Part shown: piece after piece, positions 1 to 38,864 of the stretch
How the letters are laid out: the number at the start of each line of letters is the position of its first letter
How positions within the stretch are numbered: the first letter of the stretch is position 1
Source of the DNA: Chthoniobacteraceae bacterium
GTDB lineage: Bacteria > Verrucomicrobiota > Verrucomicrobiia > Chthoniobacterales > Chthoniobacteraceae
Reading direction: 5' to 3'
DNA length: 38,864 bases
Assembly (NCBI GenBank): GCA_031409655.1
Contig: JANNXQ010000212.1
Coordinates: 1-38,864, forward strand
Position numbers and translations under genes: made by a program
The notes under the pieces: generated by a model
Told to the model about the DNA's origin: nothing
The model's input: only the letters and a program-made list of their open reading frames with translations
Databases searched by the model: none

Positions 1-515
1 TGGTCGCGGCAAATTATGGTGGCCAGATTTACACCTCGGCCGACTCCGGGGTGAGCTGGACGCCGCGGGAGAACAACCGTGACTGGTGGTCCGTGGCATC
101 CTCGGCCGACGGCACCAAGCTGGTCGCGACGGTCGTTGGCGGCCAGATTTACACCTCGGCCGACTCCGGGGTGAGCTGGACGCCGCGGGAGGCCAACCGT
201 GCCTGGCAGTCCGTGGCCTCCTCGGCCGACGGCACCAAGCTGGTCGCGGGCGATTCTGGCCGGATTTACACCTCGGCCGACTCCGGGGTGAGCTGGACGC
301 CGCGGGAGAGCGACCGCATCTGGCTGTCCGTGGCCTCCTCGGCCGACGGCACCAAGCTGGTCGCGGTGGAATATGGCGGCCCGATTTACACCTCGGCCGA
401 CTCCGGGGTGAGCTGGACGCCGCGGGAGTCCAACCGCTCCTGGCAGTCCGTGGCCTCCTCGGCCGACGGCACCAAGCTGGTCGCGGCAAATTATGGTGGC
501 CAGATTTACACCTCT
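1..515 (+). repeat. Intragenic tandem repeat, 117-120 bp unit, more than 4 copies (runs off the window)
   Basis: Identical blocks such as ATTTACACCTCGGCCGACTCCGGGGTGAGCTGGACGCCGCGGGAG recur every 117-120 bp. Confidence 0.95.
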
Positions 516-1562
516 GGTCTCGCCGGAATCCGCGGAGCCCAGGGCACCACTGCCACACTCCAATACCTCGGCAACGGCCAGTGGGGTGCCGTCGGCCAGT
601 CTCAGATTGCGCCCGCCGCTGTGACTGCGGCCAACCTCGGCGCTGATGTCGGCCTCTGGTCGGTGAATGGCGGGGATGTCTATCGCAGCGGCGGCAACGT
701 CGGCATCGGGGTTCCGAATCCCTCCACCAAGCTCGAAGTCGCGGGCACCGTCACCGCCACGGCCTTCGCGGGGGACGGCTCGGGGCTGACGGGAGTTGTC
801 GCGACGACGGTATCGAGAAGCCCGCAGCAGATCGCCCTGCTCAAATGGGGCGTCAGCTCGGTCAATAACACCTTCGCCGTGGGCACAGCTCCCAGCGGCA
901 TCTGTTTTGACGGAGCGAGCATCTGGGTGGCGAACTTTTCCAGCAACAACGTGACGAAGCTGAACGCGAGCACCGGAGCCGTCCAGGGCACCTTCGCCGT
1001 GGGCTCAAATCCCGTAAGCATCTGTTTTGACGGAGCGAGCATCTGGGTGGCGAACCGTGTCAGCGCTAACGTGACGAAGCTGAACGCGAGCACCGGAGCC
1101 GTCCAGGGCACCTTCACCGGGGCCACAAGTCCCAACGCCATCTGTTTTGACGGAGCGAGCATCTGGGTCGCGAACGGTAGCAGCAACGTGACGAAGCTGA
1201 ACGCGAGCACCGGAGCCGTCCAGGGCACCTTCGCCGTGGTCTCAAATCCCGTAAGCATCTGTTTTGACGGAGCGAGCATCTGGGTGGCGAACAATTTCAC
1301 CAACCACGTGACGAAGCTGAACGCGAGCACCGGGGCCGTCCAGGGCACCTTCGCCGTGGGCCCAAGTCCCCTGGGCATCTGTTTTGACGGAGCGAGCATC
1401 TGGGTGGTGAACTCTGGCAGCAACAACGTGACGAAGCTGAACGCGAGCACCGGAGCCGTCCAGGGCACCTTCGCCGTGGGCACAGCTCCCGACGGCATCT
1501 GTTTTGACGGAGCGAGCATCTGGGTGGCGAACCAAAACAGCAACAACGTGACGAAGCTCTAG
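3..1562 (+). CDS. 5'-partial tandem-repeat protein: BNR/sialidase-like blades, fibre-like GNVGIG linker, C-terminal YVTN/YncE-like beta-propeller
   Basis: Frame is open from the window edge. 40-aa repeats 'SVASSADGTKLVA..GGQIYTSADSGVSWTPRE', then 'GGNVGIGVPNPSTKLEVAGTV', then six ~40-aa repeats 'FAVG..P..ICFDGASIWVAN....NVTKLNASTGAVQGT'. Confidence 0.85.
   Translation, partial: VAANYGGQIYTSADSGVSWTPRENNRDWWSVASSADGTKLVATVVGGQIYTSADSGVSWTPREANRAWQSVASSADGTKLVAGDSGRIYTSADSGVSWTPRESDRIWLSVASSADGTKLVAVEYGGPIYTSADSGVSWTPRESNRSWQSVASSADGTKLVAANYGGQIYTSGLAGIRGAQGTTATLQYLGNGQWGAVGQSQIAPAAVTAANLGADVGLWSVNGGDVYRSGGNVGIGVPNPSTKLEVAGTVTATAFAGDGSGLTGVVATTVSRSPQQIALLKWGVSSVNNTFAVGTAPSGICFDGASIWVANFSSNNVTKLNASTGAVQGTFAVGSNPVSICFDGASIWVANRVSANVTKLNASTGAVQGTFTGATSPNAICFDGASIWVANGSSNVTKLNASTGAVQGTFAVVSNPVSICFDGASIWVANNFTNHVTKLNASTGAVQGTFAVGPSPLGICFDGASIWVVNSGSNNVTKLNASTGAVQGTFAVGTAPDGICFDGASIWVANQNSNNVTKL
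869..1559 (+). repeat. Intragenic tandem repeat, 117-120 bp unit, about 6 copies
   Basis: CATCTGTTTTGACGGAGCGAGCATCTGGGT and GTGACGAAGCTGAACGCGAGCACCGG recur every 117-120 bp. Confidence 0.95.
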
Positions 1563-1748
1563 CCGCGCCCCCCCGCCGCCCATGCCCGCCCCCATCCCGC
1601 CGCCGCGCCGGCTGCCCATCGAACCGGGAGCATCCCACTTTGAACAAGGAACCATGAACACCCCCGCCGCCGCTCCTTCGCCGCCCCTCGCGAACATCCG
1701 CGCTTCGAGCGCGCGGGCGAAGAAGAAGGCGGTGGCACAAACCATCCG

Positions 1749-1777
1749 TTGCCCGCTGCGCCCGGTTTCGCTAGTCT
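1749..1777 (+). promoter_or_regulatory. Candidate sigma70 promoter giving a leaderless antitoxin mRNA
   Basis: TTGCCC (1749-54), 17-bp spacer, TAGTCT (1772-77), ATG 7 nt later at 1785; no Shine-Dalgarno sequence. Confidence 0.45.
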
Positions 1778-1784
1778 CCGCGCC

Positions 1785-2012
1785 ATGATTACCATCCAGG
1801 AAACCCTCATGGTGGATGCGCAAGGGCAGGCCGTCATCACGCTGCCGCCCTCGGTGAAGCCGGGTCCGCACCGGGCGGTGCTGCAGATCGAGGATGCGGT
1901 GGAGGCCGTGCCCGCCATGCCCGTGACCCCGAAGGCGGGATGCCTGAAAGGCTTTTGGATGGCACCGGACTTTGACGCGCCGCTGGAGGACTTCCGGGAG
2001 TATATGGAATGA
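1785..2012 (+). CDS. Type II antitoxin (DUF2281/VapB-like)
   Basis: Small ORF ending 'AGCLKGFWMAPDFDAPLEDFREYME', a tail typical of antitoxins paired with PIN toxins; ATGA overlap with the next gene. Confidence 0.85.
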   Translation: MITIQETLMVDAQGQAVITLPPSVKPGPHRAVLQIEDAVEAVPAMPVTPKAGCLKGFWMAPDFDAPLEDFREYME

Positions 2013-2395
2013 ATCTGCTCCTCGATACGCACGCGCTGATTTGGTTTCTGGAGAATGATCCGAAACTGAGCGCCGCGGCGCGGGAGGTGATCGAGGAACC
2101 CGCGAACCAGCGATGGGTAAGCATGGCCAGCGGATGGGAGATGGCGATCAAGTCGCAGCTGGGAAAGCTGCGGTTGCCGCTGGTTTTCGAGGGATTGTTT
2201 CCCGGTGCGCTGGAAGCACGCGGCTTTTCCATCCTGCCAATTCAGGCGGGACATTTGCACCGCTATCATGCGCTCCCGTTGCATCACCGCGATCCTTTCG
2301 ACCGTCTGCTCGTCGCGCAGGCGCTCGCGGATGGCTTCACCGTCGTCGGCACCGATCCGGCGTTCGATGCCTACGGCGTGCCGCGAATCTGGTGA
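2009..2395 (+). CDS. vapC: PIN-domain VapC toxin
   Basis: 'MNLLLDTHALIWF', 'S..WEMAIK', 'HRDPFDRLLVAQA' PIN motifs; 128 aa. Confidence 0.93.
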   Translation: MNLLLDTHALIWFLENDPKLSAAAREVIEEPANQRWVSMASGWEMAIKSQLGKLRLPLVFEGLFPGALEARGFSILPIQAGHLHRYHALPLHHRDPFDRLLVAQALADGFTVVGTDPAFDAYGVPRIW

Positions 2396-2417
2396 CGCGA
2401 CCGCTTTCTCTCCTGCC

Positions 2418-3332
2418 ATGAAAACACCCATCTTCCTCGCCGCGGTGCTCGCACCTGCGCTGTCCTTTGCCGGCCCGCGCACCTCGGCCAGCTACTCCAT
2501 CGTCACCGATACCGCCGACGCCGGCGGCAAGCGTAGTACCAGCGTCAACTACACGAATGACGGCAGCGCAGGCGGCATCGCGGGTATTGCCACCGTCGCC
2601 GCGCCCGCCGAGACCGCGAAGCACGGCTACCTCGGCCAGCTTTACGACGTGACCGGCCTGGTGCTCAGCGCCACGCCCACCACGGTGAACGAAGGCGGCA
2701 CGCTGCCCCTGAGCGCCGCGCAACTCCTCGACGACGCGACGACGCTCGCCGTGCCGGCTGCGTCGGTCGCGTGGAGCGTGGCCGCCGGGCCGCTCGCCTC
2801 CATCAATGCCAGCGGCGTGGCCACCGCGGGTGTGGTGTATCAAAACACCGCCGCCACCGCGCAGGGTAACTTCGCGGGTAACCTCAGCACCCTCGCGCTC
2901 ACCGTGTTGAATGTGAACCTGGATAACTTTGGCGCCTACGCCAGCGACACCCTCGACGACGCCTGGCAGGTGCAATACTTCGGCCAGCCCCCGAACGCGA
3001 ACGCCGGCCCGCTCGTGGACGCCGACAACGACGGGCAGAGCAATGCCTTCGAATACACCGCCGGGCTCGTGCCAACGGATCCAGCCTCGCGGTTCAGCAT
3101 CGCGATCGCATCCGTCGCCGGCCAGCCTGGGAGGAAGAATATCATCTTCAACCCGCTCGTCCTCACCGGGGGCCGCAGTTATTTGGTGAAGTTCCGCCCC
3201 GACCTGGCGACCGGCACCTGGACGGCGCTCACCGGCACGACGCAAAGCGACGCCGGCGAGCAACGCACCGTGACCGACCTGAACGCGACGGGTGCGAAGA
3301 AGTTTTACCAGGTGGAGATCACCAAGCCGTAG
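2418..3332 (+). CDS. Secreted protein with Ig-like domain, Asp-rich 'DADNDGQSNAFEY' motif and C-terminal 'FYQV' domain
   Basis: Signal peptide MKTPIFLAAVLAPALSFA; ends 'RSYLVKFRPDLATGTW...TVTD...KKFYQVEITKP'. Confidence 0.8.
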   Translation: MKTPIFLAAVLAPALSFAGPRTSASYSIVTDTADAGGKRSTSVNYTNDGSAGGIAGIATVAAPAETAKHGYLGQLYDVTGLVLSATPTTVNEGGTLPLSAAQLLDDATTLAVPAASVAWSVAAGPLASINASGVATAGVVYQNTAATAQGNFAGNLSTLALTVLNVNLDNFGAYASDTLDDAWQVQYFGQPPNANAGPLVDADNDGQSNAFEYTAGLVPTDPASRFSIAIASVAGQPGRKNIIFNPLVLTGGRSYLVKFRPDLATGTWTALTGTTQSDAGEQRTVTDLNATGAKKFYQVEITKP

Positions 3333-3344
3333 TCGAAGGACCGG

Positions 3345-3426
3345 CACGATCTGCACTCCCATCCCGGCCGCGTGGAGAAGGTGCGGGCGGCGATCAAGTT
3401 GGGGACGTTTGCGGAGTTTCGGCGGG
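3345..3426 (+). pseudogene. tgt: Probable degenerate 3'-end fragment of queuine tRNA-ribosyltransferase
   Basis: Translates HDLHSHPGRVEKVRAAIKLGTFAEFRR, resembling the Tgt C-terminal helix (HNL.F...M...R.AI..G.F..F). Recognised from memory, not from a search. Confidence 0.5.
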
Positions 3427-3470
3427 CGGGTCGATGGGTACGAGGCTTAGGCCAGAAGGCAGTGGCTCGG

Positions 3471-3656
<186 letters not shown>

Positions 3657-3675
3657 TCCCCACCGCCCCTCCGCT

Positions 3676-4509
3676 TCACCCCACCGTATTCACGAGCTCG
3701 CCGAGGCCGGCGATGGAGATGCGCATTTCGTCGCCGCTCTGGAGCGTGAAATCATTTGGCGGCACCGTGCCGGTGCCGGTGAGGAGATAGCAGCCGGCGG
3801 GGAAGAAATTGTCGCGCAGGAGCCAGTCGGCCAGCTCCGGGAGCGTGCGTTTCATCTGCGCCACGGAGGTCGCGCCGTGAAAGGCGGTGGCGCCGGCACG
3901 GACGATCTTGAGTTCGATCGCGGTCTCGCGCGGCACTGGCTCGCGGACGACGAGGCCGGGGCCGAGCGCGCAGCATTGGCTCCAGACTTTGGCCTGTGGG
4001 AGATAGAGGGGATTTTCACCCTCGATATCGCGGGAGCTGAGATCATTGCCGATGGTGTAGCCGAAGATCGCGCCGTGGGAATTGATCGCGAGCGCGAGTT
4101 CGGGTTCCGGGACATTCCACCGGGCGTCGCTCCGCAGCCGCATGCTGGACCCGGGCGCGACGACGCGGTGCGGCGTGGCTTTGAAGAAAAGCTCCGGGCG
4201 ATCCGCGGCATAGACGCGATCGTAGAAGGTTCCGCCGCCTGCGTCCTTCGATTCATCCATGCGCGCGTCGCGGGAACGCAGGTAGGTCACGCCGGCGGCC
4301 CACACTTCCTGACTCTCGATCGGCGCGAGCCATTGCGTGGGCTTCGCGATCACGGGAGCAGCGCTCACCGCCGCGGCGAGCCAGGCGGCGGGGTCGGGAG
4401 CGGTGAAAAGCGCATCGAGACTGTGCTCCGCAAGCAGGGCGAAACCTTCACCACGCTGCGCGATCAGGCCGGCAGCCGAGCGATAAACTGTGATGGGCGG
4501 GAGTGGCAT
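3676..4509 (-). CDS. Fumarylacetoacetate hydrolase family, 2-keto-3-deoxy-pentonate dehydratase-like
   Basis: '[12 protein letters not shown]', 'RPELFFKA', 'WNVPEPEL', '[21 protein letters not shown]'; start placed at MPLPPITVY. Confidence 0.88.
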
Positions 4510-4699
4510 GGGGCCGCGAGTATGGGCCAGAACAGGATCGCGGGGGAAGGGCGGAAAGCGCTCACCATCAGAAGGACGGGTGCCGATTTGAAGTTTTGCC
4601 TCCTCCGCCAAGGAACCAAAAAGCCCGATGGTCTAATTTTATCAGCCCATCCCGCTTTTTCATCTTGTGAAACCCCGGCGGGAATTTACTCAAGTGTTT

Positions 4700-5836
4700 A
4701 TGAATTCGCCCAATGAGGCATTGCCCCCCGAGCGCGACGATGGAGCGGGCGGCGGGAGCACGGCACCCAAAAAGCTCGGCGACTTGCATAAAGCCATCAC
4801 GATGGCCGAGATCGCCAAGCAAGCGGGAGTCTCGCAAGGCGCGATCTCTTCGCTCCTGAATGACCGCGACTACGGGATCCGGGTGAGTGAGAAAACGCGG
4901 GAGCGTGTTTTTAAGGTGTGCCGCGATCTCGGCTACATTCCGAACGATCTGCGCGCGGTCGTGCGGATGTATCCGGAGTTCGGCGATTTCTGCCTGCTGC
5001 TCTCGGACCAAATCCCCGGCGGACTCGCCCACCCATTCTGCGCCCGCCTCGCCGCGGGGTGCCAGGCGGCGATGCAGGAGCCATCGCGCCCGCTCACCCT
5101 CGCCACCTACGAAGACGCCCGCGACTACGCGGGCGATCCGACGATCCTCCCGCAGCCAGTGTCCTCGGGGGTGGTCTCGAAATTTCTCTGCCACGGCAGT
5201 GCGAATAGTTCTCTGCTGCACACCCTCGCCAAGCGCGGCTTCCCGATGGTGAGTCTGGGCTACGACGCTCCTCTGCCTGGCGTGGTCAGCATCGTGCCGG
5301 ACTACATGCAGGCCGCACGCCTCGCGATCGAGCATTTCGTCGAGCTGGGACATCGGCAGATCGCCATCATCTCCGGGGCTTTCGGGACGAGCGATTGGCC
5401 GATCCTCGAGCTGAATCACGGCGTCCGCCTCGCCTGCGACGCGCTCCGCATCCCGCTCGAGCCGCACAACATCATCTACAGCGAAGCGGCCGGCGACCTC
5501 GGAGCGGCGCTCACCGAGCTCCTGGCGCGCAAACCGGAGCCGACCGCCATCTTCTGCATGACCGACGCGACGGCAGCGGCGGCCGTGGCGATCGCGGCGG
5601 AGCGCAAGAGCCCCGCGCCCCAAAAACTCAGCGTCATCGGCTGTGGCGACGATCCCTGCGCGCGCCTCGTGCATCCACGGCTCACGACCATCCGGCTGCC
5701 CGTGGAAGAACTCGCCGCCGCGGGCATCGCGGAGATCGATCGCATGGTCCGCGAGCCCATCCCCAGCGAGCCGCGGAAGGTGCTGCTGCCGGTGTCCCTG
5801 GTGAAGCGCGACTCCTGCGCGGTGGCCCGCAAATAG
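4700..5836 (+). CDS. LacI-family transcriptional regulator
   Basis: HTH 'ITMAEIAKQAGVSQGAISSLLN...VSEKTRERV', sugar-binding domain 'LSVIGCGD...PRLTTI'; divergent from the FAH gene; start uncertain. Confidence 0.93.
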   Translation: MNSPNEALPPERDDGAGGGSTAPKKLGDLHKAITMAEIAKQAGVSQGAISSLLNDRDYGIRVSEKTRERVFKVCRDLGYIPNDLRAVVRMYPEFGDFCLLLSDQIPGGLAHPFCARLAAGCQAAMQEPSRPLTLATYEDARDYAGDPTILPQPVSSGVVSKFLCHGSANSSLLHTLAKRGFPMVSLGYDAPLPGVVSIVPDYMQAARLAIEHFVELGHRQIAIISGAFGTSDWPILELNHGVRLACDALRIPLEPHNIIYSEAAGDLGAALTELLARKPEPTAIFCMTDATAAAAVAIAAERKSPAPQKLSVIGCGDDPCARLVHPRLTTIRLPVEELAAAGIAEIDRMVREPIPSEPRKVLLPVSLVKRDSCAVARK

Positions 5837-5906
5837 CTACCCGGCAGACCGATTCCTAAATGGGCCTTGACGCCCGCAAAAACCTCACCGAGAAAACCGC
5901 CCCCAA

Positions 5907-6317
5907 ATGAGTCCTCCAGCCCTCGCCTCCACCGCCATCTCCGCCCTCGCGGCCCTCCTGAGCCTGATCGTGTTTTTCCGCGTCGGCTCGAATCTGACGC
6001 TGCAAACGGAAATGCAAAAGCGTTCGCAGGACATCCAGACGCAGCAGCAGGAGCTGGAACTGCAAAAGCAGCAGCTCCAAGCGATGCAGCAGCAGGTGAA
6101 TACGGCGACGCAGCTCTCGCAGCAGCTCGGGCCGCAAGTCATCGGCAGCCTGAAAATCGTCGGCATGCGCGGGAACAACGCGCGCATCTTCGCCATGCTG
6201 AACAAATACGGCGTGACCGTGAGTGACGCCGACAAGGAGCAGATCAAAAAGCTCCTTGAAGAACAGCCGAAGGCGAATTCCGCCCCCGGCACCGCGACCC
6301 CAGCCCCCGCCAAATAA
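5907..6317 (+). CDS. Hypothetical membrane-anchored coiled-coil protein
   Basis: N-terminal hydrophobic segment, Gln-rich heptads, Pro/Ala tail. Confidence 0.75.
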   Translation: MSPPALASTAISALAALLSLIVFFRVGSNLTLQTEMQKRSQDIQTQQQELELQKQQLQAMQQQVNTATQLSQQLGPQVIGSLKIVGMRGNNARIFAMLNKYGVTVSDADKEQIKKLLEEQPKANSAPGTATPAPAK

Positions 6318-6326
6318 GAATCTCCC

Positions 6327-6770
6327 ATGGACGACACCGAATACTCCGCCGAACCGCAGTCTTTTGCGGGCAGCCTCCACCTCCCGATCGCCCTCATCGG
6401 CCTCGCCTTCGCGATCTACTTTTTCTCCGAGCTCCGCTCCGCGGGCAAGCAGGCCGACGTCCTGAAATGGCAGCTCAGTGGCCTCGACCGCCAGACGGAA
6501 TCTCTCTCGAATGCGAAGCGCGAACTCAGCGGCATCATCATGAAGAATGATGAGGTCGTGAAGCAGGCGCAGCAGATCCAGGGGCAATACACGAACATGT
6601 TCAACGACCTGCTCGAACTCTCCAAGGACGACAAGGACGCGAAGGAAATCGTGGACAAATGGGGCATCAAACGCAACGGCGAACAGCCCGCCGCGCAGCC
6701 CGCTCCGGCGGTGCCCGCCGACGCTGCCCCAGCGGCAAAAGAGGAGCCAAAGGCTCCCGCTCTCCGCTAA
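6327..6770 (+). CDS. Hypothetical membrane-anchored coiled-coil protein
   Basis: TM 'LPIALIGLAFAIYFF', coiled coil, Pro/Ala tail; 9 bp after the previous gene. Confidence 0.78.
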   Translation: MDDTEYSAEPQSFAGSLHLPIALIGLAFAIYFFSELRSAGKQADVLKWQLSGLDRQTESLSNAKRELSGIIMKNDEVVKQAQQIQGQYTNMFNDLLELSKDDKDAKEIVDKWGIKRNGEQPAAQPAPAVPADAAPAAKEEPKAPALR

Positions 6771-6796
6771 GTCCGACCGCGCGCTGAATAGCTTTC

Positions 6797-6835
6797 GGGC
6801 GGCTCCGCAGCGATGCGGAGCCGCCCTTTTTCTTT
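6797..6835 (+). terminator. Rho-independent terminator
   Basis: 13-bp perfect stem GGGCGGCTCCGCA, GCGA loop, TGCGGAGCCGCCC, then TTTTTCTTT. Confidence 0.92.
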
Positions 6836-6898
6836 CCCGCTCGGACTTTTCACAAAGGCTCTTGCCTTCGCCAACGCACCGTCGCTCATTTTCCTCTC

Positions 6899-8224
6899 AT
6901 GCCAGATTCCCTAGAAACGTCCGCCCGCTCGATCGTCCAGCGCCTCCAGGAGGCTGGCTTCACGGCGCTCTACGCCGGCGGCTGCGTCCGCGATCGGCTC
7001 ATGGGGGTGGCTCCGCACGACTACGACATCGCCACGGATGCCCAGCCCGCGCAGGTCCAGGGACTCTTCCGCCGCACGGTGGCGGTCGGCGCGCATTTCG
7101 GCGTGATCAGCGTGCTGGAAGATGACGCCGAGTTTCAGGTCGCTTCGTTTCGCGCGGACGGCCTCTACCTCGATGGTCGCCATCCCGAGAGCGTCACTTT
7201 CTCCACTCCGGAAAAGGACGCGCAGCGCCGCGATTTCACGGTCAATGGGATGTTCTTCGATCCGATCCGCGAGGAGGTCATCGACTACGTGGGCGGCCAG
7301 CGCGATCTCTCCGCACGGCTCCTCCGGGCGATCGGCGACCCCGCAGCGCGGATCGCCGAGGATCGGCTCCGGATGATGCGGGCCGTGCGCTTTGCCACGG
7401 TGCTCGGCTTTGACATCGACCCACCGACCTGGCGGGCGGTCTGCGAACATTCCAATGCGATCCACGAAGTCAGCGCTGAGCGGATCCGCGAGGAACTCGT
7501 AAAAATCCTCCTCCATCCGCGCCGCGTGCGCGGCTTTGATCTGCTCGATGAAAGCGGACTGCTCCGGGAGATTCTGCCCGAGATGGAGGCCCTGAAAGGC
7601 TGCGAGCAGCCACCGCAATTTCACCCGGAAGGGGATGTCTTCGTCCACACGCGCATCATGCTCTCGCTGCTGCCGGCGGAGGTCACCGTACCGCTCGTCT
7701 GCTCGGTGCTCTTGCACGACATCGGCAAGCCCGGCACCTCCAGCGTGGACCCCGATGGGCGCATCCGTTTTTCCGGCCACGACAAGCTCGGGGCCACGAT
7801 GACCGAGGCCATGCTGACCCGGCTCCGGTTCGCGCGCCGCGATATCGAGGCGACCGTCGAAGCCGTGGCTCAGCACATGGTCTTCAAGGATGTCCAGCAG
7901 ATGCGTGTGGCGAAGTTAAAGCGTTTCATGTCGCGCCCGTATTTCGCCGACGAGATGGAGCTCCACCGGGTCGATTGCACGAGCAGCCATGGCGCGCTGG
8001 ATAACTACGAGTTTCTCCACTCGAAACAGGCGGAATTTGCTGCCGAACCGCTGATCCCTCCGCCGCTCGTCACGGGACGTGACCTAATGGCGCTCGGCCT
8101 CACCCCCAGCCCGCTCTTCAGCGAAATCCTGGAAGCCGTGCAATCGCGGCAACTCGAAGGAGCCCTGAAGGATAAGGAGGAGGCGCTCGCCTGGGTGCGG
8201 CAGGAATTTGTAGCCGCGCGCTAG
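6899..8224 (+). CDS. cca: Class II tRNA nucleotidyltransferase (CCA-adding/poly(A) polymerase family) with HD domain
   Basis: 'GGCVRD..G..PHDYDIAT', 'DAQRRDFTVN', 'EDRLRMMRAVRF', 'SAERIREE', 'HPEGDV..H', 'LLHDIGK'. Confidence 0.9.
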   Translation: MPDSLETSARSIVQRLQEAGFTALYAGGCVRDRLMGVAPHDYDIATDAQPAQVQGLFRRTVAVGAHFGVISVLEDDAEFQVASFRADGLYLDGRHPESVTFSTPEKDAQRRDFTVNGMFFDPIREEVIDYVGGQRDLSARLLRAIGDPAARIAEDRLRMMRAVRFATVLGFDIDPPTWRAVCEHSNAIHEVSAERIREELVKILLHPRRVRGFDLLDESGLLREILPEMEALKGCEQPPQFHPEGDVFVHTRIMLSLLPAEVTVPLVCSVLLHDIGKPGTSSVDPDGRIRFSGHDKLGATMTEAMLTRLRFARRDIEATVEAVAQHMVFKDVQQMRVAKLKRFMSRPYFADEMELHRVDCTSSHGALDNYEFLHSKQAEFAAEPLIPPPLVTGRDLMALGLTPSPLFSEILEAVQSRQLEGALKDKEEALAWVRQEFVAAR

Positions 8225-8369
8225 ACTTCTGCCGCAAACGCTCTGCGCATCGTCAGAAAGTCGAGCGGAGGGAAATCAGCACTCGATATTTAACACAAAT
8301 GATGATACGTCCGCTGATCCTCGCGTGGAACGCACCCCGCTTTAATCCTCCCCACTGTTTCGTTCGCCT

Positions 8370-10496
8370 ATGAAATCCATTCGCCCCTTCGTCGCCGCTG
8401 GCATCCTGTTCGCCGCATTCCAAACTCCCGCACCGGCGCTCACTCTGCCGCCCTCGGAGGACACCTCCACGTCCACCAGCCTCCGGGTCGCCAAGATTGC
8501 CGGAAAAGCGACGACCCTGCCCGTTTCGAGCACTCGCATGGGGTTGATTCGCTTCGACGTCGGCGCCTTTTCGAGCGCCCTCGCTGGCAGTCAGGTCACC
8601 CGGGCGCGATTGATCATTTACGTCAACAGAGTCACCAAGCCCGGCGCGCTGAGTCTCAGCCGCGTCACTCAAAACTGGTCGGAGGTCGTGACCACCGCGC
8701 CCGTCGTCATCCCGACTTCCTCGCCCTTGACGACCATTCCGACCGGCTCCGTGGTCGCCAAACAATTCATCATCGTGGACGTGACCTCCACCGTCCTGGG
8801 ATGGCTCGCCGCTCCCGCCACGGACTTTGGCTTTGCCCTGAGCACCACCGGCACCACGAGTGTGCTCCTCAGTTCAAAAGAAGGCCCCGCCACTGGCTTG
8901 CCCGCGACCTTGGAACTCGACGTACAGGACGCGATCGGCGCCGGCTCCCTCACCACTTTGCAACTCGCCGACGGTGCCGTGACCTCCGCCAAGCTCGCCA
9001 GCGGCTTCACCCTGCCGTCCACTGCCATCACCGACGGCACCCTCACCGCCCTAAAACTCACTGACGGCACCGTGACGGCCGCCAAACTCGCCAGCGGCTT
9101 CACTCTTCCGTCCACCGCCATCGCGGACGGCACCCTCACCGCCTTGAAACTCGCCGATGGCGCCGTGACCGCCGCCAAGCTCGCGGTCGGCTTCACCCTC
9201 CCCGCCACCGCCATCGCCAATGGCACCATCACGAATGCGATGCTCGCCGCTGGTTTCGTTTTCCCGTCCGTCGCCCCTCTCGATGGCAGCGTCACGGCGC
9301 TCAAACTCGCCGTCGGCTTCACCCTCCCCTCCTCCGCCATCGCCAATGGCACGATCACGAATGCGATGCTCTCCGGTGGCTTCCTTTTCCCCTCCGTCGT
9401 TCCGCTCGATGGCAGTGTCACGACCCTCAAGCTCGCCGATGCTTCCGTGACCTCCGCGAAGCTCGCCGGCGGCTTCACCCTGCCCTCCTCGGCCATTGCC
9501 AATGGCACTGTCACGAATGCGATGCTTGCCGGCAGTTTCGTTTTCCCTTCGGTCGATCCGCTCGACGGCAGCGTGACGACGGCAAAGATCGCCGACGGTG
9601 CGGTCACCACTTTGAAGATTGCCGATGGCGCCATCGGCTCCACCCAGATCGCCAATGCCTCCATCACCGCCAGCGACCTCTCCGGCGCCGTCGGGGTTTG
9701 GAACAAAAATGCCGGGACGCTATTTTACCTCGATGGCAGCGTCGGCATCGGCATCTCCACCCCAGCCGACAAACTGCAAGTGCTTGGCGGCACCACCCTG
9801 AAAGCGAGCGGCGTCGGAAGTGGCGTCTCCCTTTCCCTCATGGAAAATTCCGGCACCATCCGCGGCGACTTTGCGATCGCGGGCTCGGCCGGAAATTTCA
9901 GCGTTGATGCCGACGCCGGTGACGCGATCATCCGCGCGCCCAGCGGCACGAAACTCCTGCTCCAGTCCGGCATCGGCGGCAGCAGTGTCGCGCTGGCCGC
10001 CAATGGAAATGTGGGCATCGGCACCGCCACACCCGGCAGCTTCAAGCTGGATGTGAATGGCGGCCTGCGCTGCATCGGCGCGGTGGACATCACTTCCGAT
10101 GCCCGTTTCAAGCTGGGCGTCGAGCCGCTCTCCAGCGCCCTCGATTCCGTGCTCCGACTGCGCGGCGTGAGCTATTCGTGGAATCGCGCCGGCTTCCCGG
10201 AGAAGAATTTCAACGACCGCCGACAGCTCGGCTTCGTCGCTCAGGAAGTCCGTAAGATTCTGCCGGAAATCGTCTCCGAAGACACCGCTGGCTACCTCTC
10301 CGTCGGCTACTCCGCACTCACGCCGGTGCTCGTCGAGGCGATCAAGGAGCAGCAGAAAACGATCAGCACTTTGCAGGCTCGGATCAAAGCCCTCGAAACC
10401 GCCGACCGCGCCCGTGAGGATCGCCTCAGCCGCTTGGAAAGCGCGCTCGATACCCGCCCTGCGCGCGCGGTGCGAGCCACGCTCGACCTCGAGTAG
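8370..10496 (+). CDS. Secreted fibre-like protein: DNRLRE-like N-domain, DG(A/S)VT..KLA repeat stalk, peptidase S74 intramolecular chaperone
   Basis: Signal peptide; 'LIRFD...VTRARLIIY..DVTSTV..W'; repeats 'DGAVTSAKLASGFTLP'; 'GNVGIGT'; 'TSDARFK...LRGVSYSW...LGFVAQEV...PEIV' followed by a coiled coil. Confidence 0.85.
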   Translation: MKSIRPFVAAGILFAAFQTPAPALTLPPSEDTSTSTSLRVAKIAGKATTLPVSSTRMGLIRFDVGAFSSALAGSQVTRARLIIYVNRVTKPGALSLSRVTQNWSEVVTTAPVVIPTSSPLTTIPTGSVVAKQFIIVDVTSTVLGWLAAPATDFGFALSTTGTTSVLLSSKEGPATGLPATLELDVQDAIGAGSLTTLQLADGAVTSAKLASGFTLPSTAITDGTLTALKLTDGTVTAAKLASGFTLPSTAIADGTLTALKLADGAVTAAKLAVGFTLPATAIANGTITNAMLAAGFVFPSVAPLDGSVTALKLAVGFTLPSSAIANGTITNAMLSGGFLFPSVVPLDGSVTTLKLADASVTSAKLAGGFTLPSSAIANGTVTNAMLAGSFVFPSVDPLDGSVTTAKIADGAVTTLKIADGAIGSTQIANASITASDLSGAVGVWNKNAGTLFYLDGSVGIGISTPADKLQVLGGTTLKASGVGSGVSLSLMENSGTIRGDFAIAGSAGNFSVDADAGDAIIRAPSGTKLLLQSGIGGSSVALAANGNVGIGTATPGSFKLDVNGGLRCIGAVDITSDARFKLGVEPLSSALDSVLRLRGVSYSWNRAGFPEKNFNDRRQLGFVAQEVRKILPEIVSEDTAGYLSVGYSALTPVLVEAIKEQQKTISTLQARIKALETADRAREDRLSRLESALDTRPARAVRATLDLE

Positions 10497-10586
10497 GGCG
10501 CGGCAGACCTTGGGCCCCGCAGTGCCGGACCTTTGCGGAAGATTTACGTGGCTGCCTCGGAGCAGCTCGCCTAAAAGTGGGGAGGG

Positions 10587-11417
10587 ATGAAAACCGTCAG
10601 GACTTACTCAAATCTTGCCGAAGCGGGTTTTGCCTCCTCTCTCCTCGAATCGAGAGGCATTCGAGCAGCGCTGCTCGATGAACAAACCTTTCAACTGACT
10701 CCTGGGATGGCTGCGGCAGGCATTCGCTTGCAGGTCGCGGATGAAGACGCCGAGCGGGCAATGCAAATCCTTTCGACCGGCCCGCCTGCGGAGCTCCGCA
10801 CCGGCGAGCCTTATTCTGGCGAAATGGCAGCGGAGCGCCCGCGGCCAAAAACGTCGCCCGGTCTGATCATCCTCGGAGCGGTCTTTTTCGGAGTGCTTGG
10901 GTACGTGCTCCACGACGTGGCAGCAAACTCGCGCTGGGGACGGTCGTCCGGCCCGCTTACGGAAAAGTTCGACTACAATCAGGACGGACAACCCGACCAC
11001 TTTTTTACCTTTCACGACGGTTACATGGAGCGTGGAACAGCCGACCGCAATGGCGATGGGAAGATTGACGAATGGACCTTTCACGGCAGCAATGGGATAT
11101 GCCTCAGGGTGGAATTGGATGATGATTTCGACGGGCGAGTTGACTCGTGGTTCGCTTACAAGAATGGCGTGATCGCGACCTCCAAACGCGATCTTGATTT
11201 CGATGGCCACTCGGATTGGAACGGCCTCTACGAGGACGGCATCCTCTATGAGGGCGAGATGACACCCAATGAATCGCGACAGGTTATACGTCGGGAGATC
11301 TATCGCCACGGAGTCTTTCGCGAAGAATGGGTGGACGAAGACCACGACGGCGCGTTCGACGTCAAATTTCTCTACGATCCCTTCGGCAATCGCTCCGAGC
11401 GCCTTCCCCCGCGCTGA
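10587..11417 (+). CDS. DUF2007-like N-domain, TM helix and DxD/NxDG-repeat protein
   Basis: 'TYSNLAEAGFASSLLESRGI...GIRLQVADEDAERA', one TM, repeated DYNQDG/DRNGDG/DDDFDG loops; GGAGG RBS. Confidence 0.75.
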   Translation: MKTVRTYSNLAEAGFASSLLESRGIRAALLDEQTFQLTPGMAAAGIRLQVADEDAERAMQILSTGPPAELRTGEPYSGEMAAERPRPKTSPGLIILGAVFFGVLGYVLHDVAANSRWGRSSGPLTEKFDYNQDGQPDHFFTFHDGYMERGTADRNGDGKIDEWTFHGSNGICLRVELDDDFDGRVDSWFAYKNGVIATSKRDLDFDGHSDWNGLYEDGILYEGEMTPNESRQVIRREIYRHGVFREEWVDEDHDGAFDVKFLYDPFGNRSERLPPR

Positions 11418-11496
11418 CGCGTCGCACAAATTGCGGCTGGCTTCGCGCAAATCGCGGGTGGAATCGGGAGCAAATCCCGCTTTAATCCCGCTTCCC

Positions 11497-12612
11497 ATGT
11501 CCATCGAACACTCCGATCCCGTCAACGCCCAGATCCTCGCCGTCTCCGAAGACCAGATCAAAGGCTTCGTCCGCGAACCCTTCCTCGACATCGCGCAGAA
11601 GTCCGGCGTGCCGATCGAGACCGTGCTCGAGCGCATCCGCACCATGCTCCAGGCCGGCACCATCCGGCGCGTGCGCCAGACCCTCATGTCCACGCAACTT
11701 GCGGATGGGGCCCTGGTCGCGTGGGTCGTGCCGGAGGATAAGTTAAATTCGGCCTTCGATTTCATGTTCCAGCAGGATCCTTTCAGCGGCCACGTCGTGG
11801 TGCGGTCCACGGATGCGCAGACGCCTGGCTCGCAGTATCGCCTCTGGACGACCCTGAAAGTGCCGGTCGGCATTTCCATGGAGGAACATTGCCGCGTGCT
11901 CATCCACCACACCGGCTGCGAGCGTTTCAAGCTCATGCCGGCAAAGGGAATCTTTGCGCTCGGCGTCGGCCATGTGCGGCGGAAGACCATCGAACCCGGC
12001 GATCGCTTCGATGAACCGGCCGTCATGCAGCGCGTGGAAAACGTCGCCCTGAATGACCGCGAGTGGGACGTGCTGCTCGCCCTGAAGCGCGAACTCGCGC
12101 CCGACGAAGTGCGGGTCGGCCTCTGGGAAGCGCGCGCAGCCGAGGCGGGTGTGGATCTGGAAACCTTTTGCCGCACCGCAGAGGAACTCAATACCCGCGG
12201 AGTCATCGGCCGCTTTTCCACTTTCCTGGAACACGTCAAACCCAGCGCCGGCGGCGAACGCGTGACGCGGTTCAACGCCCTTTTCCACTGGGCCGTGCCC
12301 GTGGGGCGCGAAGTCGAGGCGGGTGGCGAAGTGGGCCGGCACCAGTGCATGACGCACGCCTACTGGCGCGAAGGTGGCGCGGAATTCAAAAATGTGAACG
12401 TCATGGGCGTCGCCCACGGCACAGAGAAGGACCGCGTGCTGGCGCACAAGGCCGCGATCGACGCGCACCTCGCCCAAGGTGGCATACCCGTCAGTTACAC
12501 GAATGTCTTCTGGGGCGGCCGCAGCGAGATCAAGCCGAGCGAGATCTCGCCGACGCTGCACCGCGAGTGGATGGCAAAAATGAGCGCTCCTGCGGCGGCG
12601 GTCGCAGGGTAG
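11497..12612 (+). CDS. Two-lobed Lrp/AsnC-like protein, probable fused siroheme decarboxylase (AhbAB/NirDL-like)
   Basis: Two HTH plus AsnC-type halves: 'REPFLDIAQKSG..GTIRR', 'GHVVVR', 'RGVIGRF', 'NAL..W', 'THAYWR'. Confidence 0.65.
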   Translation: MSIEHSDPVNAQILAVSEDQIKGFVREPFLDIAQKSGVPIETVLERIRTMLQAGTIRRVRQTLMSTQLADGALVAWVVPEDKLNSAFDFMFQQDPFSGHVVVRSTDAQTPGSQYRLWTTLKVPVGISMEEHCRVLIHHTGCERFKLMPAKGIFALGVGHVRRKTIEPGDRFDEPAVMQRVENVALNDREWDVLLALKRELAPDEVRVGLWEARAAEAGVDLETFCRTAEELNTRGVIGRFSTFLEHVKPSAGGERVTRFNALFHWAVPVGREVEAGGEVGRHQCMTHAYWREGGAEFKNVNVMGVAHGTEKDRVLAHKAAIDAHLAQGGIPVSYTNVFWGGRSEIKPSEISPTLHREWMAKMSAPAAAVAG

Positions 12613-12722
12613 AAAGCCGGCCCATTTTGCAAGCGGAGCGCGACGGTGAAACGTCAGGGCGCTCGCGTAATTCGCGGCTTGGCTCCGCAGTTCACGGCCT
12701 GAGAGAGTCGCGGCTCTTTCCC

Positions 12723-14129
12723 ATGTCCGCCAAACCCACCGACTGCCGCGTCGTCGCCACGACGCTTTACTTCCTCCCGATCGCACTTCGGATGCCGCTC
12801 AAGTTCGGCGCCGAGACCGTCACCCATGTGGTCTGCGCGCGGACAAAAGTCACCGTGCGCGGCAATGACGGGCGCACCGCGGAAGGCTGGGGCGAGACGC
12901 CGCTCAGCGCGAGTTGGGTCTGGCCGAGTAAATTGCCGATCGACGACCGCCGCCGCGCGCTCGAGGAATTCTGCGTGATGCTCGCGGAAGCCTGGGCGCG
13001 CTTCGAAACCGTGGGCCATCCGATGCGCATCGGTCACACCTTTCAGGAAAAATCTCTGCCCGCCCTCCGTTCCCGTTTCAATGCCCAGCGCGGCGGCCAG
13101 GAGCCGATGCCCTGGCTCGCAGCGCTCGTCTGCTGCTCGCTCTTCGACATCGCGGTGCATGATGCTTTCGGTAAACTTCACGACATTCCCGTCTTCGAAA
13201 CCTACGGCCCGGAGCACATGAATGAAGACCTCGGCGTCTATCTTCAACCCGCGACCGGCACCCGCCTCTCTTTCACCGGGAAATACCCGCGCGACTTTCT
13301 CCGCCCGCAACGCTGCGACACGCTCCCCGCCTGGCACCTCGTCGGCGGTGTCGATCCCCTCGAACCTTCCGACCTCAACGGCTCCGAACCCAACGACGGC
13401 TACCCCGTGCTCCTCGCCGATTGGATCAAGACCGACGGCCTTCGCTGCTTGAAAATCAAACTGCGCGGCAATGACGCCGCGTGGGACTTCGAGCGCATCG
13501 TCCGCATCGGTCGCATCGCCGTGGCCCACGAGGTCCCGTGGCTCACTGCGGACTTCAACTGCACCGTCCACGATCCCGCCTACGTGAACGCCATCCTCGA
13601 TCGCCTGCGCGACGAAGAACCGCGCTTCCACGGCATGTTGCTCTACGTCGAGCAGCCCTTTCCCTACGAGCTGGAAGAGCACGCCATCGACGTCCACAGC
13701 GTCTCCGCGCGCAAGCCGCTCTTCCTCGACGAGAGCGCGCACGACTGGCAGCACGTCCGCCTCGGCCGCGAACTCGGCTGGACCGGCGTCGCTCTGAAGA
13801 CCTGCAAGACCCTCACCGGCGCTCTCTTCAGCGCCTGCTGGGCGCAAGCCCACGGCATGACCCTCATGGTCCAGGACCTCACGAACCCGATGCTCGCCCA
13901 GATCCCGCACGTTCTCCTCGCCGCTCATGTCCCCACGATCATGGGCGTCGAAACGAACGCCATGCAATTCTACCCCGCCGCCTCCGCGCCGGAAGCCGCG
14001 GTGCATCCCGGCATCTATCAGCGCCGTGGAGGCGGACTCGATCTCTCCAGCATTCGCGGACCAGGGCTCGGTTATCGGGTGGAAGAAATTCACCGCGAGT
14101 TACCGAAGCCCACGTTCATTTCCGCCTGA
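12723..14129 (+). CDS. Enolase superfamily (mandelate racemase/muconate lactonizing-like) enzyme
   Basis: 'GWGE', 'LKIKLRG' (KxK), 'ADFN', 'EQP', 'LDES', 'ALKTCK' catalytic and metal-binding motifs. Confidence 0.85.
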   Translation: MSAKPTDCRVVATTLYFLPIALRMPLKFGAETVTHVVCARTKVTVRGNDGRTAEGWGETPLSASWVWPSKLPIDDRRRALEEFCVMLAEAWARFETVGHPMRIGHTFQEKSLPALRSRFNAQRGGQEPMPWLAALVCCSLFDIAVHDAFGKLHDIPVFETYGPEHMNEDLGVYLQPATGTRLSFTGKYPRDFLRPQRCDTLPAWHLVGGVDPLEPSDLNGSEPNDGYPVLLADWIKTDGLRCLKIKLRGNDAAWDFERIVRIGRIAVAHEVPWLTADFNCTVHDPAYVNAILDRLRDEEPRFHGMLLYVEQPFPYELEEHAIDVHSVSARKPLFLDESAHDWQHVRLGRELGWTGVALKTCKTLTGALFSACWAQAHGMTLMVQDLTNPMLAQIPHVLLAAHVPTIMGVETNAMQFYPAASAPEAAVHPGIYQRRGGGLDLSSIRGPGLGYRVEEIHRELPKPTFISA

Positions 14130-14150
14130 TCTCCCTCGTCCCATGCCCCC

Positions 14151-15752
14151 ATGAAAACTGTTTACCTGATCGCCAGCGGCGACCTCCGCCTTTCCGCGAA
14201 CCAAAAATGCGAACCTGCCCAAGCCGCGATGGAGCGCGAGATCGTTGCCGCAGTTGAACGCGAAGGCTGGAAAGCAATTCGCGCGCACTCTTTCGATCCG
14301 CTGAAAAAACACGGCTTCATCGACAGCCAGAAGTACGGGATGGAAGTCTTCCGCACCCTGCCCCCCAGCGCGCCGCTGATCGTCGCCGAAGCTGTGTGGC
14401 AATACAGCCATCACGTTCTCGCGGGGTTGACGACCCATCGCGGACCGATCCTCACGCTGGCCAACTGGAGCGGCACCTGGCCCGGCCTCGTGGGCATGCT
14501 CAATCTCAACGGGTCGCTCACCAAAGCCGGCGTTACTTACAGCACTTTGTGGAGTGAAACCTTCGACGACGACTTCTTCCGGCGCGGCCTGCGGAGCTGG
14601 CTCGCGAAAGGCGCGATCAAGCACGACACCTCGCACGTCCGCCCGCTCTCCGCGGTGAAAGTGCCCGTCGCATCTGGAAAGTTAGGCGAGCGTCTCGCCG
14701 CAAAGTTCCTGAAAGAAAAAGCGATCATGGGCGTCTTCGATGAAGGCTGTATGGGGATGTACAACGCAATCATCCCGGATGAGTTATTGCACCGCACCGG
14801 TGTCTTTAAGGAGCGGCTCAGCCAGTCCGCGCTCTATGCCGCGATGCAAACCGTCACGGCCACGGAGGCTCGCGCGGTCTATGCGTGGTATCGGAAAAAA
14901 GGGCTGCAATTTCAGCTCGGCAAAGACGACGCGACCGAGCTTACCGAAAAGCAAGTCCTCGATCAGTGCCGGATGTACATCGCCGCCGTGCGCATCGCGG
15001 ATGACTTTGGCTGCGCCACCATCGGCATCCAATACCAGCAAGGTCTGAAGGATCTCGCGCCCGCCTCTGATCTCGTGGAAGGCACGCTGAATAACGTGGA
15101 TCGCCCGCCGGTCTATCGCCGCGGCACCCGCATCGAACTTTTCCCAGGCGAGGCACTCCCGCACTTCAATGAAGTCGATGAATGCGCGGGCCTCGATGGA
15201 CTCGTGACTTACCGGCTGTGGCGCGAACTCGGCTTCGCCCCGGAGAATACGTTACACGATCTCCGCTGGGGCCGACATTACTCGGACGCTACGCTTGATG
15301 CCTACGTCTGGGTCTTTCTCATCTCCGGCGCCGCGCCGCCCGCGCACTTTGTCGGCGGATGGAAAGGTGCGAGCAGCGAGCGCCAGCCGCCGATGTACTT
15401 CCGGCTCGGCGGAGGCACGCTCAAAGGCATCAGCAAACCCGGCTGGATTGTCTGGAGCCGCGTTTTCGTCGCCGATGGCCGGTTGAAATTTGACACCGGC
15501 CTCGCCGAAGTCGTGCGCCTGCCGAAAAAAGAAACCGCCGAACGCTGGCAACTCAGCACCCCGCAGTGGCCCATCATGCACGCCGTCCTGAAAGGCATCA
15601 CCCGCGACCAGATGATGGCCCGGCATAAGGCCAATCACATCCAGGTCGCCTACGGACCGGACAAAGCCGGAGCATTGCGCGGCCTTTTCGCCAAGGCCTC
15701 CGCGATGCAAGCTCTCGGCCTCGAAGTCTCCCTCTGCGGCGACCTCCATTAA
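14151..15752 (+). CDS. L-fucose/L-arabinose isomerase-like protein
   Basis: '[16 protein letters not shown]', 'GCMGM', 'GIQYQQG', 'NEVD', 'TPQWP', 'ANHIQVAY' match FucI-type motifs. Confidence 0.8.
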
Positions 15753-15766
15753 CTTACCAACTCCAG

Positions 15767-16540
15767 ATGACTCCTCCCATGCTCCACCTCGCGGAAACCC
15801 GCCAGGCCCTCCTCGCCCTCTCCCACATCCTCGGCGCCGAGCACCGCAATCTCGCGATCCTCGGCGAAGGTAACACCTCCGCGAAATTCAGCGACCACAG
15901 CTTCCTCGTGAAAGCCAGCGGCAGCAGCCTCGGCACCTTGCGCGAGGAAGACACCGTCGAGTGCCGCTTCGATACCCTGCTCCCGCTCCTGGATTTCGCC
16001 GAGGTCGCACCCAATGCCATCGAGGAAACCCTCTTTGCCTGCCGCATCGAACGCGAAGCGAAGAAGCCCTCCATCGAGACCCTCTTCCACGCCTGGCTAC
16101 TCTCACTCCCAGGCATCAACTTCGTTGGCCACACCCATCCCGTCGCCGTGAATTCCATCCTCTGCTCCCCGCACGCGGAAAGATTTGCCGCCGAGCGCAT
16201 GTGCCCGGATGAAGTCGTCTGCTGCGGCACCTCCTCCGTGCTCGTCCCCTACTGCGACCCCGGCCTCCAGCTCTCCCAAGCCATCCGCGAGCACACCACG
16301 CGCTTCATGGAAACGGAGGGCGTCCCCCCGCGCGTCATCCTCCTGCAAAATCACGGCCTCATCGCCCTCGGCGCCTCCGCCGAAGCCGTCAAAGCCGCGA
16401 CCTTCATGACCGTAAAAGCCGCGCAGATCTACCTCAGCGCCGTCCACCTCGGCGGCCCCACCTTCCTCACCGCCGAGCAAATCGACCGCATCGCCAACCG
16501 CCTCGACGAACACTACCGCCAGCGCGCCCTGAATCTCTAG
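15767..16540 (+). CDS. Class II aldolase/adducin family protein
   Basis: 'GEGNTSAK', 'KASG', 'PSIETLFH', 'HTHP', 'LQNHGL' zinc-binding motifs. Confidence 0.9.
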   Translation: MTPPMLHLAETRQALLALSHILGAEHRNLAILGEGNTSAKFSDHSFLVKASGSSLGTLREEDTVECRFDTLLPLLDFAEVAPNAIEETLFACRIEREAKKPSIETLFHAWLLSLPGINFVGHTHPVAVNSILCSPHAERFAAERMCPDEVVCCGTSSVLVPYCDPGLQLSQAIREHTTRFMETEGVPPRVILLQNHGLIALGASAEAVKAATFMTVKAAQIYLSAVHLGGPTFLTAEQIDRIANRLDEHYRQRALNL

Positions 16541-16661
16541 CGTTCTCGCCGCCAGGAAGGACGCTTCTCTAGTTGCCCGCCGGCTCATTTTCGGACACGC
16601 TTCCGCCGCCTTCTCCCTTTCGAACTTGAGTGAAGGCCGCTTGCTCCAACCGAGAACTTCC

Positions 16662-18737
16662 ATGGACCGTCCCTCCCCTCTACTTACCCACCGCTGGCTG
16701 CACCTTGTCCGCGCTGCACTTTGCACTCTTTGTTTCCACGGTATCACCAGCGAGGCAGTCGCTGCGACCGGAGTCGCGCGGGTGTGGAATGAGCAGCAAC
16801 TCTCCGCCATCCGCATCGACCGTCCGCATCCACCAGTACAGGCGCGCAACTTATTCAGCGTCTCCGCTGCGATGTACGACGCCTGGGCCGCCTACGACTC
16901 AACGGCCGTCGGTTTCATTTATCGGGGAAAACCGAGCGCCGCTGATGTCGCCGCAGCGCGCCGCGAGGCGATCAGCTATGCCGCGTATCGCACCCTGCGC
17001 GAGCGCTACGCCCTTTCGCTCAACGCCGCGACCACCCTCGCCGCTCTCGATGCACAGCTAACCAGCCTCGGCTACAGCACCGCCAATACTTCCACGAACC
17101 CGGCCACTCCGTCCGGTGTGGGGAACTCCGTCGCGGCCGCCGTCTCCGCCTGGTTCATCAATGACGGCGCGCGGCAACTGCAATCCTATGCGGATTATCC
17201 CGTGGGTTCGGGCGGCTATGTATCGGTGAATCCGCACATGGCTACTGGCTTGACCGGCACTAACGTCATCGACGTCAACCGTTGGCAACCGCTCGCCATC
17301 GCCAATGCCCTCGATCAAAACGGCAACCCGATCGGACCGCTCCAAACCTTTCAAGGTCCGCAATGGCTCGGCGTGCGCGCCTTTGCCCTCCCGCGCACCG
17401 ATTCCACCCGTCCATGGTTCGACCCCGGCCCTCCACCTTACCTCAATGGCGTGGGCGACGCACAGTTCCGCAGCGAAGTCGTCGAAGTCATTCGCCGGAG
17501 CAGCGAACTAACACCCGACGATGGCGTCGTCGTGAATTACTCACCCGGCGCCTTTGGCAACAACAGCCTCGGCGCGAATGATGGCGCTGGCCACACCGTG
17601 AATCCCATCACCAGCCTGCCCTACGCGGCGAATTCCATCAAACGCGGCGACTTCGCCCGCGTGCTTGCCGAGTATTGGGCCGACGGACCCAGCTCGGAGA
17701 CTCCGCCTGGCCATTGGAACGTCGTCGCCAACACCGTCAGCGATCACGCATCCTTTCTCAAGCGCCTCGGCGGCACCGGCCCCGTGCTCGACGATCTCGA
17801 GTGGGAGGTAAAACTCTACTTTGCCCTCAATGGCGCCGTCCACGATGCCGCGTGCGTAGCCTGGTCGCTCAAGCGCTACTACGATGGCTACCGTCCGATC
17901 ACCGCGATTCGTTACATGGGTCAGGTCGGCCAGTCCACGATTCCGGCCACCCCTTCCTATCATCCCGATGGCCTGCCTCTCGTCCCCGGCCTCATCGAAC
18001 TGGTAACTACGGCCACCGCCTCCGCTGGCCAGCGCCACGCCGGCTTACCCATTGGCGCCATCGCCATCCTTTCCTGGCCAGGCCAACCCACCGATCCCGT
18101 GACCCAGTACAGCGGAGTAAAGTGGATCCTCGCTGCCGCGTGGCAACCCTTTCAGAAAAAGAGCTTCGTGACACCCGGCTTTCCCGGCTTCGTCTCTGGC
18201 CACAGCACCTTTAGCCGCTCCGCCGCGGAAGTCATGACCGCGATCACCGGCTCCGCCTTTTTCCCCGGCGGCCTCGGCGTCCACAACGCCTCCGCCAATA
18301 CCACCCTTACCTTTGAGAAAGGCCCGAGCCAGACCATTCAATTGCAATGGGGCACTTACTACGATGCCGCCGATCAAGCCGGCCTCTCCCGCCTCTGGGG
18401 AGGCATCCATGTGCCGGTGGATGATGTCACCGGCCGCCGCGCCGGCTCCCTCTGCGGCAAAGGCGCGTGGTCGCTCGCCCGGCAATTCTTCGACGGTTCC
18501 ATCGTGCAGTCCCCCTTCGCCCTGACCATCCATGCACCAAACGCAACCCAACGCGAACTCCGCTGCGAGAGTGTGCGCGGCCTTTTTTACAAGCTCCAGA
18601 GCACGCTCGACCTCACCCAGCCCTTCGTCGATGACCCCGCCGGATTCGTGCAATGCCTCGACGCCCCCATCCTGCGCACCGACACCACCGCCGCCCCGAA
18701 GAAGTTCTATCGCTACGTTAGATCGCTCACGCCGTAA
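16662..18737 (+). CDS. Secreted vanadium-dependent haloperoxidase/PAP2-family protein with C-terminal 'FYR' domain
   Basis: 'KRYYDGYRP', 'PGFPGFVSGHSTFS', 'SRLWGGIH' vanadate-binding motifs; ends 'FYKLQSTLDL...D...KKFYRYVRSLTP'; start uncertain. Confidence 0.87.
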   Translation: MDRPSPLLTHRWLHLVRAALCTLCFHGITSEAVAATGVARVWNEQQLSAIRIDRPHPPVQARNLFSVSAAMYDAWAAYDSTAVGFIYRGKPSAADVAAARREAISYAAYRTLRERYALSLNAATTLAALDAQLTSLGYSTANTSTNPATPSGVGNSVAAAVSAWFINDGARQLQSYADYPVGSGGYVSVNPHMATGLTGTNVIDVNRWQPLAIANALDQNGNPIGPLQTFQGPQWLGVRAFALPRTDSTRPWFDPGPPPYLNGVGDAQFRSEVVEVIRRSSELTPDDGVVVNYSPGAFGNNSLGANDGAGHTVNPITSLPYAANSIKRGDFARVLAEYWADGPSSETPPGHWNVVANTVSDHASFLKRLGGTGPVLDDLEWEVKLYFALNGAVHDAACVAWSLKRYYDGYRPITAIRYMGQVGQSTIPATPSYHPDGLPLVPGLIELVTTATASAGQRHAGLPIGAIAILSWPGQPTDPVTQYSGVKWILAAAWQPFQKKSFVTPGFPGFVSGHSTFSRSAAEVMTAITGSAFFPGGLGVHNASANTTLTFEKGPSQTIQLQWGTYYDAADQAGLSRLWGGIHVPVDDVTGRRAGSLCGKGAWSLARQFFDGSIVQSPFALTIHAPNATQRELRCESVRGLFYKLQSTLDLTQPFVDDPAGFVQCLDAPILRTDTTAAPKKFYRYVRSLTP

Positions 18738-18739
18738 CG

Positions 18740-18899
18740 AAGGGGCGATTTCCAATCGCCCAACCCACCTCCGCGCCGAGCGCGCCAATCCCGGCAAAGC
18801 GGCGGTGATTTTGCGCTCATCGATACCCGCTCTACTTTCGATGGAAGTGCTCGCTCTCGCTCGGTTGGCTGATTGGGCGATGGCAAATCGCCCCTCCTT
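18740..18899. repeat. REP-like inverted doublet (GGCGATTT(G/C)CAATCGCC family)
   Basis: Left AAGGGGCGATTTCCAATCGCCCAA and right TTGGGCGATGGCAAATCGCCCCTCCTT are inverted copies; they lie between convergent ends. Confidence 0.8.
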
Positions 18900-18912
18900 G
18901 GGCTCGCTTCGC

Positions 18913-19109
18913 TCACGGGAGCTTGATCACGCGGTAGAAGTATCTCTCGAAGATGGCGGCTTCGGGGTCGCGGACATGCAGGACTCCGCCGGTGCCGGCA
19001 AGGTCTTCGAGCAGCACGGTCCAGATTTGCAGGTCGGCGCTGCCTTCCAGCCGATAGCGGGCTCCGGCCTCGGTCGGAAACTGGAATTCCGCGCCGCTCA
19101 CTCTTTGCG
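18913..19109 (-). pseudogene. Orphan C-terminal-domain copy A (no own start)
   Basis: Reads EFQFPTEAGARYRLEGSADLQIWTVLLEDLAGTGGVLHVRDPEAAIFERYFYRVIKLP*; homologous to the end of the giant gene at 20986-21171. Confidence 0.8.
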
Positions 19110-19117
19110 GCGGTGGT

Positions 19118-19465
19118 TCAGCGATGTGCGTTGAGAAATCGTTGTACCTCATCGTGCGTGCCCATCATGTGAAAGTAGAGGAGCGCGCGATAGGCGCTGA
19201 AGACCAGCCGCAAATGCAAACCATAACGGCATTCGTAAAGACCGCGCCCCAAGGCACGGATGCCGGTTCCTCTGTGCAGATGCGGGTGGCCAAAGCCAGC
19301 GCGAACATTTTCGATCAGTTCGCCAATCTCCTTCCGCTCATTCTTCGGCAGCGCTCGAAGTTCTTCGAGCAGATCGGGGTCGAGCTTAACCTCGAAGGGT
19401 GCTTTCGAGGTCTCCGGTGAAGGTGCGGGCTTTGCCGGTCGTGATCGCTTTTTTCGCTTTGGCAT
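19118..19465 (-). CDS. RelE/HigB-superfamily toxin (start uncertain)
   Basis: 'ELRALPKNERKEI...GIRALGRGLYECRYGLHLRLVF...GTHDEVQRFL'; overlaps the upstream antitoxin. Confidence 0.75.
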   Translation of the reverse strand: MPKRKKRSRPAKPAPSPETSKAPFEVKLDPDLLEELRALPKNERKEIGELIENVRAGFGHPHLHRGTGIRALGRGLYECRYGLHLRLVFSAYRALLYFHMMGTHDEVQRFLNAHR

Positions 19466-19664
19466 GAAGGTTTGCCGCGATGGTAGCCATCTCATCTCCT
19501 GTTATTCCGTACTCCATCCGCGCATAATCAGTCGCCGTGACTTCGACCGGACGCAACGCCACGATCCGGTCGCCGCACACGATTCCGATCTCCTGCCCAT
19601 CGAGTGCCTGCCGCAAGAGCGCAGGAAGCTTGGCTTGGGCTTGGGTGGGTGTGAGAGTATGCAT
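19386..19664 (-). CDS. Phd/YefM-like antitoxin
   Basis: 'MHTLTPTQAQAKLPALLRQALDGQEIGI....VALRPV' Phd-type N-terminus; directly upstream of the toxin. Confidence 0.78.
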   Translation of the reverse strand: MHTLTPTQAQAKLPALLRQALDGQEIGIVCGDRIVALRPVEVTATDYARMEYGITGDEMATIAANLHAKAKKAITTGKARTFTGDLESTLRG

Positions 19665-19739
19665 GGCATCCATCAAAGGCGGAAATGCGAGCAAAGCAAT
19701 CACGGCTTTCAGGGGAGGTCGCGGCAGCATGACAACATT

Positions 19740-19954
19740 GGTAGGGAAGGCTCGCCGAGCGTTCCCTGATTTTGTGGCGTGGGAAGGTGGAGGGGCGGTG
19801 CGGAGCTTGTGTGTTCGTCTCGCATCGCGCGATCGGGCAGTCGGAATTCCACCGCCCCGCCGCCGCTTTCTCGCCCGCCTCCCAGCCCCGATTCCCTTTC
19901 ACCACCCTCTCGGCTCACGCCAAGAGTGGAAACGCTCGGCGAGCCTTCCCTACC
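19740..19954. repeat. GTAG-type REP doublet (REPIN/MITE-like), copy 1
   Basis: 27-bp terminal inverted repeats GGTAGGGAAGGCTCGCCGAGCGTT(C/T)CC, each itself a hairpin; internal sequence related to copy 2. Confidence 0.88.
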
Positions 19955-20146
19955 GGTTTTGGATCACGCGGTAGAGGTAGCTCTCGAAGGTGGCGGCTTC
20001 GGGGTCGCGGACTTGGAGGACTCCGCCGGTGCCGGCGAGGTCTTCGAGCAGCACCGTCCAGGTTTGCAGGTCGGCGCTGCCTTCCAGCCGATAGCGGGCT
20101 CCGGCCTCGGTCGGAAACTGGAATTCCGCGCCGCTCGCTCTTTGCG
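19950..20146 (-). pseudogene. Orphan C-terminal-domain copy B
   Basis: 19962-20146 matches 18925-19109 with 9 mismatches in 185 bp (hand count); reads ...LQVRDPEAATFESYLYRVIQNR*, with the TAG supplied by the REP's GTAG. Confidence 0.85.
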
Positions 20147-20165
20147 CCAGCGACGAAACTAAGGC

Positions 20166-20420
20166 TCAGCGCTTAGCGACTTCGCTCTCCAGGCGCTCAA
20201 CGATCCAAACCTTGATCAAACTCTGCCGCGGAACACCGATTCGGCTCGCCTCAAAGTCCAGCGCATTCACGACCCACGTCGGGAACTCGACGCCGATGCT
20301 CTGCGGTTCGATTGCCGCCGGTACGGGTCGCGGATTAGAGAGGAAACCGGAAAGATCGGCGCCCGATTCGATGAGATCGTCCGTCAGGACCGGTTGCTCC
20401 TTACCTTTTGTTTTGCTCAT
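20166..20420 (-). CDS. brnA: BrnA/CopG-like antitoxin
   Basis: 'IESGADLS...IGVEFPTWVVNALDFEASRIGVPRQSLIKVWIVERL' ribbon-helix-helix; downstream of and overlapping brnT. Confidence 0.88.
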   Translation of the reverse strand: MSKTKGKEQPVLTDDLIESGADLSGFLSNPRPVPAAIEPQSIGVEFPTWVVNALDFEASRIGVPRQSLIKVWIVERLESEVAKR

Positions 20421-20673
20421 GGAATTCGATTTCTTTCGGGGTGGCTTTGCGGGCGCTGATCAGCCGAATCGCTGGTCCGGCGCGGTGCGTAAAGATGGCG
20501 ATGAATATCTCTCCTGCAAGCGGCGCGAGTCGCGCATAGCGGTATTCGCCGTTGACGATGCCCAAGTCAGCTTCGACGGCAGGAACGCTCCACATTCGTT
20601 GCGCAGCCTCGAAGCTTACACCGTGTTTTGCGATGTTGGTTTGGCTCTTGGCGGGATCGAACTCGAAATTCAC
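20401..20673 (-). CDS. brnT: BrnT family toxin
   Basis: 'FEFDPAKSQTNIAKHGVSFEAA...IFTHR...IRLISARKATPKE'; GTG start. Confidence 0.92.
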   Translation of the reverse strand: MNFEFDPAKSQTNIAKHGVSFEAAQRMWSVPAVEADLGIVNGEYRYARLAPLAGEIFIAIFTHRAGPAIRLISARKATPKEIEFHEQNKR

Positions 20674-20726
20674 GACGAGATTGGGGACGGCGAATGGCTC
20701 ACGGAAAAAGAACAATGGAATGGAAT

Positions 20727-20749
20727 GAGCGGCGATTTGCAATCGCCGA
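20727..20749. repeat. Single REP-like palindrome GGCGATTTGCAATCGCC
   Basis: Same palindrome family as 18740-18899 and 26010-26272. Confidence 0.75.
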
Positions 20750-20753
20750 ACGT

Positions 20754-20983
20754 GGTAGGGAAGACTCGCCGAACCGAGCGGAGCAAGATAACTTGCCAAA
20801 GGCAGCCCGAAGGGTGGGCGCGGAGGCGCCCAGCAACGTTCCCTGATCCTGCGGCATGGAAAAGTGGAGGGGCGGCGCGGAGCACGCCGGTACGATAAAT
20901 CGTTCGCGGAAGCGGGGACGAATTCCACCGCCCGCCGCTTTCACCCACGCCTTCGTGGGAACGCTCGGCGAGCCTTCCCTACC
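20754..20983. repeat. GTAG-type REP doublet, copy 2 (left arm interrupted by a 63-bp insert)
   Basis: Right arm is a perfect inverse of GGTAGGGAAGGCTCGCCGAGCGTTCCC; shares internal blocks GTGGAGGGGCGG.GCGGAGC and GAATTCCACCGCCC with copy 1. Confidence 0.88.
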
Positions 20984-20985
20984 TT

Positions 20986-23900
20986 TCATGGAAGTGTGAT
21001 GATGCGGTAGAAGTATTGGCGTGCGGTGTGGCGTTGGGGTCAGTCACTTGCCGGGGGGCCGCCGGTGCCTTCGATTTGGTCGAGGAGCACTTCCCACTGG
21101 CCGCTGGCGAGGTCGGGGGTGCCTTCGAGGCGGTAGTGGCGGCCGGCTTCGCTTTGGAATTGAAACTGCACACTGCCCGCCGCAGGCCCGGAGCTGGTCG
21201 CAGCGCTGCGCGTCAGGGCGCTCAGGCGCACCACGTTGTCCGCGCCGGGCGGGGTGGGGGCGGTGGGTGGATTGGGCGATGATCCGTTGCCACTCCCAAG
21301 CGCCGTCACGATGGCGGGGGACTTCGCGGGGGCAATCGGGGCGAGGGCGTCGGTTGGCAGGCCCCAGTCGTAGGTGCCGCCGATGGGCCCGACGATTTAA
21401 TCCACGCCCAGTTTCCCGTATTCGTTGAGGCCCCACGCCCAGAGGCTGCCGTCGGTTTGGCGCGCCACGGTGTGGTCGTAGGCGGCGGCGATTTCGGCCC
21501 AGCCGTTACCCGTGTCGATGCGCACCGGGCTGAGTTTCTCGCCTCCGGTGCCAACCCCCAATTGCCCGAAGTCATTGTTGCCCCACGCCCAGAGACTTCC
21601 GTCGGTCTTGCGCGCAACGGTGTGGTTGCTGCCCGCGGAAACCTCTGCCCAGTCGTTGCCCGTGCCAATGCGCACCGGGCTGAGCTTATCGTCAATGGTC
21701 CCATCGCCCAGCCGCCCGGACTCATTGTTGCCCCACGCCCAGAGGCTGCCATCTATCCTGCGCGCTACCGTGTGGGATTCGCCCGCCGCGGTCTCCGCCC
21801 AGTCGTTGCCCGTGCCGATGCGCACCGGGCTGAGCTTGCCGTCAGTGGTGCCATCTCCCAGTTGCCCGGAGAAATTGTTGCCCCACGCCCAGAGGCTGCC
21901 GTCGGTCTTGCGCGCAGCAGTGTGGCTTGTGCCCGCGGCGATCTCCCCCCAGTCGTTGCCTGCCCCGATGCGCACCGGGCTGAGCTTGCCGCCAGTCGTG
22001 CCATCTCCTAGTTGCCCAAAGCTATTGTCGCCCCAAGCCCAGAGACTGCCGTCGCTCTTGCGCGCCACGGTGTGGAATTCGCTGGCGGCGATCTCCACCC
22101 ATTCGTTACCCGTGCCGATGCGCACCGGGCTGAGTTCGGCGTCGGCATAAGCGCCATCGCCCAGTTCCCCGGAGCCCCAGGCCCAGAGGCTGCCGTCGGT
22201 CTTCAAGGCAAAGGTGTGAAAGTAGCCGGCGGCAATGGCCTTTGTAGTGGCACCAGATGCAAAGGGCGCGAGGGTCAGGATGCCTGCATCCACCAAGCCA
22301 CCAGGCACAGGGCTGAGACTCTTCGCCACCGCGACCAATCGCCCACCCCCTTCGATAAGCACCGCAGAAAGCGTCAAATTCCCCAGCGTCGTCGGCACAT
22401 TGGAAAAGCTGAAGCTGCCATCCGCCCCCACGACGGCGGACAGTTCCAGCCCCGCAATCGTGACCACCGCCCCGACGGCCGCAGAGCCATCCGGCCTGCG
22501 GAGAAAGCCGCCGACGGTGGTCAGCGAATCGCCTGGCACGGCGGTGATCCGAGCCACCGCAGTCGTGCCTTCGTTGACGGCGGTAATGTAGGCGATGCCG
22601 GGGCCGGTCGAGGTGACCCGTCCGTCGGCATCGACCGTGGCCACGCCGACGTTGCTAGTGCGATAGCTGGTCCAACTCGTGGCGGGAGTCACATCGCCGG
22701 TGGTCTGGTCCGCAAAGGTCGCGGTTACACGGGCCTGCGTGGCCTGGCCGAGCGCGCCCGTCAAAGTCGCCGCATCCGGCACCACCATCAGCATGTCCGG
22801 TTTCCGAGGCGGCATATCGGTGGAGGTTAGGTTTTCGATCGTGAAGGTGTTGCCCCTTCCAATTCGGAAGAACTCACTAAAGAAATATTGTGCTTTCCCA
22901 TCCACCGTTCTGACACCGATAAGACGAACAAAGTCGTCGCTGATGAAATCCGGGGGTGTTCCTGGTCCTCCAGCACCAAACTGGTCCGGCGCAGACACGT
23001 TAGCGAGATGGAAGCTACTCGAGCTAGCCGCTACCACAGCTTGCCCTCCTAAACTAATAGTCCATTCCGGGGAACCGTTCACATCAGCGAAGTCCTGTGG
23101 CACCGTTGCAATCTGACGAGCCGAAGGCTTCGGTTGGTATTTCAAGAAAAGTGCTGCGCGTTGCTCAGCATCGGCGTTGGTGTCAACGGCAGCTTGTTCG
23201 ACCTCTCGTGTCTTTTCGGCCTTGGCGTATGCTGCATTGAATGCAGCAACGGCGGCCGAACACGCTGTTTCAGTCGGGTAGCGCTTCCCGTCGATTTCCG
23301 CCGCCATGGCCGCCACTGTATCGTAAAAATTCCTGGCAACGGCGACATGTCTGTTCTCGTGGCCTGTTACAAACGCAATATCAGGAGCGTCCTTAATCCA
23401 ATCGGCGTACCACTTATCGTTCACTTCTCCACCGACTTTGGCGGCGGCAACTGTTTTCTTTTGGCCGGTGGCAGGATCACACTGGCAGGACGCCTCCTTA
23501 AACCAGAAGAATCTAGTTAGGCCGCAAAGGGACACCGGATTGAACACATGTTTTGGATAGATATCTATGTCCTTGAAGCTGCCAAACTCTTTCCCTACGA
23601 CACCGCTCGTTCCGTCAGCACATTTATCGCAATCACCGGTCACCGAGTACGGCGGGCAGTTGCAGCCCCAGCCCGAAACCCTCAGTCCCGCGCCGGGGTC
23701 GCTGAGGATGGTCGAGCCGTCATTGGTGACGTGGCCGCTGGCGAAGATTTCGAATTTCTCGGTGTCGTGATTGTAAGTGAGGAAGTAGGCGATGGCTCCG
23801 GCGGGCAGCCCGCTCATGTTGGGGTATTCGAGGGCGATCGGGGGATCGAAGGTGGCGCGGGCGGGTTGCAGGGTCCAGGCGAAGGGTGGGCTGGCGCCGT

Positions 23901-25996
23901 CGGGGATGGGCATCGGCACGGAGTCGGTGTGGACTTGGTTGAGGGAGACGATGGTGGTGTTGGTGGGAGTGACCAGGGTGCCGTCGGGCTTGCGCATGGA
24001 GTTGGCCTTGATGGTTATCTTCAGGCCGGCGATGCCTTCGCAGGTCAGGACCAGGTCGGTGGTGCCGTCGTAGAATTTCGTGTTATTCGGGTTGAGGCGC
24101 GGGAGCAGGACGGGGGTGGCCAGGGAGTTCTCGGCATTTGGGATGAGGGTGGGCGTGTAACTGAGGCCGGGAAACGAGTTGGGCTGGACGTAAACACCGC
24201 CGATGCTCGTGACGTTGAGGCCATTGACGGTGAAGTCCGCGACACCGCTCGGGATGCTCGCGACCGGGGGATCGAGCATGGCAGAGTCGAAACGAAAGCG
24301 GCCCTGCAGATCCCTGAGAGTCGTGAAGGTCTGCCCGCCGACGGTGAGGCTGCAGAAGGCGCCGCCGAGGGGCTGGCTGGTATTGTCGAGCACCAGGCCG
24401 GTGAAGGTGGTGGGTTTGGTTAGGTCGCGCACCACGCCGTAGGCTATGAAGGTGGCGGGTGAGCCGGTATTTCCGGTGAAGTTCGCCTCGATGGTGTTGT
24501 TGCCGGCGTCGGGGCCGAGGGTGAACTTAACCTCGGCGTGGCCGGTCGTGGAGGTGTTCACGGTCACTGAGTCGAGGCCGTTCACCTTGCCACCGCCCTC
24601 CGTGACGGTGAAGGTGACGTGGATGTTATTCGCGCCATTGCACGAGTCGCTGACCCAGGCGCGCAGGGACTCCGGGGCGGGGCCGCCGGCTTCGGCGCGC
24701 TGGTTGTTACCGGAGCCGATATTGATTTGCCGCGGGGGCGATGGGTTGGCTGAGGCGCAGAAGAAGGTGGTGCCGGCGATGTCCCGGCTGGTGACGCTCA
24801 CCCGGTTATTGCCGCAGCCGGCATCGCCGCCGAGGGTCCAGTAAGCGGCGGCGTAGCCATCGGCGTCAGTGGTGGCCTGGAGCAGGAGGCGACTTGGGTC
24901 GCCAAACTGCCCGGTGGCGGAGAGCCGGCCATCGCTGCGGGTGACATCGAAGGTGACGACTTTGCCGGGGAAGGCGGTGCCGTCGGGATTGGTGATGCGC
25001 ACGACGATGGGAGCGGCCAGCTTTTCGTGGACGCGCGCGGTCTGGCCGTCGCCGGAGATGAGGGTCATGCGCGGGCCGGTGATGGCCACGCGCGTGACGG
25101 TGATCTGCCTGTTCACCGAGTTGCCATTCACGTCCGTGGCCGTGGCAGTGATCGTGTTTGCCCCCCAAGGCCAGCGGCACGCCGCCGCGCTCGAAGGTGC
25201 CATTTTGCCCGATGCCGACGTTCACGTTCGCGACGAACGAGTTGGTAGTTGAGGGTTGAGAGTTGAGGGTTACAGACAGGCCCATGAAGCCGCTGAGCAT
25301 GTCGCCGACGCGGCCGGCGACGACGATCGCGTCATTGGTGAGCGTGGCGCCGTCCTGCGGGAAGTCGATGTAGAGCGAGGGCGCCTGGCCGTCCTGGATG
25401 AGGTCCGCCGGCACCGGCTCGCTGCGCCCGGCGGGTTTGAGCGCGGTGACGAAGAGCTTGTTGATCCGATTCAACTGCAAGGGGACCGCGATGCTGAAGG
25501 CACCGGTATCCGAGGCCGTGCCCGTGACGGTCGAAGTGCCGCCGACGATCTCGACCGTGACGCCCGCTTCGGCGGTGCCGGTGAGGGTGGCGCTCGTGGC
25601 CGGGGAAGGCGACGCCGGCGCGGCGACGGCGGGCGCCGTGGGCACCTTGGTGATGGTCCACTGCAAGACCGCGGGATCGAAGGGCACCGTGCGGTCGTGC
25701 GCGATGGTGATGGTGTCGGTGCTCGCGGTGCTGCCCTGCGCGGCGACATTGCCGATGGTGAGGGTGCCTTCGACGACGGTGGTGCGTGGCGAGGTACTTG
25801 TGCAGGTGGCGGTGACGCCCTTGGCGGTGGCCGTGCCGCTGTTGAGCACCGCGGCGCGCATCACGTACTCGAAGACGGTGCGGCTGATGCGGCGCTCGGA
25901 GAGCGTCTCGGGGGCGGTGACGGTGAGGGTCGGGCCTTGGGCAAAGGCCGGGACGGCCACGAGAAGGGCGAGGATGGCGAGGCGGCATGTTTTCAT
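20986..25996 (-). pseudogene. Giant secreted multidomain protein (Ig-like domains, HExxH segment, RCC1 repeats, 'FYR' C-terminal domain), disrupted
   Basis: Signal peptide MKTCRLAILALLVAVPAFA at 25996. +1 shift in the C6 run at 25161-66 joins ORFs 24866..26293 and 21397..25203. In-frame TAA at 21397-99 is followed by sense coding. Compensating indels near 21055 and 21020. Ends QYFYRIITLP*. Confidence 0.8.
21400..22240 (-). repeat. RCC1-like intragenic tandem repeats, 150-bp period
   Basis: CGCACCGGGCTGAG at 21521, 21671, 21821, 21971 and 22121; protein 'HTVARKTDGSLWAWGNN..GQLGDGT..KLSPVRIG'. Confidence 0.93.
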
Positions 25997-26009
25997 GGGC
26001 GGGGTGGAA

Positions 26010-26272
26010 TCAAGGAGCGGCGATTTGCAATCGCCGGGAGTGGGAGGAAATCCGGGGAGCACGCGCGTCTCGCGTGTTGGATTCGGCGTCCTCGCCGAAA
26101 CGGACTTCCGAGAGCGCACGAATTGGAGCAAGCGTTTCAACTGACTCGAACGCTTCAAGAAGTTCGTCGCGGCGGGACGCCGCGACCAACACGCGAGACG
26201 CCTATGCTCCCCGGATTCGTGCGAGCGCTGCGCGCTGCCTTGGGTCGGCGATTGCAAATCGCCGGTCCTTGA
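26010..26272. repeat. Nested REP-like inverted repeats (two families, one inside the other)
   Basis: Outer 27-bp IR TCAAGGA(G/C)CGGCGATTTGCAATCGCCG with 1 mismatch; inner 32-bp IR at 26049-80 and 26186-217 with 3 mismatches. Confidence 0.88.
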
Positions 26273-26306
26273 GTTTGCGCCTCGCGTTTTCATTCCACGG
26301 GAACGC

Positions 26307-26852
26307 TCACCGACCGGTGCGGCGTGGCCGACGGAGGGCGGCGAGTGCGGTGCCCGAGAGCATCAGGAGCGCCGTGGAGGGCTCGGGCACGGGCGCGGTC
26401 TTCCCCTGCGCAATCGGCGTGAAGCCCGAATCGTAGAGGAGGAACGGCTGCGCCCCCGGCACACCCGCGCCGAGCCAGACGGCGGTGACCTTGAACTCAT
26501 CCGTCAGCGAAGGTGGGGCGCGGAGGGCGAGGGCGTCGTACAGCCCATTCGAGGAGAGTGCGAGATCGGGCTGGAGAGTGAGCACGTTCCAGTCGGCATT
26601 CACGAGTGGCGGCGGGTTTTGGAGTTTGGTGAAGAGCGCGCGGTCGAAGGTGATGGTGACGCCTTCGCCCGCGCCAAAGGTGAAGTCGCTGACGCGATAC
26701 TTGTAGAGCCACAAATCCTCGCCCAACGTGGTGTCCGCCAAATCGGTGGGGGTGAAGGTGATCGTAGCGGCGCCTGCCACCGCCGGGAGAAGGAAGAGCG
26801 CCGCCAACGCAGCAATCCGCTGTCGTGAGTTGGTCGTCCGGGAGGGATTCAT
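26307..26852 (-). CDS. PEP-CTERM sorting domain protein
   Basis: Signal peptide; C-terminal 'VPEPSTALLMLSGTALAALRRPRR'. Confidence 0.93.
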   Translation of the reverse strand: MNPSRTTNSRQRIAALAALFLLPAVAGAATITFTPTDLADTTLGEDLWLYKYRVSDFTFGAGEGVTITFDRALFTKLQNPPPLVNADWNVLTLQPDLALSSNGLYDALALRAPPSLTDEFKVTAVWLGAGVPGAQPFLLYDSGFTPIAQGKTAPVPEPSTALLMLSGTALAALRRPRRTGR

Positions 26853-27011
26853 TGGAGGTATCCGAGTTTCTACTTCCGCAGTTCGCTCTCATTTGCCTTT
26901 CCAGACGGTCTTTCGGTCAAAGACGTAGTTCGCTGGGTTTCTAAACACTGCTGCGAAGGCACGGCCTGCGCGAGCACGGGTGAAAAACCGGCCGCCGATT
27001 CCGGCGCGTCC

Positions 27012-27593
27012 CTACGGCTGACTGAGTGCTTCCTCGACGACGTGCTGGAGAGCCGCAGCCTCCGCGGAACCCTTCGCAATTTCCCCTCCGGGATGCACGT
27101 GCCGGATGACTCCGCGGCGGTCGATGACGAAGGTCACCGAGGTCCACGCGCGCTCGCGGCCGTCGAGCCACCATTTCCGCAGCGTCTTCCAGTCTGCATC
27201 GATCGCTACGGGGAACTCGATGCCGAGGCGCTGCCGTTGCGCGACGACGTGGGCGCGGGTGAGTGGGTCGGAGGACTTGTGGTGATACATCCCGAGCACC
27301 ACGAGTCCGTCGGCCCGGTGCGCGCGCCAAAGCTCATCGAGCACCGGCACCGTCCCGGCGCAATAGGGACAACCCGGTGCCGTCCACCAACGCACGACGA
27401 CGACCTTCCCGCGCAATCCCGCCAGGGTCATGGGCTCCGCACCGATCCAATCGTTGACCGTCCACTCCGGCGCCGGCGTGCCGATGAGATCGCGGTCCCG
27501 GCCATGGACTTCCTGGAAAGTGATCACGACGGAGACGACGAAGGCGATGACTCGCAGGACGCTGACGGGGAGTTGGAAAATGCGCGCGGGCAT
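27012..27593 (-). CDS. TlpA/AhpC-TSA-like exported thioredoxin-fold protein
   Basis: 'LIGTPAPEW..LAGLRGKVVVVRWW...CPYC', 'FPVAID', 'TFVIDRRGVIRH'. Confidence 0.85.
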   Translation of the reverse strand: MPARIFQLPVSVLRVIAFVVSVVITFQEVHGRDRDLIGTPAPEWTVNDWIGAEPMTLAGLRGKVVVVRWWTAPGCPYCAGTVPVLDELWRAHRADGLVVLGMYHHKSSDPLTRAHVVAQRQRLGIEFPVAIDADWKTLRKWWLDGRERAWTSVTFVIDRRGVIRHVHPGGEIAKGSAEAAALQHVVEEALSQP

Positions 27594-27655
27594 CGTGGGG
27601 AAGAGTGACCCGGGATGAGCGCGGATGAAAGTCCTGGGTGGTCGGTCGGTGTGAA

Positions 27656-27707
27656 TTGTAGGGCCGGCGCTCCGCCGGCCTCGGCAACCGGAGCGGTTGC
27701 CCGACAA
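27656..27707. repeat. Compact GTAG-type REP pair
   Basis: TTGTAGGGCCGGCGCTCCGCCGGCC followed by inverted GGCAACCGGAGCGGTTGCCCGACAA; each half is a hairpin. Confidence 0.7.
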
Positions 27708-27782
27708 CGATCCCCCACCCTTCGCACCCAACCGGGATTTTCGTTCTTTCTAAGCATCCCGGCGCTTCCGCATTCTCTCGGC

Positions 27783-28700
27783 ATGTCCTCACTCCCCAAG
27801 TTCCTCCTCGCCACCTTGACCATCGCCGCGTCGTCGCTCTTCGCGACGGCCGCGCCCTTTCCGGACGAAGTGAAAATCAGCGGTTTTGCCGTTGGCCTCC
27901 AGGCCTGGACCTTCAATAAGTCCACGGTCTTCGAGACCATCGAAAAGACCGCTGCGACCGGGGCCAAGGTCATCGAATTTTTCCCCGGGCAAAAGCTCTC
28001 GCCGGAGGAACCGATGGTGCTTTTTGGCCATGCGCCGATGCGCGGCGAAGACCGCAAGAAGGCGACCGAGAAGCTGGATGCCGCGGCGACCAAGGAGGTG
28101 TGGGACAAGGTGAAGGCGAAGCTCAAGCAGCATGGCATCACGGCCGTGGCTTACGGGGTCGTGGCGATCTCGAAGGATCCCGCGGAAGCCCGAAGCGTCT
28201 TTGAGTTTGCGAAGTCGTTCGGCATTCGCGTGCTCAATACGGAGTCGGCGGATGCGATCGATACCTTTGAGCCACTCGTGAAGGAATACGACATCAAGGT
28301 CGGCTTTCATGATCATCCAAAGCGCCCGGATAACCCCGACTACCGGATGTGGGACCCGCATTACATCCTGGAGATCACCAAGGACCGCGACGCCCGGATC
28401 GGCTCCTGCGCGGACATCGGTCACTGGGTGACGAGCGGCTTAAACGCGCTCGACTGCGTGAAGCTGTTGAAAGGCCGCATCGTGAGCAGCCACATGAAAG
28501 ATCGCAACGCCCCGCTCCCGAGCGGGAAGGACGTGGTCTGGGGCACGGGCGTGAATAACGTCGCTGCCTTGCTCGATGAATTCCGCGCGCAGGGCTTTGA
28601 TGGGCCGATCTCGGCAGAACTCGAAAATGTCCTGTCCAATGACTTCGATGGGGCGAAGAAGTGCATCGACTTCATTCGCGAATACGGCGCGAAAAAGTAA
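27783..28700 (+). CDS. Exported sugar phosphate isomerase/epimerase (xylose isomerase-like TIM barrel)
   Basis: Signal peptide; 'IEFFPG', 'GFHDH', 'CADIGHW', 'SHMKD', 'GPISAE'. Confidence 0.88.
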   Translation: MSSLPKFLLATLTIAASSLFATAAPFPDEVKISGFAVGLQAWTFNKSTVFETIEKTAATGAKVIEFFPGQKLSPEEPMVLFGHAPMRGEDRKKATEKLDAAATKEVWDKVKAKLKQHGITAVAYGVVAISKDPAEARSVFEFAKSFGIRVLNTESADAIDTFEPLVKEYDIKVGFHDHPKRPDNPDYRMWDPHYILEITKDRDARIGSCADIGHWVTSGLNALDCVKLLKGRIVSSHMKDRNAPLPSGKDVVWGTGVNNVAALLDEFRAQGFDGPISAELENVLSNDFDGAKKCIDFIREYGAKK

Positions 28701-28718
28701 CGGGCTGAGGCGTGGCCG

Positions 28719-30812
28719 ATGAGCTTCCTGAATGGCTCCGTGCTCGCGGCCTTGCTGCCGCTGGCGTTGCTGCCGCTCTTGATCCATCTGCTGAATCTCC
28801 AGTTTCCGAAGCTCTTCGAGTTCTCGTCGGTCCGGCACATTCGCGAGACCGTGGCGCAGCGGTCGCGGATCTTCCGCTGGCGGCATCTGATCCTGCTCGC
28901 ACTGCGCACGCTCTTCGTGCTGGCGCTGCTCTTCGCTTTTCTCCGGCCGCTGCTGCCCCGCTTCGGATCCACGGCGCAGGCCACCACTGCCCGCGCGGTG
29001 CTGCTGGTCATCGATCGCTCGATGGGCATGGAGCACAAAGGCGGCGGCGTGAGCAGTCGGCAGCGCGCGGAGAGTGAGGCGGCGAAAATTCTCGCCACGC
29101 TCGGGGCCGATGATTCGGTGAATATCATCTCCGCGGACGCCGCGCCGAAGACGGCCTTCGTGGAGTTTTCGCGCAATCTCACGGAGGCGCGGCGCTTCAT
29201 CGGCGGACTGAAGCCGGCGCTTGGCCGCGGGGATTTCTCGGCGGCGAATGCGCTCGCTGGACGCCTGCTCGCGAGCACCGAGGCCCGCCCGGAGATCTAT
29301 TACCTGAGCGATTTTCAGCGGCGCAATTGGGCGAGCGTGGACTTCGCACCGCTGCCCGCCAGCGCGCGGCTCTTCTTCATCGATACCGCACCTCCAGCGC
29401 GGGAGAACCGCGCGATCCTCGGCGCGGCGATCAATCAAGCGCAGGTCCTCGCAGGCGACACCGTGACGCTGGAGATCGAGATCGCCAACTACCGCACCCA
29501 GCCGATGCAGGAGCCCGTGAAAGTCGTGGTCGATGCGCGCTCCACCTTTGAAAAGGAAGTGTCCGTGGCACCGTGGAGCACGGCGAAGGTGACCCTGCCG
29601 CTCCCGGCTGGCACGCCGGGGCTGCACCAGTGCGAGATCGCGCTCGCGCCGGACGATCTCGCGCCAGACGACCGTTTCTTCCTCGCGATCCCGGTCCTGG
29701 AAAAGGAGGGCATCCTCATCGTCTCCGATGTGCCCGAACCGCACACGGATTCGGTGCGCTTCCTGGAGACCGCGCTCAATCCTTACGAAGATCTTGCCGG
29801 TTCTCTGCTGCCAAAGCAGGTGCCCGCCGCGGGTCTCACGGCCACGGAACTGGCCACCGCGAAGAAGCTCTTCTTCACCCGCACCGGTCGGCTCGACGAT
29901 GCCGCCAGCCACTTACTCGCCGACTTTATCTTCCACGGTGGGGGCGCGATTTACTTTCTCGACGGAGCAAATGACGCGGCGAATCTGACGGCGCTGCAAG
30001 CCGCGCTTGGATCGACGAAGCTCCCGCTGCGCATCGGCGCGAAGCGCGCGGCGAGAAACATCGCGACGGGCGCGCAGCAGATTATTCGCGGCGATTTCAA
30101 GTCGCGCTATCTGCGGCTCTTCCGCGGGGCGCAGCGGCAGAATCTCGCGCTTCTCGAATTCTACGACATCCACGACGCCGCCTCGACCGGAGCGGGCCAT
30201 ATCTTACTTACTTACGCCGACGAGACGCCCGCGATGGCGGCGGTAAATCACGGGCTCGGCACCCTGCTGTTGCTGAATTTCAGTGTGAGTGAATTTTCCT
30301 CCAACCTCGCACGGCAGCGGGTTTTCCCGGCTTGGATGCAGGATCTCGTGAAGAGTATCGCCAGCGATGAACCGGTGCCAACCTCGAGCATCATCGGCGA
30401 CTCGATCCACGATGAAGTCTGGAAGGCGGAACTCCTGAAGGCACCGCTGCGCAAACCTGGCGGCAGCAATCTGGAGCCTCGCGCCGAAGCGCTCGGCGAG
30501 CGGGTCGCGATCTCGTTCACGCCGGATGAACTTGGCTTCTACACGATGCGCGATGGCAAGCTGCTCCACGCCTATGCCGTGAATGCGCCGCCGGAAGAAT
30601 CCGACCCCCGCGCCATCGATCGCACGCTGCTCCCCGAGCAACTCGCGGAGACGGGGCAGAAAGGTTACTTCGTCGCCGGGCGTGACGACCTGGAAAATCT
30701 GATCCTCGGAAAACCGATCTTTCACTGGTTCATCCTCGGCGGGCTCTTTCTTTTGAGCGCGGAACTCGCGCTGCAATTTCACGTCTCGCGGGCCGCCGGA
30801 AAGTCGGTGTGA
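28719..30812 (+). CDS. BatA-domain/vWA membrane protein
   Basis: 'MSFLN..L..LLPLLIHLLN...FSS....LLALR' BatA N-terminus; MIDAS-like 'DRSMGM', 'LSDFQ'; C-terminal TM. Confidence 0.87.
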   Translation: MSFLNGSVLAALLPLALLPLLIHLLNLQFPKLFEFSSVRHIRETVAQRSRIFRWRHLILLALRTLFVLALLFAFLRPLLPRFGSTAQATTARAVLLVIDRSMGMEHKGGGVSSRQRAESEAAKILATLGADDSVNIISADAAPKTAFVEFSRNLTEARRFIGGLKPALGRGDFSAANALAGRLLASTEARPEIYYLSDFQRRNWASVDFAPLPASARLFFIDTAPPARENRAILGAAINQAQVLAGDTVTLEIEIANYRTQPMQEPVKVVVDARSTFEKEVSVAPWSTAKVTLPLPAGTPGLHQCEIALAPDDLAPDDRFFLAIPVLEKEGILIVSDVPEPHTDSVRFLETALNPYEDLAGSLLPKQVPAAGLTATELATAKKLFFTRTGRLDDAASHLLADFIFHGGGAIYFLDGANDAANLTALQAALGSTKLPLRIGAKRAARNIATGAQQIIRGDFKSRYLRLFRGAQRQNLALLEFYDIHDAASTGAGHILLTYADETPAMAAVNHGLGTLLLLNFSVSEFSSNLARQRVFPAWMQDLVKSIASDEPVPTSSIIGDSIHDEVWKAELLKAPLRKPGGSNLEPRAEALGERVAISFTPDELGFYTMRDGKLLHAYAVNAPPEESDPRAIDRTLLPEQLAETGQKGYFVAGRDDLENLILGKPIFHWFILGGLFLLSAELALQFHVSRAAGKSV

Positions 30813-30832
30813 TCGTCGGGCTGGTCACGGCG

Positions 30833-30937
30833 CGACGTTCGATGTTCGATGTTCGGAGTTCGATGTTCGACGTTTTCCCTCACCACCAACCTTTCGCGAT
30901 TCCTCTCCCTCGGAGGAGGAACATCGAACATCGAACG
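30833..30937. repeat. Inverted heptamer repeat hairpin (GTTCGAT / ATCGAAC)
   Basis: About 6 x GTTCGA(T/C)-type units facing about 3 x GAACATC; same heptamer as 3471-3656 with the arms in opposite order. Confidence 0.85.
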
Positions 30938-30954
30938 AGGGGCGCGCGCTGACG

Positions 30955-32298
30955 ATGGATTGGCTCACGCTGCTTTCCGAAGATCGCCTCGGCCGCGAAC
31001 GCAAATCGCGCCCGCACGATCCCGCGCGCTCCGAGTTCCGCCGCGACTCGGATCGCATCACTTTCTCCAGCGCCTTTCGCCGCTTGCAGGATAAGACGCA
31101 GGTCTTCCCCCTCGCCGACAATGATTACGTGCGCACGCGGCTCACGCATTCGTTGGAAGTCGCCAGCGTCGCGCGCTCCCTGGCCACGCGGATCGGCGGG
31201 GACATTTGCGCGCGGCACGGCCTGCGCGAATTGCATCCGAGCGACTTCGGCGAGGTGGCCTCGGCCGCGGCGCTCGCGCACGATCTCGGCAATCCGCCCT
31301 TCGGCCACTCGGGTGAGGACGCCATCCGGCATTGGTTCAAAACGTCGCCGCAAGCGCAGCGCGCCGCCACGGGGCTCACCGCCAGCGAGCACGCCGACCT
31401 CGATCGTTTCGAAGGCAATGCCCAGGGCTTCCGCCTCATCACGCGCTTGCAGATGCCGGACAATGTCGGCGGTCTCCAACTAACCTGCGCAACGCTCGGC
31501 GCCTTCACCAAGTATCCGCGCGCCAGCGCCGGCGAAGTCGGGCACCACGGCGCGAGCACGAAGAAGTTCGGCTTTTTCCAAAGCGAGTCCGAGCATTTCG
31601 CGGAAGTCGCCGCGCGCTGCGGCCTGCTCCGGCGCGAGACCCGCGCGGCGTGTTGGGCGCGGCATCCGCTGGCCTTCGTTGTCGAAGCGGCGGACGACAT
31701 TTGCTACCGGCTCGTCGATCTCGAGGACGGCTTCCGGCTCGGCCACGTTCCTTACAAGACAGCCGAGGATCTCTATCTCGCCGTCATCACGCCCGCCAAT
31801 CAACCGAAGCGCCTCAACGAAATCGCGACGGAAATGCGCCGTATCCAGTTACTGCGCACGCTCGCAATCGGCAGCGCCATCGACGCCTGCGCCGAGCTTT
31901 TCCTCGACCGCGAACCGGAGATCCTCGCCGGCACTTTCGACGCACCTTTGATCGACGCCATCGCCAGCGGCCCGGCCTGGGATCAGATCATCCGCATCTC
32001 CCGCGAGCGGATCTACAACACTCCGCGCGGCGTGGAAATCGAGGCCGCGGGCTTCGAGGTTCTCGGCGGGTTGCTCGACGTCTTCGTCTCCGCGCTCAAT
32101 GAACACGCCATCCATCCGAAGCGCTCCACAAAGCTGCTCCAGCTCGTCCCCGCCGAGACCCTCGGCCCGGATCGCCAGCCGCTCGCGTCGCCCTACGAGC
32201 GGCTGCTGCGGATGTTCGATTTTGTCTCCGGCATGACGGATAGCTACGCCGTCACCTTGTACAAGAAGGTGCGCGGCATCTCGCTGCCGGGGCAGTGA
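30955..32298 (+). CDS. dgt: Deoxyguanosinetriphosphate triphosphohydrolase (HD family)
   Basis: 'FRRLQDKTQVFP', 'RTRLTHSLEV', 'LAHDLGNPPFGHSGE', 'FEGNAQ', 'EAADDICY', 'SGMTD'. Confidence 0.95.
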   Translation: MDWLTLLSEDRLGRERKSRPHDPARSEFRRDSDRITFSSAFRRLQDKTQVFPLADNDYVRTRLTHSLEVASVARSLATRIGGDICARHGLRELHPSDFGEVASAAALAHDLGNPPFGHSGEDAIRHWFKTSPQAQRAATGLTASEHADLDRFEGNAQGFRLITRLQMPDNVGGLQLTCATLGAFTKYPRASAGEVGHHGASTKKFGFFQSESEHFAEVAARCGLLRRETRAACWARHPLAFVVEAADDICYRLVDLEDGFRLGHVPYKTAEDLYLAVITPANQPKRLNEIATEMRRIQLLRTLAIGSAIDACAELFLDREPEILAGTFDAPLIDAIASGPAWDQIIRISRERIYNTPRGVEIEAAGFEVLGGLLDVFVSALNEHAIHPKRSTKLLQLVPAETLGPDRQPLASPYERLLRMFDFVSGMTDSYAVTLYKKVRGISLPGQ

Positions 32299-32317
32299 GT
32301 GGCGCCCTGCTGCCCCT

Positions 32318-32432
32318 CAGAGGGAAAGGCGGCTCGTCCTCGTAATCGTCCTCGTCCTCGTCCTCGTCCTTGATCGGAAGGTTTTCGGTCGAGGACGAGG
32401 ACGAGGACGATTACGACGACGGCACCCCTCTG
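32318..32432. repeat. Inverted hexamer (CTCGTC/GACGAG) repeat hairpin
   Basis: (CTCGTC)n with one CGTAAT variant, mirrored by (GAGGAC)n with ATTACG; outer CAGAGGG/CCCTCTG stem. Confidence 0.88.
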
Positions 32433-32507
32433 CCCTCAGCAAAGTCAGACCCGCCGCTCCGGCATTGCGCCTGAACGCCGCCCATCTACACTCCCCCACC
32501 TTTCGCC

Positions 32508-33428
32508 ATGAAGCTGTCCCTGATTACCCTCTTGCTCGCCATCGTGCTCCCGCACTCCGTCCACGCCCAGGCGGCTTACGCCATCATCGACAACACCACC
32601 GGGCTCATCCTCGAAAGCTCAAACGCCACCAAGAAACTCCAGGTCGCCAGCCTGACCAAGATCGCCACGGCCATGGTCGTTCTGGATTGGGCCGAAGCCC
32701 GCGGTCAGGACGTGGGACAAATGGCCACCGTCCCCGCGTCCGCTGCGGATCTTTCCACCCCGGGCGGCATCGGCTTTCAGGCCGGCGACCGCTGCTCCCT
32801 GCGCGACCTGCTCTACGCCGCGATGATGCAGTCGGACAATCAAGCCGCCGAGACGCTTGCCGTTCACGTCGGCGGTGCGCTCGGACGCGGCAACCTTCCA
32901 CCCGCCGACGAATTCGTCGCGCAGATGAATGCCCTCGCCCGCCGCCTCGAGATGACGCGCACCCGTTTCCTGAACGCGCACGGCCTCGACAATCTCGAAC
33001 GCGCCGTCCCCTACTCCACCGCCGAAGACCTCGCAAAGCTGACCCGCTACGCCATGAGTCAGAGCGCGTTCCGTTTCTACGTCTCCCAAAAGGAACGCAA
33101 GATCGCCTACGAGTCCGCCCTGGGTGAACCGAATGCCTACCTCCTGCGCAACACGAATCAACTCGTGGGGGTGAATGATATCGACGGCGTAAAGACCGGG
33201 ACCACGCGCAAAGCCGGCCAATGCCTCATCGTCTCCGCGGCCAAACCACCGGATTCCCGCCAGGTCGGAGAAAAGCACATCATCACTCCGCGCCGGGTGG
33301 ACGTGGTCGTCCTTGGCTCGGAAGATCGCTTCAATGAAGCCTCGCGCTTGATGCAGCGCGGCTGGCAGCTCTACGACTCGTGGGCCGCGGCGGGTCGCCC
33401 GCTCAAGGGTTGGAAAGCTTCGCGGTAA
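32508..33428 (+). CDS. D-alanyl-D-alanine carboxypeptidase (peptidase S11)
   Basis: Signal peptide; SxxK 'ASLTK', SxN 'SDN', 'NAHGL', 'GVKTG'. Confidence 0.92.
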   Translation: MKLSLITLLLAIVLPHSVHAQAAYAIIDNTTGLILESSNATKKLQVASLTKIATAMVVLDWAEARGQDVGQMATVPASAADLSTPGGIGFQAGDRCSLRDLLYAAMMQSDNQAAETLAVHVGGALGRGNLPPADEFVAQMNALARRLEMTRTRFLNAHGLDNLERAVPYSTAEDLAKLTRYAMSQSAFRFYVSQKERKIAYESALGEPNAYLLRNTNQLVGVNDIDGVKTGTTRKAGQCLIVSAAKPPDSRQVGEKHIITPRRVDVVVLGSEDRFNEASRLMQRGWQLYDSWAAAGRPLKGWKASR

Positions 33429-33571
33429 CGCCCCTTCCTTCGCCCCAGACACCGCATGAACATGCGAGGAGACGCCTTTTGCCTTTCTCGCTACATAATT
33501 CTTCCGAGCGCGCCTTTTCCCGCTTGAATCAGTTGGCCCGCTCTGCCTTCCGCTCCTTCTTCGACTCCATC

Positions 33572-36500
33572 ATGAAACGTATCCTCCTCTCGCTCACCCT
33601 CGCCCTCTTTGCGTCGTCCGCCTTTGCCGCCGACTGGCTGCATCTTCCGGCCAAAGCCGGCACGGCTAACGGCAAGAAGATTGTCCTCGTCTCCGGCGAC
33701 GAGGAATACCGCAGCGAGGAGAGCTGCCCGATGCTGGCCAAGATCCTCAGCCAGAAGCACGGCTTTGATTGCACGGTGCTCTTCGCGATCAATCCGGACG
33801 GTGGCTATATCGATTCTAACTATCAAAAACACATTCCCGGCACCGAGGCCCTCGACTCGGCTGACCTCCTGATCATCGGCACCCGCTTCCGCCAGTTACC
33901 GGACGATCAACTCGCGCACTTCGCGAAGTTCCTCGACGCGGGCAAACCGGTGATTGGGTTCCGCACGGCGACCCATGCCTTTAACGGGCCTGCGAAGACC
34001 GGTGATTTTAAGTGGTCGGAGTTTGGGTTGAAGATTCTCGGGGAGAGGTGGGTGAGCCATCACGGCGATCACAAGAAAGAGGGCACGAGGAGCATCGTCG
34101 AGGCGGTGGATGCGACCAATGAGATCCTGCGCGGCGTGGGCGAAATCTTTGGGCCGACGGATGTGTATGGCATCGCCAATCTTGATCAGAAAGCGGCCAC
34201 GATCCTCCTCCGTGGCGCGGTGACGGAAACGCTGGATCCCGCTTCGAAGGCCGTCGAAGGTCCGAAGAATAATCCACTCATGCCACTCGCCTGGCTGCGC
34301 GAATACACCGCGCCAAATGGCACGACCAAAGGCAAAGCCTTCTGCACCACGCTGGGCGCCTCCGTCGATTTTGCGGATGAAGACCTGCGCCGGTTGGTCG
34401 TGAACGCCGCGTATCATCTGACCGGCGGGAAGGTGCCCGGAAAGGCGGACGTGGGTTATGTCGATCCCTTCGCGCCAACCTTCTACAGCGCCATTGGCGG
34501 GGACTACTATAAGCAACTCAATCGCAAGCCCGACGACTACGTGCTCGGCAAGAGCCCGGCGACGGGCCTGCCCGCTGCCCAGCCCAAGAAGGAAAATAAG
34601 AAGGAGGAAAAAAGGGCGGCGAAGGTCGATCCGAAGACCGGAGAGAAGATCCGCAAGGACAACAGCGGGGCCGGAGCGCCCCATGCGCCGAGTGCTGAGC
34701 CGCAGGACGCCGCCTCGGTGCGCCCGCAAGTCGTCGCTCCCCCGGCCAAAGGCGAGCGCATCGTGCTCCTCGGCAATGGGCTCGCCGAGCGCGACGTCCA
34801 CTACAGCCGCATCGAGACGGAGCTGCATCTGCGTTACCCGGAGCAGGAGCTTTTTCTCCGGAATATGGGCCACGTCGGCGACACGCCGGGCTTCCGTCCG
34901 CATCCGTCGCGCGAATCGCAGTGGGCCTTCCCCGGCGCGGAGAAATTCCATCCCGAACTCAATGTGCATCACGGCAAGGGCTTCTTCCCCACTCCCGACC
35001 AATGGCTCACCCATCTCGAGGCCGACACCATCGTGGCCTTCTTCGGTTACAACGAATCCTTCGACGGCCCGAGCAAAGTTGCAAACTTCGAGGCGGAACT
35101 CGACGCCTGGGTCGCGCACACCCTGAGCAAAGCTTACAATGGCAAGGCCGCGCCGCGTCTCGTGCTGGTGTCGCCCGTGGCCTTTGAAAATCAGTCCGCC
35201 AAACGCGACCTGCCAAGCGGCGAAAAGGAAAACGCGAACCTGATCCTCTACGCGGCGTCGGTGGAGAACGTGGCGAAGAAGCGCGGCCTCACTTTCATCG
35301 ACCTCTTTACGCCCACGCGGAGCCTTTACGCAAAGGCGCAGCAGCCCTTGACCACCGGCGGCTTCGTGCCAAATGACGAAGGTTACAAACAAGTCGCCAC
35401 GATCCTCGCGACTGGTTTGTTTGGCCATCAGACTCGGGTGTCGAAGGCCGACCCGGAGATGCAGCACGCCGCCGTGAAACAGAAGGACTGGTTCTGGAAT
35501 AACGATTACAACCTCCTCAATGGCGTCCACACCCATGGGCAGCGTTACAATCCCTTTGGCCCGCAGAATTATCCCGATGAAGTAAAGAAGAACCGCGAGA
35601 TGGCGGCGATCCGCGATGGGCTCATCCACAATCTCGCCGCCGGGAAGAAGAAGGATCTCGTGGTGGACGACAGCAAGACCCACCCGCTCCCCCCCGTGCC
35701 GACGAACTACCAGCCGAGCGTCAAGAACGGCAGCGAGCGGTATCTCTACGGCGCCGAGGCCTTGAAGTCGCTCACCGTTCCCGAGGGTTACAAAGTCGAG
35801 CTGTTTGCCAGCGAGAAGGAGTTCCCGAATCTCGCCAACCCGATGCAGCTTTCCTTTGATAACAAAGGCCGGCTCTGGGTCGCCGTGATGCCCACCTACC
35901 CGCACTACCGCCCCGGCGATGCGCTGCCGAACGATAAGATCCTCATCTACGAGGACACGAACGGCGACGGCAAGGCGGACAAGGAAACCATCTTCGCGGA
36001 CAAGCTCCATTTGCCCATCGGCTTCGAGTTTGCGCCGGAGGGTGTCTATGTCTCGCAAGAGCCCAATCTCGTGCTCCTGCGCGACACCAATGGCGACGAC
36101 AAGTCCGATAGTATGGAGATCATCCTCGGCGGCTTTGACACCCACGACACCCATCACGCGATCAGCGCTTATACCGCGGACCCGAGCGGTGCCTTCATGC
36201 TCTGCGAAGGCGTCTTTCTGCACTCGAATGTCGAGACGCCTTACGGCCCGGTGCGCTGCGTCGATGGCGGCTTTTTCCGTTACAGCCCGCAGCGCGGCCA
36301 GCTCGAGCGCACCATCCAGATGTCGATCCCGAACCCGTGGGGCTATGTCTTCGATAAGTGGGGCCAGGACTTCCTCCTCCACACTTCGGGCACGACCATG
36401 AACTGGGCGCTCCCCGTCCAAGTGAAGCCGACCTTCGGCAGCAAGACGCCATCCACTCCCGACCTCGTTCCCGAGGGACAAAAGGTGCGGCCCACCTCCG

Positions 36501-37810
36501 GCCTTGAGATCGTCTCCTCACGTCATTTCCCCGATGCCGTCCAGGGCGATCTCATCCTCTGCAATTCCATCGGCTTCCTCGGCATCAAGCAGCACCAGAT
36601 CGTGGACGACGGCACCGGCTGGAAGACCACCTTCCGCCACGACCTGCTCAAGAGCAGCGACGGCAACTTCCGGCCCGTCGATCTCGAGTTTGCGCCGGAT
36701 GGCTCCCTCTATGTCATCGACTGGCACAACGTCCTCATCGGCCACATGCAGCACAATGCGCGCGACCCTCTCCGCGATCACGTCCACGGCCGCATCTATC
36801 GCATTACTTATCCGAGCCGCCCGCTCGTGAAGCCCGTGCCAGTCGCTGGCGCTCCCATCGCGACCTTGCTGAATCACTTAAAGGAACCCGAGCTGCGCAC
36901 CCGCTACCGCACCCGCCGGGAACTCCGCGCCCATCCCACCACCGAAGTCCTCCCCGCCGTGAAAAGCTGGGTCGCCGCGCTCGATAAGAGCGACGCGAAC
37001 TACGAACATCACGTCCTCGAAGGGCTCTGGACCACCTGGGGCATGAATCAGATCGACGAAAGCCTGCTCCGGCAGATGCTCGCCGCGAAAGACTTCCGCG
37101 CCCGCGCCGCTGCCGTGCGCGTGCTCCGTTACAACTTCCACCGCGTTGCCGATCACGCCGCGCTCCTGGAAAAAGCCGCTGCCGACGAACACGGTCGGGT
37201 GCGTCTCGAAGCCATCGTCGCCGCCTCCTGGCTGCCAGACATCGCCGCGGCGAAAAAGATCGTCGCCATCGGCGCGAGCAAGCCCCTCGACGTGTGGAGT
37301 CAAAGCGCCGCCAAGACCGCCGGCGATCGCCTCGCGGGTATTGCGGAAGTCGAGCGGCCCGAATTCAAGGAACTCGCCGCCCCCGCGCACCTCGACGCCG
37401 CGGCCAAGGCGCAATATCTCGCCGGCCAGAAAATCTACTTCCGCGAAGGCCACTGCGTCACCTGCCATCAACCCAACGGCAAAGGCCTCGACCCAGCCTT
37501 CCCCTCGATCGAGCAGAGCCCCTGGGTCACGGGCGACCCCGATCGCCTCATCAAGCTCACGATGTATGGCCTCATGGGTCCGCTCGAGATCAACGGCAAA
37601 AAATACGACGGCCAGGTCCCGATGACCCCTTTCGGCGGCATGCTGAAAGACGACGAAATGGCCTCCGTCCTCACCTTCGTCCGCAACAGCTTTGGCAACC
37701 AAGCCACGCCCGTGAAAGCCGAGCAGGTGAAAGTCATCCGCGACGCCAACCCCGGTCGCGTCATGTTCTTCACCACCGAAGAGCTGCTGAAGCAGCACCC
37801 GATGAAGTAA
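33572..37810 (+). CDS. PVC-type heme-binding CxxCH protein (ThuA-like, SGNH-like, dehydrogenase beta-propeller, HEAT and cytochrome c domains)
   Basis: Signal peptide; 'SGDEEYRSEE'; 'LLGNGLAE..GYNES'; 'ELFASE..LANPMQ.SFD..GRLWV', 'FRPVD...PDGSLY..DWHN'; 'CVTCH'. Confidence 0.9.
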   Translation: MKRILLSLTLALFASSAFAADWLHLPAKAGTANGKKIVLVSGDEEYRSEESCPMLAKILSQKHGFDCTVLFAINPDGGYIDSNYQKHIPGTEALDSADLLIIGTRFRQLPDDQLAHFAKFLDAGKPVIGFRTATHAFNGPAKTGDFKWSEFGLKILGERWVSHHGDHKKEGTRSIVEAVDATNEILRGVGEIFGPTDVYGIANLDQKAATILLRGAVTETLDPASKAVEGPKNNPLMPLAWLREYTAPNGTTKGKAFCTTLGASVDFADEDLRRLVVNAAYHLTGGKVPGKADVGYVDPFAPTFYSAIGGDYYKQLNRKPDDYVLGKSPATGLPAAQPKKENKKEEKRAAKVDPKTGEKIRKDNSGAGAPHAPSAEPQDAASVRPQVVAPPAKGERIVLLGNGLAERDVHYSRIETELHLRYPEQELFLRNMGHVGDTPGFRPHPSRESQWAFPGAEKFHPELNVHHGKGFFPTPDQWLTHLEADTIVAFFGYNESFDGPSKVANFEAELDAWVAHTLSKAYNGKAAPRLVLVSPVAFENQSAKRDLPSGEKENANLILYAASVENVAKKRGLTFIDLFTPTRSLYAKAQQPLTTGGFVPNDEGYKQVATILATGLFGHQTRVSKADPEMQHAAVKQKDWFWNNDYNLLNGVHTHGQRYNPFGPQNYPDEVKKNREMAAIRDGLIHNLAAGKKKDLVVDDSKTHPLPPVPTNYQPSVKNGSERYLYGAEALKSLTVPEGYKVELFASEKEFPNLANPMQLSFDNKGRLWVAVMPTYPHYRPGDALPNDKILIYEDTNGDGKADKETIFADKLHLPIGFEFAPEGVYVSQEPNLVLLRDTNGDDKSDSMEIILGGFDTHDTHHAISAYTADPSGAFMLCEGVFLHSNVETPYGPVRCVDGGFFRYSPQRGQLERTIQMSIPNPWGYVFDKWGQDFLLHTSGTTMNWALPVQVKPTFGSKTPSTPDLVPEGQKVRPTSGLEIVSSRHFPDAVQGDLILCNSIGFLGIKQHQIVDDGTGWKTTFRHDLLKSSDGNFRPVDLEFAPDGSLYVIDWHNVLIGHMQHNARDPLRDHVHGRIYRITYPSRPLVKPVPVAGAPIATLLNHLKEPELRTRYRTRRELRAHPTTEVLPAVKSWVAALDKSDANYEHHVLEGLWTTWGMNQIDESLLRQMLAAKDFRARAAAVRVLRYNFHRVADHAALLEKAAADEHGRVRLEAIVAASWLPDIAAAKKIVAIGASKPLDVWSQSAAKTAGDRLAGIAEVERPEFKELAAPAHLDAAAKAQYLAGQKIYFREGHCVTCHQPNGKGLDPAFPSIEQSPWVTGDPDRLIKLTMYGLMGPLEINGKKYDGQVPMTPFGGMLKDDEMASVLTFVRNSFGNQATPVKAEQVKVIRDANPGRVMFFTTEELLKQHPMK

Positions 37811-38034
37811 CCGACGCCATGCCCCCGGCTGCGCAGGCGGGGGTAGAGCGTCATCATCGGCTCGCTCTTGCAGGTCTAGCCGGTGCCGCCGGGGGCAGGC
37901 GTGCCCGTCTCACCCAAGGACGCTTCGGCGAACGGAGCGAAGTCCGGCTCCATTAAATCCGCGTCCGCCGAGGAGGTGGTGGAAAATCGGGAGGACAGCG
38001 GGCGGGCGAGACGGGTCCAGCGGCCCACTTGGCC

Positions 38035-38114
38035 GGTGGTGGAGCACTTTCACCGAAAGTGACCCGGTGGTTCAGAGAGCACCGCGGCAGTTTCGGCGAA
38101 ACTGCCCCACCACC
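38035..38114. repeat. GTGG-type REP-like doublet / multi-stem hairpin
   Basis: GGTGGTGGAGCACTTTCACCGAAAGTG ... GGCAGTTTCGGCGAAACTGCCCCACCACC with a small central hairpin. Confidence 0.7.
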
Positions 38115-38135
38115 ACTTACCCAGCCTTGGGGACG

Positions 38136-38492
38136 TCACCGCACTAGCGCGGCGCGCAGCGTCTCCGACCATGCGGCAAAGTCCTGCATCTCCGCCTGCG
38201 TCGGTGGATCGCTGAAGGTGCCGCTGAAAGGCGCGATTCCGCTGGGGTTGTTTGCCGTCCCGGCGATCGCTCCATCGAGCAGCCCCTGCGACACTTCTCC
38301 CGACGCGCCTTGCTCCCCCTGTGGACCCGGTTCGCCTTGCGGCCCCGGCGGACCTCCCGGTTCTCCGGGCTCGCCTTGCGGCCCTTGCTCGCCTTGCGGC
38401 CCTTGCTCGCCTTGGGGACCGGCTTCGCCTTGCGGGCCGGGATTCCCCGGCAGTCCCCACTCTCCTTGCGGTCCTTGCGGTCCTTGCGGTCC
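38136..38492 (-). pseudogene. 3' part of a collagen-like (GPQ/GEQ) protein gene, cut by IS3
   Basis: 119-codon frame [25 protein letters not shown]...[21 protein letters not shown] begins exactly at the IS terminus. Confidence 0.85.
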
Positions 38493-38864
38493 TGATCTGT
38501 CTTCGAAAAAGTGGACAGGGCTAATGGTTAGTGGGTGGAGGTTAGAGGTGGATGGTTCGGGGGGAACATTTCTTTTTCGAACTGGAGAGGAGAGCGGTAG
38601 CCGAGAGCGCTGTGGCGGCGGTGGGGGTTGTAGAAGGTTTCGATGTAATCAAAGATCAGGAGACGGGCGGCGGCGCGGGTGGGTGGGATCTGACCGCGGA
38701 GGCCTTCGGTCTTGAGGGTGGCCACGAAGCTTTCGGCCAGGGCGTTGTCGTAAGGATTGGCGGTGCGGCTCATGCTGCGGGTGACGCCCCAGGCGGCGGC
38801 GAGCGCGACGAAGTCCGCGGCGGCGTATTGCACGCCGCGATCGCTGTGATGGAGCAGGCCGGGC
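38493..38864 (-). mobile_element. IS3-family insertion sequence, one end (partial)
   Basis: Terminus TGATCTGTCTTCGAAAAAGTGGACAG (38493-518; ends in CA on the minus strand) just after the transposase stop. Confidence 0.88.
38528..38863 (-). CDS. IS3-family transposase OrfB, C-terminal part
   Basis: 'HHSDRGVQY', 'SMSR..NPYDNA.AESF..TLKTE', '[17 protein letters not shown]'. Confidence 0.95.

Follow-up and report, generated by a model that had tools for sequence, protein, structure and literature searches.

Integrons hold ordered arrays of small cassettes that are rich in toxin-antitoxin (TA) pairs, and REP or REPIN elements are tagged hairpins which form inverted doublets in intergenic regions and are associated with RAYT transposases. 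The insertion of restriction-modification (RM) genes with a long target duplication is also reportedly covered by Nobusato in 2000. For this RM class, passages of Furuta, Abe and Kobayashi 2010 give target copies of 24–423 bp (PMC2853133); the same route is described for RM in passages of PMC3874152, which link the mobility of TA pairs to already known elements. Orphan arrays are described for Rhs, CDI and T6SS effector-immunity systems in passages of Kirchberger 2017 (PMC5361080). For TA pairs themselves, the main-text passages of Belot 2026 (PMC13617665) present compact TA-only chromosomal islets with a proposed spread by homologous recombination at flanking genes, as well as one TA pair flanked by a duplicated 24-bp palindrome, and they still call the chromosomal entry and movement of TA pairs without a nearby transposase or integrase poorly characterised.

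We analyzed a stretch of 38,864 nucleotides from a Chthoniobacteraceae bacterium (the window, genome G000), for which the original prediction had proposed an array of TA pairs with orphan gene ends at 18740..21175. This array is present, and its assembly shows no sign of misassembly. Read along the minus strand, it begins with the resident copy of a giant secreted-protein gene (20986..26293, minus strand) that combines a signal-like N-terminus, Ig-like domains, RCC1 repeats (Pfam matches Big_6 and RCC1) and a C-terminal domain. The 3′ end of this gene was found with its stop at 20986 as anticipated, but the gene is a pseudogene with three lesions, namely a frame change near 25200, a TAA at 21399-21397 and a frame change near 21050; an intact homolog of 1823 aa occupies the syntenic site of G150, a genome of another genus. 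The resident C-terminal domain (20986..21175, minus strand) forms the upstream arm of the array, belongs to a family that this genome carries in about 125 copies at the ends of proteins, and maps to unnamed Verrucomicrobia clusters in the ESM Atlas. It is followed by the orphan gene ends B (19950..20160, minus strand; homology to A from 20146), the stop of which is provided by the TAG of a REP arm, and A (18913..19109, minus strand), which begins 8 bp past a toxin stop. Over the compared 185 nt (19109-18925 in A and 20146-19962 in B) the two are 95% identical at a distance of 1037 bp, just as had been noted, and the resident gene end lies 1036 bp further up from B with 67% identity to B over 198 nt. 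The orphans are thus, again as claimed, more diverged from the resident end than from each other, and at 67% identity orphan B is no simple copy of that end. The array period of about 1 kb corresponds to one TA pair and one arm together. The array is flanked downstream by a convergent haloperoxidase-like gene (16626..18737, plus strand; Pfam DUF6851, PAP2 and VCPO; 74% amino acid identity to L272) and upstream by a PEP-CTERM gene (26307..26852, minus strand), both of which are shared with an empty site in G150. Mobility genes were found neither in nor beside the array. A further TA pair at window 1786-2395 was considered as an orphan unit and rejected, as it sits between two intact genes.

The first TA pair consists of the predicted toxin gene brnT (20401..20673, minus strand; Pfam PF04365, 5e-18) and the predicted antitoxin gene brnA (20166..20420, minus strand; NCBIfam NF047399, 7e-17), both above the cut-offs, which confirms their earlier identification. 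The second pair comprises a predicted Phd-like antitoxin (19386..19664, minus strand), assigned by alignment, and a predicted RelE/ParE-like toxin with an uncertain start codon (19118..19396, minus strand), assigned by alignment and by ESM Atlas clusters (0.97). For this pair the proposed label stands in part: the ESM Atlas supports the toxin, but neither gene passes a Pfam cut-off, a homolog of the antitoxin matches PF02604 at E 2e-4 below the cut-off, and the PDB gave no convincing match by sequence search. Comparison with L079 yields pN/pS values of 0.29 for the antitoxin and 0.25 for the toxin. Family labels and purifying selection suggest that the window pairs are putative type II TA systems. 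The motif CGCTGA closes both window pairs, as had been observed, but ends only 2 of the 26 tabulated units and is hence no junction motif.

The gene ends and TA pairs are accompanied by GTAG- or GGAG-tagged hairpin repeats, which we take to be a REP family. The first GTAG-tagged doublet (20754..20983) has its left arm at 20983-20957 and a degenerate right arm that is broken up by another repeat family at 20836-20780, and the second (19740..19954) is complete and folds with a z-score of -6.5; together they bracket brnTA and orphan B. They had been regarded as the same doublet, which is true for their 27-nt GTAG-tagged arms (96–100% alike) but less so for their spacers (72%) and the degenerate first right arm. 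A GGAG-type hairpin lies ahead of brnT (20727..20752), and a GGAG-type doublet is located between orphan A and the convergent gene (18740..18900).

The layout was checked against contigs from four runs of one study, one of which is possibly the source. Three unique segments of the array have equal depth in them (13.6, 14.2 and 13.7 in X1; 9.7, 7.9 and 10.3 in X2), with no single piece crossing the whole array. Independent assemblies show the layout as well. According to the run contigs, the window sequence has slipped by one base at 21027, and nothing in them speaks against the other lesions. Candidate unit-skipping joints were rejected: 19867>20955 contains letters of a REP copy on contig C59, and the sides of 18900>20727 and of all joints on C286 are shorter than 30 letters and fit other repeat copies. 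Neither a same-species empty allele nor a deletion joint nor the excised circle that had been suggested as a check was seen in these contigs, from which rare forms drop out.

Relatives were found to vary unit by unit, and the same unit structure occurs at other loci, including a second one in this genome (contig C286). These further arrays combine homologous gene ends with different TA pairs: the congener G002 carries five pairs, G150 has four on a contig of 3.9 kb and more on two other contigs, and arrays are present at 7 of 10 metagenome loci, corresponding to about 3–4 distinct arrays. In a scan of genome contigs the G002 locus was the sole match; synteny with the window was rejected for this array, which adjoins a truncated homolog in another neighbourhood. 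The syntenic empty site in G150 (C692) consists of the intact gene and a REP-like spacer of about 430 bp and has no TA pair; its gene end is 62–66% identical to the arms in a comparison that is made across genera and not within a species. By eye, the brnTA homolog in G026 is bracketed by copies of an unrelated gene end, and no gene-end duplication was seen at the brnTA homolog in G012 or the Phd/RelE homolog in G008. One array unit, in L079, contains a Y1 transposase; elsewhere, an IS lies beside the C86 unit and an integrase serves as the target on C96.

TA loci lie near the C-terminal domain in 9 of 49 cases against a random mean of 1.3, a count that is partly circular because its seeds were taken from arrays; we thus employed a test for flanking repeats instead. 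In this genome, direct repeats flank 16 of 50 TA-like loci compared to 10 of 400 random loci (Fisher 1e-10), and 10 of 44 when the two seed arrays are removed (Fisher 3e-6); the other 34 of the 50 have no flanking repeat. The flanking repeats often represent the end or start of unrelated genes. The unit structure was seen on genes for an oxidase, integrase and nuclease as well as on a helicase-associated and a PEP-CTERM gene. When the scan started from the repeats, 15 units were found in which the end, start or leader of a gene is duplicated; reading by eye, 12 of them hold a TA pair. Three duplicated gene ends enclose genes other than TA. Beyond the genus only a weak signal was detected, with repeats at 4 of 30 and 2 of 29 PIN loci, four of these six being REP-like. 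The secreted-protein domain, which the original prediction had treated as the homology arm, is not essential, as the same structure occurs on ends and starts of unrelated genes such as the oxidase and the nuclease; the domain is probably a frequent target owing to the presence of about 125 related ends in each genome.

The direct arm duplications, tabulated for 25 of the 26 units, span 60–452 bp at 67–95% identity, with a median of 157 bp and 87% identity, and enclose TA pairs of about 0.5–0.7 kb. The last TA stop precedes the arm by a median of 30 bp in these units, a distance that is overestimated where a contig end truncates the upstream arm or where that arm belongs to another allele. Arms cluster by host array and not by the adjacent TA pair, except for the resident arm of G002, which groups with L084 and thereby follows the TA pair. 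Comparisons of orphans gave pN/pS values of 0.39–0.76, with one short case of 1 synonymous to 8 non-synonymous changes, and TA genes together with intact paralogs gave 0.25–0.36. Wrong-frame rows were excluded (C276 and two C86 rows in one comparison, two C86 rows and VapB in the other); the arms decay nearly neutrally and the TA genes are under purifying selection.

The proposal that unrelated TA pairs were captured one after another at the 3′ end of a gene, each becoming enclosed by duplicates of that end, is thus supported. We consider it rather probable that TA pairs enter by a rare homology-anchored insertion that duplicates the target, then spread and stack by homologous recombination and are retained by addiction. 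Unit structure, TA enrichment, independence from particular targets and from REP, empty sites, host-type arms, arm decay and TA conservation are all observed, and the insertion route itself is likely.

An alternative without any cassette mobility is the decay of a tandem paralog cluster, in which whole genes each accompanied by a TA pair would have lost their bodies and left their 3′ ends behind. The resident gene, a pseudogene in G000 and truncated in G002, would fit this scenario, as would the mixed lengths of the orphans, some of which reach 700 bp, their internal deletions, the orphans of a second gene type within the same arrays and the difference of a third between orphan B and the resident end. 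However, the same structure is found on small single-copy genes and at 5′ starts as well as 3′ ends. Of 25 homologous loci of the PNPOx (oxidase) gene, 3 have a TA pair and an orphan, two TA types being represented, and the remaining 22 are single-copy with neither; two PNPOx orphans have no adjacent TA seed match. Moreover, the TA stop and the start of the arm are no more than tens of bases apart, and homologous TA pairs recur with different host arms at 65–90% identity, which renders paralog decay unlikely.

If sister chromosomes were instead broken in a staggered manner at a replication fork and joined via TA-bearing DNA, every unit would be new and homologous recombination would only delete units. 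Host-type arms and arbitrary targets agree with such break-repair, and double-strand breakage has been suggested for RM long target duplications in passages of Furuta 2010 (PMC2853133). The toxins found here, with the exception of HNH cargo, are not known DNA nucleases, though, and Ku was detected in 2 of 5 genomes but not in G000, G150 or G012. Furthermore, in G002, L081 and G150 one and the same pair joins the same arm start at a similar junction, which points to the transfer of ready units and leaves fork repair with a low probability.

It had also been proposed that REP hairpins may act as nicking sites, so that an HUH transposase of the RAYT type would move REP-TA-domain units. The tagged hairpin form, 13 Y1 transposase matches in G000 and the REP doublets that sit after several arms in G000, G002 and L079 are in line with this idea. 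Yet the window REP is missing from the arrays in G150 and L083-L086 and from single-unit loci, REP does not mark every unit border, and junctions lie away from the hairpin foot. The REP arm has five matches in G000, none of them at the 13 Y1 loci, so that within these incomplete assemblies no Y1 gene flanked by the window REP supports nicking; ten solo REP loci have neither the domain nor, at the limited sensitivity of the search, a detectable Y1 gene within 1.5 kb. REP doublets are hence dispensable for the array structure and not an essential part of it, and capture by a REP transposase appears very improbable.

The claim that no integrase is present holds for the window, but an above-cut-off integron integrase was found on another contig (C132), located at none of the arrays. 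Although this integrase and the general frequency of TA pairs among integron cassettes might suggest cassettes clustered at attC sites without an integrase, this explanation and an assembly artefact are both scarcely credible, as unit borders are truncated host genes and not palindromic sites, arm and TA pair are not separated by a hairpin in several arrays, the run contigs support units of equal depth and independent assemblies show the layout. A strict attC motif scan gave 0 in 9 array regions and likewise 0 at C132, which leaves it without a positive control.

For homology-anchored insertion we propose the following course. One arm would anchor the incoming DNA, and its far end would be joined illegitimately slightly further back in the same gene; alternatively, a circle would integrate through one crossover. 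The resident gene end would remain intact and a truncated copy would come to lie behind the TA pair. The resulting arm-TA-arm segment could then enter any related arm by RecA-type homologous recombination, by which arrays would grow and resident ends would be swapped or displaced. The presence of DprA in 5 of 5 genomes is in line with this course. Deletions would remove the donor flank as far as the toxin stop and erode the orphan. Addiction would favour TA pairs above other cargo, and units likely persist since a cell that loops one out would be poisoned; the abstract of Belot 2026 (PMC13617665) reports that addictive TA pairs do not keep their chromosomal neighbourhoods long term, which counts against this course. 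Since three duplications carry non-TA genes, one unit bears a Y1 transposase and two PNPOx orphans have no adjacent TA seed match, units can form and be kept without addiction. The REP doublet would be a passenger copied along with the arm and may at times itself be the homology. More tentatively, it is possible that these loci constitute a recombinase-free 'homology integron', in which a TA pool circulates in Chthoniobacterales as arm-TA-arm segments with host gene ends as portable attachment sites, TA selection keeps junctions tight and arms long, and about 125 secreted-protein ends per genome offer landing pads for stacking and end swapping. Insertion of this kind would likely give a testable route for the chromosomal spread of TA pairs without a dedicated integrase. 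It also suggests why Verrucomicrobia assemblies commonly hold short C-terminal fragments and how large secreted proteins exchange gene ends. The arrays preserve footprints in the length of their arms, where junctions lie, which sites are empty or filled and the presence of one pair in several targets, and the proposed cycle of insertion, stacking and release becomes testable using simple constructs.

Compared with described systems, the arrays resemble integrons in their ordered small cassettes rich in TA pairs, but the cassettes here have their own promoter space, occur in both orientations and are bordered by host gene fragments. They share with REP/REPIN elements the tagged hairpins in intergenic inverted doublets, which here are of low copy number, have no cognate transposase found and are missing from many units. 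The likeness to Rhs, CDI and T6SS arrays stands in one respect, as passages of PMC5361080 describe arrays that grow at a single locus through homology-facilitated illegitimate insertion and, with no integrase, are spread through homologous recombination. In those systems, the same passages place the conserved part 5′ of a variable toxin tip within the gene, and the orphans are toxin and immunity remnants, whereas here it is the gene end itself that is conserved and forms the orphans, there is no variable C-terminal tip with an immunity gene, the cargo consists of an intracellular TA operon of its own and any gene may serve as target. As in the TA islets of Belot 2026, units are compact, TA-only and would spread through homologous recombination at flanking genes; the model in those passages starts with delivery by a transposon or integrase and assumes exchange between two different flanks, and the main-text passages do not report long gene-end duplications or stacked arrays (PMC13617665). 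Searches of largely open-access main texts found no account of TA arrays in which gene ends are duplicated. The layout had been thought to match no described system, but insertion with long target duplication, as far as passages of PMC2853133 describe it, is a relative. Both involve a two-gene addiction module without a mobility gene, an empty site in relatives and long, variable direct target copies (24–423 bp there, 60–452 bp here); the module lies within an insert of less than 20 kb, the duplications exceed 30 bp and vary, and the empty site is found across genera. The arrays work like this RM class, yet are no case of RM: the cargo comprises at least eight families of type II TA, insertion was repeated at one target to give arrays of 2–5 or more units, and the arms are eroded gene ends or starts with empty sites across genera only. 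TA cargo and serial stacking are what is new, extending long target duplication from RM to TA pairs as a repeatable process that builds arrays.

On the minus strand, the end of the giant secreted-protein gene (the resident gene, 20986–26293, stop 20986) is followed by a REP doublet, i.e. paired tagged hairpins, by the toxin-antitoxin (TA) pair brnT-brnA and by the gene-end copy orphan B (19950–20160). A second REP doublet, a Phd-like/RelE-like pair and orphan A (18913–19109) come next, then a REP doublet of a different kind and a convergent haloperoxidase-like gene. Orphans A and B (185 nt each) are 95% identical and spaced 1037 bp apart, and depth is equal across the unique segments of the array in the contigs of four runs from one study, which bears out the predicted layout; no credible joint skipping a unit (a TA pair plus its arm, the flanking duplicate of neighbouring host sequence) was found in these contigs, and we regard the array as real. 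The predicted TA identity stands for BrnT and BrnA, which both pass curated cut-offs, whereas only leads point to a putative Phd-like/RelE-like identity of the second pair. Where the antitoxin gene stops (region 19396–19495), the RelE-like toxin lacks an obvious start codon, likewise in locus L079; its homolog on contig C276 starts with TTG, and the start may be non-canonical or lie far upstream within the antitoxin gene. The resident gene carries three breaks; the run contigs restore one base at 21027 (contigs of three runs), and the window also lacks one at 18886 (versus contigs of two runs). With 67% identity, the resident end is too distant for B to be its copy. A DNA search of the 6.85 Mb source assembly (G000) found no further copies of A and B; at the protein level, their C-terminal domain has ~125 relatives there, at the ends of long proteins.

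The same unit structure occurs elsewhere in the genome and in relatives, and the arrays of the latter differ in cargo and unit number, as the original prediction had anticipated. A second G000 array on contig C286, with a different end subfamily and a different REP, carries VapBC, DUF433/DUF5615, a PIN-like pair and HicAB; in it (C286:15403–19760) two orphan discoidin (F5/8) gene ends are each followed by a mini arm. Across 61 genomes, a DNA search located the resident end four times in the congener G002, on a contig where a truncated RCC1 gene precedes five cargo pairs (VapBC; antitoxin/PIN; a reversed RelE-like pair without Pfam match; Phd/PIN; HTH/HNH) set apart by three orphans of the resident-type end and two of another gene's end; the upstream neighbourhood is unlike that of the window. 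G150, of another genus, holds three further arrays, and a single 3.9 kb contig contains four arms and four pairs and no copy of the window's REP. Its syntenic site is empty: between the PEP-CTERM gene and the haloperoxidase lie an intact gene of 1823 aa and ~430 bp carrying REP-like doublets, a layout unique to this locus among nine haloperoxidase-homolog loci outside G000. Of the 10 loci that a metagenome scan returned, 7 have repeated arms; since L083–L086 are near-copies and L080 and L081 overlap, these represent about 3–4 distinct arrays. TA pairs between gene-end copies are a general pattern within this lineage. In addition, a lone G002 orphan (L258:4716–4868, contig C30), nearest to A and B (81–85%), lies behind restriction-type gene fragments and before a GGAG-type REP doublet. 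One secreted Ig-like gene occurs after or within arrays of several hosts (L002, i.e. G000:C75:4600–6950; L081; L082; L086); in the C75 unit the resident gene is gone.

A secreted-protein domain, originally proposed as the homology arm, is not required, as copies of PNPOx, integrase, helicase-associated, nuclease and cas-leader sequence serve too. On C276, a second Phd/RelE-like pair sits behind a PNPOx gene and ahead of a truncated duplicate of that gene's 3′ part, with REP absent; TA plus orphan occurs at 3 of 25 PNPOx loci and neither at 22, and two more PNPOx orphans have no adjoining TA. We compared left and right 1.5 kb flanks in G000 and scored direct repeats of at least 40 bp, which were present at 16 of 50 TA-like loci (an incomplete list from 29 seeds plus Pfam PIN) versus 10 of 400 random loci, and at 10 of 44 once the two seed arrays were removed. 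By eye, the repeats comprised the 3′ end of an integrase gene together with a promoter and a dead antitoxin start, the end of a helicase-associated gene, the 5′ start of a nuclease gene, a small unknown gene present three times around two VapBC pairs, a cas leader and, in one case, REP alone. A repeat-first scan returned 55 pairs, mostly tandem paralogs or REP-like; 15 units, classified manually, duplicate a gene end, start or leader and enclose a TA pair (12) or other genes (3). In other genomes, PIN loci among the best-scoring 30 of each search had flanking repeats in 6/30 (genus), 4/30 (other genera) and 2/29 (other families), five of these 12 being REP-like, compared with 7/176 random G002 positions; because the genomes are kin, locus counts are not independent. 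Inspected by eye, a brnTA homolog in G026 is flanked on both sides by an unrelated gene end, and homologs of brnTA in G012 and of Phd/RelE in G008 showed no flanking gene-end copies. Elsewhere in the window (1786–2395), an antitoxin-like gene and a PIN toxin lie between two intact secreted-protein genes, and the end of the downstream one is matched at 94% identity by a gene end on contig C144. Inside an apparent cas operon (G000:C279:2900–4570), leader copies precede both a VapBC pair and an ORF6N-like gene, and in two genomes a small gene that matches no Pfam family repeatedly serves as TA target (G000:C38 and C86; L090 of G003).

An arm was found for 25 of 26 tabulated units, starting a median of 30 bp past the last TA stop (≤50 bp in 13/25), with a median length of 157 bp, a median identity of 87% to its partner and cargo in either orientation. 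In a tree of 30 arm copies, of which 13/27 inner branches are weak, arms mostly group by host array rather than by adjoining pair; one sister pair goes with its TA. Homologous TA pairs recur in different hosts at 65–90% identity, and one VapBC joins the same arm start in a similar way in G002, L081 and G150, the remainder of the arm being host-type. From small counts, pN/pS was 0.39–0.76 in comparisons including an orphan (A/B 0.66) and 0.25–0.36 for TA genes and intact PNPOx copies; two broken resident ends also gave 0.71.

The window's REP arms have the tagged-hairpin form, and the 27-mer matches G000 at 5 places; of 151 family genomes, 6 contain it, with 22 matches in all. Solo copies have no C-terminal domain or detectable Y1 gene nearby, and the REP seems to be a repeat in its own right, inserted once downstream of the gene end and then duplicated together with it. 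Nested doublets at 26011–26271, between the PEP-CTERM gene's downstream region and the giant-gene start, belong to a widespread repeat, given their high depth in run contigs. The window's REP doublet or its arm also lies inside an open reading frame (L001:1540–1736, signal-peptide region on C59) and in kinase-like genes of two other genomes (L295, L306). Inverted heptamer tandem repeats (3468–3661 and 30815–30889) have family members on C103 and C107, and very short, mutually related ORFs clustered in tandem (G000:C19:9862–12109) have basic N-termini and possibly encode peptide precursors.

TA pairs lie between direct copies of host sequence, stack and have empty counterpart sites, with host-type, decaying arms and conserved, shared cargo. 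We infer, as a rather probable route, that rare insertion anchored by homology would duplicate the target, that arm-TA-arm segments would then enter at related arms through homologous recombination, that trimming would tighten the junction, and that addiction would favour TA as cargo. Insertion of Phd/RelE between A and B fits this route; given how strongly B differs from the resident end, later replacement or REP-anchored insertion fits brnTA and the present resident gene. A recombinase-free cassette pool of TA pairs is a tentative possibility. DprA is present in 5/5 genomes and Ku in 2/5. That tandem paralogs decayed and left their gene ends is unlikely, and repair of fork breaks as the source of units a little more so. 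Movement of units by RAYT nicking is improbable, as the predicted Y1 gene flanked by the window REP was found at none of the 13 Y1 loci in G000 and a G150 array is devoid of this REP; a Y1 transposase with its own inverted repeats is cargo between two arms in L079 (610–1310). An integron integrase over cut-off lies on C132 (G000:C132:1–2544), downstream of small AT-rich genes and attC-like hairpins; a strict motif scan for attC gave no match in nine array regions and none on this contig. An integron or, given equal depth, an artefact is very improbable as the origin of the units.

In the open-access main texts searched, we found no account of arrayed TA pairs set between duplicated gene ends. 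For T6SS orphan arrays, Kirchberger 2017 (PMC5361080) suggests that illegitimate recombination facilitated by homology acts along with homologous recombination. Belot 2026 (PMC13617665) describes TA islets that lack mobility genes, and its account of weak long-term linkage of TA to neighbours speaks against strong addiction effects. Furuta 2010 (PMC2853133) defines insertion with long target duplication for RM genes, the only cargo for which Mruk and Kobayashi 2013 (PMC3874152) describe this route. In comparison across genera, where the gene end at the empty G150 site is 62–66% identical to the arms, the TA arrays described here display the structural features by which Furuta 2010 defines such insertions, but their cargo is TA instead of RM.
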